This document shows, in pieces, positions 1-64,000 of a DNA stretch of 64,000 nt. Source of the stretch: an uncultured archaeon. GTDB taxonomy: Archaea > Asgardarchaeota > Lokiarchaeia > Sigyniarchaeales > SOKP01. Each line of letters starts with the position of its first letter. Position 1 is the first letter of the stretch. The notes under the pieces are model-generated. The model worked only from the letters and a program-made list of their open reading frames with translations, was not told the origin of the DNA and did no database searches. The position numbers and the translations under genes are program-made. The stretch covers positions 64,001-128,000 of the forward strand of contig CAZOYD010000002.1 of the NCBI GenBank assembly GCA_964583985.1, written 5' to 3'.

Positions 1-468
1 AGTCTAATTGACATATGTAAAAATGCAAAAATCGAAATTCTCAGTAAAGAAATGCAAGATCAAGAGATAAATAAAGTACTTTCATCTCTTGGGAGAGAAG
101 GATCTATTCAATTCTTTATACTTAACTTGATAGTCTTTCTAACCTTAAACATTATCAATATTTTAGTGGCAGTTCTTATTAAGTTCAATCTAATGACCAC
201 TATTCCTTATAATCTCCCTGGTACGAGCATTGGAGGATCTTTTCCTCTTGAGATTTCTATTTTTTATTTAATATTTATGATCATATCTCCTTGTTTGACA
301 GTTATAATTCTTATCTTAATACATCATCACATCCAAGATTTTAATATTGATCTCCTTAATGAAACAATTCAATCTCTTCCTGAGAGTAGAAGAAATGAGA
401 TGTTGCAAAATCTTTCCCACATCAATAAAAAAATAATAGCTTCAATCAACAGCAATAAAGATTTATAA
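1..468 (+). CDS. Hypothetical membrane protein, probably 5'-truncated by the window edge
   Basis: Frame is open from base 1 through the ATG at 52 to TAA at 468; two long hydrophobic segments. Confidence 0.6.
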   Translation, partial: SLIDICKNAKIEILSKEMQDQEINKVLSSLGREGSIQFFILNLIVFLTLNIINILVAVLIKFNLMTTIPYNLPGTSIGGSFPLEISIFYLIFMIISPCLTVIILILIHHHIQDFNIDLLNETIQSLPESRRNEMLQNLSHINKKIIASINSNKDL

Positions 469-519
469 AAATCTAATATATTATTTATATTAATCAAAGG
501 TATAGCTTGAATTGCACTA

Positions 520-1050
520 ATGAACCAATCAAAAAAATTTTTGTTTAAAATTGTAGTTGTAGGAGACGGTGGCATTGGAAAAAGCACAATGATACAACGT
601 TTGATTACTGGAAAATACATTGAACAGAAAATAACAATTGGGACAGATTTGGCGAGTTGGGGCATAAATTTAAATGATTTGACTGTAAAACTTCAAATTT
701 GGGACTTTGCTGGGGAAAAACGCTTCCGTTTCTTTTTACCAAACTATTCCAGAGGTTCAGATGGCTGTTTACTCTGTTATGATATCACAAGATATTCAAG
801 TTTTCAAAATCTTCCCGAATGGTACAATATTATTAAGAACAATGCTTCCAATCCCGGATTTATACTCGTTGGTGGAAAGCTCGATTTAGCGGATTCAAAA
901 AGAACTGTTCAATTAGAAGATGCAGAAGAGTTCCAAAAGCGGTATAATATCCCATATCATTTTGAGACATCGAGTAAATCTGGTTATAAGATAAAAGATA
1001 TATTTGAAACTATAACCGAGCTTATCTTAAAAAAAAGAAATATAATATAA
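520..1050 (+). CDS. Rab-like small GTPase (Ras superfamily)
   Basis: G1 GDGGIGKS, switch I TIGTD, G3 LQIWDFAGEKRFR, YSRGSDG, G4 variant GKLD, G5 ETSSK. Confidence 0.93.
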   Translation: MNQSKKFLFKIVVVGDGGIGKSTMIQRLITGKYIEQKITIGTDLASWGINLNDLTVKLQIWDFAGEKRFRFFLPNYSRGSDGCLLCYDITRYSSFQNLPEWYNIIKNNASNPGFILVGGKLDLADSKRTVQLEDAEEFQKRYNIPYHFETSSKSGYKIKDIFETITELILKKRNII

Positions 1051-1064
1051 AAAGAGAGAATAAA

Positions 1065-2006
1065 TTAATCTAGTAAATCTTTTAATTCATCAATATTCAT
1101 TTCTAAATATTTCGCTTTAATGTTGTCTTTTCCAATGAGAGTCTTGAAGTTCTTCTTTCTCTTCTTGTCAATAAAATTCTTCATTCCACTTAAATCAGGT
1201 TCTTTAACCGTAATCTCTAAATATTTTTGCTTTAAAGCGTGATCTATGACTTTTTGACCAACATCTGTTCTGATGATTAAGAATGCTTCATCACTTCCTT
1301 TAGGAGCGCCCCATGGACTAAATGAAATATCTGAAAATTCTCCAGAAAAATCGGTACAATATTTACATCCACTCATTCCACCAGAAGAACAAGCAAAAGC
1401 GATTCTTAATGATGTTCGTTCAGCACCAGTATTAAAGTCTGAAACAAGGATTTTAGCTAAACCCTGTAGATGACAAGGGTTACATAAAATGCCTATTTCT
1501 TTCTTCTTATCCATGTATGCTTTTCCAATACCAGTTATTAATGGTCCAGCATTATCCATAGTTTTTTTAGGAATGTATTTTTTTGCATCTTTTGCATTAT
1601 CCACTACAACGGGGAATGCCACTGGAGGTTTTGTACTTTGTGGTTCACTTAATACGAAATGCTTTACTACACCTGTTTCAAAAGCAGCACGAACGAGATT
1701 GTATAGAATATCATCCTTATTTTTTGATTTTATTTGTATTATATCTTTATAGACTCCAATAGCTAAATCAATTCGCTTTTGTCCAAATAATTTTTCTTCA
1801 ATCTCAGATATTGGAAGAAAACTTCTTGGGCAAGCATTATAACATAAGCCTACAGTCTCAGCGCATTCATCAATGACATAAGCTTCTCCTGTTTTTTCAT
1901 TGAAATCCATATGAGGACAAAATGCATTACAGCTTCCACAATGAATGCATAAATCAGCGTATATTACTTCATTTTCAAGATCTTGACTGGATTTTTCTAT
2001 TTTCAT
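1065..2006 (-). CDS. FrhB/FdhB-family (F420 hydrogenase/dehydrogenase beta subunit-like) Fe-S protein, divergent
   Basis: N-terminal CIHCGSCNAFCP and CYNACPR ferredoxin motifs; NPCH; GCKYCTDF..EFSDIS; IIRTDVG. Confidence 0.75.
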   Translation of the reverse strand: MKIEKSSQDLENEVIYADLCIHCGSCNAFCPHMDFNEKTGEAYVIDECAETVGLCYNACPRSFLPISEIEEKLFGQKRIDLAIGVYKDIIQIKSKNKDDILYNLVRAAFETGVVKHFVLSEPQSTKPPVAFPVVVDNAKDAKKYIPKKTMDNAGPLITGIGKAYMDKKKEIGILCNPCHLQGLAKILVSDFNTGAERTSLRIAFACSSGGMSGCKYCTDFSGEFSDISFSPWGAPKGSDEAFLIIRTDVGQKVIDHALKQKYLEITVKEPDLSGMKNFIDKKRKKNFKTLIGKDNIKAKYLEMNIDELKDLLD

Positions 2007-2161
2007 ACGATTTGTTCACTTTCTCTTAAAATATATTTATAAAAGGGTAAAAATAATTAATTGATAAAATATATTATGAAATATAAAGGTGTAGATCTTT
2101 AGTGTGAAAATTCACACTCCCTAAAAAACCTTTAAATCACCTTTATTCTATAATCTTAATA

Positions 2162-2731
2162 ATGATGGTTGATAAAATTTTCTTTTATTTTACATTTTCT
2201 AGTCCATTTGGGAAAATAACCATTATATGGAAAGAGATGAATCTCCAAATAAAGCTACAACGCATATTTCTTAGTGATCCTGGAGCAAATTCTGAAGATA
2301 AAGCATTTAAAGAGTTTGAAAATTTTCTGTTAAAAGGAAAAGCATCCTTGATTTCAATATTAGTAGACAAAATCCAAAATTTTTTAGTGGGAAAAGATGT
2401 AGTTTTTGACTTAGGATTAGTTGATTTCAAGAGGTGCACTGAAATTCAGAAAAAAGTTCTTTTAGCAGAATATGGGATTCCAAGGGGATGGTTTAGTACA
2501 TATAAACGTATTGCAATAAAAATTGGGATATTAAATGGTGCTAGAGTTGTTGGAAATGCATTAGCAAGAAATCCATTCCCTATCATCATTCCTTGTCATA
2601 GAGCAGTAAAAACTAATGGTGAACTAGGAGGATTTCAGGGTGGAGTTAAAATGAAACAAACTTTATTACAAATGGAGGGAATCAAGTTTTCAGAAAGCGG
2701 AATTTTAAGTTCGAATAACTTGTATTATTGA
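2162..2731 (+). CDS. ogt: Methylated-DNA-protein-cysteine methyltransferase
   Basis: ARVVGNALARNPFPIIIPCHRAV active-site motif; GELGGF.GG. Confidence 0.95.
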   Translation: MMVDKIFFYFTFSSPFGKITIIWKEMNLQIKLQRIFLSDPGANSEDKAFKEFENFLLKGKASLISILVDKIQNFLVGKDVVFDLGLVDFKRCTEIQKKVLLAEYGIPRGWFSTYKRIAIKIGILNGARVVGNALARNPFPIIIPCHRAVKTNGELGGFQGGVKMKQTLLQMEGIKFSESGILSSNNLYY

Positions 2732-2781
2732 GATTTAACAAAATTATTTAAAGAGTTTTTATTTTAAAATTAAGGAAGAAA

Positions 2782-3879
2782 ATGGATAATTTACCAAGAA
2801 ATATTACACTACATCTCACAGAAAATTGCAATTTACGCTGCAAGATGTGTTATTTTTGGGGAGATTCTGGTTGCTATTCAATTAAAAATTCTAAATCTCA
2901 ACCAAAAACCTTGGATTTCAATTTAGTTAAAACACTTATACGTGATTTAACACCTACAAAACCCTGGTATAGTTTATTTGGGGGAGAACCACTTTTATAT
3001 CCCCATTTTAAGGATTTAGTTAAGGAAATAAAAAAAGGTGGTTCATTCGTTGATACACCTACAAATGGTACACTAATTAGTAAAAATGCAGAAATGCTTG
3101 TTAGTGAAGGGTTTGATTCTATTAGAGTTTCACTTGATGGTCCCAAGAACGTAAATGATAAACAGCGCGGTATTGGGAGTTATGAAAGAGCGATAGCTGG
3201 AATCGAAATACTTTACGATGAAAAAAAAAGAAAACGATCAAAAACCCCTAATATAAGCATAATATATACCGTAACTCCTGCTAACTTCGATACCATTGAA
3301 GAATTTTTCCTACACGATTTAAACTTGGATTATATTGATTGGATCACTATCCAAATGCAAAATTTTCTTACTCAAGAAATGGGTGATTCTTATGCGAAGC
3401 TCTTGAAATCAGAATTTGGATTGGTTAGTGATTATTATTGGCAGAGTCTAGTTAGAAATATAGATGAATTTGATTCAATTGACATTTTTGAATTAACTGA
3501 ACAAGTAAATGTAGTACGGGAGATTTTGTCTGAGAAACAGAAAAATATACTCTTGTTACCTCCCACATTTTCACCTGAAAATTTGAAGGCATATCTAAAA
3601 GCAGATTGGAAGGGTATGCAAGATCAATTTACTACTTGTTACTCCCCTTTTGTGTCTGCAGATATAGTTGCCAATGGAGATGTTGCTCCGTGTCATATTT
3701 TTTATGATTTAGTAATGGGAAATTTGCATAAAAATTCAATTAGTGAAATATGGAATAGTCCACGATATATTAAATTTAAGAATATGATGAAACAACACCC
3801 ATTCATGCCAATATGTTCAGGTTGCTGTATTTTATATTTATCAGGAAAAAAAGCAAGGAAAAGAAAGGAAAAAACCTAA
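2782..3879 (+). CDS. Radical SAM protein with C-terminal SPASM/twitch domain
   Basis: CNLRCKMC, GGEPLL, TNGT, SLDG; C-terminal C..PF, GDVAPC, GNL..SI.EIWNS, CSGC. Confidence 0.92.
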   Translation: MDNLPRNITLHLTENCNLRCKMCYFWGDSGCYSIKNSKSQPKTLDFNLVKTLIRDLTPTKPWYSLFGGEPLLYPHFKDLVKEIKKGGSFVDTPTNGTLISKNAEMLVSEGFDSIRVSLDGPKNVNDKQRGIGSYERAIAGIEILYDEKKRKRSKTPNISIIYTVTPANFDTIEEFFLHDLNLDYIDWITIQMQNFLTQEMGDSYAKLLKSEFGLVSDYYWQSLVRNIDEFDSIDIFELTEQVNVVREILSEKQKNILLLPPTFSPENLKAYLKADWKGMQDQFTTCYSPFVSADIVANGDVAPCHIFYDLVMGNLHKNSISEIWNSPRYIKFKNMMKQHPFMPICSGCCILYLSGKKARKRKEKT

Positions 3880-4646
3880 TTATCTTTCTTAAGATATGAA
3901 TATTCTAAAACTGGATTCATTCCTATTTTTTTATATAAATTGAGAGCTTTCTGATTGTCTGCTTCGACTTGCAGCCATACTATTTTTACTCCTTTTTCAT
4001 AAGCCAATTCATGTAATAATCGATAAAGCATTGTGCTAGCTATACCCTTTCTTCGGTAATTAGGGTGAACCAATACATCTGCGATATATAAGTATGCATT
4101 TCTTACTAATACTCCCATCATTGATGCAATGACTACTCCATTAGATCTAACGATTTCAAATTTTTTATCAGGAATGTTAATTCTATTAGTTAAGATTGTA
4201 ATAACTTCTTGTTCCTGATTAGACCAATGAGTATAATCAGTAAGGAAATTAGCAAATTCTTTTTCTCTCTTGTCATAAAAACTATAATCATAGTTGGTTT
4301 CAATAAATGGAAAAGTTAAGTCCTGAATAGTTGAAATCATCACTTTTGTAGGAGTGATGACATGATATCCTCGCGAGACCAACAAGGATTTTAGAGTGTT
4401 AGTTTCGGGCCATTCATAAATCATAAATGATGGACTTAAATTCATTTTTTCATAGATTCGCTCCACTTCATCTATATCGTAATCTAAATCATTTCCCGTA
4501 TAACTTATTGGAATAACTGCGTTTGCTCTATCAGTTATGCCATCATTGAACCGAAGAATCCATCCGTTTAAAAAATAATAATCTTTTGCTGGCCAAGAAT
4601 TTAAAAAGATTTCTTGTATCATCATAACTTGCTCTATTGTATTCAT
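3876..4646 (-). CDS. GNAT acetyltransferase
   Basis: VHPNYRRKGIA acetyl-CoA motif, LQVEADNQKALNLYKKIG; N-terminal GWILRF..G.T.RAN. Confidence 0.88.
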   Translation of the reverse strand: MNTIEQVMMIQEIFLNSWPAKDYYFLNGWILRFNDGITDRANAVIPISYTGNDLDYDIDEVERIYEKMNLSPSFMIYEWPETNTLKSLLVSRGYHVITPTKVMISTIQDLTFPFIETNYDYSFYDKREKEFANFLTDYTHWSNQEQEVITILTNRINIPDKKFEIVRSNGVVIASMMGVLVRNAYLYIADVLVHPNYRRKGIASTMLYRLLHELAYEKGVKIVWLQVEADNQKALNLYKKIGMNPVLEYSYLKKDN

Positions 4647-4692
4647 TTAAATCAATAAATAGAAGTAGAAATGAAATTTTAAATTTATTAAT

Positions 4693-4995
4693 TTATTCTG
4701 CACATCCATTCTTAGATGAATCATCGGAGAGAAACCGGGAACATGTATCTTCCAATTTTTTAATTACGTGTTCTCGATCTTTCCAAACTATCCATGCACT
4801 TCCAGATTTTTCAAAATGGAAACCATCATATTCATCTTTCATTTTGACCATGATTTTTTTAACAAAACTCCAAGATAATCCTGTTTTATCCACCACTTCA
4901 GCTATTGTAATAGGGTGATTGATATCAAGAACGTTATTAAGGAAATAGATAATCTTGTCTATTCCTGTTTTTGGAGCAGACTCAATTTCTGGCAT
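4693..4995 (-). CDS. Small winged-helix (wHTH) protein, putative regulator
   Basis: ITIAEVVDKTGLSWSFVKK HTH-like segment followed by a beta-hairpin-like FHFEKSGSAWIVW. Confidence 0.55.
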   Translation of the reverse strand: MPEIESAPKTGIDKIIYFLNNVLDINHPITIAEVVDKTGLSWSFVKKIMVKMKDEYDGFHFEKSGSAWIVWKDREHVIKKLEDTCSRFLSDDSSKNGCAE

Positions 4996-5104
4996 TATTT
5001 ATCAAATTTAATTATATAAATAGGGGAATTTCTGTTTTAAATTTAATTTATCTAATTTATTAGATTAAAGTTAGTAATTATAATTTAATATTATAGAAAG
5101 TAAT

Positions 5105-6313
5105 TTATGTTTTCAATTGTATAAAAGTTCCAGTTGCCATCAATTTAGTTGGTTTAATATAGCTTATCCCTGATTCTTTCGAAAAAGCTTCTAACATTTC
5201 TACCCATTTTTTATAATTTCTTTTCCCTGCACTGAATGGACCAGGCATATCCATTCCAGCAAGCATTGTGTCATCAATAATTTTATAATTAGATACAATT
5301 CCTTCTTCTAAAAGTCGACATCCTTCATTTAGTTGAATTGCATAATACATTTCAAAATTTATTAAGTTAGCTTTTTGCATCGATTTTCTGATGATTTTAT
5401 CTCCGTTCCATTCATATAATCCACTTCCTGTTTTTTTACCTAATTTTCCTTCATCTACCAATTTCTGGAGCGTCTTACAAGGAGAAAATTCTGAAGATAG
5501 AGTGTTTGCAAAGTAAATTTGAACATTTCTTACTACATCTAAACCAAGAAAATCCCACTTTGCAAATGGACCCAAATTTGGGGGGTCAACTACATCATTA
5601 TCTAATAATTCATAAGATATCTCTTTTTCTGTTGCATAATCGAGCATCCAGCTTAAATAAAGACTTGATGCAATTGTTAGACGGTTAACAATAAAGCCTG
5701 GGCTCTCTTTATTGATTTTAGCTATATAACGCTTTCCTTTTAATGAAGGAAATTTTAAACTTACCTCATAGCTAATATCAAATGTTTCCTGACTCGTTTT
5801 AGAACCTTTAATTAATTCTATTAAGCGTAGTACCACAATAGGAGTGAAAAAATGCATACCAATTACTTTTTCTTCTCGTCCTGAAGTTGAAGCTATATCG
5901 GTAATGCTCATAGTGGAAGTATTTGTGGCAAAAATAGCATGTGCAGGTGCAATATTCCCGATTTTATGAAACAGTTGTTGTTTCAAATCCATCACTTCTG
6001 GAATCGCTTCCACAACAAAATCGGCATTTTGCACAGCTCTATTTAAATTAGATTCTTTTATTAAATGATTAAGAAGAATATCGGTCTTTTGATCTTCCTT
6101 TAACAGTCCTTTCCTTTCAAGTCGTCTCAATCCATTTTCAATATAGTTTGTTGCTTCTTTTATTACTTCTTCTTTAATGTCATTTATTATAACGTTTTCA
6201 AAACCCGCCATCAAAGCAACTTGAGCAATTTCCCGTCCCATAGTTCCCGCACCAATGACTACAAACGTTTTGATATTCCTAATATCTACCATATGTATTA
6301 ATTTTATACACAA
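5105..6313 (-). CDS. 3-hydroxyacyl-CoA dehydrogenase (true start probably MVDIRN, a few codons in)
   Basis: VIGAGTMG, VVEAIPE..DLKQ, ATNTST, GMHFF, PGFIVNR, GKLGKKTGSG; second C-terminal 3HCDH-like domain. Confidence 0.92.
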   Translation of the reverse strand: MCIKLIHMVDIRNIKTFVVIGAGTMGREIAQVALMAGFENVIINDIKEEVIKEATNYIENGLRRLERKGLLKEDQKTDILLNHLIKESNLNRAVQNADFVVEAIPEVMDLKQQLFHKIGNIAPAHAIFATNTSTMSITDIASTSGREEKVIGMHFFTPIVVLRLIELIKGSKTSQETFDISYEVSLKFPSLKGKRYIAKINKESPGFIVNRLTIASSLYLSWMLDYATEKEISYELLDNDVVDPPNLGPFAKWDFLGLDVVRNVQIYFANTLSSEFSPCKTLQKLVDEGKLGKKTGSGLYEWNGDKIIRKSMQKANLINFEMYYAIQLNEGCRLLEEGIVSNYKIIDDTMLAGMDMPGPFSAGKRNYKKWVEMLEAFSKESGISYIKPTKLMATGTFIQLKT

Positions 6314-6422
6314 ATTAAAAAGTTAATTTAAATTATTGAATCAGTTGACAAACTTATCAAAACCAAAGACTTCCTAACCGCTATCTCAATTTTAGTATAT
6401 AAAATCCATCATTATTTTACGA

Positions 6423-7457
6423 TTAAATAAGGGATATCAGATACCATGATAATAACATGGTACCAATGCCTAAGAAGATGGAGATAGGCAAACCAGGTAA
6501 AATTTTATTATGCTTTAATTGGTTTAAGGTTATTCCTGTACCAATTAATATAGCTAGAGCTGTAAAAACCATGATAAGCACGTTTCCAGTTTGAATTAAT
6601 GCACTTGTAGTTAGCATACTGTAAAAGGCTAAATCGCCGATACCAATTTCAACTTTTGACGTATCATAAATGAGGTCTCCTTTTTTAATGGACTCTTCAA
6701 TTTGATCATCATATAAATCATACTTATCGTTTTTAGATGCAATATCTATCATTTCTTTGATAGGTCCCCTTTTATTGAGTACGGCATATATATCCCAAAA
6801 CGATATACCAATTAAAATAGCAAGAGTCGTCCAAAGTGGCATCATCAGTCCCATTGAGGCACTTATTAGAAGACTAATATATAATACGATAAGATTCTTT
6901 GTATTGATTGATTTAGATGTGAAGTATTTGTAAAGTAGCAAACCTGTAAATACTGCTACTAAGATTGGACTTATGATATCTGATAAAATATAGTATGTAT
7001 TGATTGAAGATGGTGTATCAGGCAACAATATTAGAAAAATGATAATTGACGCAAAAAACCATGAAAGTGTAAATCCTAATAGCCCAAAAGAAAATCCAAA
7101 AATATATTTTAAAACATCAATACCCCTCTTTCTTATTAAGAATATTATAAAAAAAGCAGCACCTACAGCTGTAACCGTGAAAATGATTCCGTTCAGGATA
7201 CCTCCTAGAGCACCTAAATCTTCTTCTGAGAAATAACCGCCTTCAATTGGACCCCCATTTACAAAATATGCCATATATGCTAGGATACCAGCTAAAACTA
7301 TTACTATTAGTATTGGAATAGGGAACAATTTAAATGAAATGCGATATGTAGGTAAAAAATGAGGAATTGAATCTTTTTTCACTACTTTTTCAGAATTTTG
7401 AATGTTTTCCAATTCATTTCTGTCAATATTTTCTGATTTCTTGGCATCTTCTGACAT
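6423..7457 (-). CDS. Presenilin-like intramembrane aspartyl protease (peptidase A22)
   Basis: About 9 TM segments; WDIYAVL..RGPIKEM (YD motif), IGIGDLAFYSML (GxGD), LPGLPISI (PAL-equivalent). Confidence 0.9.
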   Translation of the reverse strand: MSEDAKKSENIDRNELENIQNSEKVVKKDSIPHFLPTYRISFKLFPIPILIVIVLAGILAYMAYFVNGGPIEGGYFSEEDLGALGGILNGIIFTVTAVGAAFFIIFLIRKRGIDVLKYIFGFSFGLLGFTLSWFFASIIIFLILLPDTPSSINTYYILSDIISPILVAVFTGLLLYKYFTSKSINTKNLIVLYISLLISASMGLMMPLWTTLAILIGISFWDIYAVLNKRGPIKEMIDIASKNDKYDLYDDQIEESIKKGDLIYDTSKVEIGIGDLAFYSMLTTSALIQTGNVLIMVFTALAILIGTGITLNQLKHNKILPGLPISIFLGIGTMLLSWYLISLI

Positions 7458-7533
7458 TATGAAATGACAAAATTACCATATAATAAATATTTATTTATAA
7501 GAAATTAAAATTAAAAGAGTATCAGACAAACCT

Positions 7534-8790
7534 TTAAAAAGTGACATTCGGAAGGTGTTTCACGAATTCCTTAACTAATTCAACTCTTTCTCTTCTTTCT
7601 TTGCGATAATAACGCAACGGATATAATTCATCAATTGTAAATTTGTATAATTTAATCCATGATTCTGCTATTTTGCTAATCTTGTATTCTTGCGCTACTC
7701 TCTTAGCATTTTTTCCAAACTCAGCACGAAGGGCATCATCTTTCAGTAATTTCACAACAGAATCTTTAAATTGATCTAGATTATTAGCAAGATATCCGGT
7801 TTCCCCGTGTCTTATGACATTACTTATTCCACAAGCATTCGCACCTACAGTAGGAGTTCCTTGAGCCATTGCTTCAATCAATACCAATCCCTCGGCTTCA
7901 ACCCAAGACCATAAAGCGGATAAATCTGCTGTTTTATATAATCTTAAGAGATCGACAAAAGGAACCCGTCCCGCATAAGAGGCTATATCTCTGAAGGCTT
8001 TCCTCTTAAGCACTCGTTTAACATGATCTGAAGAAGCACCACCGCTTCCCACCATTAGAAGATATGCATCTGGAACTTCCTTCTGTATTTCTTTAAATGT
8101 TTTTAGGATGCTGATAGGATGCTTTTCTGTTGATAAACGTGAAGCATATAACAAGACTTTTTTGTCCTCAATGTTATATTTCTCTCGAATACCATTTTCT
8201 TTCAAATCCGTGTACATTGCATCAGGAATCCCATTAGATAAGCATATAATTGGTTCCATAAAACGCCAACTGCGTAATTGAGTTTTCTTAGATCTAGTAG
8301 GGACATGGATTAAATCATATTTATTCAGTAAATGACGTTCATATCTCCATAATAGGTCAGATTTGGTTAGTAGGTTTCCAATAATTCTAACATTTTGAGC
8401 AGTATAATACGTTAAAGGGGCATTATGAGTTCCAATCATGGGGATTCCCAAGTACTTTGCCCAATTAATAGCTATTGGTCCAATCGTTGCATGAGTGTGC
8501 ATGTGAGTAATATCTAAATAATCGTGAGGACAGAAAAACATTTTTTGGAGTGGAACCGAAGCAACTAACCCTGTTTCCTTCCCAATATACGCACCCCCAA
8601 GATCATGATAATGTAGTGTTTTAGGTATATCATGACCATTGACAATTTTTGGAGCAAAAACATGGACATTATGTCCTGTTCTTGCTATTGCTTCAGATAG
8701 ATTTTTGACAGCATGAGCAGTTCCGTTTGTTTGGCTATACATTTCTGAGAAAAAGCCAATATCTAGTATTTGTTTTACCATAAAAATCAC
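7534..8790 (-). CDS. GT4 family glycosyltransferase
   Basis: NGTAHAV, HNVHVFAP, SRLSTEKH, EAEGLVLIEAMAQGTP (ExxGxxxxE). Confidence 0.9.
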   Translation of the reverse strand: MIFMVKQILDIGFFSEMYSQTNGTAHAVKNLSEAIARTGHNVHVFAPKIVNGHDIPKTLHYHDLGGAYIGKETGLVASVPLQKMFFCPHDYLDITHMHTHATIGPIAINWAKYLGIPMIGTHNAPLTYYTAQNVRIIGNLLTKSDLLWRYERHLLNKYDLIHVPTRSKKTQLRSWRFMEPIICLSNGIPDAMYTDLKENGIREKYNIEDKKVLLYASRLSTEKHPISILKTFKEIQKEVPDAYLLMVGSGGASSDHVKRVLKRKAFRDIASYAGRVPFVDLLRLYKTADLSALWSWVEAEGLVLIEAMAQGTPTVGANACGISNVIRHGETGYLANNLDQFKDSVVKLLKDDALRAEFGKNAKRVAQEYKISKIAESWIKLYKFTIDELYPLRYYRKERRERVELVKEFVKHLPNVTF

Positions 8791-8977
8791 TTGATTTAAG
8801 ATATGATTTTTAAAATTAAAAAGCTAAATTTAAGAGTATTAATGTTATTACTTTACTTTAATTAAATATTCTTTTATATTTATAACAATGTATTTATTAA
8901 TTTTTCTAATAAAAATTATTAAAATTGAATAAACCAATAACTTTATAAACATAATATATTTAATCGTTAATTTACTC

Positions 8978-9460
8978 ATGACAAAATATCACATGAGACG
9001 GATCGAAAGGGAGATTACAGATAAGAATCTCTTAAATGCAATTCTAATTGAAGGGAGATATGTCACGATATCAATGTGTAGAGAATCTGAGCCATATATA
9101 GTTTCTCTAAGTTATGGTTATGATCAGAAAAAAAATTGTTTATACTTTCATTGTGCAAATGAAGGATTAAAAATTGAATTTATCAAAACAAATCCATTAG
9201 TTTGCGCCACAATAATTAAAAATTGTGGTTATAAGACGAATGAATGTAATCACATGTATCAATCGATTGTTATAAGGGGGAATTTAAGCATTATAGAGAA
9301 TTTTGAAGAAAAAAAACATGGATTTGATGTATTAATTAATCATTTAGAAGAGAATCCGGAACTTATTAAACAGAAACATCTGAATAATGAAAAATCTTAT
9401 ACAAATAGTTATATATTAAGATTAGACATAGAAGAAATTTCTGGAAAGGAAAATAATTAA
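8978..9460 (+). CDS. Pyridoxamine 5'-phosphate oxidase-like FMN-binding protein (NimA-like)
   Basis: MRRIEREI, PYIVSLSYGY, LYFHCANEG.KIE.I..NP.VC, YQSIVIRG, EISGK. Confidence 0.85.
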   Translation: MTKYHMRRIEREITDKNLLNAILIEGRYVTISMCRESEPYIVSLSYGYDQKKNCLYFHCANEGLKIEFIKTNPLVCATIIKNCGYKTNECNHMYQSIVIRGNLSIIENFEEKKHGFDVLINHLEENPELIKQKHLNNEKSYTNSYILRLDIEEISGKENN

Positions 9461-9507
9461 TTTTTCATTTTCATAAAACTTTTTTTGTTTGAATTATTCT
9501 GTAAGAT

Positions 9508-9681
9508 ATGGATCCTGAAGAAGAAAAAAAAATTCTAAATGATATAATTAAGCATCGAAGAATCCCTTATTCTATAGAACTGATTGATATTGATGGAGAT
9601 AAGATCACTGTCCGCAATAATTTTGGCTCCACAATTACATATATCAAGAAGAATGACGATTATATCCTCGAAAATCAATAA
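9508..9681 (+). CDS. Small hypothetical protein (57 aa), below the ORF-track cutoff
   Basis: ATG 9508 to TAA 9681: MDPEEEKKILNDIIKHRRIPYSIELIDIDGDKITVRNNFGSTITYIKKNDDYILENQ; protein-like composition, fills an otherwise empty gap. Confidence 0.65.
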   Translation: MDPEEEKKILNDIIKHRRIPYSIELIDIDGDKITVRNNFGSTITYIKKNDDYILENQ

Positions 9682-9853
9682 TCGATTTTTGGAAATATAA
9701 TTCAAAAAATTTGTTAAGCTTGGGTATTTAAAAATTTATTTGCTGTTATTTTACATAATATTAAAAGTCTAAAATCTGATAAAATTAAAACAAAAAATTA
9801 AAAGATTGAAGTTTCTTATTTATGGTTAAAGCCATTTTTATTTTATAATATAC

Positions 9854-11047
9854 TTGGTGCTATTTTTGAGAAAAAGAAGAATGAAATCCGAAGATGCCGA
9901 AGAAAGATTTACAGAACATTTTAGAGCGGTTATTGATAACAATACTTCACTTAATATGTATAATGAAAAAAAGCGATCGATTTGCGTGATAAGAAAGGAT
10001 TTGGCTAAAGACTATGAGGTAGAAGTTGATGCTTCAGAAGCACCAATAATGAATAAATTATTAAGAGATCCTGAACCATATGAAAGTTCAATAGCGGAAG
10101 TTAAAATTCTTGAACAAGAAATATTTCCCTTAAACGAAGCTTTCAAGAATGTATTCGGAACGGATGAAGAATTAAAACTTGATTCAATAAAATTAGCGAT
10201 TGGTGGAAGTTATAATGATTTTGTTACAATTGAAGAAAAAGATTTGAAAAGATTTGATGTTCAACCTACCCTTAGCGGATTATGTGATTTTATTGATCAG
10301 AATGATGAAAGTATTCTTGGATTTTTAGATAGTGAATATATTAATGAGGAAGGAAATGTAATTTATCTAAGTTGTAGTAAAAAAGGTTTAACTGATAATA
10401 TTTACTCGTTGGATATAAAAATCTTAGCTTCAATGCACCAGAGAGGATTTTTTCTTCAACAAGAACATAAATATTATGGACTTCAATTATTCATTACTTT
10501 AGAAATGAAAAGAGCTAATGATGATAAATTATTCGAATTCTTAAAAGAACTTAATATTGATTGGGAAATGATCTTTTTCAGAAGAAGATTGGCAATTCAT
10601 GATTGGACTGAAATAGAATGTGATAAAGATTCTGAAAATCTTAAGAAATATTTAAGGGCTAAATTCGAAACCTTAAATTATTTCGATATTAACAATATTA
10701 TTAGAATAATAGTAAAAAACCAATTACCTTTCAATGTTGCTGATAAAATGGCATCTCTCTTGTATAAAATGAAGAATGAAAGAAGTAATCAATTATCAGA
10801 CAAAATTTATGATTACGATACTACTACTCAAGATTATTTCGAATCTCAAAGAAGAATTTTACATTCTGAATCAGAGGAGAGAACTCAGGCGGTAAATGGA
10901 TATACTCTTACACTAAAAAAAGCAGAAATAGCAGCCGCTGCCAATATCGCATGTGCTTATTTGGGCATTCAAAAAGAAATAGAATTTGATAAGGATATCC
11001 CAAATTCAGAAATCTTGAAGTATCAAGAAGAATTAACTAATTTCTAA
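9854..11047 (+). CDS. Hypothetical acidic cytoplasmic protein
   Basis: 397-codon ORF; no motif recognised. Confidence 0.7.
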   Translation: MVLFLRKRRMKSEDAEERFTEHFRAVIDNNTSLNMYNEKKRSICVIRKDLAKDYEVEVDASEAPIMNKLLRDPEPYESSIAEVKILEQEIFPLNEAFKNVFGTDEELKLDSIKLAIGGSYNDFVTIEEKDLKRFDVQPTLSGLCDFIDQNDESILGFLDSEYINEEGNVIYLSCSKKGLTDNIYSLDIKILASMHQRGFFLQQEHKYYGLQLFITLEMKRANDDKLFEFLKELNIDWEMIFFRRRLAIHDWTEIECDKDSENLKKYLRAKFETLNYFDINNIIRIIVKNQLPFNVADKMASLLYKMKNERSNQLSDKIYDYDTTTQDYFESQRRILHSESEERTQAVNGYTLTLKKAEIAAAANIACAYLGIQKEIEFDKDIPNSEILKYQEELTNF

Positions 11048-11083
11048 GTAAAATTTAAAAGAAGTAAGAAAATGATATACTTT

Positions 11084-12088
11084 TTACTTTAAATTGTAGG
11101 ATAGTTTTAATAACTCATGATTTATTTCTCCAACAGTTACACTTTTTCCAGTTCTGACATTTGTCATTGTATATTTTGCAGGAGCAAATAAACCAGGATC
11201 AATTTTATAGAAATCATAATCGGCGGCTTTAAATGTTTCTAAAAATGGTTTTCCATAGCTTGGGGAAGTGTTAGCTGGAGCTTTTTTAAGAAGTTCAAAT
11301 AATTCCGCTTCTTTTTCCTTGTCAACATCAATTGTATAATAAGTCAATCCTGCTGCGCTTATTGAATCATTAGTTCTTCCCATTGCTCCCAAATCATCTT
11401 TTGCTATTGGTGCTACCGTTGTTGTTCCAAATCCATCTTTCAAAACCTCGAGTGGGAAATGAATCTCATGTAATTTATGAATTCCAGTTTCTACTATTCT
11501 TGCAGCAACTTGGATGGATCCTGTTAAACAAGCGGTAGGAGCACATACTGCATATGTATTACTTGGATTTACTCCACTTTTAGTTGCGATTATTTGCATA
11601 ACTTCTGAATTTGGTAATTTATCCGTTTCAAACACTATTATCGCACAATCAGAATCATCAGTATAATTTATTTCGTCGAAAAGTTTCTCAGTTTTACTTT
11701 TAGCTCTAGCAGGACCTGAACCTAAAGATTGAAATATAACCTTTTGCTTTACTTTTCCATCTTTTTCAACATCTTTCTTTAATTTTACACTCCAACCAGC
11801 CAATTGAGAGGCCATGCAAGAGATAATAGGTTCAGAAGTGTATACATTAACACTTGGAATATAATGCCCATCTAAATCGTATGACGAAAATTCAACATTT
11901 CCTAATCCACCCATGCAAATTTCTCCCACTAATTTACCTCCAGTCCAAGATGCATTAGTCATGTTTAAAATAGTTGAGCCATCTTCAAGTTTTTGAATAT
12001 CTGCTTTATACAATTCCTTATTTTCAATAATCTTTTTCACGAGTTTTAGAGTAAGATTATTCATTTTGATATGATGCATATCGATCAC
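11084..12088 (-). CDS. mch: Methenyltetrahydromethanopterin cyclohydrolase
   Basis: EICMGGLG, CMASQLAGW, LGSGPARA, APTA...GSIQVAARIVETG.HK, AMGRTND, DFYKIDPGLFAPA. Confidence 0.96.
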   Translation of the reverse strand: MIDMHHIKMNNLTLKLVKKIIENKELYKADIQKLEDGSTILNMTNASWTGGKLVGEICMGGLGNVEFSSYDLDGHYIPSVNVYTSEPIISCMASQLAGWSVKLKKDVEKDGKVKQKVIFQSLGSGPARAKSKTEKLFDEINYTDDSDCAIIVFETDKLPNSEVMQIIATKSGVNPSNTYAVCAPTACLTGSIQVAARIVETGIHKLHEIHFPLEVLKDGFGTTTVAPIAKDDLGAMGRTNDSISAAGLTYYTIDVDKEKEAELFELLKKAPANTSPSYGKPFLETFKAADYDFYKIDPGLFAPAKYTMTNVRTGKSVTVGEINHELLKLSYNLK

Positions 12089-12172
12089 TTTTCTCTATTT
12101 TTTAAATGAGTATTTATTATTTTTTACTTATTTTAATATATTAAATTAAGTTTATATTAAAATTTTATAACA

Positions 12173-13705
12173 ATGAATGAAGTATCTGATTCTTTTCAAT
12201 TACTAATAGAATCCTTAGGATTAGCTAAAAAATTCCTATCCGATACACTTGAGAAATCTAATCTAAACTTGAAGATATACACGCATCTTGATGCGGATGG
12301 ATTGTCATCGGGAGCAATATTGGGGAAGACTTTTTTCAGAGAAAGAATTCCATTTCAAATAAGGGTATTAAAACAATTAGAAAAAAATGAAATTATTAAG
12401 TTAACGATGGAAGCTATTGATGGAGAAAATTTCATACTTTTTTCTGATTTTGGGAGTGGTCAATATTTGGAATTGATTCACTATCTTAAAAGTGGTGAAG
12501 TCCAAATTCCTTTTCTTATTATAGATCACCATCTCCCACAAGAAGTTCCAAATAAAGAGGATCCTAATATGGAAATAATTCATAAAAATGGTGCTCCTTG
12601 GCATGTAAATCCATATTTTTATGGTATTGATGGTAGCACAGAAATTTCCAGTTCAGGTTTATGTTACTTTTTTTCCAAATTAATAAATAAGAAAAATATT
12701 GATCTTTCTCCTATTGCTTTAGTGGGTGCAATAGGTGATATTCAAAACAGAGGTTCTAATTATTCATTCACGGGCATTAATTCTTACATCCTTAAAGACG
12801 CACTTGAGGCCGATTTAGTTGATGAGGTAGATGATCTTAGCTTTTCACCGATTAAGCCAATACATGAAGCAATTGCGTATTCAACTAATATTAATTTACC
12901 AGGGTTAACAGGAAATGCGAGTACTACCTTGAAATTTTTAAAAACTATTGGTATACTAATAGAAAAACCAGATGGTGAAATAAGAACGCTAAATGATCTT
13001 ACTGAAAGTGAAAAGAGAGATATTTCATCAAAAATTATAGAATATGCATTGAAATATGAAATTGATCCCAATATTATAACTCAAAATCTAATTGTAAATA
13101 GGTATATCTTAAAGGATGAAATTATCGGTTCAGAATTATATGAATTAAATGAATTTTCTAAGTTATTAAATTCTTGTGGTCGCAGCGAAAATGCTTCTTT
13201 AGGTATAGCGATAGGAATGGGTGATAGACATATAGCTTATCAAAAAGCGCAGGAAAATCTCGTTGATTATAGGAAGAAAATATCAAATGCTTTAAATTGG
13301 ATCCAAAAAGAAGGAACAATCAAAGAAATGGAACATATTCAATATTTTTATGGTGAAGATATCATACCAGATACCATGATTGGAACTATTGCATCAATCT
13401 TAATTTTTGATAGAAGTGGATTTATCAATAAAATAAAGCCAATATTTGCTTGTTCTAGGAGAAAATCAGAAGAAGTCTATAAAATATCAGCTAGAGCAAG
13501 TAAAGAAGTAGTAGAAAAAGGAATTAATTTATCAGAAGCTATAAGAGAAGCATTATCACTTTCAGATTTGGAAGTATTAGGAGGAGGTCATCCTCCTGCT
13601 GCAGGTACGGTAGTTCCTATTGATAAAATTGAACTTTTTTTAAAAAATTGTGATAAAATTATTGGTGAACAAAGAAATAATCCAAATGATCAAATTTCTA
13701 AATAA
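12173..13705 (+). CDS. RecJ-like DHH phosphoesterase (archaeal RecJ/GAN-HAN family)
   Basis: HLDADG, DFGSG, IDHH, GAIGD, LLNSCGR, KISAR, GGGHPPAAG (DHHA1). Confidence 0.9.
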   Translation: MNEVSDSFQLLIESLGLAKKFLSDTLEKSNLNLKIYTHLDADGLSSGAILGKTFFRERIPFQIRVLKQLEKNEIIKLTMEAIDGENFILFSDFGSGQYLELIHYLKSGEVQIPFLIIDHHLPQEVPNKEDPNMEIIHKNGAPWHVNPYFYGIDGSTEISSSGLCYFFSKLINKKNIDLSPIALVGAIGDIQNRGSNYSFTGINSYILKDALEADLVDEVDDLSFSPIKPIHEAIAYSTNINLPGLTGNASTTLKFLKTIGILIEKPDGEIRTLNDLTESEKRDISSKIIEYALKYEIDPNIITQNLIVNRYILKDEIIGSELYELNEFSKLLNSCGRSENASLGIAIGMGDRHIAYQKAQENLVDYRKKISNALNWIQKEGTIKEMEHIQYFYGEDIIPDTMIGTIASILIFDRSGFINKIKPIFACSRRKSEEVYKISARASKEVVEKGINLSEAIREALSLSDLEVLGGGHPPAAGTVVPIDKIELFLKNCDKIIGEQRNNPNDQISK

Positions 13706-14987
13706 CGTAAGATTCACCTGTTTCAGGTGCAATAGCATTATAATTTCCCTTATTTAGATTACTAGCTAAAGATGTGGATGACTTTTCATCACCATGAACA
13801 CAAAACACATACCGTGAATTATTGAATTTAATTTCTTTAATATAACCGTAGAGATCTGATCTATCAGCATGACTTGAAAAATCAAAATATTCTACTTCAC
13901 ATAATGCTTCCGAAATATTATTTTTTGAATTTCCTCTTTCCTCAAATTCAAATATTCCCTCATCCAAAAGCTTTCTTCCTGGTGTGCCTTCTACTTGATA
14001 TCCTACGAGATATACTGCTGATACGGGATCTTTAACTATTTTTGACATGTAATCAATCGCAGCACCTCCTTTAAGCATTCCTGAAGGAGAAATAATTATA
14101 TTTTTGCCTTTTTCTAAAATATTCATTCGATTTCTACTTTTTGCAAATTTTGTATTCTTTATCGCTTTTTTGAGCATCCCAAAATCCTTGAATGCGTTAG
14201 GGTATTCAGAATATGTCATGCTAATTTTTCTAGCGAGTCCATCTAAATATATAGGAATTTTTAGACCAAATTTGTTCAAAACTAACAATACTTCTTGCGA
14301 TCTCGCAACCCCAAATGCGGGAATTAAAACGTTACCATCATTTTCTATTACATTGCCAATTCGATCAATGAAATTTCGTTCTGTTTCCTCTCTTGGAGGA
14401 TGATCTTTTAGAGCATAAGTTGATTCTGTTATTAATGCATCAATCTCTGGTATATCAGAAGATTTCGCAGGATTTATGAGATTAGTTGATTGTGAATTAA
14501 TATCTCCAGTATAAAAAATTTTTTTTCCATTAACCTCAACAAGGATTGAAATACTTCCAGGAATGTGTCCCGCATCATAAAATGTGATGTGAAAATCATT
14601 CGAGATTTTCTGACGAATCCCATTTTCCAAGAATTGGGCACTTTGTCTTAATTTGTCTAATTCTTTGAAATCAAAGGGATAGGGGTATTTTGAAATCCTA
14701 ATCATATCTTTTAAAAGAATTTCAGAAATTCTTAGGGTTATTGGATTAGTATAAAAGGGTAGGTTTGAATTTTTATACAAAGAGGGTAGCGCTCCAGAAT
14801 GATCTACGTGACAATGAGTGAGAGCCACGGCCTTGAGATTATTTAAGTCTGTTTTATCAGGGAGTCGGTCATCTTCTTTGAATCTTACTCCATAATCGAG
14901 CATTATTTTTTCTTTATTGTTCGATTCAATTAAAATGGCGGATCTACCAACCTCTCTAGCTCCACCAAGAAATTTAATGACGGGCAT
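13698..14987 (-). CDS. Metallo-beta-lactamase beta-CASP ribonuclease (aCPSF2-like)
   Basis: GGAREVGRS, LDYG, THCHVDHSG, AGHIPGS, YTGD, ESTY, FSSHAD, VHGD. Confidence 0.92.
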   Translation of the reverse strand: MPVIKFLGGAREVGRSAILIESNNKEKIMLDYGVRFKEDDRLPDKTDLNNLKAVALTHCHVDHSGALPSLYKNSNLPFYTNPITLRISEILLKDMIRISKYPYPFDFKELDKLRQSAQFLENGIRQKISNDFHITFYDAGHIPGSISILVEVNGKKIFYTGDINSQSTNLINPAKSSDIPEIDALITESTYALKDHPPREETERNFIDRIGNVIENDGNVLIPAFGVARSQEVLLVLNKFGLKIPIYLDGLARKISMTYSEYPNAFKDFGMLKKAIKNTKFAKSRNRMNILEKGKNIIISPSGMLKGGAAIDYMSKIVKDPVSAVYLVGYQVEGTPGRKLLDEGIFEFEERGNSKNNISEALCEVEYFDFSSHADRSDLYGYIKEIKFNNSRYVFCVHGDEKSSTSLASNLNKGNYNAIAPETGESYVI

Positions 14988-15123
14988 ATTTAATTATAAT
15001 TAAAATAATTTATATTTCCATGTCTTTATTTTAATAAATTTAGCCAAGAATAAGAATTTTGTCAATATAGAGCCTTGCGATTATTAAAATAAAAATAAAA
15101 AGAGGTATTTTTATTATTAAATA

Positions 15124-15882
15124 TTACTTTATCTTTTTTATAACGTTGATGAGTAATGCGATAACATTATTTACATTTTTACTGAAAACGTTTAAAATTT
15201 CTTCCCACGTCACAGGAATTTCATTTTCCTTCCAACAATCATAATCTGTAGACATTGCAACAGCAGCATATGGAATTCTTGCCTCATTTGCCAAGATAGT
15301 TTCGGGTGCAATACTCATATTAATTACATCAGCTCCCCATGACCTGAACATCTCAGATTCGGCTTTAGTCGAAAATCTAGGCCCTTCAATTGTAACTACA
15401 GTTCCTTTTTCGTGATATTTAAGATTCAACTCTCGAGCCGTTTCTATAAATATATTTCTTAATTCTTCAGAATATGGATAAGCCATAGCAGTATGTTTAG
15501 CATCACCGGGTGGAAATTCATCAAAAAAGCTCAATTTTCTTAATCTGGTAAAATCGATAAATTGATCGAGGATGACAAAATCACCTCGTCCAATTTTTTC
15601 TCTCAAGCTGCCACATGCTGTGGTTGCTAAGATATGAGTACATCCTTGATCCTTCAATGCTTGTATATTAGCTCTATAATTTACATGTGTTGGTGGAATA
15701 GTATGTTCCCTTCCGTGTCTTGCTATAAGAACGACATCTACTCCATTGATTTTACCTACTTTTAGTGGAGACGATGGTTTTCCATATGGAGTATTAACCT
15801 CCACATCTCTTCCATCCTTTAAAATCTCAGGATTATCTAATCCCGAACCACCTATTATCCCTATTTTAACCATAACATTCAC
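15124..15882 (-). CDS. mtnP: S-methyl-5'-thioadenosine phosphorylase
   Basis: IGIIGGSGLDNPEIL, ARHGREH..PP, EGPRFSTKAES, INMS..PE, TDYDCW. Confidence 0.93.
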   Translation of the reverse strand: MNVMVKIGIIGGSGLDNPEILKDGRDVEVNTPYGKPSSPLKVGKINGVDVVLIARHGREHTIPPTHVNYRANIQALKDQGCTHILATTACGSLREKIGRGDFVILDQFIDFTRLRKLSFFDEFPPGDAKHTAMAYPYSEELRNIFIETARELNLKYHEKGTVVTIEGPRFSTKAESEMFRSWGADVINMSIAPETILANEARIPYAAVAMSTDYDCWKENEIPVTWEEILNVFSKNVNNVIALLINVIKKIK

Positions 15883-15976
15883 TATTAGGTGTTTTTGAAA
15901 AATTTTATTTATAATATTTAAAATATCTCCATTTTTATTTATTTTATCAGAAATAATTAATTAACGTGATCTCAAA

Positions 15977-16840
15977 ATGAAAAATAATGACATAAGTGCT
16001 GATATAGCTATAATTGGAGGCACAGGATCCAACATCCATTTAAAAAATGCTATAGAAACTAAAATTTTTACACCTTTTGGAAATACTTCTGCAAAGATAA
16101 ATATAGGTGATTTTAAAGGAAAAAAAGTAGCCTACATTCCTCGTCATGGAAAAGATCATTCAATTCCCCCACATAATATAAATTTTAAAGCAAATATTTG
16201 GGCTTTAAAAGAATTAGGTGTCAAATTTGTATTAGCAACTTCAGCTGTTGGTTCTTTAAGGATAGAATTATCGAAAGGAACATTTGTATTAGTTGATCAA
16301 TATATTGATCGAACCAAGAAACGATTTGATACTTTTTTCGAAGGTGGACAAGTTTGCCATATAGGTCAAGCTGAGCCTTATTGTGAAGAGATGCGGAGGC
16401 TTTGTATTGAATCAGGAAAAAATCTTGGAATAGAAATTCATAATGGAGGAACATATGTATGTATAGAAGGACCTAGATTTTCGACGAGGGCAGAATCAAA
16501 CATGTTTCGATTACTTGGCGGAGACATCGTAGGAATGACGACATATCCCGAGGTGGTTCTAGCTGCCGAAAAAGAAATGTGTTATTGTTGCATCACTATG
16601 ATTACTGATCTCGATGTATGGGCTGGTAAATGCCCAAATTGTGGTATCGTTGCTTATAAAAAGGAATGTGATAAATGCGGTGCAATCATTCAAAAACTGA
16701 ATGTTGATGTTCCAGAAGTCATGAAAACAATGGAAAAAAACGCTGAGAATCTAACGAAGTTATTAGAAATGACCATACCTAAAATAAATACAGAAAAAGA
16801 TTGTTCTTGTCATCATGGATTATTAAATTCGATAATTTAA
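15977..16840 (+). CDS. Second MTAP/PNP-family phosphorylase with CxxC-CxxC insertion
   Basis: PRHGKDH, EGPRFSTRAES, VGMT..PE, TDLDVW followed by CPNC...CDKC; C-terminal CSC. Confidence 0.88.
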   Translation: MKNNDISADIAIIGGTGSNIHLKNAIETKIFTPFGNTSAKINIGDFKGKKVAYIPRHGKDHSIPPHNINFKANIWALKELGVKFVLATSAVGSLRIELSKGTFVLVDQYIDRTKKRFDTFFEGGQVCHIGQAEPYCEEMRRLCIESGKNLGIEIHNGGTYVCIEGPRFSTRAESNMFRLLGGDIVGMTTYPEVVLAAEKEMCYCCITMITDLDVWAGKCPNCGIVAYKKECDKCGAIIQKLNVDVPEVMKTMEKNAENLTKLLEMTIPKINTEKDCSCHHGLLNSII

Positions 16841-16844
16841 TTCA

Positions 16845-18278
16845 TTATTCTCTTAATTTAGGTGACCTCGCTGCTAATACCGCATCTAAACGTCCAATTG
16901 GGGTATTAAACGGAGCTTTCTTTAGGATATCTGGATTTTCTTCAGCTTCATCAAGAATTTTGAATAATATATCAATAAATCTATCTAAATTATTCCTTGT
17001 CTCTGTCTCAGTAGGTTCAATCATAAGAGCTCCATTAACAATTAATGGAAAATAGATAGTGGGGGCATACATTCCGTAATCTAAAATGCGTTTAGCAATA
17101 TCCTCAGTTGTAACACCATTAGGAATTCCTTTATCGGATAAAACAAATTCATGTTTGCACATTCTATCGTAAGGTAGATAATATCTTTTCTTGAGAGTGT
17201 TTCTTAAATAATTTGCATTCAAAACAGAGATTCTACCCACTTTGCTTAATCCTTCAGCTCCTAAGGCTAAAATGTATGAATATGCCCTTAATATTATTCC
17301 AAAATTGCCCCAAAATGCTTTAATCCGTCCAATTGATGTAGATTTTCTTTCAACACAGATTAGGCCCTCTTTATTTGATATTAAACACGGTTCAGGAAGA
17401 TATGGAATGAGTGTTTCTACAACTCCAACAGGACCAGATCCTGGACCCCCGCCACCATGAGGAGTAGAAAAGGTTTTATGAAGATTGAGGTGAACTATAT
17501 CAAAACCCATATCTCCCGGACGACAAACTCCAAGCATGGGATTTAAATTTGCCCCATCATAATAACAAAATCCACCATTTTCATGAACAATTCTCGTTAT
17601 CTCCTTTATATTTCGATCAAATACACCCAGCGTATTAGGATTAGTTAACATTATACCTGCTACATCTCCTTGTTTCATTGCATATTCGAGATGGTCTAAA
17701 GGGACTTCTCCTTGCTTGTTAGATTGAAGCTCAATAATAGAGAACCCTGCCATTTTTGCTGAAGCGGGATTAGTGCCATGAGCTGAATCTGGAACGATTA
17801 TCTTTGTCTTACGGATTTTGTTATGTTCAAAATATTTTTTCATAATAAGTAATCCAACCAATTCACCATGAGCTCCTGCAGCTGGTTGTAATGTGAAACC
17901 TTCCATTCCAGTGATTTCAACCAAGAATTTTGATAATTCCATAAGAACTTTAAGTGAACCTTGATTTTCTTCTTGGAGTGGATGGATCTGAGAGAAACCA
18001 GGAATTCTACCAATAATTTCATTAATTTTTGGATTATATTTCATTGTACAGGAACCTAAAGGATACATTCCTGTATCCACTCCATAATTTCTATTACTTA
18101 GATTTACATAATGCCGAACGATTTCAACCTCAGGAACGTTAGGTAGGGGTAATTCCTTTCGAATCAATGAATTTGGGATAATTTGAGCAATATCTTTAGC
18201 AACTATATCCATTTTAGGGATAAAATTTTCATTAGAACGGTTGATACTCTTTTCAAAAATAATTTTTGTATCCATCAT
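16845..18278 (-). CDS. gcvPB: Glycine dehydrogenase (decarboxylating) subunit 2
   Basis: YPLGSCTMKYNPK, QPAAGAHGE, SAHGTNPASA, HLNLHKTFSTPHGGGGPG (PLP Lys). Confidence 0.97.
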   Translation of the reverse strand: MMDTKIIFEKSINRSNENFIPKMDIVAKDIAQIIPNSLIRKELPLPNVPEVEIVRHYVNLSNRNYGVDTGMYPLGSCTMKYNPKINEIIGRIPGFSQIHPLQEENQGSLKVLMELSKFLVEITGMEGFTLQPAAGAHGELVGLLIMKKYFEHNKIRKTKIIVPDSAHGTNPASAKMAGFSIIELQSNKQGEVPLDHLEYAMKQGDVAGIMLTNPNTLGVFDRNIKEITRIVHENGGFCYYDGANLNPMLGVCRPGDMGFDIVHLNLHKTFSTPHGGGGPGSGPVGVVETLIPYLPEPCLISNKEGLICVERKSTSIGRIKAFWGNFGIILRAYSYILALGAEGLSKVGRISVLNANYLRNTLKKRYYLPYDRMCKHEFVLSDKGIPNGVTTEDIAKRILDYGMYAPTIYFPLIVNGALMIEPTETETRNNLDRFIDILFKILDEAEENPDILKKAPFNTPIGRLDAVLAARSPKLRE

Positions 18279-19624
18279 AATTCCCCCACGTTTTTTACTT
18301 TAAATTTACTCGCTATTCTTATAAACGTATCTAATGAGTCTTTTGAATTGGATTCAGTAACGCATACCAAAAGAACGTTTTTCATATTAGGATAATAAGA
18401 GGAAATGCGTAAAGGAGGTAATATATCGCTAATTTTGAGCTCATTGATAAATTTTTCAATATCAGGACATTTCAATAAGAATTCATTGTATGTAGGCTTT
18501 GTATTTAATATTTTATAACCTGGTATTTCAACTAATCTTTCCTTTAAATAATGAGCTTTCTGAATATTTTGAATGGCAATTTCCCGAAGTCCATAGGAAC
18601 CAAGGGATAATAAATATATCAGAGCTGATAAAGCACATAAAGCTTGATTTGTACAAATATTTGAACTTGCTTTTTCTCTTCGAATATGCTGCTCTCGTGC
18701 TTGTAATGTTAAAATAAAGCCTTCTCGCTCCCCATATAATTCCTTAGTCTTTCCTACTAACCGACCAGGTATTTTCCTTAGATATTTCTGTTTCGTTGTA
18801 AAGATACCAAGTCCAGGTCCACCAAAAGAAGGACAAATACCAAAAGATTGCCCTTCTGCCACAAAAATATCTATATTGGTCAAACCAGGTGGTTTTAAAA
18901 CGCCTAAGCAAGTTGGATCAGTCATGATTTGCACAATAATACAATTTGGAGCTGACTTTTTGATCCTTTGTGAAATTTCTGTTACATCCTCGATATCACC
19001 AAAGAAATTTGGGCTTTGAAGCATAACAGAAGCGATTTCTTCACTCAAATTATCCATAAGATCCTCTTGAGAAACAATTCTCAACTCAATATTTTGTCCC
19101 CAACAATAAGTTTTCACGACTTGTATGTATTCAGGATGAATCCCTTCCAGAATTACGACGATATTTTTATTTGTCAAAATTGTTGACATAATTGCTGCTT
19201 CTGCTAAAGCGGTCGAACCATCATACATGCTAGCGTTAGTAACATCCATTTCCGTTAAACGTGAAATAATTGATTGATATTCATAAATAGCTTGAAGAAA
19301 ACCTTGACTTGCTTCAGCTTGATAAGGAGTATAGGCGGTATAGAACTCTGAACGACTGATTACAAAATCGACTAAAGAAGGAATATAATGAAAATAATTT
19401 CCAGCACCCAAAAAACTGCTTTGATAGATTTTATTCTCCTTCGAGATTGTTTTCAGTTTATTTAATAAATCGGGTTCTGATAATCCGGGAGGAATATTTA
19501 ACTGTTTCTCAATCAGGTCTTTTGGAATATCATCAAAAAGGTCATCTAAATCACTAAGTCCTAAATTTTTTAACATCTCACCAATTATTTTATCGTCATG
19601 AGGGATAAAATCCATACTATTCAC
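18275..19624 (-). CDS. gcvPA: Glycine dehydrogenase (decarboxylating) subunit 1
   Basis: FYTAYTPYQAEASQG, NASMYDG, LQAREQHIRREKASSNICTNQAL. Confidence 0.97.
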   Translation of the reverse strand: MNSMDFIPHDDKIIGEMLKNLGLSDLDDLFDDIPKDLIEKQLNIPPGLSEPDLLNKLKTISKENKIYQSSFLGAGNYFHYIPSLVDFVISRSEFYTAYTPYQAEASQGFLQAIYEYQSIISRLTEMDVTNASMYDGSTALAEAAIMSTILTNKNIVVILEGIHPEYIQVVKTYCWGQNIELRIVSQEDLMDNLSEEIASVMLQSPNFFGDIEDVTEISQRIKKSAPNCIIVQIMTDPTCLGVLKPPGLTNIDIFVAEGQSFGICPSFGGPGLGIFTTKQKYLRKIPGRLVGKTKELYGEREGFILTLQAREQHIRREKASSNICTNQALCALSALIYLLSLGSYGLREIAIQNIQKAHYLKERLVEIPGYKILNTKPTYNEFLLKCPDIEKFINELKISDILPPLRISSYYPNMKNVLLVCVTESNSKDSLDTFIRIASKFKVKNVGEL

Positions 19625-19673
19625 CTAATCTAAAATATTTAAAATAACACAATTAAAAATAAGAAAATTAATG

Positions 19674-20069
19674 TTAATGTCCTTCGGATTCAATAATTTT
19701 TTTATATTCTTGAACGGATAGAAGAGTTCCTAATTCTTCTGAATGATTCATTTTAATTTTTAAGATCCACCCCTCTTCAAATGGAGAAGAATTAATTAAT
19801 TCAGGAGTTCCTTCTAAGGTCTTATTAACTTCAATTATTTCACCCGATACTGGCATTATTAGATCACCAACTGCTTTAACTGATTCAATTTCAGCAACAT
19901 TGCTACCCTTTTCAAAAACTAGACCAACATTAGGTAATTCAATGAAAACAATATCGCCAAGTTGGTGTTGAGCATAACTCGTTATTCCAACAATTCCAAT
20001 ATCACCTTTAACTCTCACCCATTCGTGAGAAGCAGCATATTTCACATCTTCCCGTAAGTTATAATCCAT
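19674..20069 (-). CDS. gcvH: Glycine cleavage system H protein
   Basis: HEW, GITSYAQHQLGD, ESVKAV (lipoyl Lys), PVSGE, INSSPFEEGW. Confidence 0.97.
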   Translation of the reverse strand: MDYNLREDVKYAASHEWVRVKGDIGIVGITSYAQHQLGDIVFIELPNVGLVFEKGSNVAEIESVKAVGDLIMPVSGEIIEVNKTLEGTPELINSSPFEEGWILKIKMNHSEELGTLLSVQEYKKIIESEGH

Positions 20070-20093
20070 AATAATTCACTTCTTTTTTTATTA

Positions 20094-21206
20094 TCAAACG
20101 TTTCTATAGAATGGTGTTGAAGTTACTAATCCTTTCAACAATTTGTCTCGTATCTCAATTTGTACTTCTGTATTAATTTCCTTGAATCTTGCATCTATCA
20201 ACCCTAAACCAATTGTTTTTTGTAATGTTGGTGAAAACCCTCCAGAAGTAACATATCCGATTTCATTTCCGTCTTTATAAATTTTATAATCTTGTCTTAT
20301 TATACCACGATCTATTAAAGTCAATCCAACAAGAATCCGTTTAGTTCCTTTCGATTTCTGTTCTAATAAAACATCTTTTCCAATGTAATCAATTCCTTCT
20401 TTAGGTTTGACGAGCCAAAATAATCCAGCTTCAATGGGTGTAATTTTATCGTTTATTTCATGACCATAAAGAGAATAAGAAGCTTCAAGTCTTAAAGAAT
20501 CTCTTGCACCTAATCCAGCTGGTTTTGCACCCAATTCCATTAAAGTTTTCCATATGGTTAAAGCGTGTTGATTCTCCATCGAGAGTTCAAATCCTTTCTC
20601 CCCCGTGTATCCCGTTCTAGCTATAAAAATAGGTAGACCATTTAGTTTGCAATGCTTAAAATAAAATCGATCAATATTAGATAAATCGGTGTCTACTATT
20701 GTTTGCAAAAGATCATCGGCTATTGGACCTTGAAGTGCAATTCGAGCTCTTTGTTTTGAAAGATCCGTGATTTTAACATCCCAATCTCTAATATGACTAT
20801 TTAACCATTTAAAATCCTTCTCAACATTACTTGCATTAACAATCATACGAAATTTTTGTGGTGTTTCTTCATAATAAACCAAATCATCTACAACAGTCCC
20901 ATTTTCATAACACATGCAAGAATATTGCCCCTTTGAAGGTTCCAATAGCTTTAAATCATTTATCATTATATATTGGAGAAAGGGAAATATATCTTCTCCT
21001 TCAAGAAGAAATTCCCCCATATGTGATATATCAAAAATACCCGCATTATTTCTCACGGCAACATGCTCTTTAATAATACTTTCATATTGTACAGGCATAA
21101 TAAAACCAGCGAAGTCAACCATTTTTGCTCCTAAGGCAATATGTGAGTCATAAAGCGGAGTTCTTTTCGATTCGGTAATAATTTCCACACCATTTATAAT
21201 AATCAT
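20094..21206 (-). CDS. gcvT: Glycine cleavage system aminomethyltransferase T
   Basis: RTPLY, FDISHMG, ARTGYTGEKGFE, GLGARDSLRLEA, VTSG.FSP.L. Confidence 0.97.
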   Translation of the reverse strand: MIIINGVEIITESKRTPLYDSHIALGAKMVDFAGFIMPVQYESIIKEHVAVRNNAGIFDISHMGEFLLEGEDIFPFLQYIMINDLKLLEPSKGQYSCMCYENGTVVDDLVYYEETPQKFRMIVNASNVEKDFKWLNSHIRDWDVKITDLSKQRARIALQGPIADDLLQTIVDTDLSNIDRFYFKHCKLNGLPIFIARTGYTGEKGFELSMENQHALTIWKTLMELGAKPAGLGARDSLRLEASYSLYGHEINDKITPIEAGLFWLVKPKEGIDYIGKDVLLEQKSKGTKRILVGLTLIDRGIIRQDYKIYKDGNEIGYVTSGGFSPTLQKTIGLGLIDARFKEINTEVQIEIRDKLLKGLVTSTPFYRNV

Positions 21207-21320
21207 ATAATATTGAGAGTATAAAGTGCTCAGAATTATTTAAATTTTCAGTCTGATATTTAAAAAAGGATTTTCGGGAAAAAAATGGGTATTTTGCGAT
21301 GAAAACTTTACATTTGCTCA

Positions 21321-21854
21321 TTATTCTTCAACAGGGATCTCAACAAGGCTTAACACATCATATCCTTCTAACTTTTCCTTTCCATGTAAACTACCTGTTA
21401 ATTCTATTACAAATGCTACTCCTTCAACTATTCCTCCTGCTTTTTCTATTAAGTTACAGGCAGCTTTAGCAGTTCCTCCCGTCGCTAATAAATCATCAAA
21501 TAATAGAACCTTTTCACCCTTTTTGATAGCATCAACGTGCATTTCTATTTTATCTGTTCCATATTCAAGTTCATATTCTTCACTTATTACTTTTGCAGGC
21601 AATTTACCTGGCTTTCTTATCAAGATAAAACCGGCATCAAGATGATATGCTATAACACCACCCCAAATATACCCTCTAGCTTCGATTGCTGCGACTTTAC
21701 TAATCCCTCTATTTTTAAAATGATTTATGATGATATCATTAGATTCTTTGAAGGCTGCCGGATTTTTGGCCAATGTTGTAACATCTTTAAATTGAATTCC
21801 CTCTATGGGAAAATTTGGAACATTACGTATGTATTTTAAAAGATCCATCTTCAT
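21321..21854 (-). CDS. apt: Adenine phosphoribosyltransferase
   Basis: NFPIEGIQFKD, EARG, RKPGKLP, LEYG, DDLLATGGT. Confidence 0.96.
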   Translation of the reverse strand: MKMDLLKYIRNVPNFPIEGIQFKDVTTLAKNPAAFKESNDIIINHFKNRGISKVAAIEARGYIWGGVIAYHLDAGFILIRKPGKLPAKVISEEYELEYGTDKIEMHVDAIKKGEKVLLFDDLLATGGTAKAACNLIEKAGGIVEGVAFVIELTGSLHGKEKLEGYDVLSLVEIPVEE

Positions 21855-22114
21855 TCATCCAATATCTTTTAGATTTAATAAATTTTAAATTAGGTAATTA
21901 AAAATATTATTTAATTGAATCGTCACAATTTATAAATATAAAAACTCAAGGCAAATTAAAAAGTAAATAAAATTAAATAAACATTAATTTATACTGAATA
22001 TAATAGACGATGAAATACGATTAATTAAAAGAGATTTAGTTTATCTTTATCATATTAGAGATTAATTTTCGAAATCATAATAAAATAATAAAAGTTCAGA
22101 ATCATCATAAAAGG

Positions 22115-23077
22115 GTGGAAAGGATTAAAATACTATTATTTGGTCCAGAAAATGCGGGAAAAACAAGCTTAATGAGAACAACTTGCTTAGGTTATAATTT
22201 CATGAAGGTTTTAAATCTTAAACCTACGAAAAGCATATCAAGAGAGAATTTTATCTTTAGAGGTATAATGGAAATAAATTTGTGGGATGCTGGAGGTCAA
22301 TCTCATTACATGGAGAGATATTTTTCTGAATCCCATCGAGAATTAGTATTTTCAGAGGTTACAACAGCAGTTTTTATGGTTGATTCTACAGTTGTTGAAG
22401 ATCGAATTAAAGAAGTTTTTGATAAATTCTTAACATATATATTCGAATTTAGTCCCCATATCGATAAAGTTTATGTATTGCTAAATAAAATTGATCTGCA
22501 AGAATCTGAAGAAGATAAGGTTTATGATATATTAGTAAAGGGATTATCTGATGAAATACGAGATAAATTAGCTTTTACTCCCGTGTCAGTTAAGGAGGGT
22601 AGTGCACAACATCGGCTAATTGAAATCCTTGATTATGAAATTCAACAAAACACACTATCATTACAACGTCTTGGAAAAATAAGGCATTTATTGGATGAAT
22701 TAAAGGTGAATACTCTATCAGAATATCTATTATTTAACCAACCAGATGGTTTAATAATTGCATCTACTTTGGGAAAGTTTGAAAGTAAACCTTTACAATT
22801 CATGAAATTTGAGATTGGTACGCTAGATTCTAATATATATCAAATTTACTCAAAAATAATGAACTTATTGAATTCTGACATCTCCCCATTAGAATTATCA
22901 ATTGTTATTTATGAAAGCGAAAAGAATTATGTTTTAATTAAAGAAGTGAGTAATAATACGGTTTTAATGGCAGTTACTAAGAATAAAAATGAAGAAGCAT
23001 TTGTTACAATAATGAAAACTCTCACTGGGGACCATTTCAACAATTTAAAAGAGTATTTAAATAACGAGAATTTTTAA
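22115..23077 (+). CDS. Rag/Gtr1-like GTPase with probable C-terminal roadblock domain
   Basis: GPENAGKTS, NLWDAGGQ..YMERYF, NKID; C-terminal ~130 aa with a DGLIIAS roadblock-like signature. Confidence 0.82.
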   Translation: MERIKILLFGPENAGKTSLMRTTCLGYNFMKVLNLKPTKSISRENFIFRGIMEINLWDAGGQSHYMERYFSESHRELVFSEVTTAVFMVDSTVVEDRIKEVFDKFLTYIFEFSPHIDKVYVLLNKIDLQESEEDKVYDILVKGLSDEIRDKLAFTPVSVKEGSAQHRLIEILDYEIQQNTLSLQRLGKIRHLLDELKVNTLSEYLLFNQPDGLIIASTLGKFESKPLQFMKFEIGTLDSNIYQIYSKIMNLLNSDISPLELSIVIYESEKNYVLIKEVSNNTVLMAVTKNKNEEAFVTIMKTLTGDHFNNLKEYLNNENF

Positions 23078-23133
23078 CTCCTACCATTTCTAATTCTAAA
23101 ATAAAAAGGTAAAAAAAATCAACAAAAAAAGTT

Positions 23134-23985
23134 TTACGCCTCTTTTTCATGTAAGCCAATCTTCTTGAGCAAGTTTTGTTTTGCATGATGAGGTCTTCTA
23201 ATAACAGTATCATTGGATTTTTCAATTTCTCTTGCTTGATCACACATAATTGCAGCAGTCCTCATCATTTCATGAGCTGCTGCTAATAATGGCATGTATT
23301 CCTCTCTTTCTTTTAATACAAAACATGCTTGAGCTGTAACTTTTGAAACAGAAGATGCCAACTCAAATGCTGCAATTGCTTTTGCTTCTGCATATGGATT
23401 AGAAAATTCGGCTCCTTTCAATGCGGTAGTGGCATCAATTGTAATTTGTGGCAATATAGGAGTCTTACCTTCCAGCATGTCCATTAATACTTTGTTCAAT
23501 TCTCCAGCAATTACTTGTAACGCTCCCGTAATGGCTAAAACTTTCAAAAGATCGGCGTTAAAACAACTCATTTCAACAGGATCCAAGAAGGGTCTTCTCG
23601 CACCTATCATGCTATCACAATTGACCAAGATATATCCCATATTTTTCTCTTTTATTTCATCGATTGCTTTCTTTGCTGGCGCGTCTGAAATGATTATGGT
23701 TGGGATTCCAGCAGAATGAGCCATCTCTCTTGCTTTCATAGGACCCTTAAGTGCTGCATTGGGACTAGACATTAGTATTAATTCTGGTTTAAATTCCAAG
23801 AGTGCTTTCATTGTTTCTTCACATTCTTCAGGAGGATGCATTTTTGCCCCAGAGGTAACTTCTCGCACTTTTAATCGTGTAGCTTCAGCCCGTTCATCCA
23901 TTAAGAATGCAAGCAGAAGGGAACTTCCAATCGTCCCATTCTTAAGAATTCCTATATTTAAAATTTTTTCTGACATTTTTTTCAA
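23134..23985 (-). CDS. mtd: F420-dependent methylene-H4MPT dehydrogenase
   Basis: DERAE, SGAKM, SPNAA..GP..ARE, DSMIGARR.FLDPVEM..FNAD, NPYA.AKA, AAAHE, R.PH. Confidence 0.95.
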   Translation of the reverse strand: MKKMSEKILNIGILKNGTIGSSLLLAFLMDERAEATRLKVREVTSGAKMHPPEECEETMKALLEFKPELILMSSPNAALKGPMKAREMAHSAGIPTIIISDAPAKKAIDEIKEKNMGYILVNCDSMIGARRPFLDPVEMSCFNADLLKVLAITGALQVIAGELNKVLMDMLEGKTPILPQITIDATTALKGAEFSNPYAEAKAIAAFELASSVSKVTAQACFVLKEREEYMPLLAAAHEMMRTAAIMCDQAREIEKSNDTVIRRPHHAKQNLLKKIGLHEKEA

Positions 23986-24389
23986 CTTTAGAGTTTGCTA
24001 ATTTAACAAGATATTATTATTTTTCATACTTTAAAAAAAAATCACCTTTTTGCAAGGTTATTTAACCTCTTAATTTTATGGATCTGAATGAGATTATTTC
24101 TCAAACTAATCTTTTTTGACCTTTAGAGAAAGTTTTTATATAAAATCTAATAGTGGAATACCTATATGATATTTTACTTTAAAAAAAGACTCTGAGATTC
24201 GTACATTAGAAAATTATTATATATGTATCTTCGGTTTATGTTTACTCAGAGAATTATTCAAGCTAAACTTACAGACATTTATGATTCAAGACTTAATACT
24301 ATAAATCTAAATCCCTCTTTTTTCCGAAAATATTTGAAAAAGTGGCGTAAAAAGAACTTGTATCACAAAAATTAATAAAAAGAATTTAG

Positions 24390-25229
24390 TTATTTTAATC
24401 CCGTCATTTTCATCGTTATATCCCATAACTTTTTCGCATATTCTTCGTTATAGGAATCTTCCGATGATCTTTGCTCTTGTTTGTTAATAAAATACTTTCC
24501 AGTTACTCCTTCTACCTCTGATGAAGATGCTAGATATATTGAAGTCTCAGCTGCTTTTTCAGGACTTTTAAAAAATCGTCTTACAATGCCTTTTTTTGGT
24601 TTTGATCTGTCTACACCCAAGTTTGTATTTACAACTCCGGGGTGGATTGTGTTCAAAGTAACTCCTGTTCCCTTTAACCTTCTACTGAGTTCATAAGAGA
24701 TCAACATTAAAGCTAATTTTGAATCTCCATATAATCCCATAAATCGGCGTTTTTTATTCTCGCCTTGAAGATCTTCAAAATCAATAGTACCATATTTATG
24801 TGCTGCTGAAGCGACATTAATTATTCTGCTTGGGGCGCTTTTTTTCAAGGTATCAAGCAATAGATTTGTTAATAAAAAAGGTGCTAAAAAGTTTACCGCA
24901 AAATTCATTTCAAATCCATCAACAGATAATTCACGTTTCGAAAGCATGACACCAGCGTTATTGATTAGCACGTGTAAATTCTGGTATTTTGTATTAAATT
25001 CTGTCGCAAAATTCCGAATAGAATCCAAAGATGATAAATCACAGAATAGCAAATCCACGTGATTATTCCCTGTTTTCTCGATGATCTCTTTTTGTGCCGT
25101 TTCTCCTCGTTCCAAATTTCTACAGACCATTATTACATTTGCATTTAACTTTGCTAATCCTATTGCAGTTGCATACCCTATGCCCGAATTAGCTCCTGTA
25201 ACAATACAGTTTTTTCCTTCCATATTCAT
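24390..25229 (-). CDS. Short-chain dehydrogenase/reductase (retinol dehydrogenase-like subgroup)
   Basis: TGANSGIG, INNAG, YGDSK (YxxxK), HPGVV.T. Confidence 0.92.
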   Translation of the reverse strand: MNMEGKNCIVTGANSGIGYATAIGLAKLNANVIMVCRNLERGETAQKEIIEKTGNNHVDLLFCDLSSLDSIRNFATEFNTKYQNLHVLINNAGVMLSKRELSVDGFEMNFAVNFLAPFLLTNLLLDTLKKSAPSRIINVASAAHKYGTIDFEDLQGENKKRRFMGLYGDSKLALMLISYELSRRLKGTGVTLNTIHPGVVNTNLGVDRSKPKKGIVRRFFKSPEKAAETSIYLASSSEVEGVTGKYFINKQEQRSSEDSYNEEYAKKLWDITMKMTGLK

Positions 25230-25487
25230 GTTTTTTTACCTAAGTTAACTTATTACCATATAAAAACTAGATTTTAGTGGATAAGCTTGGTTAGGATAAA
25301 AATTATTTGTAGTTTTTGTTAATAAAATATTAAAATCTAAAATTTTTTTTGTAAAACTAAATTTTTATTTCAATTAATTTTAAACCACCTTTTAACATTA
25401 GTTCAAGGATTTCTTATACTTTTATATAAAATTGAGATCTATTAGTATTACCGAATAAATAAAAACTAATTTGGAGTTGATTAAAAA

Positions 25488-26399
25488 ATGGAATTAAATG
25501 GTGTAGAGATCGAGGATACATTCTGTGAAGCGTTTGGAGCAGTGTTTACGCGAATCTTAGTTACAGCGAAAAATGAGAAATGGGCAAATATTGCAGCCCA
25601 AGTAGCAACGGGATATGGAACGTCAACCATACATTGCGATTCCGAAGCTGGAATTGATGTAGTATTATCAGCTGATAAAACACCGGATAAACGTCCTGGA
25701 GTTGTATTGATGTTTTTTAAAACGAAGAAGGACCAAATGGATAACGTTTTATTAAATAGAGTTGGCCAATGTATCTTAACTTGTCCGACAACTGCTTGTT
25801 TTGACGCTTTAAATGGATCCTTAGACCCTGAAAAAGATTTTGACATTAAAACGGGTTTCAAACTTAAGTTTTTTGGCGATAAATTCGAGGAAAAAGTAGA
25901 GGGTCAACTTCCTTTTGAAGCGTGGCGCATTCCTGTAATGGATGGAGAATTTGTAGTCCAAAGTATTTTTAAAGTTGGAAAAGGAGTAGCAGGTGGAAAC
26001 TTCTTAATCATGGCTGAAAGCCAAGATGCGGGACTTGCAAGTGCTGAGGCTGCTGTTCAAGCAATGAAAGGTATTGAAAATGTTATTGCTCCATTCCCTG
26101 GAGGAATTGCTCGATCTGGAAGCAAGGTTGGGTCTAAGTACTCATTTTTGAATGCATCGACAAATGATCCCTTATGTCCCACACTTAGAACTAAAATTGA
26201 GAATTCTTTATTAAAGGAACATGATAATTGTGTATATGAAGTTATTTTAGATGGAGCCACAGAAGAAGCCCTGAAAAAAGCAATGAAAGTTGGAATAGAA
26301 GCTGCTGTAAAAGTTGGCGGAGTTAAAAGAATTAGCGCAGGAAATTACGGAGGAAAATTGGGTAAATTTCAATATCGCTTACACGATATCTTAAAATGA
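25488..26399 (+). CDS. ftr: Formylmethanofuran-H4MPT formyltransferase
   Basis: MELNGVEIEDTFCEAF, RVGQCILTCPTTA, GVAGGNF, FPGGIARSGSKVGS, ISAGNYGGKLG. Confidence 0.97.
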   Translation: MELNGVEIEDTFCEAFGAVFTRILVTAKNEKWANIAAQVATGYGTSTIHCDSEAGIDVVLSADKTPDKRPGVVLMFFKTKKDQMDNVLLNRVGQCILTCPTTACFDALNGSLDPEKDFDIKTGFKLKFFGDKFEEKVEGQLPFEAWRIPVMDGEFVVQSIFKVGKGVAGGNFLIMAESQDAGLASAEAAVQAMKGIENVIAPFPGGIARSGSKVGSKYSFLNASTNDPLCPTLRTKIENSLLKEHDNCVYEVILDGATEEALKKAMKVGIEAAVKVGGVKRISAGNYGGKLGKFQYRLHDILK

Positions 26400-26492
26400 C
26401 GAAAAAGTTAAAAATAGTAAATCAAAAACAAATTTATTTTAAATTTTTATCTCTTTTTTATTTCATTTGTAAATAAAAAAAATGATTATAAA

Positions 26493-28196
26493 TTAATTCA
26501 GTCTTCTTTTGATTTTCCTTTGTGGTTCAGTTATCGTTTTTGATTTTTCTTGTATATCTTCACTTTCATCTGTTTTCTCAACATCTGGTTGCGTTGTCTT
26601 ATCTTCGGATTTGAGCTGTTTTTTAGCTTTTCCCTTACTTGCTTTTTGTTTTTCTTTCGTTGATTTAGTGCTATCCGATTTATTTTTGCTTAATCCAAAC
26701 GCAAAACCGAAGATTATGCCGATCCCTAATCCAGAAAATAAAGCTATCCAAGGAAGGAATGACGAAATTAAATCAGGTATGATTCTAATTTCCTTTGGTC
26801 CAATATTGATATCAGAATTAAGGCGAGTTATCCCACCGTCAGCATCGATAACTACGAGGTATACATACCAGACACCAGATATCAATTCCTCAGTTCTTAT
26901 TATTATTTCCATGCCAGAATGATACTTATTGGTGATATTATACCAATTATTATCCTCATCCAATAAAGCTACTGTTATATAGGTGATTGTGTTTTCTACA
27001 TCAGAGACATTAAATGTGAAGATAAGATCTTCACCATAGTTCACTGAAATTTGTTGTTCAATTGAAAATCCATTAATCCAATAATCATGAATTATTGGTG
27101 CATTATTTATCACGTTTAGAGTCGTTGTATAGTTAGTAATTGCATCATATTGATCTTTTGCTTCAATGGTCACTTGATATGTACCAATTGGCTTAGATAT
27201 AGCAATAATAAACGTTCTACTAAATGTCCAATCTTCATTATTAGTAAATAATAGTGGTGATAACTTTTGACCATCGGGTGCTTGTAAAATTAAGGTTAGA
27301 GTAATATTTTCAGGACTTGTTAATGGTTCAATATCTGTCACGTTTAGATTAATTTCACACTCTTCGTTCCTTTTTAATGGATTTATAGAAATGTTAACCG
27401 ACGCTTCCACTATGGTGGGTGCTACTGGTAATACTTTAAAGGGAATGTAGGTTGCCACTAATTTACTGCTATGAGTATCTGACATGTTAATTTTAACGTA
27501 GTAATATGTATTAGAAACTTCAAAAAGATCAGTAATTTGAAACGTGAAATGATCTATGTCCATACCTAGATCGTATATAGTAGATTGAAGAGACTCATTA
27601 TCACTATCTACAATCGCGACATTCCATTCGAAGTTATAAGATCCAAAATCATTAACAATTAATTCACCATATGCTTTTTGATTTCTCTCATATTCACTAC
27701 TATTTACAAATCCCAAGTAATTCGATACTATTGTTATATTCGATTTTGTAGTTTGATCATTTAACTGTACTTTTGATACATCAAGAAGTTGAAAACTAAC
27801 ATTATGAAACCCTAAAGGTGCATCGTATTCTGCCACATAAATAAAAGTAAAGATGTCTGTTCCTGATTCTCTCTCCATTTCATAAAGTCTTGAACCAATA
27901 TCATTAAATTCTATTCTCATAATTGTAGTGTTAGTTTCAGAGAATCCTGAAGTATTCACTTCAAATTTGACTGAATCAAATGCTCTATAGATCGTAGAAA
28001 CAGTTCGATTAATAGCAGAATAATTCAGATGTGAGCCATTATCAGAAAGATTTAAGAAATACATTTGATCATTTTCATTATAAACTTGTGAAGTGTCCTT
28101 TAGATCTGCATTAGAAATGAGGCATGTACCTATAATGGATACGATTAAAACTGAGATAATTAAAATCCTATCAAATTTTCTTTTCGTATTCTTCAT
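26493..28196 (-). CDS. Type I membrane/surface protein with beta-sandwich (Ig-like) repeats
   Basis: N-terminal hydrophobic signal, beta-rich ectodomain with many NxS/T sequons, APTI/NNAPII repeat starts, C-terminal TM and Lys/Glu-rich tail. Confidence 0.7.
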   Translation of the reverse strand: MKNTKRKFDRILIISVLIVSIIGTCLISNADLKDTSQVYNENDQMYFLNLSDNGSHLNYSAINRTVSTIYRAFDSVKFEVNTSGFSETNTTIMRIEFNDIGSRLYEMERESGTDIFTFIYVAEYDAPLGFHNVSFQLLDVSKVQLNDQTTKSNITIVSNYLGFVNSSEYERNQKAYGELIVNDFGSYNFEWNVAIVDSDNESLQSTIYDLGMDIDHFTFQITDLFEVSNTYYYVKINMSDTHSSKLVATYIPFKVLPVAPTIVEASVNISINPLKRNEECEINLNVTDIEPLTSPENITLTLILQAPDGQKLSPLLFTNNEDWTFSRTFIIAISKPIGTYQVTIEAKDQYDAITNYTTTLNVINNAPIIHDYWINGFSIEQQISVNYGEDLIFTFNVSDVENTITYITVALLDEDNNWYNITNKYHSGMEIIIRTEELISGVWYVYLVVIDADGGITRLNSDINIGPKEIRIIPDLISSFLPWIALFSGLGIGIIFGFAFGLSKNKSDSTKSTKEKQKASKGKAKKQLKSEDKTTQPDVEKTDESEDIQEKSKTITEPQRKIKRRLN

Positions 28197-28202
28197 GTTT
28201 AA

Positions 28203-30995
28203 TCATCTTCGTAATAGTTTGTGTTTTAATTCTTTACTTTTATAAAATAAAATGATACCAATCGGAATGAGTATTGGTAAAACGTAAAAGAGTACCAAGT
28301 TTGTTGCGGATAGTTCGATCGACACTTCAAAATAATATTGTACAATAGTCTCCCCGAAACTATTTCTTAATTCAAATGTATACGTTTTCGCTATTAAATC
28401 ATATGGATTTATTGTGGGAACCACTTTAGCAATTACATAATTTATACCTGGAGCTAACCCGTTGATATTTGTGTTCCACTTTTCTCCATTAACGTATAAT
28501 GAAAAGGTTTCAGAAGATTCTTTATTATTTTTTATACTGAGCGTAAATAAAGCAACATTACCTTGTTCGATAGCATGAGGAAAGAAAACGCTTAATATTT
28601 CATAAGCAGGTATTATTTCTACTTCAATGGACTTTGTATAATATACGGTATTCCCTTTAGAAAGATCTAGATTAATATTGATGTAATCCTCAATCAAATC
28701 TTCAGATACCAATAAGTTGTAATGTAGAAATCTGACTTCTTTTTCAATCAGGTCGATTTCTTCCTTTATGTTCTGAATATGAGGACTACTAAAAGTAACA
28801 TTTATTGATTGGCTACTATTAGGCAAAAAATTTATTAAATTAAATGATACTTGAACTGTTTGACCTTTAACTATTCTATTTACGTATATAAAATCCGTAT
28901 AATCAAATGAATGACCAATATTTACACCCTTAATAACTTCTAAATATAAAATATTCCCTGATTCAAATTTAATTGAGATTTTATGTGATCCAATGCTCGC
29001 TCCTAACCTTGCGGTTAGATTAAAAGACACATTGGTAAGTTGCATAGAAGGGAATAATAAAACTTGAGATTCGGTAAGTATATCTTCTTCCTCCATTGTT
29101 ATGGTTAATGTCACGTTATCATTTCGAGTATTATTTATGGGTAGTTCTATAATAAAGGTTGGACCTTGATATAATACATCGGGCAATCCTAAAATTGTAT
29201 AGTTCACTAAACCAGACACAACGTTGAAATTTTTAAGTGTTTGAGCAGTTCTAAATTTCGAACAATTTGCATAAATGTATAAATTATAATTCTGACCAAT
29301 CGGTAACGTATCGTTAATAGCATATTTTAAGTTTGTAATATCTTCTGCAATCGGTTGATTCAATGTTTCAAATAAAGTACCATTTGGATATTTGAAAATA
29401 TAAGTTGTTTCAGCAGATGTTATATTATTTTCTAGTGTAAAAGTTTCATAACTCTTCGTTGTCTGATTGTAATAACTCATTTCTTTTTGTATCTTATAAA
29501 TAGTATCAATATTTAATACTTGCTCATTAAAAATGAAATCTGGTACTTCTGATGAAACATTAAATGACGCATCTAAAAAACTACAACTGTAAATCTCGTA
29601 AGCTTTCATGTAAGCGTCAATTAATTTTAAATTAGCGTTTAAGTTTTTCCCATCATCCACAGGACTAAAGATAGATTTATCATAAGCATTAACGGATGGA
29701 TCATAAAAACTATTTTCAAATGCAGTATGAATATCAAAAGCAGTATTATAAAATGTTAGATTTCCAGTTGATTCGAATAGTTTCAAGCACGCGAGCATAT
29801 AGAGCGAATTTGCTTCAAGATCAACTTTTTGGTCTTGAATAGTGGACCAAATTCGGTCAGCACTATAATAATAAACGTTAGTTGATCCGTATTCTAAATA
29901 CTGCTCAATTTGTTTATATATTGCGATAGCTTTATCTAACAATGTTGAATCCGTCATTCCAGTTTCTAACCAATACTCAAGTAAGGTAATGATTCCTAAA
30001 GCATTAACATCCAAGTATTTATAAGTAGCTCCGGACAAACCACCCACAGACCAGTCATTCCTAGCAAATTTGTAAAACCCATCATCAGTATCATCCCACA
30101 TTGCATCAAGTAATTTATCCATTGTCATGTTGGCTAATTCATATGCTCTGTTTTTAATAGTAGAATCTAAGCTTAATTTTTCAAATGCGTTCCTGATTTC
30201 TAGATTTGTTAAAATTGCATATAAATTGCTTTTTGTATCTTTATTTTCGGTAAAATCAGTAGAATTATACGTTGAAAATCCTGAGTATTGACTATCCCAA
30301 AATTGCGAAGAATTTATCAGAAAAAACATCTCTTCAATCGAATTATAGGGATATTGAACTGGATTTGAATTATAAAGGGATGCAATATCAACTCCCATAT
30401 TTTCAATAAGCATTGAAATTGGCATCAGATTATCAATTAATGATCTTCGATCATCAATGACAAGGCCAGTAGAATTATCGACCGAACTAACAAACCCATA
30501 TGAAAATTCAGCGGCTCCATCATACCAAAAGAGAGATGTTTTTAATGCTAAATAATTGTCATATAATTCTTGCCACCCTAAATCATCCCGTAAGAGAGTA
30601 TTATAGAGCAAAAGAGTATCAATAGGATATACTGTATCATCTGTGATTATTCCTGATGCATCTCCACTTCTAAAATAGGTATCTACTCCCATATTTAATT
30701 CAGTCCTATATTTCCCATTGAAAAATTGCCAGATTTTGTCAAAATTTACTGTGAAGGGATCCTGAAATAATGAAATCCCCGCTGAAGGATTTAAATCCAA
30801 TTGATTTTCAGTCTCATCATAAAAATCTTGGTTAGGAAGTTCTGAAATTTGGATTTTATTTTGATTTTTATTACATGAAAAGTAAATGATATTGGTTATC
30901 ATAAAAATTATTAATACCAGAGATAAAATCTTCCTAAATTTATCTTGTTTTTCATTCCTCCTTAAATGAGATACAATACTAGCGGTAGATTTCAT
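28203..30995 (-). CDS. Large surface protein: alpha/alpha-toroid (six-hairpin glycosidase-like) domain plus Ig-like stalk and C-terminal TM
   Basis: Signal anchor; repeated FWD/MWD/FYD...GF helical-hairpin pattern with DNL/SNL/DVNAL/EANSL; beta-rich C-half; terminal TM with basic tail. Confidence 0.62.
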   Translation of the reverse strand: MKSTASIVSHLRRNEKQDKFRKILSLVLIIFMITNIIYFSCNKNQNKIQISELPNQDFYDETENQLDLNPSAGISLFQDPFTVNFDKIWQFFNGKYRTELNMGVDTYFRSGDASGIITDDTVYPIDTLLLYNTLLRDDLGWQELYDNYLALKTSLFWYDGAAEFSYGFVSSVDNSTGLVIDDRRSLIDNLMPISMLIENMGVDIASLYNSNPVQYPYNSIEEMFFLINSSQFWDSQYSGFSTYNSTDFTENKDTKSNLYAILTNLEIRNAFEKLSLDSTIKNRAYELANMTMDKLLDAMWDDTDDGFYKFARNDWSVGGLSGATYKYLDVNALGIITLLEYWLETGMTDSTLLDKAIAIYKQIEQYLEYGSTNVYYYSADRIWSTIQDQKVDLEANSLYMLACLKLFESTGNLTFYNTAFDIHTAFENSFYDPSVNAYDKSIFSPVDDGKNLNANLKLIDAYMKAYEIYSCSFLDASFNVSSEVPDFIFNEQVLNIDTIYKIQKEMSYYNQTTKSYETFTLENNITSAETTYIFKYPNGTLFETLNQPIAEDITNLKYAINDTLPIGQNYNLYIYANCSKFRTAQTLKNFNVVSGLVNYTILGLPDVLYQGPTFIIELPINNTRNDNVTLTITMEEEDILTESQVLLFPSMQLTNVSFNLTARLGASIGSHKISIKFESGNILYLEVIKGVNIGHSFDYTDFIYVNRIVKGQTVQVSFNLINFLPNSSQSINVTFSSPHIQNIKEEIDLIEKEVRFLHYNLLVSEDLIEDYININLDLSKGNTVYYTKSIEVEIIPAYEILSVFFPHAIEQGNVALFTLSIKNNKESSETFSLYVNGEKWNTNINGLAPGINYVIAKVVPTINPYDLIAKTYTFELRNSFGETIVQYYFEVSIELSATNLVLFYVLPILIPIGIILFYKSKELKHKLLRR

Positions 30996-31104
30996 GCTAA
31001 ACTCTTTATAACTATAATTTTATTTTTTTATACTAAGTATCTTTTTAAAAAATTTTCTTCTCTTTAAAATTTTTTTCTGCAAACTTTAGTTTTTTAGAGA
31101 TATG

Positions 31105-32628
31105 TCAATTTGTCTTATTGGTTTTTTCTGATATAAATGCTAAAATTTCTGCAATATCGATACGTTCTTGATCCATTGAGTCGCGATATCTAATGGTAAC
31201 AGTATTATCTTCAAGTGATTGAAAATCAACTGTAATACAGTAAGGAGTCCCTAATTCGTCTTGTCTACGATATAACTTTCCAATTGCTCCTTTTTCATCA
31301 TAAAAAGAATTGATTCTATTTTCATTCATATTTTTATAGATATTCTTTGCTAGAGTTCTGATTCTTTCTTCATTCTTTTTTAACGGAAACACGGCTAGCG
31401 TGTTTGGAGCTAAATCATAACTTAATTTTAAGACAATCCTTTGATCCCCTTTTTTTTCAGTTTTGATTTCTTCAACCTCAAATGATGTCTCAAGTAATGT
31501 ATAAATAATTCGATCAGGCCCAAAAGCGATCTCAAGAATTTGGGGTATTTCTTTGTTTTTTGGGTCATTGCCCATTGCAATTTCAAAATTTTCGTTCGAA
31601 AATTTACCATGGCATTTAAGATCATAATTGGTTCTATCATGAATCCCACAAATTTCAACCCAACCGAATTGGTTTGTCTTAATTTCTAAATCCCACGCAT
31701 CATCTGCATAATGAGCCCTCTCATTGGGAGAGTGTTGTCTTAATCTTATTACATCACTAGTAAATCCTAAAATCTTCGTAAGATAGTATCCTAAATACAT
31801 GCAATAAGCAAATGCAGGTTTTTTCAATGTTCCATCTGATATTGCTCTCTTAAGTGATGTCATTTTTGGTTCATTCAAATTATCATCTTGCATTTTCCAA
31901 TCCAAAAGAGGTAAAACGGTATCTTTGACATCTTCGTAGTCTTCAAATTGCATTTCTTGTTCCTTGCTTATGAATAATTGCAATTCAAACTGATCAAATG
32001 CTCTCATGCGAAGAATTTGTTGACGTGGTGAAATTTCATTTCTATATGCCTTTCCATATTGAAAAACTTTTAAGGGATATTGCCTCCTTGAGTCTTGATC
32101 TAAGCGATTGAAAAGAAGATATGTCGTTGTGGCTGTTTCTGGCCTCAAATAAACCGTAGTTCCTGCACCTACTTGCGTTTTAAGCATTAGGTTATATTTC
32201 TCAATCTTTCCAAATGGAGTATCGCATTTAGGACAGACAACTTTATTATCTTTAATTAATTGTTCCATATTCTCATAAGACATCCCATCAATCATTCGAT
32301 CTGGGAACAATTCCTGAAGAAATTTATCTGCTCGCAGAAGATTAGCACATTGTGAACATTTTAAAATTGGATCGATGAAGCGATCTAAATGTCCAGAGGC
32401 CTTCCATACAATTTCAGGCATTATAGTAGGACATTCCACTTCACCAAAGCCAAAATATCTTAACTCTCTTCTAAATATGGATAATATATTATTTTTCAAT
32501 GCCACACCCGCAGGACCATAAGAATAAAATCCCGCTAATCCACCGTAAATTTCAGGAGAGGGCCCCCAAATAAAGCCCCTTCTCTTAATCAAAGAATTGA
32601 ACGTTTCAATCTTATCTTCTATCTTCAC
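31105..32628 (-). CDS. glyS: Glycyl-tRNA synthetase (alpha2, archaeal/eukaryotic type)
   Basis: RRGF, EIYGG..GFY.YGP.G, SGH..RF.DP, YLRPETA, GKAYRNEISPR, AHYA, GAIGKLYRRQDELGTP. Confidence 0.96.
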   Translation of the reverse strand: MKIEDKIETFNSLIKRRGFIWGPSPEIYGGLAGFYSYGPAGVALKNNILSIFRRELRYFGFGEVECPTIMPEIVWKASGHLDRFIDPILKCSQCANLLRADKFLQELFPDRMIDGMSYENMEQLIKDNKVVCPKCDTPFGKIEKYNLMLKTQVGAGTTVYLRPETATTTYLLFNRLDQDSRRQYPLKVFQYGKAYRNEISPRQQILRMRAFDQFELQLFISKEQEMQFEDYEDVKDTVLPLLDWKMQDDNLNEPKMTSLKRAISDGTLKKPAFAYCMYLGYYLTKILGFTSDVIRLRQHSPNERAHYADDAWDLEIKTNQFGWVEICGIHDRTNYDLKCHGKFSNENFEIAMGNDPKNKEIPQILEIAFGPDRIIYTLLETSFEVEEIKTEKKGDQRIVLKLSYDLAPNTLAVFPLKKNEERIRTLAKNIYKNMNENRINSFYDEKGAIGKLYRRQDELGTPYCITVDFQSLEDNTVTIRYRDSMDQERIDIAEILAFISEKTNKTN

Positions 32629-32807
32629 TTTTTAGTCTACTCTATTGTAATGGTTTTTTAAATAGTTCATAATATTTCTATTTTAAGAATCCCAATAATT
32701 ATGGCGTTTATACACAAGTAATAAAATAAATTTTTATATAACTAAAAGATATTATTATAAATATTATAATATCATTAGTCAGTTCAAATTAAACTTAAAT
32801 TAATGAC

Positions 32808-33671
32808 TTGTTAATCATGATACTTCAAGACATCCCATTTCAATTTTTCACTCTCTGGTCAGGAATTGAGAGTGGATTGTATTATGCCATAATAGGATTT
32901 TATGTGCTAATTTTCTTCTATTTTTTATTAATGCGCTTCAGAACTTCCAAAAAGATGTATTGGTTATTCTTTTCATTATTATTTTTATGTTTGGCAGTGG
33001 GAAGAATCTTTTTCATTATATATTATTTTTATGCACCAGAATTATATGGAATATTGAGTAATCCAGAATTAGTTGCTATATTGATGATTTATTATAGATT
33101 CGCTACATTATTTACATGGTTTGGAATAGCATGCTTGATGGTAATCTTAGGAATTCTTATATTTCCACCTCTAGCTGATAATATTGAGAGGAAGAGTGAA
33201 ACGAGTTTTAAAAGCAAGTTAAAAGGACTTTTTAGAGAGAAATTTTTGCGCTTAATTTTAAAAATTGCTTTATTTATTATACCTATTATTATTGGAGTGG
33301 CTGCGCTTATTTTACCGGATTCACTTTTCATGGATCCTGATTTTGTTACTAAATATGGAGTTGATCCTTCAAGTTTAGATTTAACTTTTTTTGGATATCC
33401 AGCGGGAAGAGCTGTTCTTAATTTTATATTATTACCAATATTTGTTGCTTTCATTCCATTCTTGTACTTATCATTAGCAATGCGAACTTTTGGTGTTTTA
33501 AGAAGATCATATGCATTAAATGCTGTTGGATTCTTAATCTACTTTTTGGGTAGAATTTTACAAGGATTACTTAGTTCATTTCCACACGTTAGTGCTACGT
33601 TACCACCACTTCTAATATTGCTATCGTTATTGATAATAGTTATTGCGAATAACTATGAACAACTTAAATAA
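32808..33671 (+). CDS. Multi-pass (~7 TM) membrane protein
   Basis: Seven hydrophobic segments with a basic loop; no enzyme motif. Confidence 0.7.
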   Translation: MLIMILQDIPFQFFTLWSGIESGLYYAIIGFYVLIFFYFLLMRFRTSKKMYWLFFSLLFLCLAVGRIFFIIYYFYAPELYGILSNPELVAILMIYYRFATLFTWFGIACLMVILGILIFPPLADNIERKSETSFKSKLKGLFREKFLRLILKIALFIIPIIIGVAALILPDSLFMDPDFVTKYGVDPSSLDLTFFGYPAGRAVLNFILLPIFVAFIPFLYLSLAMRTFGVLRRSYALNAVGFLIYFLGRILQGLLSSFPHVSATLPPLLILLSLLIIVIANNYEQLK

Positions 33672-33837
33672 TACTCGTATCTAACTTTTTAATTTTTTTT
33701 AATTTAAATTTTAAAGATTAAAGCAATAGAATAAAAGTATAATATTTTTAGTAATAATTAACTTGATTAATTAAATAATATATTAAATTGAAATACAATT
33801 TAGCTCTAAAATAATACATATTCGAGGTGAAAATTTC

Positions 33838-35466
33838 TTGTCTATTCATGGTAGTCAATATCTCTTGACTTTATTTAATGGCCCATCAAATATCCCCCCA
33901 ATCAATGAAAATGATGAATTAGCTTTAGCTTTTTATTTATTAACTAAGGATAAAAAAAACAATGAAAAGATAACCAGTTTTTCACGATTATTATGGCCCT
34001 TTTTATGCATTCAAGGAGTTATAAGCACACATATAATACTTGATGGGTTGATGATGTTTTCAAGGAAGGGAAAATTATCCAATCCTCCCAGACAACCCTT
34101 GATTGGCCATTTACTTAGAAATATCGAAAATCGAACGAAAATTGAACAACTTTCAAAGATTTACGATGTGTTAACTTATAAGGACGTCGACGCTGAAGAA
34201 ATAGGAGAAGGAGAAGAATCTGAGTTTCAAAAATTGATAATTGAAGGTCTAATTAATCCCGGATTTCTTCAAACATTAGCAACTCTTTTACCACTTATTA
34301 ACTATCAACCAATTACTGAATATATGCCATTAGATTCTGGATTATCTACAGATATAGCTTTAGATCTCGCTGAAAAATATAGAAAAATGATTGAATACAT
34401 GAAAGGAAATGCTTTACGTTGGGAAACCCAAATTGATTTGATTGGTAAAGAAGTTGATAAATGGCTGGTGGAGCTAAATGTTGAATTTAAAGACATTGAA
34501 TCCCGATATTCTTCACAAATCACTAAAACATCTCAAATAATTGACAATTCTCAAGTACGAGAGCAACTTGATTTAGAGGGAGATAAAATTGAGCAATGGA
34601 AAGTAAATGAAAAGAAAAAATTGATTGAAGGGATTTCTGTATTATATAAAACAATAGAATACCAACTTGAGGGGACACTTAAAAAAAATAAAATGTTTAC
34701 TCAAAGCGATACTCTCAAAAGTCGAGTATTTGAAGATTTGATCAGCACCTTTGAAAATCATTTTGAATTTTTAAAAATGGATGGTCAGAAGTTTTTAGAA
34801 ACCGTGGAGACATTAAATGATAAATTTATTGAACTCAAGGAACGTGGTCCTTTAATCGATGAACAAGCAAAAAAGAGATTGGCAGATTTAACGACTCAAC
34901 TGAATTCAGAGTTAAAAGCCCGTGATGTACATTTAAATAAATTTGAAAGCGAAAAACAACAAAAAATCTCTGAAATCAATACGTTTAAAGGACAAATTGA
35001 GAATTTATTTTCTCAAATAAAAACTGTTATCAAAACGAAGCAGAATAATTGTTTACAAGAGGCAGGAGATCTCATAAGTTGGTCTCTAAACGACAATAAA
35101 GCAGAAATTTTTTCAAGACCGATCCAATGGATTTACATGCCACTATATGCGATGTTTATAGAAGACAATGATACCATGGAAGAAAAATTGCGCATAGTAT
35201 TTCCTGGAAATGTCATACAAGATCCTAATAACATTTACAATGAAATTTCTGAAGAATTGATAATGCTAAAAAATCAAATTTATGAGAAGGTAGAAGATGA
35301 CATGGCTTTAAGGTCTAATTTTGAATTTTCTTGCGAGAACAAGAATATTCTTGAGGATAAAAATCTTGATAAGAAGATACAGCAAGGTATCTCTATTCTG
35401 AGGAATAAGAATATAATCAATGACGATATCGAACGAGATATTCGCAACAATTTAAGCAACTTGTAA
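33838..35466 (+). CDS. Hypothetical protein with long central coiled coil
   Basis: Central ~240 aa rich in E/K/Q/L heptads between globular N- and C-terminal parts. Confidence 0.7.
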   Translation: MSIHGSQYLLTLFNGPSNIPPINENDELALAFYLLTKDKKNNEKITSFSRLLWPFLCIQGVISTHIILDGLMMFSRKGKLSNPPRQPLIGHLLRNIENRTKIEQLSKIYDVLTYKDVDAEEIGEGEESEFQKLIIEGLINPGFLQTLATLLPLINYQPITEYMPLDSGLSTDIALDLAEKYRKMIEYMKGNALRWETQIDLIGKEVDKWLVELNVEFKDIESRYSSQITKTSQIIDNSQVREQLDLEGDKIEQWKVNEKKKLIEGISVLYKTIEYQLEGTLKKNKMFTQSDTLKSRVFEDLISTFENHFEFLKMDGQKFLETVETLNDKFIELKERGPLIDEQAKKRLADLTTQLNSELKARDVHLNKFESEKQQKISEINTFKGQIENLFSQIKTVIKTKQNNCLQEAGDLISWSLNDNKAEIFSRPIQWIYMPLYAMFIEDNDTMEEKLRIVFPGNVIQDPNNIYNEISEELIMLKNQIYEKVEDDMALRSNFEFSCENKNILEDKNLDKKIQQGISILRNKNIINDDIERDIRNNLSNL

Positions 35467-35478
35467 ACCAATTCTGAG

Positions 35479-36138
35479 ATGGTAAAAATTAAACCGGAGT
35501 TAAAAAATAGGTTAGATCTGAAAAAAACTACGTTAAGAAATCTTTTTTCACATTTAGAAAGAGAAAAAGATCATGGGGTTGCTTCCACCTATGAAGAAAA
35601 ACTTCAGAGCATGGTATATATTCAGATGAGACTACCTATTGAAAAAATAACTAAAGAATTCGAAGAAAATATTAAAAAGAAGATAGAAGCTAATATTTAT
35701 CAAGCCAAAATTAGAGAAGCCACTGAAAAAGATCTTGAAATTGTCACAGAAATTTACAACAAGTCATGGCTTACATCTAAGACCCCATTTCGGCCAATAG
35801 AGAAAGAAACTTTGAAAACAATATTTCATCATCCGGATACTATATTCTTGATTGCAAGAGTCTATGGAATAGATGGTGGTTTTGTACTCCTCGATTTAGA
35901 AGGTGATAATAAAGAATATGGTGTTATAGCAGGACTGGGTATAATTCCCCGATATCAACGAAAGGGTTTGGGCACAATTCTGGGTTTAGCTGCGTGGAGT
36001 CATTTAAAAGAAAAAGGTATTAAAGAGTTACGATGCGAAGTATATAAAGAAAATCAGGTATCATACCAATTTATTAAAGGTCTCCAATTTGAAGAGTACG
36101 GAGAAAAAACCTACCGAAAAGAAGATTTTGAACCTTAA
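35479..36138 (+). CDS. GNAT acetyltransferase (tandem paralog 1)
   Basis: IREATEKDL, GIIPRYQRKGLG, CEVYKENQVS..F...L.F. Confidence 0.88.
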   Translation: MVKIKPELKNRLDLKKTTLRNLFSHLEREKDHGVASTYEEKLQSMVYIQMRLPIEKITKEFEENIKKKIEANIYQAKIREATEKDLEIVTEIYNKSWLTSKTPFRPIEKETLKTIFHHPDTIFLIARVYGIDGGFVLLDLEGDNKEYGVIAGLGIIPRYQRKGLGTILGLAAWSHLKEKGIKELRCEVYKENQVSYQFIKGLQFEEYGEKTYRKEDFEP

Positions 36139-36170
36139 TTAATGCTTATAAAAATTGAAGGAGTATAATA

Positions 36171-36815
36171 ATGTCAAGCTCAAATAATAGTTTCAAAAAG
36201 AAAGCTGTTAGAAGACTATTTTTTTCATACAATAAGGAAGAGAAAACGAAGGATGACATTGACAATGAGATTCTAGCTTCGGGAATGAAATATATTCAAA
36301 TGCGATTACCTGTAGAAAAAATAACCAGTGAATTTGAAGATAAGATACGCAAAAACATAGAACAGGGTGTTATTAAAGCTAAAATTCGAGAAGCAAGCTC
36401 AAAGGATTTAGAAATTGTGGTATATTTATATAATAGAAGTTGGATGACTAGTTGTACTCCCTATAGTCCAATTGATTTAGAAACTCTTAAAAAGATTGCG
36501 AATTACCAAGAGACTGTCATTTTTATTGCCAGCGTATATGGAATCGATGGAGGATTTGTTATTTTAGATCTTGAAGGTCCTAATAAAGAATATGGGATAA
36601 TAGCAGGGTTAGGAGTTATTCCTCGTTTTCAACGAAAAGGACTTGGAAAAATTTTAGGAATGGCTGCTTGGAATCACTTCAAAAAAGTAGGTGTGAAGGA
36701 GTTACGTTGCGAAGTGTATCATGAGAATAAAGCATCCTACAAATTTATTTCTTCTTTAGGATTTGAGGAGTATGATGTAAAGATTTACCGTAGTGAAGAT
36801 TTTAATATTGAGTGA
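36171..36815 (+). CDS. GNAT acetyltransferase (tandem paralog 2)
   Basis: IREASSKDL, GVIPRFQRKGLG, CEVYHENKAS; closely similar to the upstream gene. Confidence 0.88.
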   Translation: MSSSNNSFKKKAVRRLFFSYNKEEKTKDDIDNEILASGMKYIQMRLPVEKITSEFEDKIRKNIEQGVIKAKIREASSKDLEIVVYLYNRSWMTSCTPYSPIDLETLKKIANYQETVIFIASVYGIDGGFVILDLEGPNKEYGIIAGLGVIPRFQRKGLGKILGMAAWNHFKKVGVKELRCEVYHENKASYKFISSLGFEEYDVKIYRSEDFNIE

Positions 36816-36829
36816 AAAAGAATTCGATC

Positions 36830-38257
36830 CTATTGACTCTTTTTTATTGAATGTATTTTTTCTTTAATTAGGTCTATCTCAGATATATTTTCAATCTCCT
36901 CATAGTGCAGTTTTGCACGTTCAAAATACTCTAGTGCGTTTTCTATATCTTTATTAGCTATAGATACATCTCCTAACCTTTCAAGAATCATAGCTACTTG
37001 TTTAGGAGAATTTAGAAATTCATATAGATTTAACGCTTTTTGATAATATTCGATTGATTTCATTTTATTTTGTATGTAATCATAATAAATCTTAGCAATT
37101 TTAACTGATAATTCTGCTACTTTTTCTTTATCTCCAAACTTTTCGTAAATTTCACTTGCATAGTTATAGTATTCAATTGTACTCTCATCTTCGCCTCTTA
37201 AAGCATGTAATCTCGCTATATCTTCTAAAACTAGTCCTTCTTTAATGTGATCTTGAATTTCGAAAGTTCGGATGGTACTTAAACTCTTTAAAAAGAAATC
37301 TTCAGCGTCAGCATCATTGTCCCACATCAGGTTTAATTTTCCTAAGTAAAGGAAACATTCCCACTCTAAGCGAGCCTTATCATAAATTGAAATTTGGTCT
37401 TTTATTCTTTCTACAATCTCTAAAGCTTGATTTAAGAAATGATAGGATTGGTCATAGTAAATTTCACCATAAAAATAATATAATTTTCCAAATTTAATTT
37501 GTGTTTGAATTAATCCATATGCATTCTCATTTTCTTTGAAGAAACTTTCATTTCTTTTCAGAATTCTAATGATTCTATCATAATCCTTCAATATAAATAA
37601 TATTTCAACTAAATTACTTGAAGTTCTCACAGAATCGAATTCATATTCATGTTTTTCGGAAATGTCTAACGCCTCTTGGTATTTATTATATGCTTCATCC
37701 CATTCTTTTAAAACGTAATATATATTGCCCAAATTATTTAAGACTTGAATAATTTTTTGCTGATCATCCAATTTTTGTAAGATACAAAGAGCTGAATTAA
37801 AATGATAAATAGCTTGTTCAAAGTAACCTCTTTCTTCGTGTAACAATCCAATTTCATTATGTGATACGGCGATATTCATTGAATCATCATCCTCACTAAA
37901 ATTACTCAATGCTAGTTCGAGATTTTTTAACGTGGATTCAAAATCTCGCTTTTTATAATATAAACTAGCTTTTTTAAGCAAGAGATCTCCAATCGGTTCC
38001 CCCATTTGTTCTTTTCCCGATAATTCTTGCTCGATTTTTTTCAATTTTTCTTCAATTTCTTCATTATAATAGACGTCTACATCATAATTTTCCTCATCCA
38101 TCCCTGCTTCAGAATAATAAAAGAGACTTTCATCATGAGATTGTTGAATTCGTTTATTTAAATCAATATCTATATTGGTTATTAATGGTTTATTGCAATA
38201 ATGGCAATATTTCCAATCGGATTCAATTTCACGTTTACAATAATGACAAATTGGCAT
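36830..38257 (-). CDS. Zinc-ribbon plus TPR-repeat protein
   Basis: N-terminal CHYC...CHYC; multiple ~40-aa TPR-like repeats (NNLGNIYY...A...Y.EAL). Confidence 0.85.
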   Translation of the reverse strand: MPICHYCKREIESDWKYCHYCNKPLITNIDIDLNKRIQQSHDESLFYYSEAGMDEENYDVDVYYNEEIEEKLKKIEQELSGKEQMGEPIGDLLLKKASLYYKKRDFESTLKNLELALSNFSEDDDSMNIAVSHNEIGLLHEERGYFEQAIYHFNSALCILQKLDDQQKIIQVLNNLGNIYYVLKEWDEAYNKYQEALDISEKHEYEFDSVRTSSNLVEILFILKDYDRIIRILKRNESFFKENENAYGLIQTQIKFGKLYYFYGEIYYDQSYHFLNQALEIVERIKDQISIYDKARLEWECFLYLGKLNLMWDNDADAEDFFLKSLSTIRTFEIQDHIKEGLVLEDIARLHALRGEDESTIEYYNYASEIYEKFGDKEKVAELSVKIAKIYYDYIQNKMKSIEYYQKALNLYEFLNSPKQVAMILERLGDVSIANKDIENALEYFERAKLHYEEIENISEIDLIKEKIHSIKKSQ

Positions 38258-38345
38258 GTTTATTTGGGTACTTTGTTTTTTAGGCTATTTTGAATATAGA
38301 AAAACTTTGCTCATTTAAAATTAATTAACTTGAATCAAGGTACTA

Positions 38346-39266
38346 TTATTTTTCACTATAAAGTTTCAATTCAAGTTCTATATCTTTATCACTCATTCCA
38401 AATGATTTTAAGAGGATTTGGATCTGCAAAATAGCATTTTTTGATTTTACTTGTTCTGCTAAATGTAGTGCTTGGATATATTGATCCTTTGCTTCATTCA
38501 TTTTTCCTTGATAAAAAAGGCATTCAGCAACATAACTTAAACCTTTTATTATGAATTCAGCAAAGTTGGACTCAATCGATAGATTAGTTCCCATTTTAAA
38601 GTGATATAACGCTTCTTCATAATTTCCTTGATTTCGCTTGATGATTCCTAAATTATAATGTGACACTATCATTCCTTTGTTATCTTTTAACTTGGAAAAT
38701 GATTCTAATGTTTTTTCATAGAGTTCATAGACGATTTCCCATTCTCCTTGTTGCTCATATATTGATATCAGTCTTTCAAGACAATCTAAAATACTATATA
38801 AATCATTATTATCTGAAGCAATTGCACTACATTTAAAAAAGATATCAGATGCTTGATCTAATCGATTCAAATTTATTAGAGCATCTCCAATCCCTTTTAA
38901 ACAGGTGATTTGTTCGGGTATTTGTTTTAATTCAATATTTATTTCATTAGCGCTTTGATAATATTCAATAGCTTTCTCAAACTTTTTTTTTTTAAGAAAT
39001 AGCGTTCCTAGCAAGCCATATACTGACGCTTGTCCTAATCTATCTTTTAATAATTGAAAAAATTTCAAACATAACAAATAATTCTTTTCGGATTCCTCAA
39101 ATAGTTCCAATTGTAGTTGAATTAAAGCAATATCACTAAGTTCTTGGAAATATTCAGATCCCTTTCCAATTTTTTCTAATCCCTTTAAAATTTCGATTTT
39201 TTCGTTAAGGAGAGTTTCTAATTCTTTTTGGGAATAATCGTCGTTATTTTCAACCATAATTATCAA
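38346..39266 (-). CDS. TPR-repeat protein
   Basis: Repeated LG......A..YY..A TPR pattern. Confidence 0.85.
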   Translation of the reverse strand: MIIMVENNDDYSQKELETLLNEKIEILKGLEKIGKGSEYFQELSDIALIQLQLELFEESEKNYLLCLKFFQLLKDRLGQASVYGLLGTLFLKKKKFEKAIEYYQSANEINIELKQIPEQITCLKGIGDALINLNRLDQASDIFFKCSAIASDNNDLYSILDCLERLISIYEQQGEWEIVYELYEKTLESFSKLKDNKGMIVSHYNLGIIKRNQGNYEEALYHFKMGTNLSIESNFAEFIIKGLSYVAECLFYQGKMNEAKDQYIQALHLAEQVKSKNAILQIQILLKSFGMSDKDIELELKLYSEK

Positions 39267-39297
39267 GAGAATAGTCTTATTTTGATTAAATATACAT

Positions 39298-39735
39298 TCA
39301 TTGTAATAATTCTTCTAAAATTTCTGCTGCATTCTTCACACAATGAACACATTTTTTTTCTAATAAATCATTTTGGTTGAAGTAATCCATTCCTTCAGCA
39401 GTATTAATATTACAACCAAGTATTTCCTTGCAAATCACTGAACCGTTTTCTTTTTGAAATTTATTGAAAAATTCATTTATAACTTGATATGTCTTTTCCT
39501 TAGCTTCAGCTTCCTTGCTAACCCCCATACCATATTTTAATCCTATTACCATATAAGACCCCGTCACAGCGCCACATATTCCACCATTGCGGGCGATTCC
39601 TCCTCCAAATCCTGTAGATATTTTCAAAGCTTTATCCAGATCTAATCCATAATGTGGTGCATAAGTGCTGAAGATAGATTGAGCACAACTGAAATTTTCT
39701 TTAAACCTTGATAGAGCTTCCTCAATTCTTGACAT
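39298..39735 (-). CDS. C_GCAxxG_C_C family putative redox protein
   Basis: FSCAQS, GFGGG, ICGAVTG, GSVICKEIL, KKCVHCV. Confidence 0.9.
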   Translation of the reverse strand: MSRIEEALSRFKENFSCAQSIFSTYAPHYGLDLDKALKISTGFGGGIARNGGICGAVTGSYMVIGLKYGMGVSKEAEAKEKTYQVINEFFNKFQKENGSVICKEILGCNINTAEGMDYFNQNDLLEKKCVHCVKNAAEILEELLQ

Positions 39736-39857
39736 TTTAAATAATTCTGTTTTTTTAAAAAAGACAAATTCTAAATCTATAAGAAATATAAGATTTCTTA
39801 TCTATTATATATTTAGAGATAAAATGACCATATAATTTCTGAATGAGGTTATTCTAA

Positions 39858-40970
39858 ATGAAAGTGAAAGCTAGGTTATTTGATAAACTTGATGAAAAAA
39901 AAGTTAAGTGCCACGTATGTGCTAATGAATGTATTATCCTACCAGATAAGGTGGGAACCTGTGGAACAAGAAAAAATTTTGATGGAGAATTATATTCCTT
40001 AATTTATGGATCTTTGATATCATCTGGAAGTTTAGATCCAATTGAAAAAAAACCCCTTTATAATTACTGGCCAGGGGCTACTGCTTATTCAATCGCATCA
40101 ATTGGGTGTTCCTTTAAATGTCAAAATTGCCAAAACTGGTCCATTAGCCAAGCTATTCCAACAGATGATGGAAAAGATGGTTTTTATGATATCAAAGGAT
40201 ACGAGAGTCATGAAATGTCATTAGTTGAAATGACGCCCGAACAATTAGTGAAAAAAGTCATTAAAAGTGGAGCAAAAACATTAGCATACACCTATAATGA
40301 GCCACTTATTTGGCATGAATGGATATTGGATACAAATAAATTGCTTAAGAAAGAAGATATTAAGACTATCTTAGTAACTAATGGATATTCTACTCCAGAA
40401 GCTTCAAAAGAATTAATAGATGCCGGTATAGACGCTGCAAACATAGATATTAAATCAATGTCGGATGAGTTCTATAAGAAGATATGTGGAGTTAAATCAG
40501 TTCAACCAGTTTTAGATACTGCAAAATTGTTCAAAGAAAATGGAATACACGTGGAAATCACAAATTTAGTAATCCCTGATCTGAATGATAGCCAAAAAGA
40601 TATTGAAGACTTATCACGATGGATAGTCAATAATTTAGGACAAAATACACCTACTCATTTTTCTGCTTACCATCCCGATTTCAAAGCACCTTCCAAGAAA
40701 AGAACGCCTCATGATGTTCTCGATCGAGCTTATCACATAGCTCAAAATTCAGGATTATATTATGTGTATGTTGGTAATTTACCACACGATAAAGGAAGTA
40801 ATACATACTGCCCAAATTGTAATCATCTAATAATAGGTAGGCGAGGTTATAATTTTACAAAAATAGATATTACGAAAGATAAAAAGTGTCCAAATTGCGG
40901 GTATGATTTTAAAAATGATATAATTGGGATGATTAATCGAGAAAAGAAATTCGATAGTTCATTTTTTTAA
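39858..40970 (+). CDS. amrS: AmmeMemoRadiSam system radical SAM enzyme
   Basis: CHVC..C....G.CG.R, DPIEKKPLY, GCSFKCQNCQNW.ISQ, YTYNEP, YVYVGN, TYCPNC. Confidence 0.92.
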   Translation: MKVKARLFDKLDEKKVKCHVCANECIILPDKVGTCGTRKNFDGELYSLIYGSLISSGSLDPIEKKPLYNYWPGATAYSIASIGCSFKCQNCQNWSISQAIPTDDGKDGFYDIKGYESHEMSLVEMTPEQLVKKVIKSGAKTLAYTYNEPLIWHEWILDTNKLLKKEDIKTILVTNGYSTPEASKELIDAGIDAANIDIKSMSDEFYKKICGVKSVQPVLDTAKLFKENGIHVEITNLVIPDLNDSQKDIEDLSRWIVNNLGQNTPTHFSAYHPDFKAPSKKRTPHDVLDRAYHIAQNSGLYYVYVGNLPHDKGSNTYCPNCNHLIIGRRGYNFTKIDITKDKKCPNCGYDFKNDIIGMINREKKFDSSFF

Positions 40971-41014
40971 CAAAAAAGGTGTAAAAATAAATAAAGATTT
41001 TTAATTATAAGAAT

Positions 41015-41686
41015 CTATAACAAACCCGTTATTGACATACCAATCACTAACAAGAGAAAACCTTGAAGCAAGCAAAATATTGCAATGATAAATGCCAACG
41101 GTGGCCAGGATATTGCCTTGGAAACTGACATCAAGCTCCCGATATAGAATTTCACCGTTAATGCTACAATTGCAAACACCACAATGAACAAAATGATCAG
41201 GAATAATTTGGGATCAATAAAGACTGCGATTAATTGCACGGCTGTATCTGGGATTGCTAAAGACGCAAATATCACAACGAAGGTTGCTAATAAAAGCCCT
41301 AATATACTTCCTATTGGGAGATCATTTATTGGCTTTAAAAATGTTAAAACTCCTAATATGATAAGAAATGCCGAAGTAAAAATGCTCGCTGAATTTTGTG
41401 TATTCGTGGCATATGCAACGCTTGGGGGTTGATCAAGAATTAGACCTCCAACACCACAAAGAATGCTTAATACTCCAACAACAAATCCCAAATAGGTTAG
41501 AGCTTTTAAAAACTTTGTAATTTTAAAATTCCAATCCTCAACTTTGCGTTCTTTAAAGGATCCTCGTCGTTTTGCTTCATAAAAAGCATATATCATCCAA
41601 ATAACTCCAAGTATTAAAATAAAGAATCCTGCAAATTCTGCTAGTGGTCGTAAGAATGCTTCTGTAAAATCAATTTGATATAACAC
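41015..41686 (-). CDS. Hypothetical multi-pass membrane protein
   Basis: About 6 hydrophobic segments. Confidence 0.7.
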   Translation of the reverse strand: MLYQIDFTEAFLRPLAEFAGFFILILGVIWMIYAFYEAKRRGSFKERKVEDWNFKITKFLKALTYLGFVVGVLSILCGVGGLILDQPPSVAYATNTQNSASIFTSAFLIILGVLTFLKPINDLPIGSILGLLLATFVVIFASLAIPDTAVQLIAVFIDPKLFLIILFIVVFAIVALTVKFYIGSLMSVSKAISWPPLAFIIAIFCLLQGFLLLVIGMSITGLL

Positions 41687-42234
41687 TTAATTTCACTTTT
41701 TATAATTGAATTATTAATTTATTATGATAAATAACACCAATTAAATATTTATATTATATCTAGTCCAATAATTGTTTTAAATAAAATATGATTAGGATTC
41801 TTGTTAGCAAGATCGGTCTTAAACCTAAACTCTTTATATAATATTTTGCACTTAAAGTGTCCTCCTACATACCCGTCAATTTCAAGGTTTTATAATTTTA
41901 ATAGGATTGCAAATTATTACCAAATCTTAAGATCAAGGAATTAAAAAAGAACTACTTTATTAAAAGATAATTTAATGGCATGTAAATTATTTTTTGAGAA
42001 ATTTTATGCCAAGAACAAATTAGAGAGCAATTGAAATTCGAAAAATTTAAATATAATAATTTGTCAATCGAAACCTTTAAATAGTTAATTTATGAAAATT
42101 TTCCTTTTAATACTTTGTTAATATCCATCCGTTTATATTAATCGAAATCATAAACTTAAAATATAATGAATTATTTTAATTTTACATACCCTTTTCTAAA
42201 AAATATAAGTTAGATTGAATAGATAAAGTATATA

Positions 42235-44706
42235 GTGATGAATACGTGTATTGAAACTAATTTATTACAATCAAATAATGATGAACTAATAAAAACATTA
42301 TTACAATTATCAACTAAAAAGAATGGTCTTACTTCTTCTCAAGCTTCTGAACGATTACAGGAGATCGGTCCAAATGAAATCCCAGAGAAAAAAAAGAATC
42401 CACTTATTGAATTCGCGAAGAATTTCTGGGGACCTATCCCATGGATGATTGAAGCAGCAGTTATAATGTCCGTTTTTGATCAACAGTGGGATGATTTTTG
42501 GATCATTTTTTCATTGTTAATGTTAAATGCATTGATTCGGTTTTGGGAAGAACACAAGGCGGATAACGCAATTGAATTGTTAAAACAACGATTAGCTATT
42601 AATGCCCGAGTAATTAGAGATGGTAAGTGGGGGATCCTGCCAGCAAGAGAATTAGTTCCAGGAGACATTATTCGAGTGCGGCTTGGAGATATTGTCCCCG
42701 CAGATATTAAGCTCATTGAAGGAGATTATTTATTGGTAGATGAATCTACTTTAACTGGCGAATCTTTACCCGCTGAAAAACATTTTATGGATTCGGAATA
42801 CGCAGGAGCAATTGTTAAGCAAGGAGAAATGGTTGGTGTTGTTTCTGGTACGGGATTAAAAACTTTTTTTGGAAAAACAACAAAATTAATGAATTCATCA
42901 AAAACTAGAAGCCATTTTCAGAATGCAATAATGAAGATAGGTAATTACTTAATTACTTTAGCAATTGTTATTGTATTAGTAATTTTCGTAATTGCTACTA
43001 TTAGACACGAAAGTATTCTACAAACCTTACAATTTTCTCTAATCTTAACTGTGGCAGGTATTCCTGCAGCTTTACCCGCTGTTCTTTCTGTAACAATGGC
43101 GATTGGAGCTATGGCATTAAGTAAAAAAGAAGCAATTGTAAGTAAGCTAGTAGCGATCGAAGAATTGGCAAGCATTGATGTGCTTTGTAGTGATAAGACT
43201 GGAACCATTACAAAAAATGAACTTACAATTGGTAAAGTAATTCCATTCTCAAACTATAGTGAAGAAGATGTCTTAAGATATGCTACGTTAGCATCTAAAG
43301 AAGAGAATCAAGACCCGATTGATAATGCAATAATTAATAAATTGAGAACATTTTCTTCTGCAGAAAATGACTTAAAGCAATATAATGTATTGAAATTTAA
43401 ACCGTTTGATCCAATTATCAAAAGAACTGAGGTAGAAATTGAAAAGGTATGTAATATAAAACAAGATAGTGAAACTGAAAATGCTGAATGCTTTAAGGTG
43501 TCAAAAGGAGCCCCTCAAGTTATATTATCTTTGCTAACAGACAATAGTGATATTGAGACGATAAATCATTATGTAGATAGTTTTGCATCTAAAGGATATC
43601 GGGCTCTGGGAGTGGCTAAAACTAATGGTCATGATGAATGGAATTATGTTGGTTTAATTTCTTTGTTCGATCCCCCACGAGAAGATTCAGCTGAAACAAT
43701 AAAAACAGCTCAGTCTATGGGAATCAATGTCAAAATGATAACTGGAGATCATGTCGCTATTGCGAAGCAAATTGCCGAACAAGTTAATTTGGGTATGAAT
43801 ATTATAACAGCAAACGATTATTTAGAAAAAGTGAATGGCGAAGTAGAGAACTCCGTTGAGAATGCTGATGGATTTGCCCAATTCTTTCCTGAACATAAAC
43901 ATAACCTTGTACAGCTCCTTCAGAAAAAAGGACATATTGTTGGCATGACTGGTGATGGGGTAAATGATGCACCAGCTTTGAAGATAGCAGATGTTGGAAT
44001 TGCTGTTGCTGGAGCAACCGATGCTGCGAAATCTGCAGCTGATATTGTACTTACTAAGCCTGGAATCTCTGTAACAATTGACGCAATAAAGGAAAGCCGA
44101 AATATTTTTCAAAGAATGACTAACTATGCCACCTATCGTATAGCTGAGACAATTAGAATCTTATTTTTCATTGCTTTATCAATTATTTTCTTTAATTTTT
44201 ATCCCGTTACTGCTTTAATGATAGTGTTGCTTGCAATTCTCAATGATATTCCTATTATGACAATCTCTTATGATAATGTTAGATATCAAAATGAACCTCT
44301 AACATGGAATATGAAGAGACTATTACTGATGGCCACCTTTTTAGGAATTTTTGGAGTAATTTCTTCTTTTTTAATTCTTTACATTGGATTAAATGTCTTT
44401 CATTTAAGTCCAATCTTACTCCAATCTTTTATTTATTTAAAGCTCTCAGTAGCAGGACACTTGACTATCTTTGTCGCTCGTACTAAAGGACCATTCTGGT
44501 CAATTAAACCTAAGAGAATTCTATTCATAGCGATAATTGCAACTCAATTAATAGCTACTCTAATCACAGTTTATGGATTACTATTACCAGCAATGGGGTG
44601 GGGGTTGGCAATTTTTGTCTGGGTTTACGCTCTAGCATTCTTCATAATAACGGATTTCTTAAAAGTGCGATTGTATAAGTTATTTGATAAGTTGAGAATA
44701 ATATAA
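42235..44706 (+). CDS. P-type (P3A) plasma-membrane H+-ATPase
   Basis: FWGPIPWMIE, TGES, IPAALP, CSDKTGT, KGAPQ, DPPR, TGD, GDGVNDAPAL, ILNDIPIMTI.YD (proton-acceptor Asp). Confidence 0.95.
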   Translation: MMNTCIETNLLQSNNDELIKTLLQLSTKKNGLTSSQASERLQEIGPNEIPEKKKNPLIEFAKNFWGPIPWMIEAAVIMSVFDQQWDDFWIIFSLLMLNALIRFWEEHKADNAIELLKQRLAINARVIRDGKWGILPARELVPGDIIRVRLGDIVPADIKLIEGDYLLVDESTLTGESLPAEKHFMDSEYAGAIVKQGEMVGVVSGTGLKTFFGKTTKLMNSSKTRSHFQNAIMKIGNYLITLAIVIVLVIFVIATIRHESILQTLQFSLILTVAGIPAALPAVLSVTMAIGAMALSKKEAIVSKLVAIEELASIDVLCSDKTGTITKNELTIGKVIPFSNYSEEDVLRYATLASKEENQDPIDNAIINKLRTFSSAENDLKQYNVLKFKPFDPIIKRTEVEIEKVCNIKQDSETENAECFKVSKGAPQVILSLLTDNSDIETINHYVDSFASKGYRALGVAKTNGHDEWNYVGLISLFDPPREDSAETIKTAQSMGINVKMITGDHVAIAKQIAEQVNLGMNIITANDYLEKVNGEVENSVENADGFAQFFPEHKHNLVQLLQKKGHIVGMTGDGVNDAPALKIADVGIAVAGATDAAKSAADIVLTKPGISVTIDAIKESRNIFQRMTNYATYRIAETIRILFFIALSIIFFNFYPVTALMIVLLAILNDIPIMTISYDNVRYQNEPLTWNMKRLLLMATFLGIFGVISSFLILYIGLNVFHLSPILLQSFIYLKLSVAGHLTIFVARTKGPFWSIKPKRILFIAIIATQLIATLITVYGLLLPAMGWGLAIFVWVYALAFFIITDFLKVRLYKLFDKLRII

Positions 44707-44882
44707 AAATAATTTCCTTTTTTTTAAATTTGAATTTAAATTAATTGTATTGATTAAATATTCACTCCGTTTGAGATCTCATTGAATAGATCGTTTTGTT
44801 TTTAAAAAATTAGGTATTAATTCATCAATAATTATCTATCTAAGTCATTATAAGACTTAATAATAAAATTGTTATTAAGATT

Positions 44883-46577
44883 TTAATGAATAAATGAAAC
44901 GGTTTTGTTGATATAATCCAAATATTGATTGATCTCGTTAGTTTTAGTGCTATCATTCCAAGAATATTCTTTTTGCATGATATTTGCTACTTTTTTAGTT
45001 ACTTCTGATGCTTTTTTATGATCTATCAATAACGACATCTCAGTTCTTCGACAAAATACGTCAATTAAATGAGGTGTTAGCTCATATCGTAAAGTATATA
45101 AAATTTCTGCTTTGGTAAAGTCATTCTCTTCAATTAGTCTTTCGGTTAATGATTCATCAGCTTTCATAAGATCTAATATTTTTTTTGCTCCTTTTCCATA
45201 TTGCTGATAAAGATGGTCAGTAATATCTTGTTCCAGATATAAACCTGAGTATTCTAAAATTTTTTCCCATTCTTCTTTTTCAAGCGTGATGATGAACTTT
45301 TGTCGACTAAAGTATGATTCTCTATGGATATCTGAAAAGATCTTATTTTTTTCAATTTTTACAAACAGATCTTCAGCCATTGCTCTCCATTCTGTTAATT
45401 TACCACCAGCTATCGTAAGTAATCCATCACTAGAGAAAAATATTATATGATTTCTAGATACTTCACTCTCAGCTTTTCCTTTTTGCATTACTAATGGTCT
45501 AATTCCAGCATATGTAGATAAAATATTTTCATAATCTAATTTTGCATTTGGGTAATAAAATTTAACAGATTCAATTAAATAATCAGCATCTTCTTTATTA
45601 CAAAATGGATCTGTCAATTCTCCTTGATAATCGGTATCTGTTGTTCCTACTAATGTGTATTTTTTATTTCTCGGAATAACAAAAAGAAATCTATTATCAA
45701 CATTTGAATTAAGACCATTTGCCATATTATTCCCTATATCTTCACGCTTGTATAAGAGATGAACCCCCTTAGTCGGTCTAATTAACGGTTTTGGAATCGT
45801 GTCCGGATAATTCTCTATAAGATTATCGGCCCATACACCGGTCGCATTTATTACTAATTGAGCTCTGATTTCAAAATCAGAATCAGTTTCTAAATCTCTG
45901 CATTTTATCCCAACAATTTTCCCTTTAATTTTAGTGTAATTGGTGACCTTACAATAATTTATGGAATCTGCACCCCTAATATTTGCTTCCTTCAGTGTTT
46001 CAATCGTTAAACGCGCGTCATCAATGTTTGTATCATAATATATTATACCACCAGATATACCCTCTCTTCTAAATTGTGGTTCTAATTTATATATTTCTTC
46101 AGCATTGTATGATTCATTTTTTTTATAATTTTTAAATTCTGATTTATCATCGCTTAAAAAATCATATATTTTAGCACCACCCAGTAAATCACGCTTTTTA
46201 TACTTTCCTCCTTCTATAAATGGTATAAAAAATGGAATAGGTCTAACTAAATGGGGTATCTGAACTCTCATCCAATTTCTTTCACGACAAGCACTCTTAA
46301 CTAAATCCATTTCTCCATGCCCTACATATCTAATTCCGCCGTGTGCCAATTTTGTACTTCGCGATGAAGTTCCAGCTGCGAAATCCTGCATATCAAGTAA
46401 CGCCACTTTTAAATCCCTCATTGAAGCCTCTCGTGCAATCCCTGCTCCAGTAATACCGCCCCCTATAATGATTATATCGTAATATGTTTCTTTCAGTCGA
46501 TTAATGATTTGACCTCTGTTCGATACATTCCAAGTCTGATCAAATAATTTTTTTTCTAAATCTATCATTTTAACCAT
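44883..46577 (-). CDS. FAD-dependent glycerol-3-phosphate dehydrogenase/oxidase (GlpA/GlpD family)
   Basis: IIGGGITGAG, DFAAGTSSRSTKLAHGGIRY, DDARL, KGVH, GTTD, AGIRPL, GGKLT.WR.MAE. Confidence 0.93.
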   Translation of the reverse strand: MVKMIDLEKKLFDQTWNVSNRGQIINRLKETYYDIIIIGGGITGAGIAREASMRDLKVALLDMQDFAAGTSSRSTKLAHGGIRYVGHGEMDLVKSACRERNWMRVQIPHLVRPIPFFIPFIEGGKYKKRDLLGGAKIYDFLSDDKSEFKNYKKNESYNAEEIYKLEPQFRREGISGGIIYYDTNIDDARLTIETLKEANIRGADSINYCKVTNYTKIKGKIVGIKCRDLETDSDFEIRAQLVINATGVWADNLIENYPDTIPKPLIRPTKGVHLLYKREDIGNNMANGLNSNVDNRFLFVIPRNKKYTLVGTTDTDYQGELTDPFCNKEDADYLIESVKFYYPNAKLDYENILSTYAGIRPLVMQKGKAESEVSRNHIIFFSSDGLLTIAGGKLTEWRAMAEDLFVKIEKNKIFSDIHRESYFSRQKFIITLEKEEWEKILEYSGLYLEQDITDHLYQQYGKGAKKILDLMKADESLTERLIEENDFTKAEILYTLRYELTPHLIDVFCRRTEMSLLIDHKKASEVTKKVANIMQKEYSWNDSTKTNEINQYLDYINKTVSFIH

Positions 46578-46672
46578 AATTAGAAAATTCTGGAACGTAA
46601 ATAAGTGTTTCTTAATCTTTTACAGGGATAAATAAATTGATAAAGATGTAATTTATAATTATTTTAATTCAA

Positions 46673-47116
46673 ATGGTGAAAAAATTGCTGAATTCAGAAT
46701 TATTACATGAGATTAAATTAAAATTATCTGATGGAAATGCCAAGGCTGAAGATTGTTCCAAACTTTTTGAAATATATAAACAAATTTCATTAGAAAATGC
46801 GGAATTAAGAGAAGAATTTGATGATATGGGAATGTTAGATATGGACTTCTTAGGACAAATGATCATATCCGATAAAAACAAGAAATTTTGGCTTAAATTC
46901 AAAGATGGAAAAGTGGATTATGGAAAAGATGATGCCAATAATCCCTTAATTACCTTTACAACTAATATGAATACGTTTATAGGAATTCTTTTTGGGACTA
47001 TTGAAATTTCTAGTGCTCATAAAGCCGGAGATGTCAGCTTTAATGGTGATAGTGAAGCTTTAATGGATTTTCAAGCAATAACTTCTGTTTTGAATGATTT
47101 TTTACAAAATATTTAA
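46673..47116 (+). CDS. SCP2 sterol/lipid-binding domain protein
   Basis: FWLKFKDGK...G....P..TF......F..IL.G......A...GD..FNGD SCP2 pattern. Confidence 0.8.
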   Translation: MVKKLLNSELLHEIKLKLSDGNAKAEDCSKLFEIYKQISLENAELREEFDDMGMLDMDFLGQMIISDKNKKFWLKFKDGKVDYGKDDANNPLITFTTNMNTFIGILFGTIEISSAHKAGDVSFNGDSEALMDFQAITSVLNDFLQNI

Positions 47117-47231
47117 TATAATCTCTTTTTATATCGCATCTAATAGTAATATTTAACATTTTTCCATTGTATTTGATTAGGTTTTGAATTGCTCTTTCTA
47201 AAATTTGATGATAATTTTATTCTTCCTGCAT

Positions 47232-48413
47232 TCAAGTAAAATTAGAGATATCACTCGTAATAAATTCCATATATCTTTTTAAAAATGTGGATAATTGGTT
47301 AAAATTGGGGGATTCTCCGGTTCTTACAAATATAGCGGTTAGCGCATTTCCCATTAGTATTGCTTCAGGTGGGGACAGATCGGAAGAAATTCCAAGAACA
47401 GTACCAGAATGAAAATGATCTCCCGCTCCAACAGTAAATTTGGGTTTTGATGTAAACCCTTCGGTGATCCAATAATGATCTTCTACTGTAGAAATTGTTG
47501 CAAAATGAGGAGAGTGAATCACTAAATAAGATAGATTGATTTCTCTATTCATTTTCTTTCCGCCTTCAATAAATTCAGACAGTCGAGATTTATCTAAATT
47601 TTTAATATTAAGCAAGACTCTTGAAAGATAGGAAGCTTCTTGATCATTTGCACTTAACAAGACAGGGATATGATCATTGATTTTTTGTAGAACCTTAATT
47701 AGATCATTTATGTCATTTGCTGAGCGTTTTCTAATATCGGCGATATCTACGAAAAAGAGTTTCTTTCTTAGATTAGAAATTGACGGAAAAAGATCACTTA
47801 AAAAGTGTTTCCAAATATCATTTAAATGAGGCACTAAAGCCCAGTGACCAAATCCCAAGATGTCTGATTTATCAACCATTTGAATTATATCATCAACCTT
47901 TAATATCTTAGTAAGCGTTTTCCAGCTAATATTTAGGATGGGTTCAAAATCAGTAATCATTATTTTACCATCATCAAATTCTAAACCTAGAGTTTGACCT
48001 GGATTCGCTATTGGGTAGGATTCTACATCAGGTAAGGGAATGTATAATTCGTTTAACGCTGGATAACCTAAAGCAGCTATTAGATAGATTTTCGATCCTA
48101 ATGCATTAATCGCTCTACATGTATTGGGGGCAAATCCACCAAAAATTCGTTTTTTTAACACTCTCTCCACATTTGCTGAACTCCCGGCAACGTCTATTAG
48201 CAATTCTCCAAAATCCTTTAATGTACTCATTTTAGTCCATTCTTCTGCATTTTTTCTACTCTGAACGAGTGAATAAAGTGAATCAATATATCCGTCAAAT
48301 CCTAAAAAACAGGATTTACTCTTAATTAAATTTTCTAAATCCCCTAATTTCGTAATTATGCTATTACAGGATTCTAATGTATAATCATAATTATTCTGTG
48401 GTTTATATTTCAT
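47232..48413 (-). CDS. PfkB/ribokinase-fold carbohydrate kinase-like protein
   Basis: GFDGYID, GGFAPN, LEFDDGKIM, NDQEA, TVGAGDHF. Confidence 0.8.
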   Translation of the reverse strand: MKYKPQNNYDYTLESCNSIITKLGDLENLIKSKSCFLGFDGYIDSLYSLVQSRKNAEEWTKMSTLKDFGELLIDVAGSSANVERVLKKRIFGGFAPNTCRAINALGSKIYLIAALGYPALNELYIPLPDVESYPIANPGQTLGLEFDDGKIMITDFEPILNISWKTLTKILKVDDIIQMVDKSDILGFGHWALVPHLNDIWKHFLSDLFPSISNLRKKLFFVDIADIRKRSANDINDLIKVLQKINDHIPVLLSANDQEASYLSRVLLNIKNLDKSRLSEFIEGGKKMNREINLSYLVIHSPHFATISTVEDHYWITEGFTSKPKFTVGAGDHFHSGTVLGISSDLSPPEAILMGNALTAIFVRTGESPNFNQLSTFLKRYMEFITSDISNFT

Positions 48414-48539
48414 AAGATCACCTTAAACTATCTTGGATATAATAAATAATATCTTTAATTATTTTAAACCAAAAATAATTGAGATAATAAATTGAGATCT
48501 CCTTTTATAATTAAAAAAATTTAGGTTAAAAAAAAAGAG

Positions 48540-49022
48540 TTAATTATAGGTATAAATTGCTAATACTCCTTCATTAATGTATTCACTAACTCCGACACCA
48601 AATGCTTGTACTTCTATTTCATATGTACCTGCTGCTAAACCATTAATTAAAACATGTGTTGTTATACTATAACCCATAAGTGCTCCACCAGAAGTTTCTA
48701 TATTGAATTCTCTCCTAGAGCTTGGGATTTCGACGTTATCCCTCATTAATCGTACCCCACCTATAAGAACCCCTATATTAGCTGTAAATTCACCATTGAA
48801 CAAGATCATAACCTTTTCTCCTGTATTTACAGTGATAGTTAGATCCATATCAGGTATATCAGCGTAGCTTCCGGAAGTATAATAAATTGTTGGTTGTTCA
48901 ATTGTCCAAATTTGCACAATTGCAGGTTCTGGTGTAAAAAAAACTGAATAAACACCAAGACCTAAACCCCCAAGACCAACTAGCAAAGCTAAGACTGCTA
49001 ATCCATTATTTCTACTGCTCAT
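48540..49022 (-). CDS. Small membrane-anchored beta-sandwich protein
   Basis: N-terminal Gly-rich TM; all-beta ectodomain ending GLAAGTYEIEVQA. Confidence 0.65.
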   Translation of the reverse strand: MSSRNNGLAVLALLVGLGGLGLGVYSVFFTPEPAIVQIWTIEQPTIYYTSGSYADIPDMDLTITVNTGEKVMILFNGEFTANIGVLIGGVRLMRDNVEIPSSRREFNIETSGGALMGYSITTHVLINGLAAGTYEIEVQAFGVGVSEYINEGVLAIYTYN

Positions 49023-49157
49023 ATTCTCATATCACATCTTTTTCTAATTAAATCTTAAATTATATTACACTATAAACACCAAAATTTAAAATTTATTTTT
49101 GCGGGAGATATTAATCATATATGATAATATAAGATAAAACGATTTTAGAATGAAGAA

Positions 49158-50216
49158 TTATTTTTCTAACAACTTATTAAGAATTAAAGGCATTGAATAG
49201 ACGTCATAATAATTGTGATCGATGCATTCTTTCATTAATCCAACAAATTTTTGAGGATCTTGAAGGTATTTTTTATAACTTAACCCAATAAGACCACTAG
49301 GCATCTCATTTTCTCTTTTTAAATTTAGTAGTTTTTCTTCCATGTTTGTAAGACTAAATTTTTCATAGAGTCCTTTAAATTTCCTGCGACAATTATGATA
49401 TAAATCAATGTGATGATAAACTGTATTAACTGAATCGTAAAGATTGTCTTGTTCCCTGATCATTGGGTTGCTATTATAGTAATATATGAACCTTCTTGCC
49501 ATGTAAGGCAAATCAAATGTTCTACCATTATATGTCACGAAGCTTTTAAAGTTGGGAAATACTCTATTCTTTAAATGCTCACATATCGCTATTTCTTCAC
49601 TTACATCTCTAGCATATAAAATATGAATCTCGAAGGAAGAATTGGTAAAATGGCCTAACCCAATAATTATCATCGGACCATCATAGAGATCTAATGTTTC
49701 TATATCTAAAAATAAAAAATCTTTTATATTAAAACAGAAGCTGGCATCAATATCATAAATATATTGGTTATTGAGCAATGCGTTGTAATCTTTTTCTTTT
49801 ATTAATTTCAATAATTCGTTTGCTGATTTTCCATATTTGATCATGTGTTTTAAATCATGGAGAGAGTTCACTCCGCGATCTTTTAAACGCTTTTCAATAT
49901 ATTCGCCTATGTAATAAATTGTCTTTAGATTGTAAATAATGGAATTTTTAGACGAATTCAAGTTGAGATTATGGGGAATGTCAACGTTTTCCCAGATTAT
50001 TTCCATGAATTGCCCCATATCATTTGATACAATTTGATAATTGGGATAGAGCTCTTCAATTGTTAATCCTTTATATTGCTCTATGAATGGAGTGATGTTA
50101 AAGCGGTCAAAAACTTGATAATAGTCCATTTTCAATATATAATCTGTAACTATATTTAATAATTTAATCGGTGAAGAATTATAATAACTCTGTATTAAAT
50201 AAAAACACCTTTTCAA
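49158..50216 (-). CDS. YprB-like RNase H-fold (DEDD) exonuclease; start probably at MDYYQ
   Basis: FLDIET, TYNGRTFDLP, HIDL, SL...E..LL...R, HNYYDV; HhH-like IGEYIEKRL...GV upstream. Confidence 0.82.
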   Translation of the reverse strand: MKRCFYLIQSYYNSSPIKLLNIVTDYILKMDYYQVFDRFNITPFIEQYKGLTIEELYPNYQIVSNDMGQFMEIIWENVDIPHNLNLNSSKNSIIYNLKTIYYIGEYIEKRLKDRGVNSLHDLKHMIKYGKSANELLKLIKEKDYNALLNNQYIYDIDASFCFNIKDFLFLDIETLDLYDGPMIIIGLGHFTNSSFEIHILYARDVSEEIAICEHLKNRVFPNFKSFVTYNGRTFDLPYMARRFIYYYNSNPMIREQDNLYDSVNTVYHHIDLYHNCRRKFKGLYEKFSLTNMEEKLLNLKRENEMPSGLIGLSYKKYLQDPQKFVGLMKECIDHNYYDVYSMPLILNKLLEK

Positions 50217-50264
50217 CTTATCTTAATTTTTGGAATTAAGATAGAAAACGTGTTTCTTTTTGAT

Positions 50265-51599
50265 CTAATAATCAATTCGAGGAATGGAATCATCCAGTTC
50301 ATTGCGTGATGGTTTAAACTTGAAAAACCTCCTTGATTCACTATCTTCTAAGACGTAATTGCTTCCTCCACCATGTACCATACAATACGGGTCCATTAGC
50401 CCTATTTCATTAGCATATTGCCTTGTAAATCCCCTACCACCTAAAGTTCTGAAGCAGTGTATAGCACTTTCAAAACCGAGTTCTGTTGAACTGATTTTTA
50501 ATCCCATTGCGTTAGCCGCCATTAATTTTGAACCTGCTAATTCTGGATTTTTATCTAATTGTCGTACATACTGAATAAGCGCAGAAAACAATAAATTTAA
50601 TTCTCTAATTTTGGATGAGATTGGAAATCGAATCACTTGATATTGATGGAGCCTGCGTTCGAACTGTATTCTTTGTAACGCATAAGCATGAGAATAGAGC
50701 AACTTTTTCATGGTATCACCTAAAGCTTCCGCACTAATTACTAAACGTTCTTCAGTCAATTGGTGAAATGCAATATCCAACCCATGTCCTCTCAACAAGT
50801 TTTCCTTAGGAATTTCTACCCTATCAAATATCAATCTACTCACGAACGCATCTGTCATTCCATAAGTGCTGATTCTAGTGCTCCTAAAATCTTTAAGCTG
50901 TTGATGTTCAGTGTCAACTACAATTGCACTTAGCTGACCATTGTTTAAGCGACCATACAAGATGATATAATCAGCTATCATCCCATTAGTAATGAAGAGT
51001 TTCTTTCCCTTTGCAATGATTTTATCATCTCTCTCATGGAGTGCTAGTTCCATTCGGAAAATGTCTGAACCGGCATTGAATTCGGTCATGGCTGAAGCTC
51101 CTATTTGACCATTCTTGGCAACAGGAACGAGAAATTTTTCTTTTTGAAACTCATTTGATGCATAATTTACAGGATTGCAATATAAAGTACCCCCTGCAAG
51201 CCTTCCCATTTCAATGCTATAATTGCCTGCTATGTACCTCTCACTATACTCGCTCCACCTACCACCACATAATGCATAAGCAATTAAAGCATTCCGAGTA
51301 ATTCTACCAACTTCATAATCATCTTCATTTAGCACAGTTGAATAATATCCTTTGTCAGATAATTTTTTCATTATATTGACGACGAGGTCTCTCTTTTTCT
51401 CCTGGGTAGGTTCCTCAACAATGTAATTTAGTTCCTCTAATTTTCTAAGTTCTGTATCAAGCTCTTTTTCAATAAATTCATATAATTCAGCTAGAAATTC
51501 TTTTTCTTTTGCATTCAAGACGGGATTATTTAATAAATCCAATTCAGGGACGTATTTCGAAATGCGTATCTTGCTGAATTCAGCAATTCTAGTATCCAT
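50265..51599 (-). CDS. Acyl-CoA dehydrogenase
   Basis: AMTEFNAGSD, GKKLFITNG, FD.VEIP.ENL, EERL, R.QF, GGRGF, GGGSN. Confidence 0.9.
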   Translation of the reverse strand: MDTRIAEFSKIRISKYVPELDLLNNPVLNAKEKEFLAELYEFIEKELDTELRKLEELNYIVEEPTQEKKRDLVVNIMKKLSDKGYYSTVLNEDDYEVGRITRNALIAYALCGGRWSEYSERYIAGNYSIEMGRLAGGTLYCNPVNYASNEFQKEKFLVPVAKNGQIGASAMTEFNAGSDIFRMELALHERDDKIIAKGKKLFITNGMIADYIILYGRLNNGQLSAIVVDTEHQQLKDFRSTRISTYGMTDAFVSRLIFDRVEIPKENLLRGHGLDIAFHQLTEERLVISAEALGDTMKKLLYSHAYALQRIQFERRLHQYQVIRFPISSKIRELNLLFSALIQYVRQLDKNPELAGSKLMAANAMGLKISSTELGFESAIHCFRTLGGRGFTRQYANEIGLMDPYCMVHGGGSNYVLEDSESRRFFKFKPSRNELDDSIPRIDY

Positions 51600-51781
51600 A
51601 CTAGATCATACATTTTTTTGTAATAATAAATTTACCTTGATACGGATGTTGGAATTTATTCCCACTTATAATTCGTAATTTATTGGTAAGTTTTAATCAT
51701 AAAGCTTCTTAATAATAAAATATCAAATCTTTTAGTAAAGAGATTTAAATATACTTCTAAAATAAACTTAGAGTGTAAAAA

Positions 51782-53203
51782 ATGATAAAATTTAGCGATA
51801 AACAATTAAAAATTCCTAAATTGATGCGCCCAGTATATTTAGCTACTGTAGGAATGTCAAAATTTGATAGAGCATTCCCTGAAACCAGAACAGAAGAATT
51901 ATGTATTCAAGCATTCACCGCTGCTGCTGATTTTGTTAACATGACCCCTTCGGAACTAAAAAGTTACATCCATACATGTTATTATGGTCATTTTGCAGAT
52001 CATTTTGGAGATCAACTTCTTGGAGAAGCAGTGATCCATGATAGACTTGGCTTGGATCCCTTAGGGAACATAGGTGTGAAAACAGGGGGAGCTACTGGAG
52101 GTTCTACCATGTGGGAAGCTGTAAAAACTGTAGCTTCTGGATATAGTGACTGCGCACTCGCACTTGGTTGGGAACGCATGGATGAGGTACCAACAGATGA
52201 GGGCAACCATCTAATTTCTGCTGCCGCAGATAAGGATTGGGAAACTCCTTTAGGACATATTTACACGGGTTATTATGCAGTAATGGCTCAAAGGTATTGG
52301 AAAATATTTGGAAAGGAAGAAGATTCTTTTCGGGATACAATGTCAGAAATTGCTGTAAAAAATCGTGGATATGCCCGTATGAACCCCTATGCTCAAGGAC
52401 CAATGAAAATAACTGTTGAAGATGTCAATAACTCGCCTATTGTGGCCTATCCACTTCGTGTATTAGATTGTTGCTTGATGAGTGTAGGTTCTGCTTGTGG
52501 TATTGTATGTGATGAAAAAACGGCTTATGAGATCACGGATCATCCACTTAGAATTTATATTGGAGCGGGAAGTCATACCTTAAGAGTTGCTGACCGGAGA
52601 GACATGACAATTCCGCTATTACCAAACGAAACACCAGAAACCTATAAAGATCTAGGCACGAGATTCCCTGGATCAGATAGGTATCCAGGATTCACCGGGT
52701 TTTTAGCAGCTAGGATGGCATCGTATTATGCATATAGAATGGCAGGAATTGAGGAACCAATTGAAGATCTTGATGTAATTGAACTTCATGATGCGTTTAC
52801 TATTAGTGATATTCAATCTTATGAAGATGTAGGATTGCGTCACTATGGTGAGGGGAGAGATTATATAGAATCTGGAGATGCGTATCTCATCAATCCACGC
52901 ACTAAAAAACAAGGTAAACTCCCAAGTAATTTAAGTGGAGGATTAATAGGATGCATGCATGCTGTAGGAGCTACGGGATTAATGCAAATTGCAGAGATTG
53001 GATACCATATATGGAATCGTTGGGATGAAATACATGAACCTCAAGAGAAATGGAATGCATTTGGTCGTGAAAAACCAGATGATTGGACTAGCTTGCAAGT
53101 AAAGAATGCTAAACGAGGCTTAGCAATTAGTCACGCTGGAGTTGGTTCGCATGTTACAGCAACAATATTAATGGACCCAAATAACTTACTTAAGGAGGAT
53201 TAA
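51782..53203 (+). CDS. SCP2-type thiolase-fold protein lacking the nucleophilic Cys
   Basis: KTGGATGG at the Cys position, GWERM, KN...A..NPYA, ELHDAF, NLSGGLIG.MHAVGATG. Confidence 0.88.
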   Translation: MIKFSDKQLKIPKLMRPVYLATVGMSKFDRAFPETRTEELCIQAFTAAADFVNMTPSELKSYIHTCYYGHFADHFGDQLLGEAVIHDRLGLDPLGNIGVKTGGATGGSTMWEAVKTVASGYSDCALALGWERMDEVPTDEGNHLISAAADKDWETPLGHIYTGYYAVMAQRYWKIFGKEEDSFRDTMSEIAVKNRGYARMNPYAQGPMKITVEDVNNSPIVAYPLRVLDCCLMSVGSACGIVCDEKTAYEITDHPLRIYIGAGSHTLRVADRRDMTIPLLPNETPETYKDLGTRFPGSDRYPGFTGFLAARMASYYAYRMAGIEEPIEDLDVIELHDAFTISDIQSYEDVGLRHYGEGRDYIESGDAYLINPRTKKQGKLPSNLSGGLIGCMHAVGATGLMQIAEIGYHIWNRWDEIHEPQEKWNAFGREKPDDWTSLQVKNAKRGLAISHAGVGSHVTATILMDPNNLLKED

Positions 53204-53206
53204 AAG

Positions 53207-53806
53207 ATGCCAAAAACAAAAGATGAAAAAGGATTTGTTGATATAGTGAATGGAAGATATAAACCAAGAGGCGTTTTTCACATTCCAGAGGCAAATCAAC
53301 CGATATTTAACAAGGATACTGGGAAATTAGCGGGTGTTACGAACCCTCGTGACATGACATACATCCATTCTTACGGAGGAGAAGCTCCTTTCTTCGAAGG
53401 TTTAGGAAAGGGAAGATTGATGGCAACCCGATGTGATAATGAGAAATGTAGTACAAAAGGATCAATTTATCAACCTTTCAGGATTTATTGTCCAGATTGT
53501 CTGAGGAAAAACATTGTCATCGATATGACGGATTTAGCAAAGAAAACCGCAAAAATTCATTCCTATATTATCACTCATAGGTCTGGTGCATTTAATTCAC
53601 TTCCAATACCTATAAAATTCATAAATGTAGAGTTTGAAGGAGTAGTGACAATCCTCATGAGCGTATTAGCAGTAGGAGAGCCTGAAATTGATAAAAGAGT
53701 AGTACCCATTTTTAATACTAAATCACCCACTTATACAATTATGGATCTTAGATTCGTGGTTGAGGGTACAACAGAATCAGAACTTCCTGAAGGATTTACC
53801 TATTAA
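53207..53806 (+). CDS. DUF35-family Zn-ribbon/OB-fold acyl-CoA-binding partner
   Basis: PFFEGL..G.L.ATRC...C......P...CPDC; directly downstream of a thiolase. Confidence 0.85.
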   Translation: MPKTKDEKGFVDIVNGRYKPRGVFHIPEANQPIFNKDTGKLAGVTNPRDMTYIHSYGGEAPFFEGLGKGRLMATRCDNEKCSTKGSIYQPFRIYCPDCLRKNIVIDMTDLAKKTAKIHSYIITHRSGAFNSLPIPIKFINVEFEGVVTILMSVLAVGEPEIDKRVVPIFNTKSPTYTIMDLRFVVEGTTESELPEGFTY

Positions 53807-53816
53807 TATTATTCCA

Positions 53817-53830
53817 TTTTCTTTTTTTTT
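53817..53830 (+). terminator. Putative archaeal poly-U terminator
   Basis: TTTTCTTTTTTTTT about 10 nt after the DUF35 stop. Confidence 0.45.
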
Positions 53831-53989
53831 AGTTAAATATAGATTATTTTATGAAATAGATAATTAATTTACCGTCTATTAACTTATCTTTTGATAAAAA
53901 AGAGAAGAGTCATTGTAAATTAGTAAAAATTAGATAACTTTTAATTAAAGAATAATGTATATTTTTTAAGATGTACAAATGGTGATTTA

Positions 53990-54505
53990 ATGGTTTTTAT
54001 TGTTGAAGCTATCAAAGAGATTCCCGTGGATTTTAACATATTTTTCGAGCAATTTATTAAGAATTTCACGTCAAAAACATTTTCGGAAGGAGGCACCGAT
54101 ATAAAGATTATTGAAATAGGTCCTCGTGAAGAAAAGCAAACTAGGTTTCAGTTATTACCCGCAACGAGCATGGAAGTAAAATTTCCCGTACTTTTTGAAC
54201 AGAAACCGTATGGTATGGAAGTATCGTTAAATCTTGATATCGAAATGATTACTGCAGGTAAAAAAATGGGAGGTAAATTAGCGAAAAAAATGTTAAACGC
54301 AAAACTTGAAGTTTTTGAAGCGGGATTAAACAATCAGTTGAGCATGCTAATAAAGATGTCCATCGCTGAATCATTGAAACAATCTGAAGGAGGATTAGGA
54401 AAAACAAGCGATGAAGATCCATTGAAAATTCTTAAACTCCAATTTGTTAATGGTGAAATTTCAGAAGACGAATATAAACACAAAAAAAAATTATTAGAAA
54501 ACTAA
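53990..54505 (+). CDS. SHOCT-domain protein
   Basis: C-terminal DPLKILKLQFVNGEISEDEYKHKKKLL. Confidence 0.78.
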   Translation: MVFIVEAIKEIPVDFNIFFEQFIKNFTSKTFSEGGTDIKIIEIGPREEKQTRFQLLPATSMEVKFPVLFEQKPYGMEVSLNLDIEMITAGKKMGGKLAKKMLNAKLEVFEAGLNNQLSMLIKMSIAESLKQSEGGLGKTSDEDPLKILKLQFVNGEISEDEYKHKKKLLEN

Positions 54506-54790
54506 TTTTATTTCTTATTTTTATTGCTTTCCTCAAAATTTGAATGATATGAAGCTTTCTCTTTACTTTTTTATTATATTCAACATTTTTATACTTCTGA
54601 TAATGTTTTCATATTTATCCCGATTTTTATTAAGAATATCAATCTATGCGGAATGTAAAATGACTAAATTCATCAAAATATAATTTCTATTTACATACAT
54701 TTATATGTATTTACAATTCAATTTTAATAGAAAATAGTTAAAATTATTTCTAATTAGCATTCTAAGTAATAATTTGGTGTTATATTACAA

Positions 54791-55522
54791 TTGGTTTTAG
54801 ATAATACTGATATTATGAATGGGTTTTTGTCTTTAATTTTCATTATAATTTCAATTTTTGTTGGATTATTATTTTTCTTTAAATATCGAAAATATAGGAT
54901 AAAGGATTTAATATTTGTTGGAATAACTTGGATTATAATGAGTGAACCCTGGTGGGGGCATACTATATCGCTTTTTGTCGCATTTTCAACAGGGGAAGGT
55001 CTAAATATACAAATAATTTATTTTATTTCAACAACATTTGTTCCTATCGGTTTAGTGTCGTGGATAGCTGTCTATATAGATTTCCTATATAGGAAACACA
55101 AGAAAACGATTTTAATAATCGCAATTATGGGTCTAATCATTTTTGAAATAATTTTTCAATATTTTTTATTCACAAATCCATCCATAATAGCGATAAAACA
55201 AAGTGCTGTGGATTCAATAAATCAACCGTTTATATTATTATTTTTTCTTAGTGTTTTAATAACTTTTTTGATTACAGGGATTTTATTCGCAAATTCAGCT
55301 ATAAAATCTAATGATAAAGAATCTAAACTGAAAGGCAAGATCTTGCTTTTAGCAATTCTTTCATATGCAGTAGGTTCGGTTTGGGATGGTGTTTTCGCTT
55401 CTACAGGTTCACTTTTAATAGTTAGCAGAATAATCCTAACTATAAGCAGTGTCTTTTTTTATTATGGATTTTTTTTACCTAATTGGATGAAAAGGATCAT
55501 TTTACATTCGAATAGAGCTTAA
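54791..55522 (+). CDS. Multi-pass (~7 TM) membrane protein
   Basis: Seven hydrophobic helices; ends GFFLPNW.K. Confidence 0.72.
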   Translation: MVLDNTDIMNGFLSLIFIIISIFVGLLFFFKYRKYRIKDLIFVGITWIIMSEPWWGHTISLFVAFSTGEGLNIQIIYFISTTFVPIGLVSWIAVYIDFLYRKHKKTILIIAIMGLIIFEIIFQYFLFTNPSIIAIKQSAVDSINQPFILLFFLSVLITFLITGILFANSAIKSNDKESKLKGKILLLAILSYAVGSVWDGVFASTGSLLIVSRIILTISSVFFYYGFFLPNWMKRIILHSNRA

Positions 55523-55624
55523 AATCATTGTTAAATCCTTGACAAATTAGGTAATTAATAATGAAATTTATAAGAAGCTAGTATCAATACCAAGCTTCAG
55601 ATTATTGATGGATAAAAAAATTGT

Positions 55625-55894
55625 TTACCCCCATTCGCATTTATATCCTGTTCCTCCTAAAGGCCAGAAGAATTGTATAGCATCCTCAGAACATGCGTAC
55701 CAGCAAGAAGCGCATTCCATGCATTCATCCAAGCTTATAATTCTCGCAGTCTTTTCAAAAATCTCAAAACATCCTGCTAAGCATACCCTTATACAGTTAG
55801 CACATCCAGAACACTTGTTTTTATCAATTTTTATAAAATCACCAGTACCTTCAATCCATTCTACACCAGGAAATTTTTTTGATATTTTAGTCAT
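55625..55894 (-). CDS. 2[4Fe-4S] ferredoxin (FixX-like)
   Basis: CSGCANCIRVC and CMECASCWYAC; W..P.GG.G tail typical of FixX. Confidence 0.88.
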   Translation of the reverse strand: MTKISKKFPGVEWIEGTGDFIKIDKNKCSGCANCIRVCLAGCFEIFEKTARIISLDECMECASCWYACSEDAIQFFWPLGGTGYKCEWG

Positions 55895-55906
55895 CTGTTT
55901 TTCACC

Positions 55907-57586
55907 TCAAATGCTGAATAGTGATGGATTTGCTCCATCCACAAAAGATATCAATTTCTTACTTAATTTATTCCGAATCGGATAAGTTAGTTTTAGGAAA
56001 AGAGAATATATTGGTTCAAAAATTGGTAATATTATTTCCAAACACCTATTCATAGAATTTGCTAAGGGGATAACAATTAAATTTTGCATTTTTTTCATCC
56101 CTATCAGTTTTTTCGTAATTCTGTCAATAATTCTCAAAAAAAAGAGAAAGCTTGTTTCTTTTTTCGTGATTTTTTTGTGAGCAATATCATTCTCAGAGTC
56201 TTGATGTCCATAATCAAAATTTTCATGAAGCCAATTTTGAAAATATCTAAAATACATTTTTATCCATTTAGTTATTATATTTGGATCCTTACGTATGTAC
56301 AAAAATAGTAATTGCAAAAAGGGAGTGGTAAACGAACTGAGTGTTCCAAGTCCCCAACCATTATGAATGTACTTTTTAAGCGTCTTAAAGCTATGTTCTT
56401 GTTGAGCTAAACGTAAATTATAGCGATTTATTCCCGAGATTGACCATTGAATAATTGGATGTCTACTAATTCTTTCTGTATATCTTTTAAGAAACAATTT
56501 AGAAGCATTATTCGCTTTTATTGCTTCAATAGCAACTCCAGCAGCGATTTCAGCAGAAAACCAAGCTGCTGGAACGCCATCACATAATTCTGTACTCTCA
56601 AGACCTGCAACATCCCCGATTAATATCATACCATCCGTGATTTTAGGCAATTTACGAAGATTTTTATCCAGCCCAACGTAGATTTCAAAACCTTCCCATG
56701 TTCTTGCCCTTAACTTTATTCTCGGTGAAACCAAATCTCTCCACCAAGATAATTTAGATGTTATATTATGGTGATATTCATTAAATACCTTCTTCAAATT
56801 AGGTACTTTTTTTTCATCCATTCTTAAACATTGATCTTGCATGAAATGAAGACTATTCCTGTAGGGCCACACCATAAGTCCATTTCCATATCCAAGTGGT
56901 GGTGCTATTTTTTGTTCATCCCATCCCCAACACATTTTAACAGAAAATCCAAATATTTTATCGATATCTTTTTTTGACATAACATAATCGTATGTATCTG
57001 CGAGAGAGATAGTTTCAGGAGGATATTTTTTCCTCATACCAGCTTTTATGGCTAATAATCCTTGTGAACCTTCAGAATTTATTATGATCTTACTCCTAAT
57101 ATTCTCACCCTTATCTGTTAAGATACCCCGAATAGTTCCATCTTCTTTTATGAAATCTATTACTGTCGTCGATGTACGTAGTTCAACTCCAGCATCGATG
57201 GCTTTTCGGGATAACCACTGACAGAATGGCTTACAATATGTATTATAACCAAAAGAAATGATTGGTGAGAGTGGTTTTGGGACTTTAAGAGAATTATCAA
57301 CATAGATATCACCTTTATCAATATCCTTGATGATATAGTTATCAATACCATCAGAAGGACGTTCAAATGGTGGATTTCCGTCCCTAATGTAAGTTGGAGC
57401 AAATAAAAAACCTTGAAAGGGTATTGTTAATCCCGAAATCACTTTATCACCTACATTTTCTGATCGTTCAAGTAATAATGTTTTTAAACCCGCGTCTGAG
57501 CAAAGCTTTGCTGCTACTGATCCTCCAAATCCAGCACCTATTACAATAACATCAAAATTCTTTTCCATTGTTATTAATATTAACAC
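55907..57586 (-). CDS. FixC/geranylgeranyl-reductase-family FAD oxidoreductase with C-terminal extension
   Basis: FDVIVIGAGFGG, LLER....G.K..SG, LIGDVAG, DGVP.A..S...A; adjacent FixX-like gene. Confidence 0.8.
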   Translation of the reverse strand: MLILITMEKNFDVIVIGAGFGGSVAAKLCSDAGLKTLLLERSENVGDKVISGLTIPFQGFLFAPTYIRDGNPPFERPSDGIDNYIIKDIDKGDIYVDNSLKVPKPLSPIISFGYNTYCKPFCQWLSRKAIDAGVELRTSTTVIDFIKEDGTIRGILTDKGENIRSKIIINSEGSQGLLAIKAGMRKKYPPETISLADTYDYVMSKKDIDKIFGFSVKMCWGWDEQKIAPPLGYGNGLMVWPYRNSLHFMQDQCLRMDEKKVPNLKKVFNEYHHNITSKLSWWRDLVSPRIKLRARTWEGFEIYVGLDKNLRKLPKITDGMILIGDVAGLESTELCDGVPAAWFSAEIAAGVAIEAIKANNASKLFLKRYTERISRHPIIQWSISGINRYNLRLAQQEHSFKTLKKYIHNGWGLGTLSSFTTPFLQLLFLYIRKDPNIITKWIKMYFRYFQNWLHENFDYGHQDSENDIAHKKITKKETSFLFFLRIIDRITKKLIGMKKMQNLIVIPLANSMNRCLEIILPIFEPIYSLFLKLTYPIRNKLSKKLISFVDGANPSLFSI

Positions 57587-57759
57587 GTTTTAATTTTAAT
57601 ACTTTTATGTGAGAGATTAACAACCATTTAATTTAACATTGGAGATGCTGAATTTAAAATCCATTCTTTAAATGAATTTGTAAGAGTGGAAGAATTTCTC
57701 AATAATATGAAAAGAAAAGAATTGAAAATTGGATTTTAATATAATGTTAATCACGTGAC

Positions 57760-58659
57760 TCAGAGTTCTACGTGCTCTTTTTTAAGATGGAAAATTTTTC
57801 TCGCTTCATCACCCTGTGCAATTTCTCTTCCCGCGAGTTCAGCAACTTTCTTTGCCCAAATTACTTGCTCATAACTACCTTTAGCTAACTCACCTGTAAT
57901 AGTACGAGTATTATCTTCTAAACCCACCCGAATATGGCCTCCTAAAGCTGCAGCACATAAACCCGCTTGAAATTGCTGCTTAGAAACTCCGCAAACACTC
58001 CAAGTAGAATCTGGAGGTATTAAATCTAATACCAAGGAGAAATTTCTTGGATTGAAAGGGATTCCTCCGAGTACACCCCATACAAACTGGAAGTGAAGTG
58101 GTTGTGTAAAGTCACCTTGTGATCTATTAAGAAAAAGCATGTTATAAAGGCCTCCTAAGTCATATATTTCCATTTCCGGTTTCGTTCCTACTTTCTTCAT
58201 CTCTTTTGCAAATTTCGTGATTGTTTTGAAAGTATTGGCAAAAATATTATCAGCACCCATGCCAACTTTTCCAGTGTGATAATCACCAACCGCAAAATTC
58301 ATGGACGCTGTATTTAGGGAAGCTAAAGGTGGTTTGAAGGTTTGAACAGGTGCTATTCTTTGCTTATCTGTAGCTACCGAACTAATAGCACTACTTAAAT
58401 TGATAATTACATCCGGAGCTTTTGATTTTATGTTTTGCAGCACAGCTTTTATTAGGTCTAAGTCATGTGTTGGATTACCTTTTTCTGGATCTCGTGCATG
58501 GATGTGAACTATTGCAGCACCTGCATCATAGCATTTTTTTGCTTCATCTCCAAATTCCTCTGCTGTATAGGGAACGCTTGGATTATTAGCCTTGGTTGTA
58601 ATTGCACCAGCTAGAGCTGCTGAAATAACCAATTTATTTTCTGGATTTGATTCAGACAT
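57760..58659 (-). CDS. Beta-keto acid cleavage enzyme (BKACE/Kce, DUF849)
   Basis: NPSVPYT.EE, GAAIVHIHAR, ASLN..SMNF, KPEMEIYD, GGHIRVGLEDN. Confidence 0.93.
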   Translation of the reverse strand: MSESNPENKLVISAALAGAITTKANNPSVPYTAEEFGDEAKKCYDAGAAIVHIHARDPEKGNPTHDLDLIKAVLQNIKSKAPDVIINLSSAISSVATDKQRIAPVQTFKPPLASLNTASMNFAVGDYHTGKVGMGADNIFANTFKTITKFAKEMKKVGTKPEMEIYDLGGLYNMLFLNRSQGDFTQPLHFQFVWGVLGGIPFNPRNFSLVLDLIPPDSTWSVCGVSKQQFQAGLCAAALGGHIRVGLEDNTRTITGELAKGSYEQVIWAKKVAELAGREIAQGDEARKIFHLKKEHVEL

Positions 58660-58877
58660 TTTTATTTACAACTCATTTGATATTTCAATTTAAATTCATA
58701 TATAAATATATTGAATTAAAATTAATCTTCTTTCTATTTAAATTTTAAAACAGATCTTATTATAGGAAGAGTAGATTTTATTAGCAAATTGGTTTAAAAC
58801 TATTTATATATCATTTAATCAATATTATAATAATTTAATATATAAAATTAACAAATTAAAAAACATGGAAATCAAAA

Positions 58878-60011
58878 ATGGATAAAGTAGCAATAGTTGG
58901 TTGTGCTCAAACCAAGTATGAAGAAGACAAAATTGACTTAACTATATCAGAGTTAGTTTTTGAAGTTGTACAACAACTTCACCATGATTTGGGCATAACT
59001 AATGATGATATTGGGTGTGTAATAACCAGTTCTAATGATTTCAATGATGGAAGAACGATTGCAAATATGGCGATTCAAGATGCAGTGGGTTCAGTAAGAA
59101 AGGGAGAATCTCGTGTTTCTGGAGATGGAGCTTTTGCATTTGTATATGGCGCCATGAGAATTTTATCAGGTTCCTATGACACCGTTCTCGTGGTTTCTCA
59201 TTGCAAATGTTCGGAGGTAAATCAATACCTCGTTAACAATTCGATATTTGATCCATACTATCAAAGGCATTTGGGATTAGATCAAATCTCATCAGCAGGA
59301 TTAATGGCAAACATGTACATGAATAAATATGGAATAACTGAAGAACAAGCTGCTAAAGTTGCTGTAAAGAATAGAAAAAATGCTCTTAACAATCCATATG
59401 CTCATTTACAAAAGGAAATATCGATTGATGACGTGCTAAATTCAAAAATGATGGCATACCCATTAAAGGAGTTGGATCTACCACCTTTTTCGGATGGAGC
59501 TGTAGCGATGTTATTGACAAGTGAAGAGAAAGCGAAAAAATTGACAGATACACCAATATGGTTAAAAGGGTATGGGAGTTGCACTGATGCATACTATTTA
59601 GGTCATAGAAATATGACGGATCTCATCGGTTTGGAATTAGCAGCTAAAACAGCCTACAAAATGGCGGGAGTTGCAAATCCTCTGAAAGAAATAGACGTGT
59701 TTGAAGTTTATGATGCATTTTCATTTCATGAATTAATGATATACGAAGCCTTGGGATTATGCGATAAAGGAAAAGGAGGAAAATTCATTGATGAACATTT
59801 TGAAACTCAGCTTCCAATAAATAAATCTGGAGGCGTATTATCTAGTAATCCAACAATGGCAAATGGTTTAATTCGAGTCGCAGAAATTGCAACGCAACTA
59901 AAAGGGGAAGCTGAAAACCGTCAAGTTGATGGTGTCAAGCTCGGTTTAGCACACGGGATGAATGGAATATGTTCTCAAGGCAATTGTGTATTAATTTTTG
60001 GAGGAGATTAA
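58878..60011 (+). CDS. Cys-less SCP2-type thiolase-fold protein, Ltp4-like
   Basis: DLGITNDDI, S.DF.DGR, ESRV.GDGAFA, DGAVA, EVYDAF, INKSGGVLSSNP..ANGLIR. Confidence 0.85.
   Translation: MDKVAIVGCAQTKYEEDKIDLTISELVFEVVQQLHHDLGITNDDIGCVITSSNDFNDGRTIANMAIQDAVGSVRKGESRVSGDGAFAFVYGAMRILSGSYDTVLVVSHCKCSEVNQYLVNNSIFDPYYQRHLGLDQISSAGLMANMYMNKYGITEEQAAKVAVKNRKNALNNPYAHLQKEISIDDVLNSKMMAYPLKELDLPPFSDGAVAMLLTSEEKAKKLTDTPIWLKGYGSCTDAYYLGHRNMTDLIGLELAAKTAYKMAGVANPLKEIDVFEVYDAFSFHELMIYEALGLCDKGKGGKFIDEHFETQLPINKSGGVLSSNPTMANGLIRVAEIATQLKGEAENRQVDGVKLGLAHGMNGICSQGNCVLIFGGD
60000..60006 (+). promoter_or_regulatory. Shine-Dalgarno-like site for the ATG at 60016
   Basis: GGAGGAG ending 9 nt upstream of ATG 60016, inside the end of the previous gene. 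Confidence 0.55.
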
Positions 60012-60015
60012 AAAA

Positions 60016-61212
60016 ATGTCTAAAAATCATGTTGCAGTAGTAGGAATGGGACAAACTAAGTTTAGAAGTAAACGAAGAGATGTTAATATCCCAGAAATGA
60101 TCTATGAAGCGGTTGATATGGCTCTTAAGGATGCAAAATTAGAACCTGGAGACATTGATGCTATCTTAATTGGCAATTTTTGATATCATATCGGTATTAA
60201 ATGCTAGATGGATCATTTCGAGGGAATTAATTTTTCTGAAATGTGGACGGGTATTGATGCCGCGCCGGGTTATTTGAAACCAGTGGTAAAAATTGCAACG
60301 GGAGGCACCACAGGAAGTTCTTTAGCAATTTGTGGGTATCATAATATTGCCTCGGGAATATATGATAAAGTTCTTGTTGTTGGATGGGAAAAATTGAATG
60401 AAGGAGGGGCAACGACGGGAATTATCACGGCGTTCGATCCTGTGTGGGAGAGACCCTCATTAGCGGGAGCTTTAGGTCCACTTGCATTAATGGCGGGAAT
60501 GTATTCCGCTAAATATGGGATAACTCCAGAACAAGCGGCAAAGGTAACTGTTAAAAATAGAAGTAATGCCGCAAATAATCCTTTTGCTCACCTTCAGATG
60601 CCAGATATTACGATTGATTATGTGATGAGTTCTCAAGTTATTTCTTATCCCCTAAGATTACACGATTGCTGTCCTCAAAGTGAAGGTGCATGTGCTCTAA
60701 TTTACGCAAATGAAAAAGAAGCCAAAAAGATCACGGATACACCTGCTTGGTTTCATGCAGTAGAAACGGCTCATTATTATACGTTTGGGACGGATGATAA
60801 GATGTACGATCTTCCTACGGCCACCATCGCATCTAAAAAAGCATATAAAAGAGCAGGAATAAAAAATCCTTTAAGAGATTTGGATGTAGCAGAAATATAT
60901 GAACCCACTTCTTGGAGCGAACTTTCATGGACTGAAGCGTTAGGGTTTTGCAAGCCAGGAGAGGGAGGTAAATTACTAGATGAAGGGATTACCCAAATGA
61001 GTGGAGAATTACCCGTTAATCCATCAGGAGGAGTCTTAAGCACGAATCCCATCGGTGCTACCGCATTAGTTAGAGTAGCTGAAGCTGCTATTCAGATTAT
61101 GGATCGTGGTGGAAAGCGTCAAGTCCCAGATGTAGAAAAAGCGCTTGCTATGGGATTTGGTGGAAGTTTATGGACGGAAGTAATGATATTAGGAAATGAA
61201 CCCTTGAGGTGA
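60016..61212 (+). CDS. Cys-less SCP2-type thiolase-fold protein, Ltp3-like; two exons (60016-60177 and 60208-61212), predicted 388 aa after splicing
   Basis: N-terminal VAVVGMGQTKF...DIDAILIGN and C-terminal MDHFEG...TGGTTGS...GWEK...VNPSGG..STNPIGATA are in the same frame, separated by 30 nt containing TGA and TAG. Confidence 0.85.
60178..60207 (+). other. Putative 30-nt archaeal bulge-helix-bulge/loop pre-mRNA intron
   Basis: TTTTGATATCATATCGGTATTAAATGCTAG; 9-bp stem 60179-87/60193-201, 3-nt bulge 60176-78, 4-bp helix 60172-75/60202-05, 3-nt AGA 60206-08; removal restores the ORF. Confidence 0.8.
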
Positions 61213-61712
61213 AAAAATTGAGTAAGAGAAGAAAAAGTAATGAAGAAATTTTTGAAATAAAGTGGAAAACAGATCTACCATACCGCTATTCAATTGGGAA
61301 ACTTGCTGTAAAGTTTTTCGAAGAGTTAAAAGAACATAGAAAAATTATGGGAAGTAAATGCAAGAAATGCGGAAAAGTACACTTTCCACCAAGAGCTGTT
61401 TGCGCCGATTGTTTAGTAAAAATGACTGTTGATGATATGGTAGAACTACCTCCAAAAGGAACCTTGGAAGGATTTACCGTGGTAAATTATCCTTTTACAG
61501 ATCCCTCAACAGGTGGTATTCGTCCATTTCCATATGGATATGGTCTTTTCAAATTAGATGGTGCTGATACTTATACTATGCATTTTGTAAATGAGACCGA
61601 TGTTACTAAAATGAAAATTGGACAACGTGTCGAAGCTGTATTTAATGATAAACTCATAGGTGATTTTACGGCAGATATTCCATATTTTAACATAATCAAA
61701 GAGGAGAAATAA
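61209..61712 (+). CDS. DUF35-family Zn-ribbon/OB-fold protein
   Basis: KFFEEL, CKKC...FPPR..CADC, GLFKLDGAD, IGQRVEAVF. Confidence 0.9.
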   Translation: MKKLSKRRKSNEEIFEIKWKTDLPYRYSIGKLAVKFFEELKEHRKIMGSKCKKCGKVHFPPRAVCADCLVKMTVDDMVELPPKGTLEGFTVVNYPFTDPSTGGIRPFPYGYGLFKLDGADTYTMHFVNETDVTKMKIGQRVEAVFNDKLIGDFTADIPYFNIIKEEK

Positions 61713-61727
61713 AGGAGGAAAAGAAAT

Positions 61728-62177
61728 ATGACAGATGATATAGAGAAAAAAGTGTATCGTGGACGAATTAAAGTACCTTACAAGCACACCGCTGGGGCTT
61801 ATGTAGAAAAATTCATAACTGAAATAGGAAAAAACAACAAAATTTTTGGAGTTAAATGTCCTAAATGTGGAGAAGTATCAGTACCTCCAAAAATGATATG
61901 TTTTAAATGCTTTGAGAAAATGGAAGAATGGGTAGAAGTAGGAAATCAAGGTACTATCACCGGTTTTACAGTTGTTTCTCATTCTACACCTGTGATGCCT
62001 CTTGAACCTCCTTTTGCTTATGCATTGATTAAACTTGATGGATCTGATACTGATTTCGTTCATATAATTAACGAAGGAGATCCGAAAAAGCTAGAAATTG
62101 GTGCAAGAGTTGAAGCAGTATTTAAAGAAAAGCCACGAAAAAGAATTTTAGATATAGAATATTTTAAGTTGATTTAG
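61728..62177 (+). CDS. DUF35-family Zn-ribbon/OB-fold protein (second paralog)
   Basis: CPKC....PP...CFKC, GTITGFTVV, ALIKLDGSD, IGARVEAVF. Confidence 0.9.
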   Translation: MTDDIEKKVYRGRIKVPYKHTAGAYVEKFITEIGKNNKIFGVKCPKCGEVSVPPKMICFKCFEKMEEWVEVGNQGTITGFTVVSHSTPVMPLEPPFAYALIKLDGSDTDFVHIINEGDPKKLEIGARVEAVFKEKPRKRILDIEYFKLI

Positions 62178-62266
62178 ACATTTTCACTTCAAACTCTTTT
62201 TTTTAATTTTTAATTCTTGGAAAATAAAAAATAATCCTTTTAATAATAGAAAGATAATACTTAAGC

Positions 62267-63691
62267 ATGGTCGAACCAAGATATTTAAAGAAGGAAGATA
62301 TTGATAGACTACTCAAAAATCCTTTAAATGAAGAAGAAATATTATTATGCCGGCGCCATCATCTTTTAACTAATGCCAGAGAACATATCATTACCGGAAG
62401 CACCGAACCTGGTTCAATTTACTTTAAAACGCAAGATGGTCAGGAAATTCTTGATTGTACTTCCCAAGCTTGGGTTTTAAATTTAGGGCATAACAATCCT
62501 GATATTAGTTATGCAATATATCTTCAATCCCAACAAGTAACTCATTCATGGTCGTATTTTTTGAATCCTGTACGAGTAAGATTCACTAATAAGATTGCAG
62601 AGATCGCTCCAGGTCAATTAAAAGGGGGAAAAGTGAGTGTGAATAATGCTGGGGGAGGTGCTGCGTTGGAATGTGCTATAAGACTAAGCATGATCAATAA
62701 CAAAAAGGGGGATCAATTTATTATATTTAGACGAGGATATCATGGTTCTAATTTAGTAATGATGGGAGCTTCACAACGATTGCCCATGAGATTCGAACCG
62801 TGGGGAAAAGAACATTGGATTAAAACTTTCTATCCATATTGTTATCGTTGCCCTTGGAATTATAAAGAAGGATTTGAAGGGAAAAGAGATAAATCATGCA
62901 ATTTGGAATGCATAGAGTTTATTCGGGAAAGCATAGAATTGTATCCAACAGGGACTCCAATCGGATGTATTATAGAACCAATGCAAGGTCCAGGTGGCAT
63001 GATTCCCGCCCCAGTTGATTTCTTAGTTGGATTAAAAGAGATCTGTGCTAAAAATAAGATTCTTCTGACTTATGATGAGGCACAAACTGGATTTGGTCGA
63101 ACGGGAAAAATGTTTGCTTCTGATTGGTATCAATCGACATATAATAAAGATATATCCCCAGACATTATGACGCTGACTAAAGCAGCAGCAGCGGGTATTC
63201 CTATTGGAATCACTGTAGCATCTGAAAAGTTAAGAACCTTAACAGAGTTTGAGGAACATTCCACTTTCTCCTCTCCACCTTTAGCCATGGCAGCTTGTTT
63301 GATAAATATTGAAATATTACAGAAAAACAAGATTCCTGAAAATGCTGAAAAGCAAGGTAAGAAAATTACATCATACATAAAAGAGCTATCAGAAGATATT
63401 CCTGAGATAGGAGATGTCAGGGGACCTGGGTTATTTATAGGAGTTGAGTTTGTTAAAGATAGAGAAACCAGAGAACCACATAATAAATTAATAGAATCTT
63501 TGATCCATATTGCTTGGAAAAAGTATAATATCCTTTTTGGAGAACAAATGCAACTTATCGCGTCCACCGGTGGCTACTTCATTCAAAACATACTTAAAAT
63601 CAAGCCACCATTAGTAATTAATGATGAAGAAACTGATCAAATATGTGAGCGTTTTGAAAAATCTGTAAAAGAGACTATTAAAAACCTTTAA
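62267..63691 (+). CDS. Class III PLP aminotransferase (GABA/ornithine aminotransferase-like)
   Basis: NLGHN, GYHG, IEPMQGPGG, DEAQTGFGRTG, PDIMTLTK (PLP Lys), HSTF, GDVRGPGL, KPPL. Confidence 0.92.
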   Translation: MVEPRYLKKEDIDRLLKNPLNEEEILLCRRHHLLTNAREHIITGSTEPGSIYFKTQDGQEILDCTSQAWVLNLGHNNPDISYAIYLQSQQVTHSWSYFLNPVRVRFTNKIAEIAPGQLKGGKVSVNNAGGGAALECAIRLSMINNKKGDQFIIFRRGYHGSNLVMMGASQRLPMRFEPWGKEHWIKTFYPYCYRCPWNYKEGFEGKRDKSCNLECIEFIRESIELYPTGTPIGCIIEPMQGPGGMIPAPVDFLVGLKEICAKNKILLTYDEAQTGFGRTGKMFASDWYQSTYNKDISPDIMTLTKAAAAGIPIGITVASEKLRTLTEFEEHSTFSSPPLAMAACLINIEILQKNKIPENAEKQGKKITSYIKELSEDIPEIGDVRGPGLFIGVEFVKDRETREPHNKLIESLIHIAWKKYNILFGEQMQLIASTGGYFIQNILKIKPPLVINDEETDQICERFEKSVKETIKNL

Positions 63692-63778
63692 TTTTTACCT
63701 TTTTTTTAAAATTTTTTAATATTGAATAGTATGCGTTTTCCAAATATTAAAAACAAGAGATAAAAAAATAAAAGAAAA

Positions 63779-64000
63779 TTACGCGGTATTTCCTAATTTG
63801 TAACCTTTAGCAACAGCTTCCATGACCGTTTGAGGATTTAGTACGTCTCCGACTTTCATTACTTCGAATCCCATTTCTTTGATCTCTTCATAAAGAGCAT
63901 CATTAGGAACTACTCCCGTTGCATGATATACATAGTCGATATTACTTATGACTTGATCGTTTCCTTGAGCATCGGTATAATTCACGTAATTTTCACCAAT
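63779..64000 (-). CDS. C-terminal fragment of an FAD/NAD(P)-dependent oxidoreductase (likely NADH:flavin oxidoreductase type), cut by the window edge
   Basis: DYV..ATG..PN..L, KVGD...P.TV.EAV..GY..G C-terminal motif. Confidence 0.7.
   Translation of the reverse strand: MGENYVNYTDAQGNDQVISNIDYVYHATGVVPNDALYEEIKEMGFEVMKVGDVLNPQTVMEAVAKGYKLGNTA

What the first reader, a model, noticed from the sequence alone, without database searches (positions are those of the whole stretch)
60157..60217. Candidate bulge-helix-bulge pre-mRNA intron interrupting a metabolic (thiolase-fold) gene in an Asgard archaeon
Seen in sequence: the Ltp3-like gene is broken by exactly 30 nt (60178-60207, TTT TGA TAT CAT ATC GGT ATT AAA TGC TAG) that keep the frame but contain two stops; the rest of the gene and its operon are intact. 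Folding by hand gives a 9-bp intron stem UUUGAUAUC(60179-87)/GGUAUUAAA(60193-201) with two G-U pairs and a 5-nt loop, a 3-nt bulge AUU(60176-78), a 4-bp central helix GGCA(60172-75)/UGCU(60202-05), then AGA(60206-08). A weaker exon-exon helix follows (AUCU 60163-66/GGAU 60210-13; GAUG 60157-60/CAUU 60214-17), so this side is an internal loop (relaxed BHB/BHL form). Established: archaeal splicing endonuclease (EndA) cuts after the second nucleotide of each 3-nt bulge around a 4-bp helix and RtcB ligates. That rule gives cuts after 60177 and 60207, removing both stops and joining ATTGGCAAT|ATGGATCAT (DIDAILIGN|MDHFEG), close to the DIDAVVVGKAPDFFEG spacing I recall for Ltp3 homologues. Structure and protein homology independently pick the same junctions, and G-U pairs argue for RNA-level rather than DNA-palindrome selection. 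The best-known archaeal mRNA intron is crenarchaeal cbf5; I am not aware of one in an Asgard catabolic gene, but cannot verify novelty.
Basis: partly seen in the sequence, partly recalled or inferred. Interest (0 to 1): 0.95.

Follow-up and report, generated by a model that had tools for sequence, protein, structure and literature searches.

The report
tRNA-type mini-intron in Asgard thiolase gene
A 30-base hairpin with two stop codons splits an otherwise intact thiolase-family gene of a Loki-type Asgard archaeon; 21 other assemblies keep it at the same site with compensating base changes, so it is very probably cut out of the mRNA by the tRNA-splicing enzymes, which published work confirms inside an archaeal coding sequence for one gene only (cbf5).

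Summary
Observation confirmed. Interpretation supported by comparative evidence, but no RNA data could be obtained.

- **The insert.** Window 60178-60207 is a 30-nt, in-frame insert with two stops in a SCP2-thiolase-like gene (60016-61212).
- **Conservation.** Twenty-one other Promethearchaeota assemblies carry a 30-nt insert at the same site. All have intact exons, and dN/dS among carriers is 0.02-0.1.
- **Structure.** The 4-bp central helix and 9-bp stem are about 98% paired, with five pairs changed on both sides. One of these pairs the Gly-codon wobble base with an intron base. The 3' cut site lies in an internal loop, so the motif is HBh'/BHL-type, not strict BHB.
- **Enzymes.** The genome encodes a catalytic EndA alpha subunit that keeps the specificity-loop lysine, an EndA beta subunit, and RtcB.
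- **Other genes.** The same 30-nt architecture interrupts leuS, an AIR-synthase-like gene and a VWA/CoxE gene of this genome.
- **Distribution.** Intron presence follows the roughly 300-nt flank haplotype and not the rest of the gene, which points to spread or loss by recombination.

This scan had already noted such mini-introns in this and other Asgard genomes. I found no paper that reports them.

The parts
60016..60177 (+). Exon 1 of the SCP2-thiolase-like gene (54 codons, MSKNH...ILIGN). An SD-like GGAGG lies upstream at about 60000-60004.
   Evidence: the Pfam Thiolase_N match spans the junction
60178..60207 (+). 30-nt BHB-type (HBh'/BHL) mini-intron, phase 0, with TGA at 60181 and TAG at 60205. 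Architecture is 1+9+5+9+4+2 nt.
   Evidence: Absent from about 60 orthologues at exactly these bounds. Present in 21 other assemblies.
60172..60175 (+). Central 4-bp helix H, 5' strand (exon, GGCA). It pairs with 60202-60205.
   Evidence: 97.7% of cells paired in 22 sequences. The Gly wobble base covaries with the intron base: C-G, U-A, U-G.
60176..60178 (+). 5' three-nucleotide bulge AU|U. The predicted 5' cut is after 60177.
   Evidence: EndA cleavage rule as stated in PMC2738675
60179..60201 (+). Intron hairpin h': 9-bp stem 60179-87/60193-201 and 5-nt loop 60188-92.
   Evidence: 97.5% of cells paired, with 4 pairs changed on both sides. RNAalifold predicts the same hairpin independently.
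60202..60205 (+). Central helix H, 3' strand (intron, UGCU).
60206..60209 (+). 3' splice-site region AG|AU. It is unpaired in the consensus fold, opposite 60167-60171 (a 5x4 internal loop, not a 3-nt bulge). The predicted 3' cut is after 60207.
   Evidence: the boundary is fixed by the intronless orthologues
60157..60166 (+). Possible outer exon-exon helix, 5' strand. It pairs with 60210-60217.
   Evidence: 83% of cells paired, no covariation, and the sequence is conserved coding sequence. This is neither supported nor refuted.
60208..61212 (+). Exon 2 (334 codons plus stop, MDHFEG...). Public annotations of carrier genomes call only this part.
58878..60011 (+). Upstream paralogous thiolase-like gene of the same operon.
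61218..62177 (+). Two DUF35/ChsH2-type genes (zinc ribbon plus OB fold) downstream in the operon.

Best explanation
The 30 nt at 60178-60207 are an archaeal endonuclease-type (bulge-helix-bulge family) intron in a pre-mRNA.

Proposed mechanism, step by step:
1. In the transcript, the last exon bases GGCA pair with the intron's UGCU to form the 4-bp central helix.
2. A 3-nt bulge (AU|U) and a 9-bp intron hairpin follow. Together these form an HBh'-type motif whose 3' cut site (AG|A) lies in an internal loop.
3. The (alpha-beta)2 splicing endonuclease cuts after 60177 and after 60207.
4. RtcB joins the exons.
5. Both stop codons are removed and the universally conserved ...IGN-MDHFEG... sequence is restored, giving a 388-aa SCP2-thiolase-like protein.

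Shown here: the exact boundaries, conservation and covariation of the structure, selection on the exons, and presence of the enzymes. Inferred: the cleavage and ligation themselves.

The intron belongs to a set of uniform 30-nt mini-introns in this genome. Between lineages it appears to be gained or lost together with short flanking tracts, by homologous recombination.
For: 1. **Boundaries.** Fifteen same-genus orthologues and about 45 further Asgard and bacterial orthologues lack exactly 60178-60207. These are the cut sites that the BHB rule gives from the fold (rule in PMC2738675).
2. **Recurrence.** Twenty-two carriers from independent assemblies have a 30-nt insert at the same site.
3. **Structure.** H is 97.7% paired and h' 97.5% paired. 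Five pairs changed on both sides. 0 of 500 shuffles reach the observed covariation, and slid controls pair 28-47%. RNAalifold recovers the same structure.
4. **Selection.** All carriers have intact exons. dN/dS between carriers is 0.02-0.1 with synonymous sites near saturation (median pS 0.73), while introns differ by only about 17%.
5. **No backup copy.** No intact second copy exists in the genome; paralogues are at most 42% identical.
6. **Enzymes.** There are two EndA paralogues. One aligns with the A. pernix catalytic alpha subunit at E 1e-36 and keeps the specificity-loop Lys and the Tyr/His/Lys triad. The other lacks the Tyr and His, as expected of a beta subunit. RtcB is present. PMC5829648 reports this EndA type, with the L1 loop, for Asgard archaea and links it to cleavage of HBh'/BHL motifs.
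7. **Other genes.** The same 1+9+5+9+4+2 architecture breaks leuS, an AIR-synthase-like gene and a VWA/CoxE gene in this genome, at codon phases 1 and 2. Genus orthologues lack exactly 30 nt there. Four such ORF-restoring hits with a perfect 9-bp stem occur at bulge size 3, against 0-1 at each decoy bulge size.
Against: - There are no RNA data.
- The single-sequence fold is not better than chance (z = -1.74).
- The 3' site is not a 3-nt bulge here, and the minimum-free-energy fold even pairs it.
- The outer exon-exon helix shows no covariation.
- The intron is followed directly by a conserved ATG and begins with a near-immediate stop, which also fits a split gene.
Confidence: 0.85

Rival explanations
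1. Split gene. The insert divides the gene into a 56-aa N-terminal peptide (stop at 60181) and a 334-aa protein re-initiated at ATG 60208. The two pieces assemble, and no RNA processing occurs.
For: A stop occurs at the second codon of the insert in all 22 carriers, and ATG follows directly after the insert. Public annotation already calls the 334-aa ORF.
Against: - The ATG encodes a Met that is conserved in every intronless orthologue, bacterial ones included, so it is not an adaptation to the insert.
- No SD-like motif precedes it, whereas the neighbouring genes have GGAGG.
- This reading does not explain the conserved BHB geometry or the covariation between the exon Gly wobble base and the intron.
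- The same 30-nt architecture sits at phase 1 and phase 2 inside codons of leuS, the AIRS-like gene and the VWA gene, where no start codon follows.
Confidence: 0.07
2. Decaying pseudogene or selfish DNA insert. A small palindromic DNA insertion inactivated the gene and the gene is no longer used.
For: Two in-frame stops. The distribution among close relatives is patchy.
Against: - Exons are intact in all 22 carriers.
- dN/dS between carriers is 0.02-0.1 despite near-saturated synonymous sites.
- The insert itself is far more conserved than synonymous sites.
- G-U intermediates and compensatory pairs indicate selection at the RNA level.
Confidence: 0.03
3. Translational bypass (ribosome hopping, as in T4 gene 60 or the yeast mitochondrial byp elements), or read-through, skips the 30 nt.
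For: A stop codon lies right after the putative take-off region, followed by a stable hairpin. This resembles the gene 60 layout (my own knowledge).
Against: There is no matching take-off and landing codon pair. The codon before ATG is UAA, UAG or CAA, not AAU or GGN, and the internal GGU is not conserved among carriers. Read-through would add 10 residues inside the invariant IGN-MDHFEG motif and would need two stops to be read.
Confidence: 0.03

Closest known systems
BHB intron of the cbf5 (pseudouridine synthase) pre-mRNA in Desulfurococcales and Sulfolobales (Watanabe 2002; Yoshinari 2006; Yokobori 2009, PMC2738675)
   Same: - A short intron inside a protein-coding sequence.
- The motif is mostly relaxed or unconventional BHB, and cut sites fall between the 2nd and 3rd bulge residues.
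- The host has a hetero-oligomeric, broad-specificity EndA.
- The intron is present in some lineages and missing from others.
   Different: - Different phylum (Asgard/Promethearchaeota, not Crenarchaeota) and a different, metabolic gene.
- A uniform 30-nt architecture is shared with introns in other genes of the same genome.
- Presence is scattered among species of one genus and tracks a local recombination tract rather than clade-wise loss.
- Splicing is not yet shown experimentally here.
BHB intron in the 5' UTR of Haloferax volcanii HVO_1309 (PMC7714728)
   Same: It is an mRNA substrate of the archaeal splicing endonuclease outside tRNA and rRNA.
   Different: That intron lies in the untranslated leader, is 46 nt long, and occurs in a euryarchaeon. 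It was verified by circRNA-seq and in vitro cleavage. The intron here interrupts the reading frame.
Non-canonical tRNA introns of Asgard archaea and Thermoproteales (bioRxiv 10.64898/2026.10.13.758758; PMC5829648)
   Same: - Same predicted enzymes and the same HBh'/BHL motif classes.
- Repeated gain and loss.
- The host lineage is rich in such introns, and ARAGORN finds only 22 tRNA genes in this complete genome.
   Different: The substrate here is an mRNA coding region, so half of the motif has to be built from codons. That preprint covers tRNA genes only.
HAC1/XBP1 mRNA splicing in eukaryotes (Ire1 cleavage, tRNA-ligase/RtcB joining; my own knowledge, RtcB link cited in PMC5829648 reference list)
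   Same: Non-spliceosomal cut-and-join splicing of an mRNA that uses the tRNA ligase.
   Different: The endonuclease is different (Ire1, not EndA/TSEN), the recognition motif is different, and that splicing is a regulated stress response.

Membership tests
Archaeal endonuclease-type intron, strict hBHBh' motif | [quoted passage not shown] | tested here: not met
   The 5' bulge, H and h' are present. The 3' cut site lies in a 5x4 internal loop, and the adjacent outer pair is U-U in this genome. Twelve of 22 carriers could form a 2-bp outer helix (A-U, U-G).
Archaeal endonuclease-type intron, relaxed classes (HBh' / BHL) | A 4-bp central helix with all four pairs, one 3-nt bulge and a flanking intron helix h' of at least 2 bp | tested here: met
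   H is GGCA/UGCU, the bulge is AUU and h' is 9 bp. All are conserved in 22 carriers, with H 97.7% and h' 97.5% paired.
Archaeal endonuclease-type intron | Cuts after the 2nd bulge nucleotide reproduce the exon junction seen in intronless homologues | tested here: met
   The predicted removal of 60178-60207 equals the exact 30-nt gap in all intronless orthologues. No alternative register gives AAT|ATG.
Archaeal endonuclease-type intron | Structure maintained by compensatory change | tested here: met
   Five pairs changed on both sides, 0 of 500 shuffles reach the covariation score, and slid controls are far lower.
Archaeal endonuclease-type intron | Host encodes an EndA able to cut relaxed motifs, plus an RNA ligase | tested here: met
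   The alpha-like EndA keeps the specificity-loop Lys (aligned to A. pernix K44) and the catalytic Tyr/His/Lys. The beta-like paralogue lacks the Tyr and His. RtcB is present (PMC5829648).
Archaeal endonuclease-type intron | Intron is excised and the exons are ligated in RNA | not testable with these tools
No spliced-form protein of this organism was found in the protein collection.
cbf5 intron family | Located in cbf5 at the catalytic Asp codon of Crenarchaeota | tested here: not met
   The host gene is a thiolase-fold gene (Pfam PF00108 and PF22691) of a Promethearchaeota genome. It works like the cbf5 intron but is not a member of that family.
Programmed translational bypass (gene 60 / byp type) | Matching take-off and landing codons flanking the skipped stretch | tested here: not met
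   No conserved matching codon pair exists in the 22 carriers.
SCP2-type thiolase-fold proteins (host gene) | Thiolase_N and Thiolase_C_1 domains, with a DUF35 partner gene nearby | tested here: met
   Pfam hits. Best PDB relatives are 4yzo, 7yvy, 6hsj and 7pxp. Two zf-ChsH2/OB_ChsH2_C genes lie downstream. Catalytic residues were not examined.

The most novel reading that the evidence does not exclude
This intron is one member of a population of uniform mini-introns of about 30 nt, with architecture 1+9+5+9+4+2 nt. These pervade protein-coding genes of Loki-type Asgard archaea, including essential genes such as leuS.

Under this reading they are removed routinely from mRNAs by the tRNA-splicing endonuclease and RtcB. 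They spread or disappear between lineages together with exon tracts of about 100-300 nt, by homologous recombination.

Routine protein-independent-of-spliceosome mRNA splicing would then be part of normal gene expression in the closest prokaryotic relatives of eukaryotes.
Probability: 0.6. Interest if true: 0.9.

Novelty: new variant of a known kind. Interest (0 to 1): 0.8.

Why it matters
In the papers I could search, splicing of an archaeal coding sequence is confirmed for cbf5 only (PMC2738675; restated in 2020 by PMC7714728). The 2026 census of Asgard introns covers tRNA genes only.

Here a metabolic gene, and at least three other genes of the same genome, need the tRNA-splicing machinery to make protein. 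If RNA data confirm this:
- Asgard archaea would process mRNAs by cut-and-join splicing on a genome-wide scale. That bears on how interrupted genes and mRNA splicing were tolerated before eukaryotes.
- Public annotations of these genomes systematically truncate or split such genes. The carriers' thiolase is deposited as a 334-aa fragment.

The flank-linked distribution also offers a testable model of how such introns move.

Tried and rejected
- **Spliced-form protein.** I looked for a protein identical to this organism's exons among 5.8 billion clustered proteins. None was found; the best full-length hit is 88% identical.
- **Single-sequence folding.** It is not significant as evidence (z = -1.74).
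- **Raw motif counts.** Genome-wide counts of the 9-5-9 motif show no excess at bulge size 3 (54 against 41-53 for decoys). Only the subset that restores a broken ORF is enriched.
- **Looser scan.** A scan with perfect stems of at least 6 bp gave 14 hits, against 6-17 for decoys. It is mostly false positives, for example the ZPR1/PFK intergenic hairpin. It also missed the other mini-introns that earlier notes report for this genome, so my count of introns is a lower bound.
- **Timed-out script.** A first version of that scan timed out.
- **Vertical inheritance with many precise losses.** Rejected as the sole explanation. On the exon-2 tree, 10 carriers need 10 changes, but on the flank tree 19 carriers need only 8.
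- **Ribosome hopping.** Rejected for lack of matching codons.

Full report
**1. What is in the sequence**

The gene at window 60016-61212 (+) starts with ATG 60016, preceded by GGAGG. It reads MSKNH...DAILIGN and is then interrupted by TTT TGA TAT CAT ATC GGT ATT AAA TGC TAG at 60178-60207. It continues in the same frame from ATG 60208 (MDHFEG...) to the stop at 61210.

Pfam places Thiolase_N across the break and Thiolase_C_1 at the C-terminus. The nearest solved relatives are SCP2-type thiolase-fold proteins: 4yzo, 7yvy, 6hsj and the BbsB-like 7pxp. Ltp2 (6ok1) is more distant.

The operon contains, in order:
- a paralogous thiolase-like gene (58878-60011);
- this gene;
- two DUF35/ChsH2-type genes (61218-62177);
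- a class-III aminotransferase.

A BKACE gene lies divergently upstream. The window is G000:C2:64001-128000 of a 3.8-Mb, 138-contig genome with 32% G+C. Its closest relatives are titled Promethearchaeota MAGs.

**2. The 30 nt are an insertion with exact, independently defined boundaries**

Fifteen orthologues from the same genus (85-96% protein identity) have no internal stop. Each is exactly 30 nt shorter and reads ...IGN|MDHFEG with GGN AAT|ATG GAY. The same holds for about 45 further orthologues, including Jord-/Freyarchaeia and bacteria.

No other register of a 30-nt deletion gives AAT|ATG. The boundaries are therefore 60177|60178 and 60207|60208.

There is no second intact copy in the genome. 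Paralogues are at most 42% identical.

**3. It is conserved, not a private lesion or an artefact**

Nine further species-representative genomes (L024, L036, L040, L041, L052, L056, L058, L068, L071), one more found by pattern search (L111), and eleven metagenome contigs (L117-L136) carry a 30-nt insert at the same site. That makes 22 carriers.

- The exon 1 and exon 2 sequence held is free of stops and frameshifts in each of the 21 carriers checked.
- Between carriers dN/dS is 0.02-0.1 while synonymous sites are near saturation (median pS 0.73).
- The introns differ at only about 5 of 30 positions.

The host gene is therefore functional in carriers, and the insert itself is under constraint.

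**4. Structure**

The minimum-free-energy fold of 60150-60225 and RNAalifold on the carrier alignment both give the same elements:
- a 4-bp helix H (GGCA 60172-75 with UGCU 60202-05);
- a 3-nt bulge (AUU 60176-78);
- a 9-bp hairpin h' (60179-87 with 60193-201);
- a 5-nt loop.

On 22 sequences H is 97.7% paired and h' 97.5% paired. Five pairs show changes on both sides, with series such as A-U, G-U, G-C. The third base of the Gly codon (C or U) covaries with the intron base opposite it (G or A). None of 500 shuffles reaches the observed covariation, and sliding the partner strand drops pairing to 28-47%.

The outer exon-exon helix is only 83% paired and shows no covariation. It consists of conserved codons, so this says little either way.

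The 3' cut site (AG|A here, AA|A in most carriers) lies in a 5x4 internal loop. The motif is therefore HBh'/BHL-type, not strict hBHBh'. The single-sequence fold alone is not significant (z = -1.74).

**5. Enzymes**

The genome encodes two EndA paralogues of 207 and 205 aa, each with both EndA domains, and RtcB.

- The first aligns to the catalytic alpha subunit of Aeropyrum pernix EndA (3P1Z_B, E 1e-36). It keeps the Lys of the Crenarchaea-specific loop (SKPR against EKPR, K44) and the catalytic Tyr, His and Lys.
- The second lacks the Tyr and His, as expected of a structural beta subunit.

PMC5829648 reports that Asgard archaea have (alpha-beta)2 EndA with this L1 loop. It also reports that only such enzymes, and the epsilon2 type, cut HBh', hBH and BHL motifs. 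The cbf5 introns likewise mostly have unconventional BHB motifs cut by the hetero-oligomeric enzyme (PMC2738675).

**6. The same device in other genes of this genome**

I scanned both strands of the genome for H + 3-nt bulge + stem, keeping only sites whose removal fuses two otherwise broken ORFs. This recovered the thiolase intron and three more with the identical 1+9+5+9+4+2 = 30-nt layout:

| Gene | Contig and coordinates | Codon phase |
|---|---|---|
| leuS | C64:4237-4266, minus strand | 2 |
| AIR-synthase-like gene | C123:4513-4542, minus strand | 1 |
| VWA/CoxE gene | C31:34232-34261, minus strand | 2 |

- Pfam domains run across the leuS and AIRS junctions.
- In each case most genus orthologues are exactly 30 nt shorter and a few share the insert.
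- The leuS stretch searched is 60 nt longer than in the orthologues without inserts. A 10-residue stretch (SISQCGKYHK) interrupting the conserved PMGYD-SFGLPAEN motif suggests a second, stop-free 30-nt insert. I did not pin down its boundaries, and its fold is not a clear BHB.
- The AIRS intron folds as a textbook hBHBh' (z = -4.7).
- With perfect 9-bp stems there are 4 ORF-restoring hits at bulge size 3, against 0-1 at each decoy bulge size.

My scan is strict, and raw motif counts are not enriched. The number of introns is therefore a lower bound. Earlier notes of this scan list more for this genome (nadE, RNase HII, gyrB, cdhD and others), which I did not test.

The phase-1 and phase-2 cases matter for mechanism. 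They cannot be explained by a split gene that re-initiates at an ATG.

**7. Evolutionary pattern**

On a tree of exon 2, the ten carriers among species representatives need ten changes of state. This is no better than shuffled labels, and each carrier has an intronless sister.

Divergence between carrier and sister peaks next to the intron:
- win against L022: 17 and 11 differences per 60 nt at the junction, against 2-7 further downstream;
- L071 against L034: 6, against 0-3 elsewhere.

L040 is a mosaic. Its intron and the next 240 nt are identical to L071, while the rest of the gene belongs to another clade.

On a tree of the flanks (-150..+150, intron excluded), 19 carriers need only 8 changes, and 0 of 500 shuffles are as low. 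On a tree of +300..+700 they need 17 changes, and 371 of 500 shuffles are as low.

Intron presence is therefore tied to a short local haplotype. The simplest reading is exchange of intron-plus and intron-minus tracts by homologous recombination.

Caveats:
- A few flank columns are themselves constrained by pairing with the intron.
- Chimeric MAG assembly cannot be excluded for individual mosaics.
- Metagenome carriers were selected through the intron.

**8. Rival readings**

- **Split gene.** The ATG after the insert encodes a Met that is conserved even in bacteria. No SD precedes it. This reading leaves the BHB geometry and the phase-1 and phase-2 cases unexplained.
- **Pseudogene.** Refuted by the selection data.
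- **Ribosome hopping.** No matching take-off and landing codons exist.
- **Assembly artefact.** Refuted by 21 independent assemblies.

**9. What is missing**

Direct RNA evidence. A protein search found no spliced-form product of this organism, only truncated 334-336-aa calls from carriers.

**10. Novelty**

The papers I could search confirm splicing inside an archaeal coding sequence only for cbf5 (PMC2738675; restated in PMC7714728, which adds one 5'-UTR intron in Haloferax). The 2026 preprint on Asgard introns treats tRNA genes only.

Other agents of this scan have already flagged similar mini-introns in this and other Asgard genomes. Within the scan, therefore, this is a further instance rather than a first sighting.

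**Verdict**

I put the probability that the mRNA is spliced by EndA and RtcB at about 0.85.

Noticed in passing
G000:C64:4237-4266 (L138:2538-2567, minus strand); a second insert lies near L138:2729-2758: The leucyl-tRNA synthetase gene carries a 30-nt insert of the same architecture, at phase 2 with one TAG. The stretch searched is 60 nt longer than in the intronless genus orthologues (630 against 570 nt; some relatives 600). A 10-residue stretch (SISQCGKYHK) inside the PMGYD-SFGLPAEN motif suggests a second, stop-free 30-nt insert, whose boundaries I did not pin down.
   Followed up: partly
G000:C123:4513-4542 (L139:1114-1143, minus strand): An AIR-synthase-related (PurM/HypE-like) gene is interrupted by a 30-nt intron. 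It folds as a canonical hBHBh' with an 11-bp outer helix (z = -4.7). Four of 23 genus relatives share it.
   Followed up: partly
G000:C31:34232-34261 (L140:533-562, minus strand): A VWA/CoxE-like gene is interrupted by a 30-nt insert with two TAA codons at phase 2. Two genus relatives share it, and the other relatives with a match are 30 nt shorter there.
   Followed up: partly
L040 (JAHLWP010000010.1) against L071 (NJBI01000021.1): The gene is a mosaic. The intron plus 240 nt of exon 2 is identical between two species whose remaining gene sequence differs by about 20% and falls in different clades. This is either natural recombination or a chimeric assembly.
   Followed up: partly
L018 / L076 (G015:C21, JABXKD010000119.1): The contig of an intronless orthologue ends 5 nt upstream of the intron site (GGAAT|ATGGAT). 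Strain-level presence/absence of the intron may have broken the assembly graph there.
   Followed up: no
whole genome G000: ARAGORN finds only 22 tRNA genes, 13 of them with a called intron, in a genome rated 100% complete. Many tRNA genes are probably hidden by non-canonical or multiple introns, as the 2026 preprint describes for Asgard archaea.
   Followed up: no
P0079, P0083-P0088 (public protein sets): Carriers of this intron are deposited as 334-336-aa proteins that start at the exon-2 Met. Current annotation therefore truncates the gene.
   Followed up: no
G005:C71:39624-40883, G020:C39:31594-32853, G016:C11:42853-44118, G022:C208:8302-9465, G033:C92:22703-23863: More distant thiolase paralogues of relatives (about 35% identity) also show one internal stop within an otherwise open match. 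These may be further introns in the gene family.
   Followed up: no
G000:C1:89120-89152 (L142:1421-1453, minus strand): A 33-nt BHB-like hairpin lies between a ZPR1 jelly-roll gene and a phosphofructokinase gene. Pfam shows two separate domains, so it is most likely an intergenic hairpin and a false positive of my scan.
   Followed up: partly
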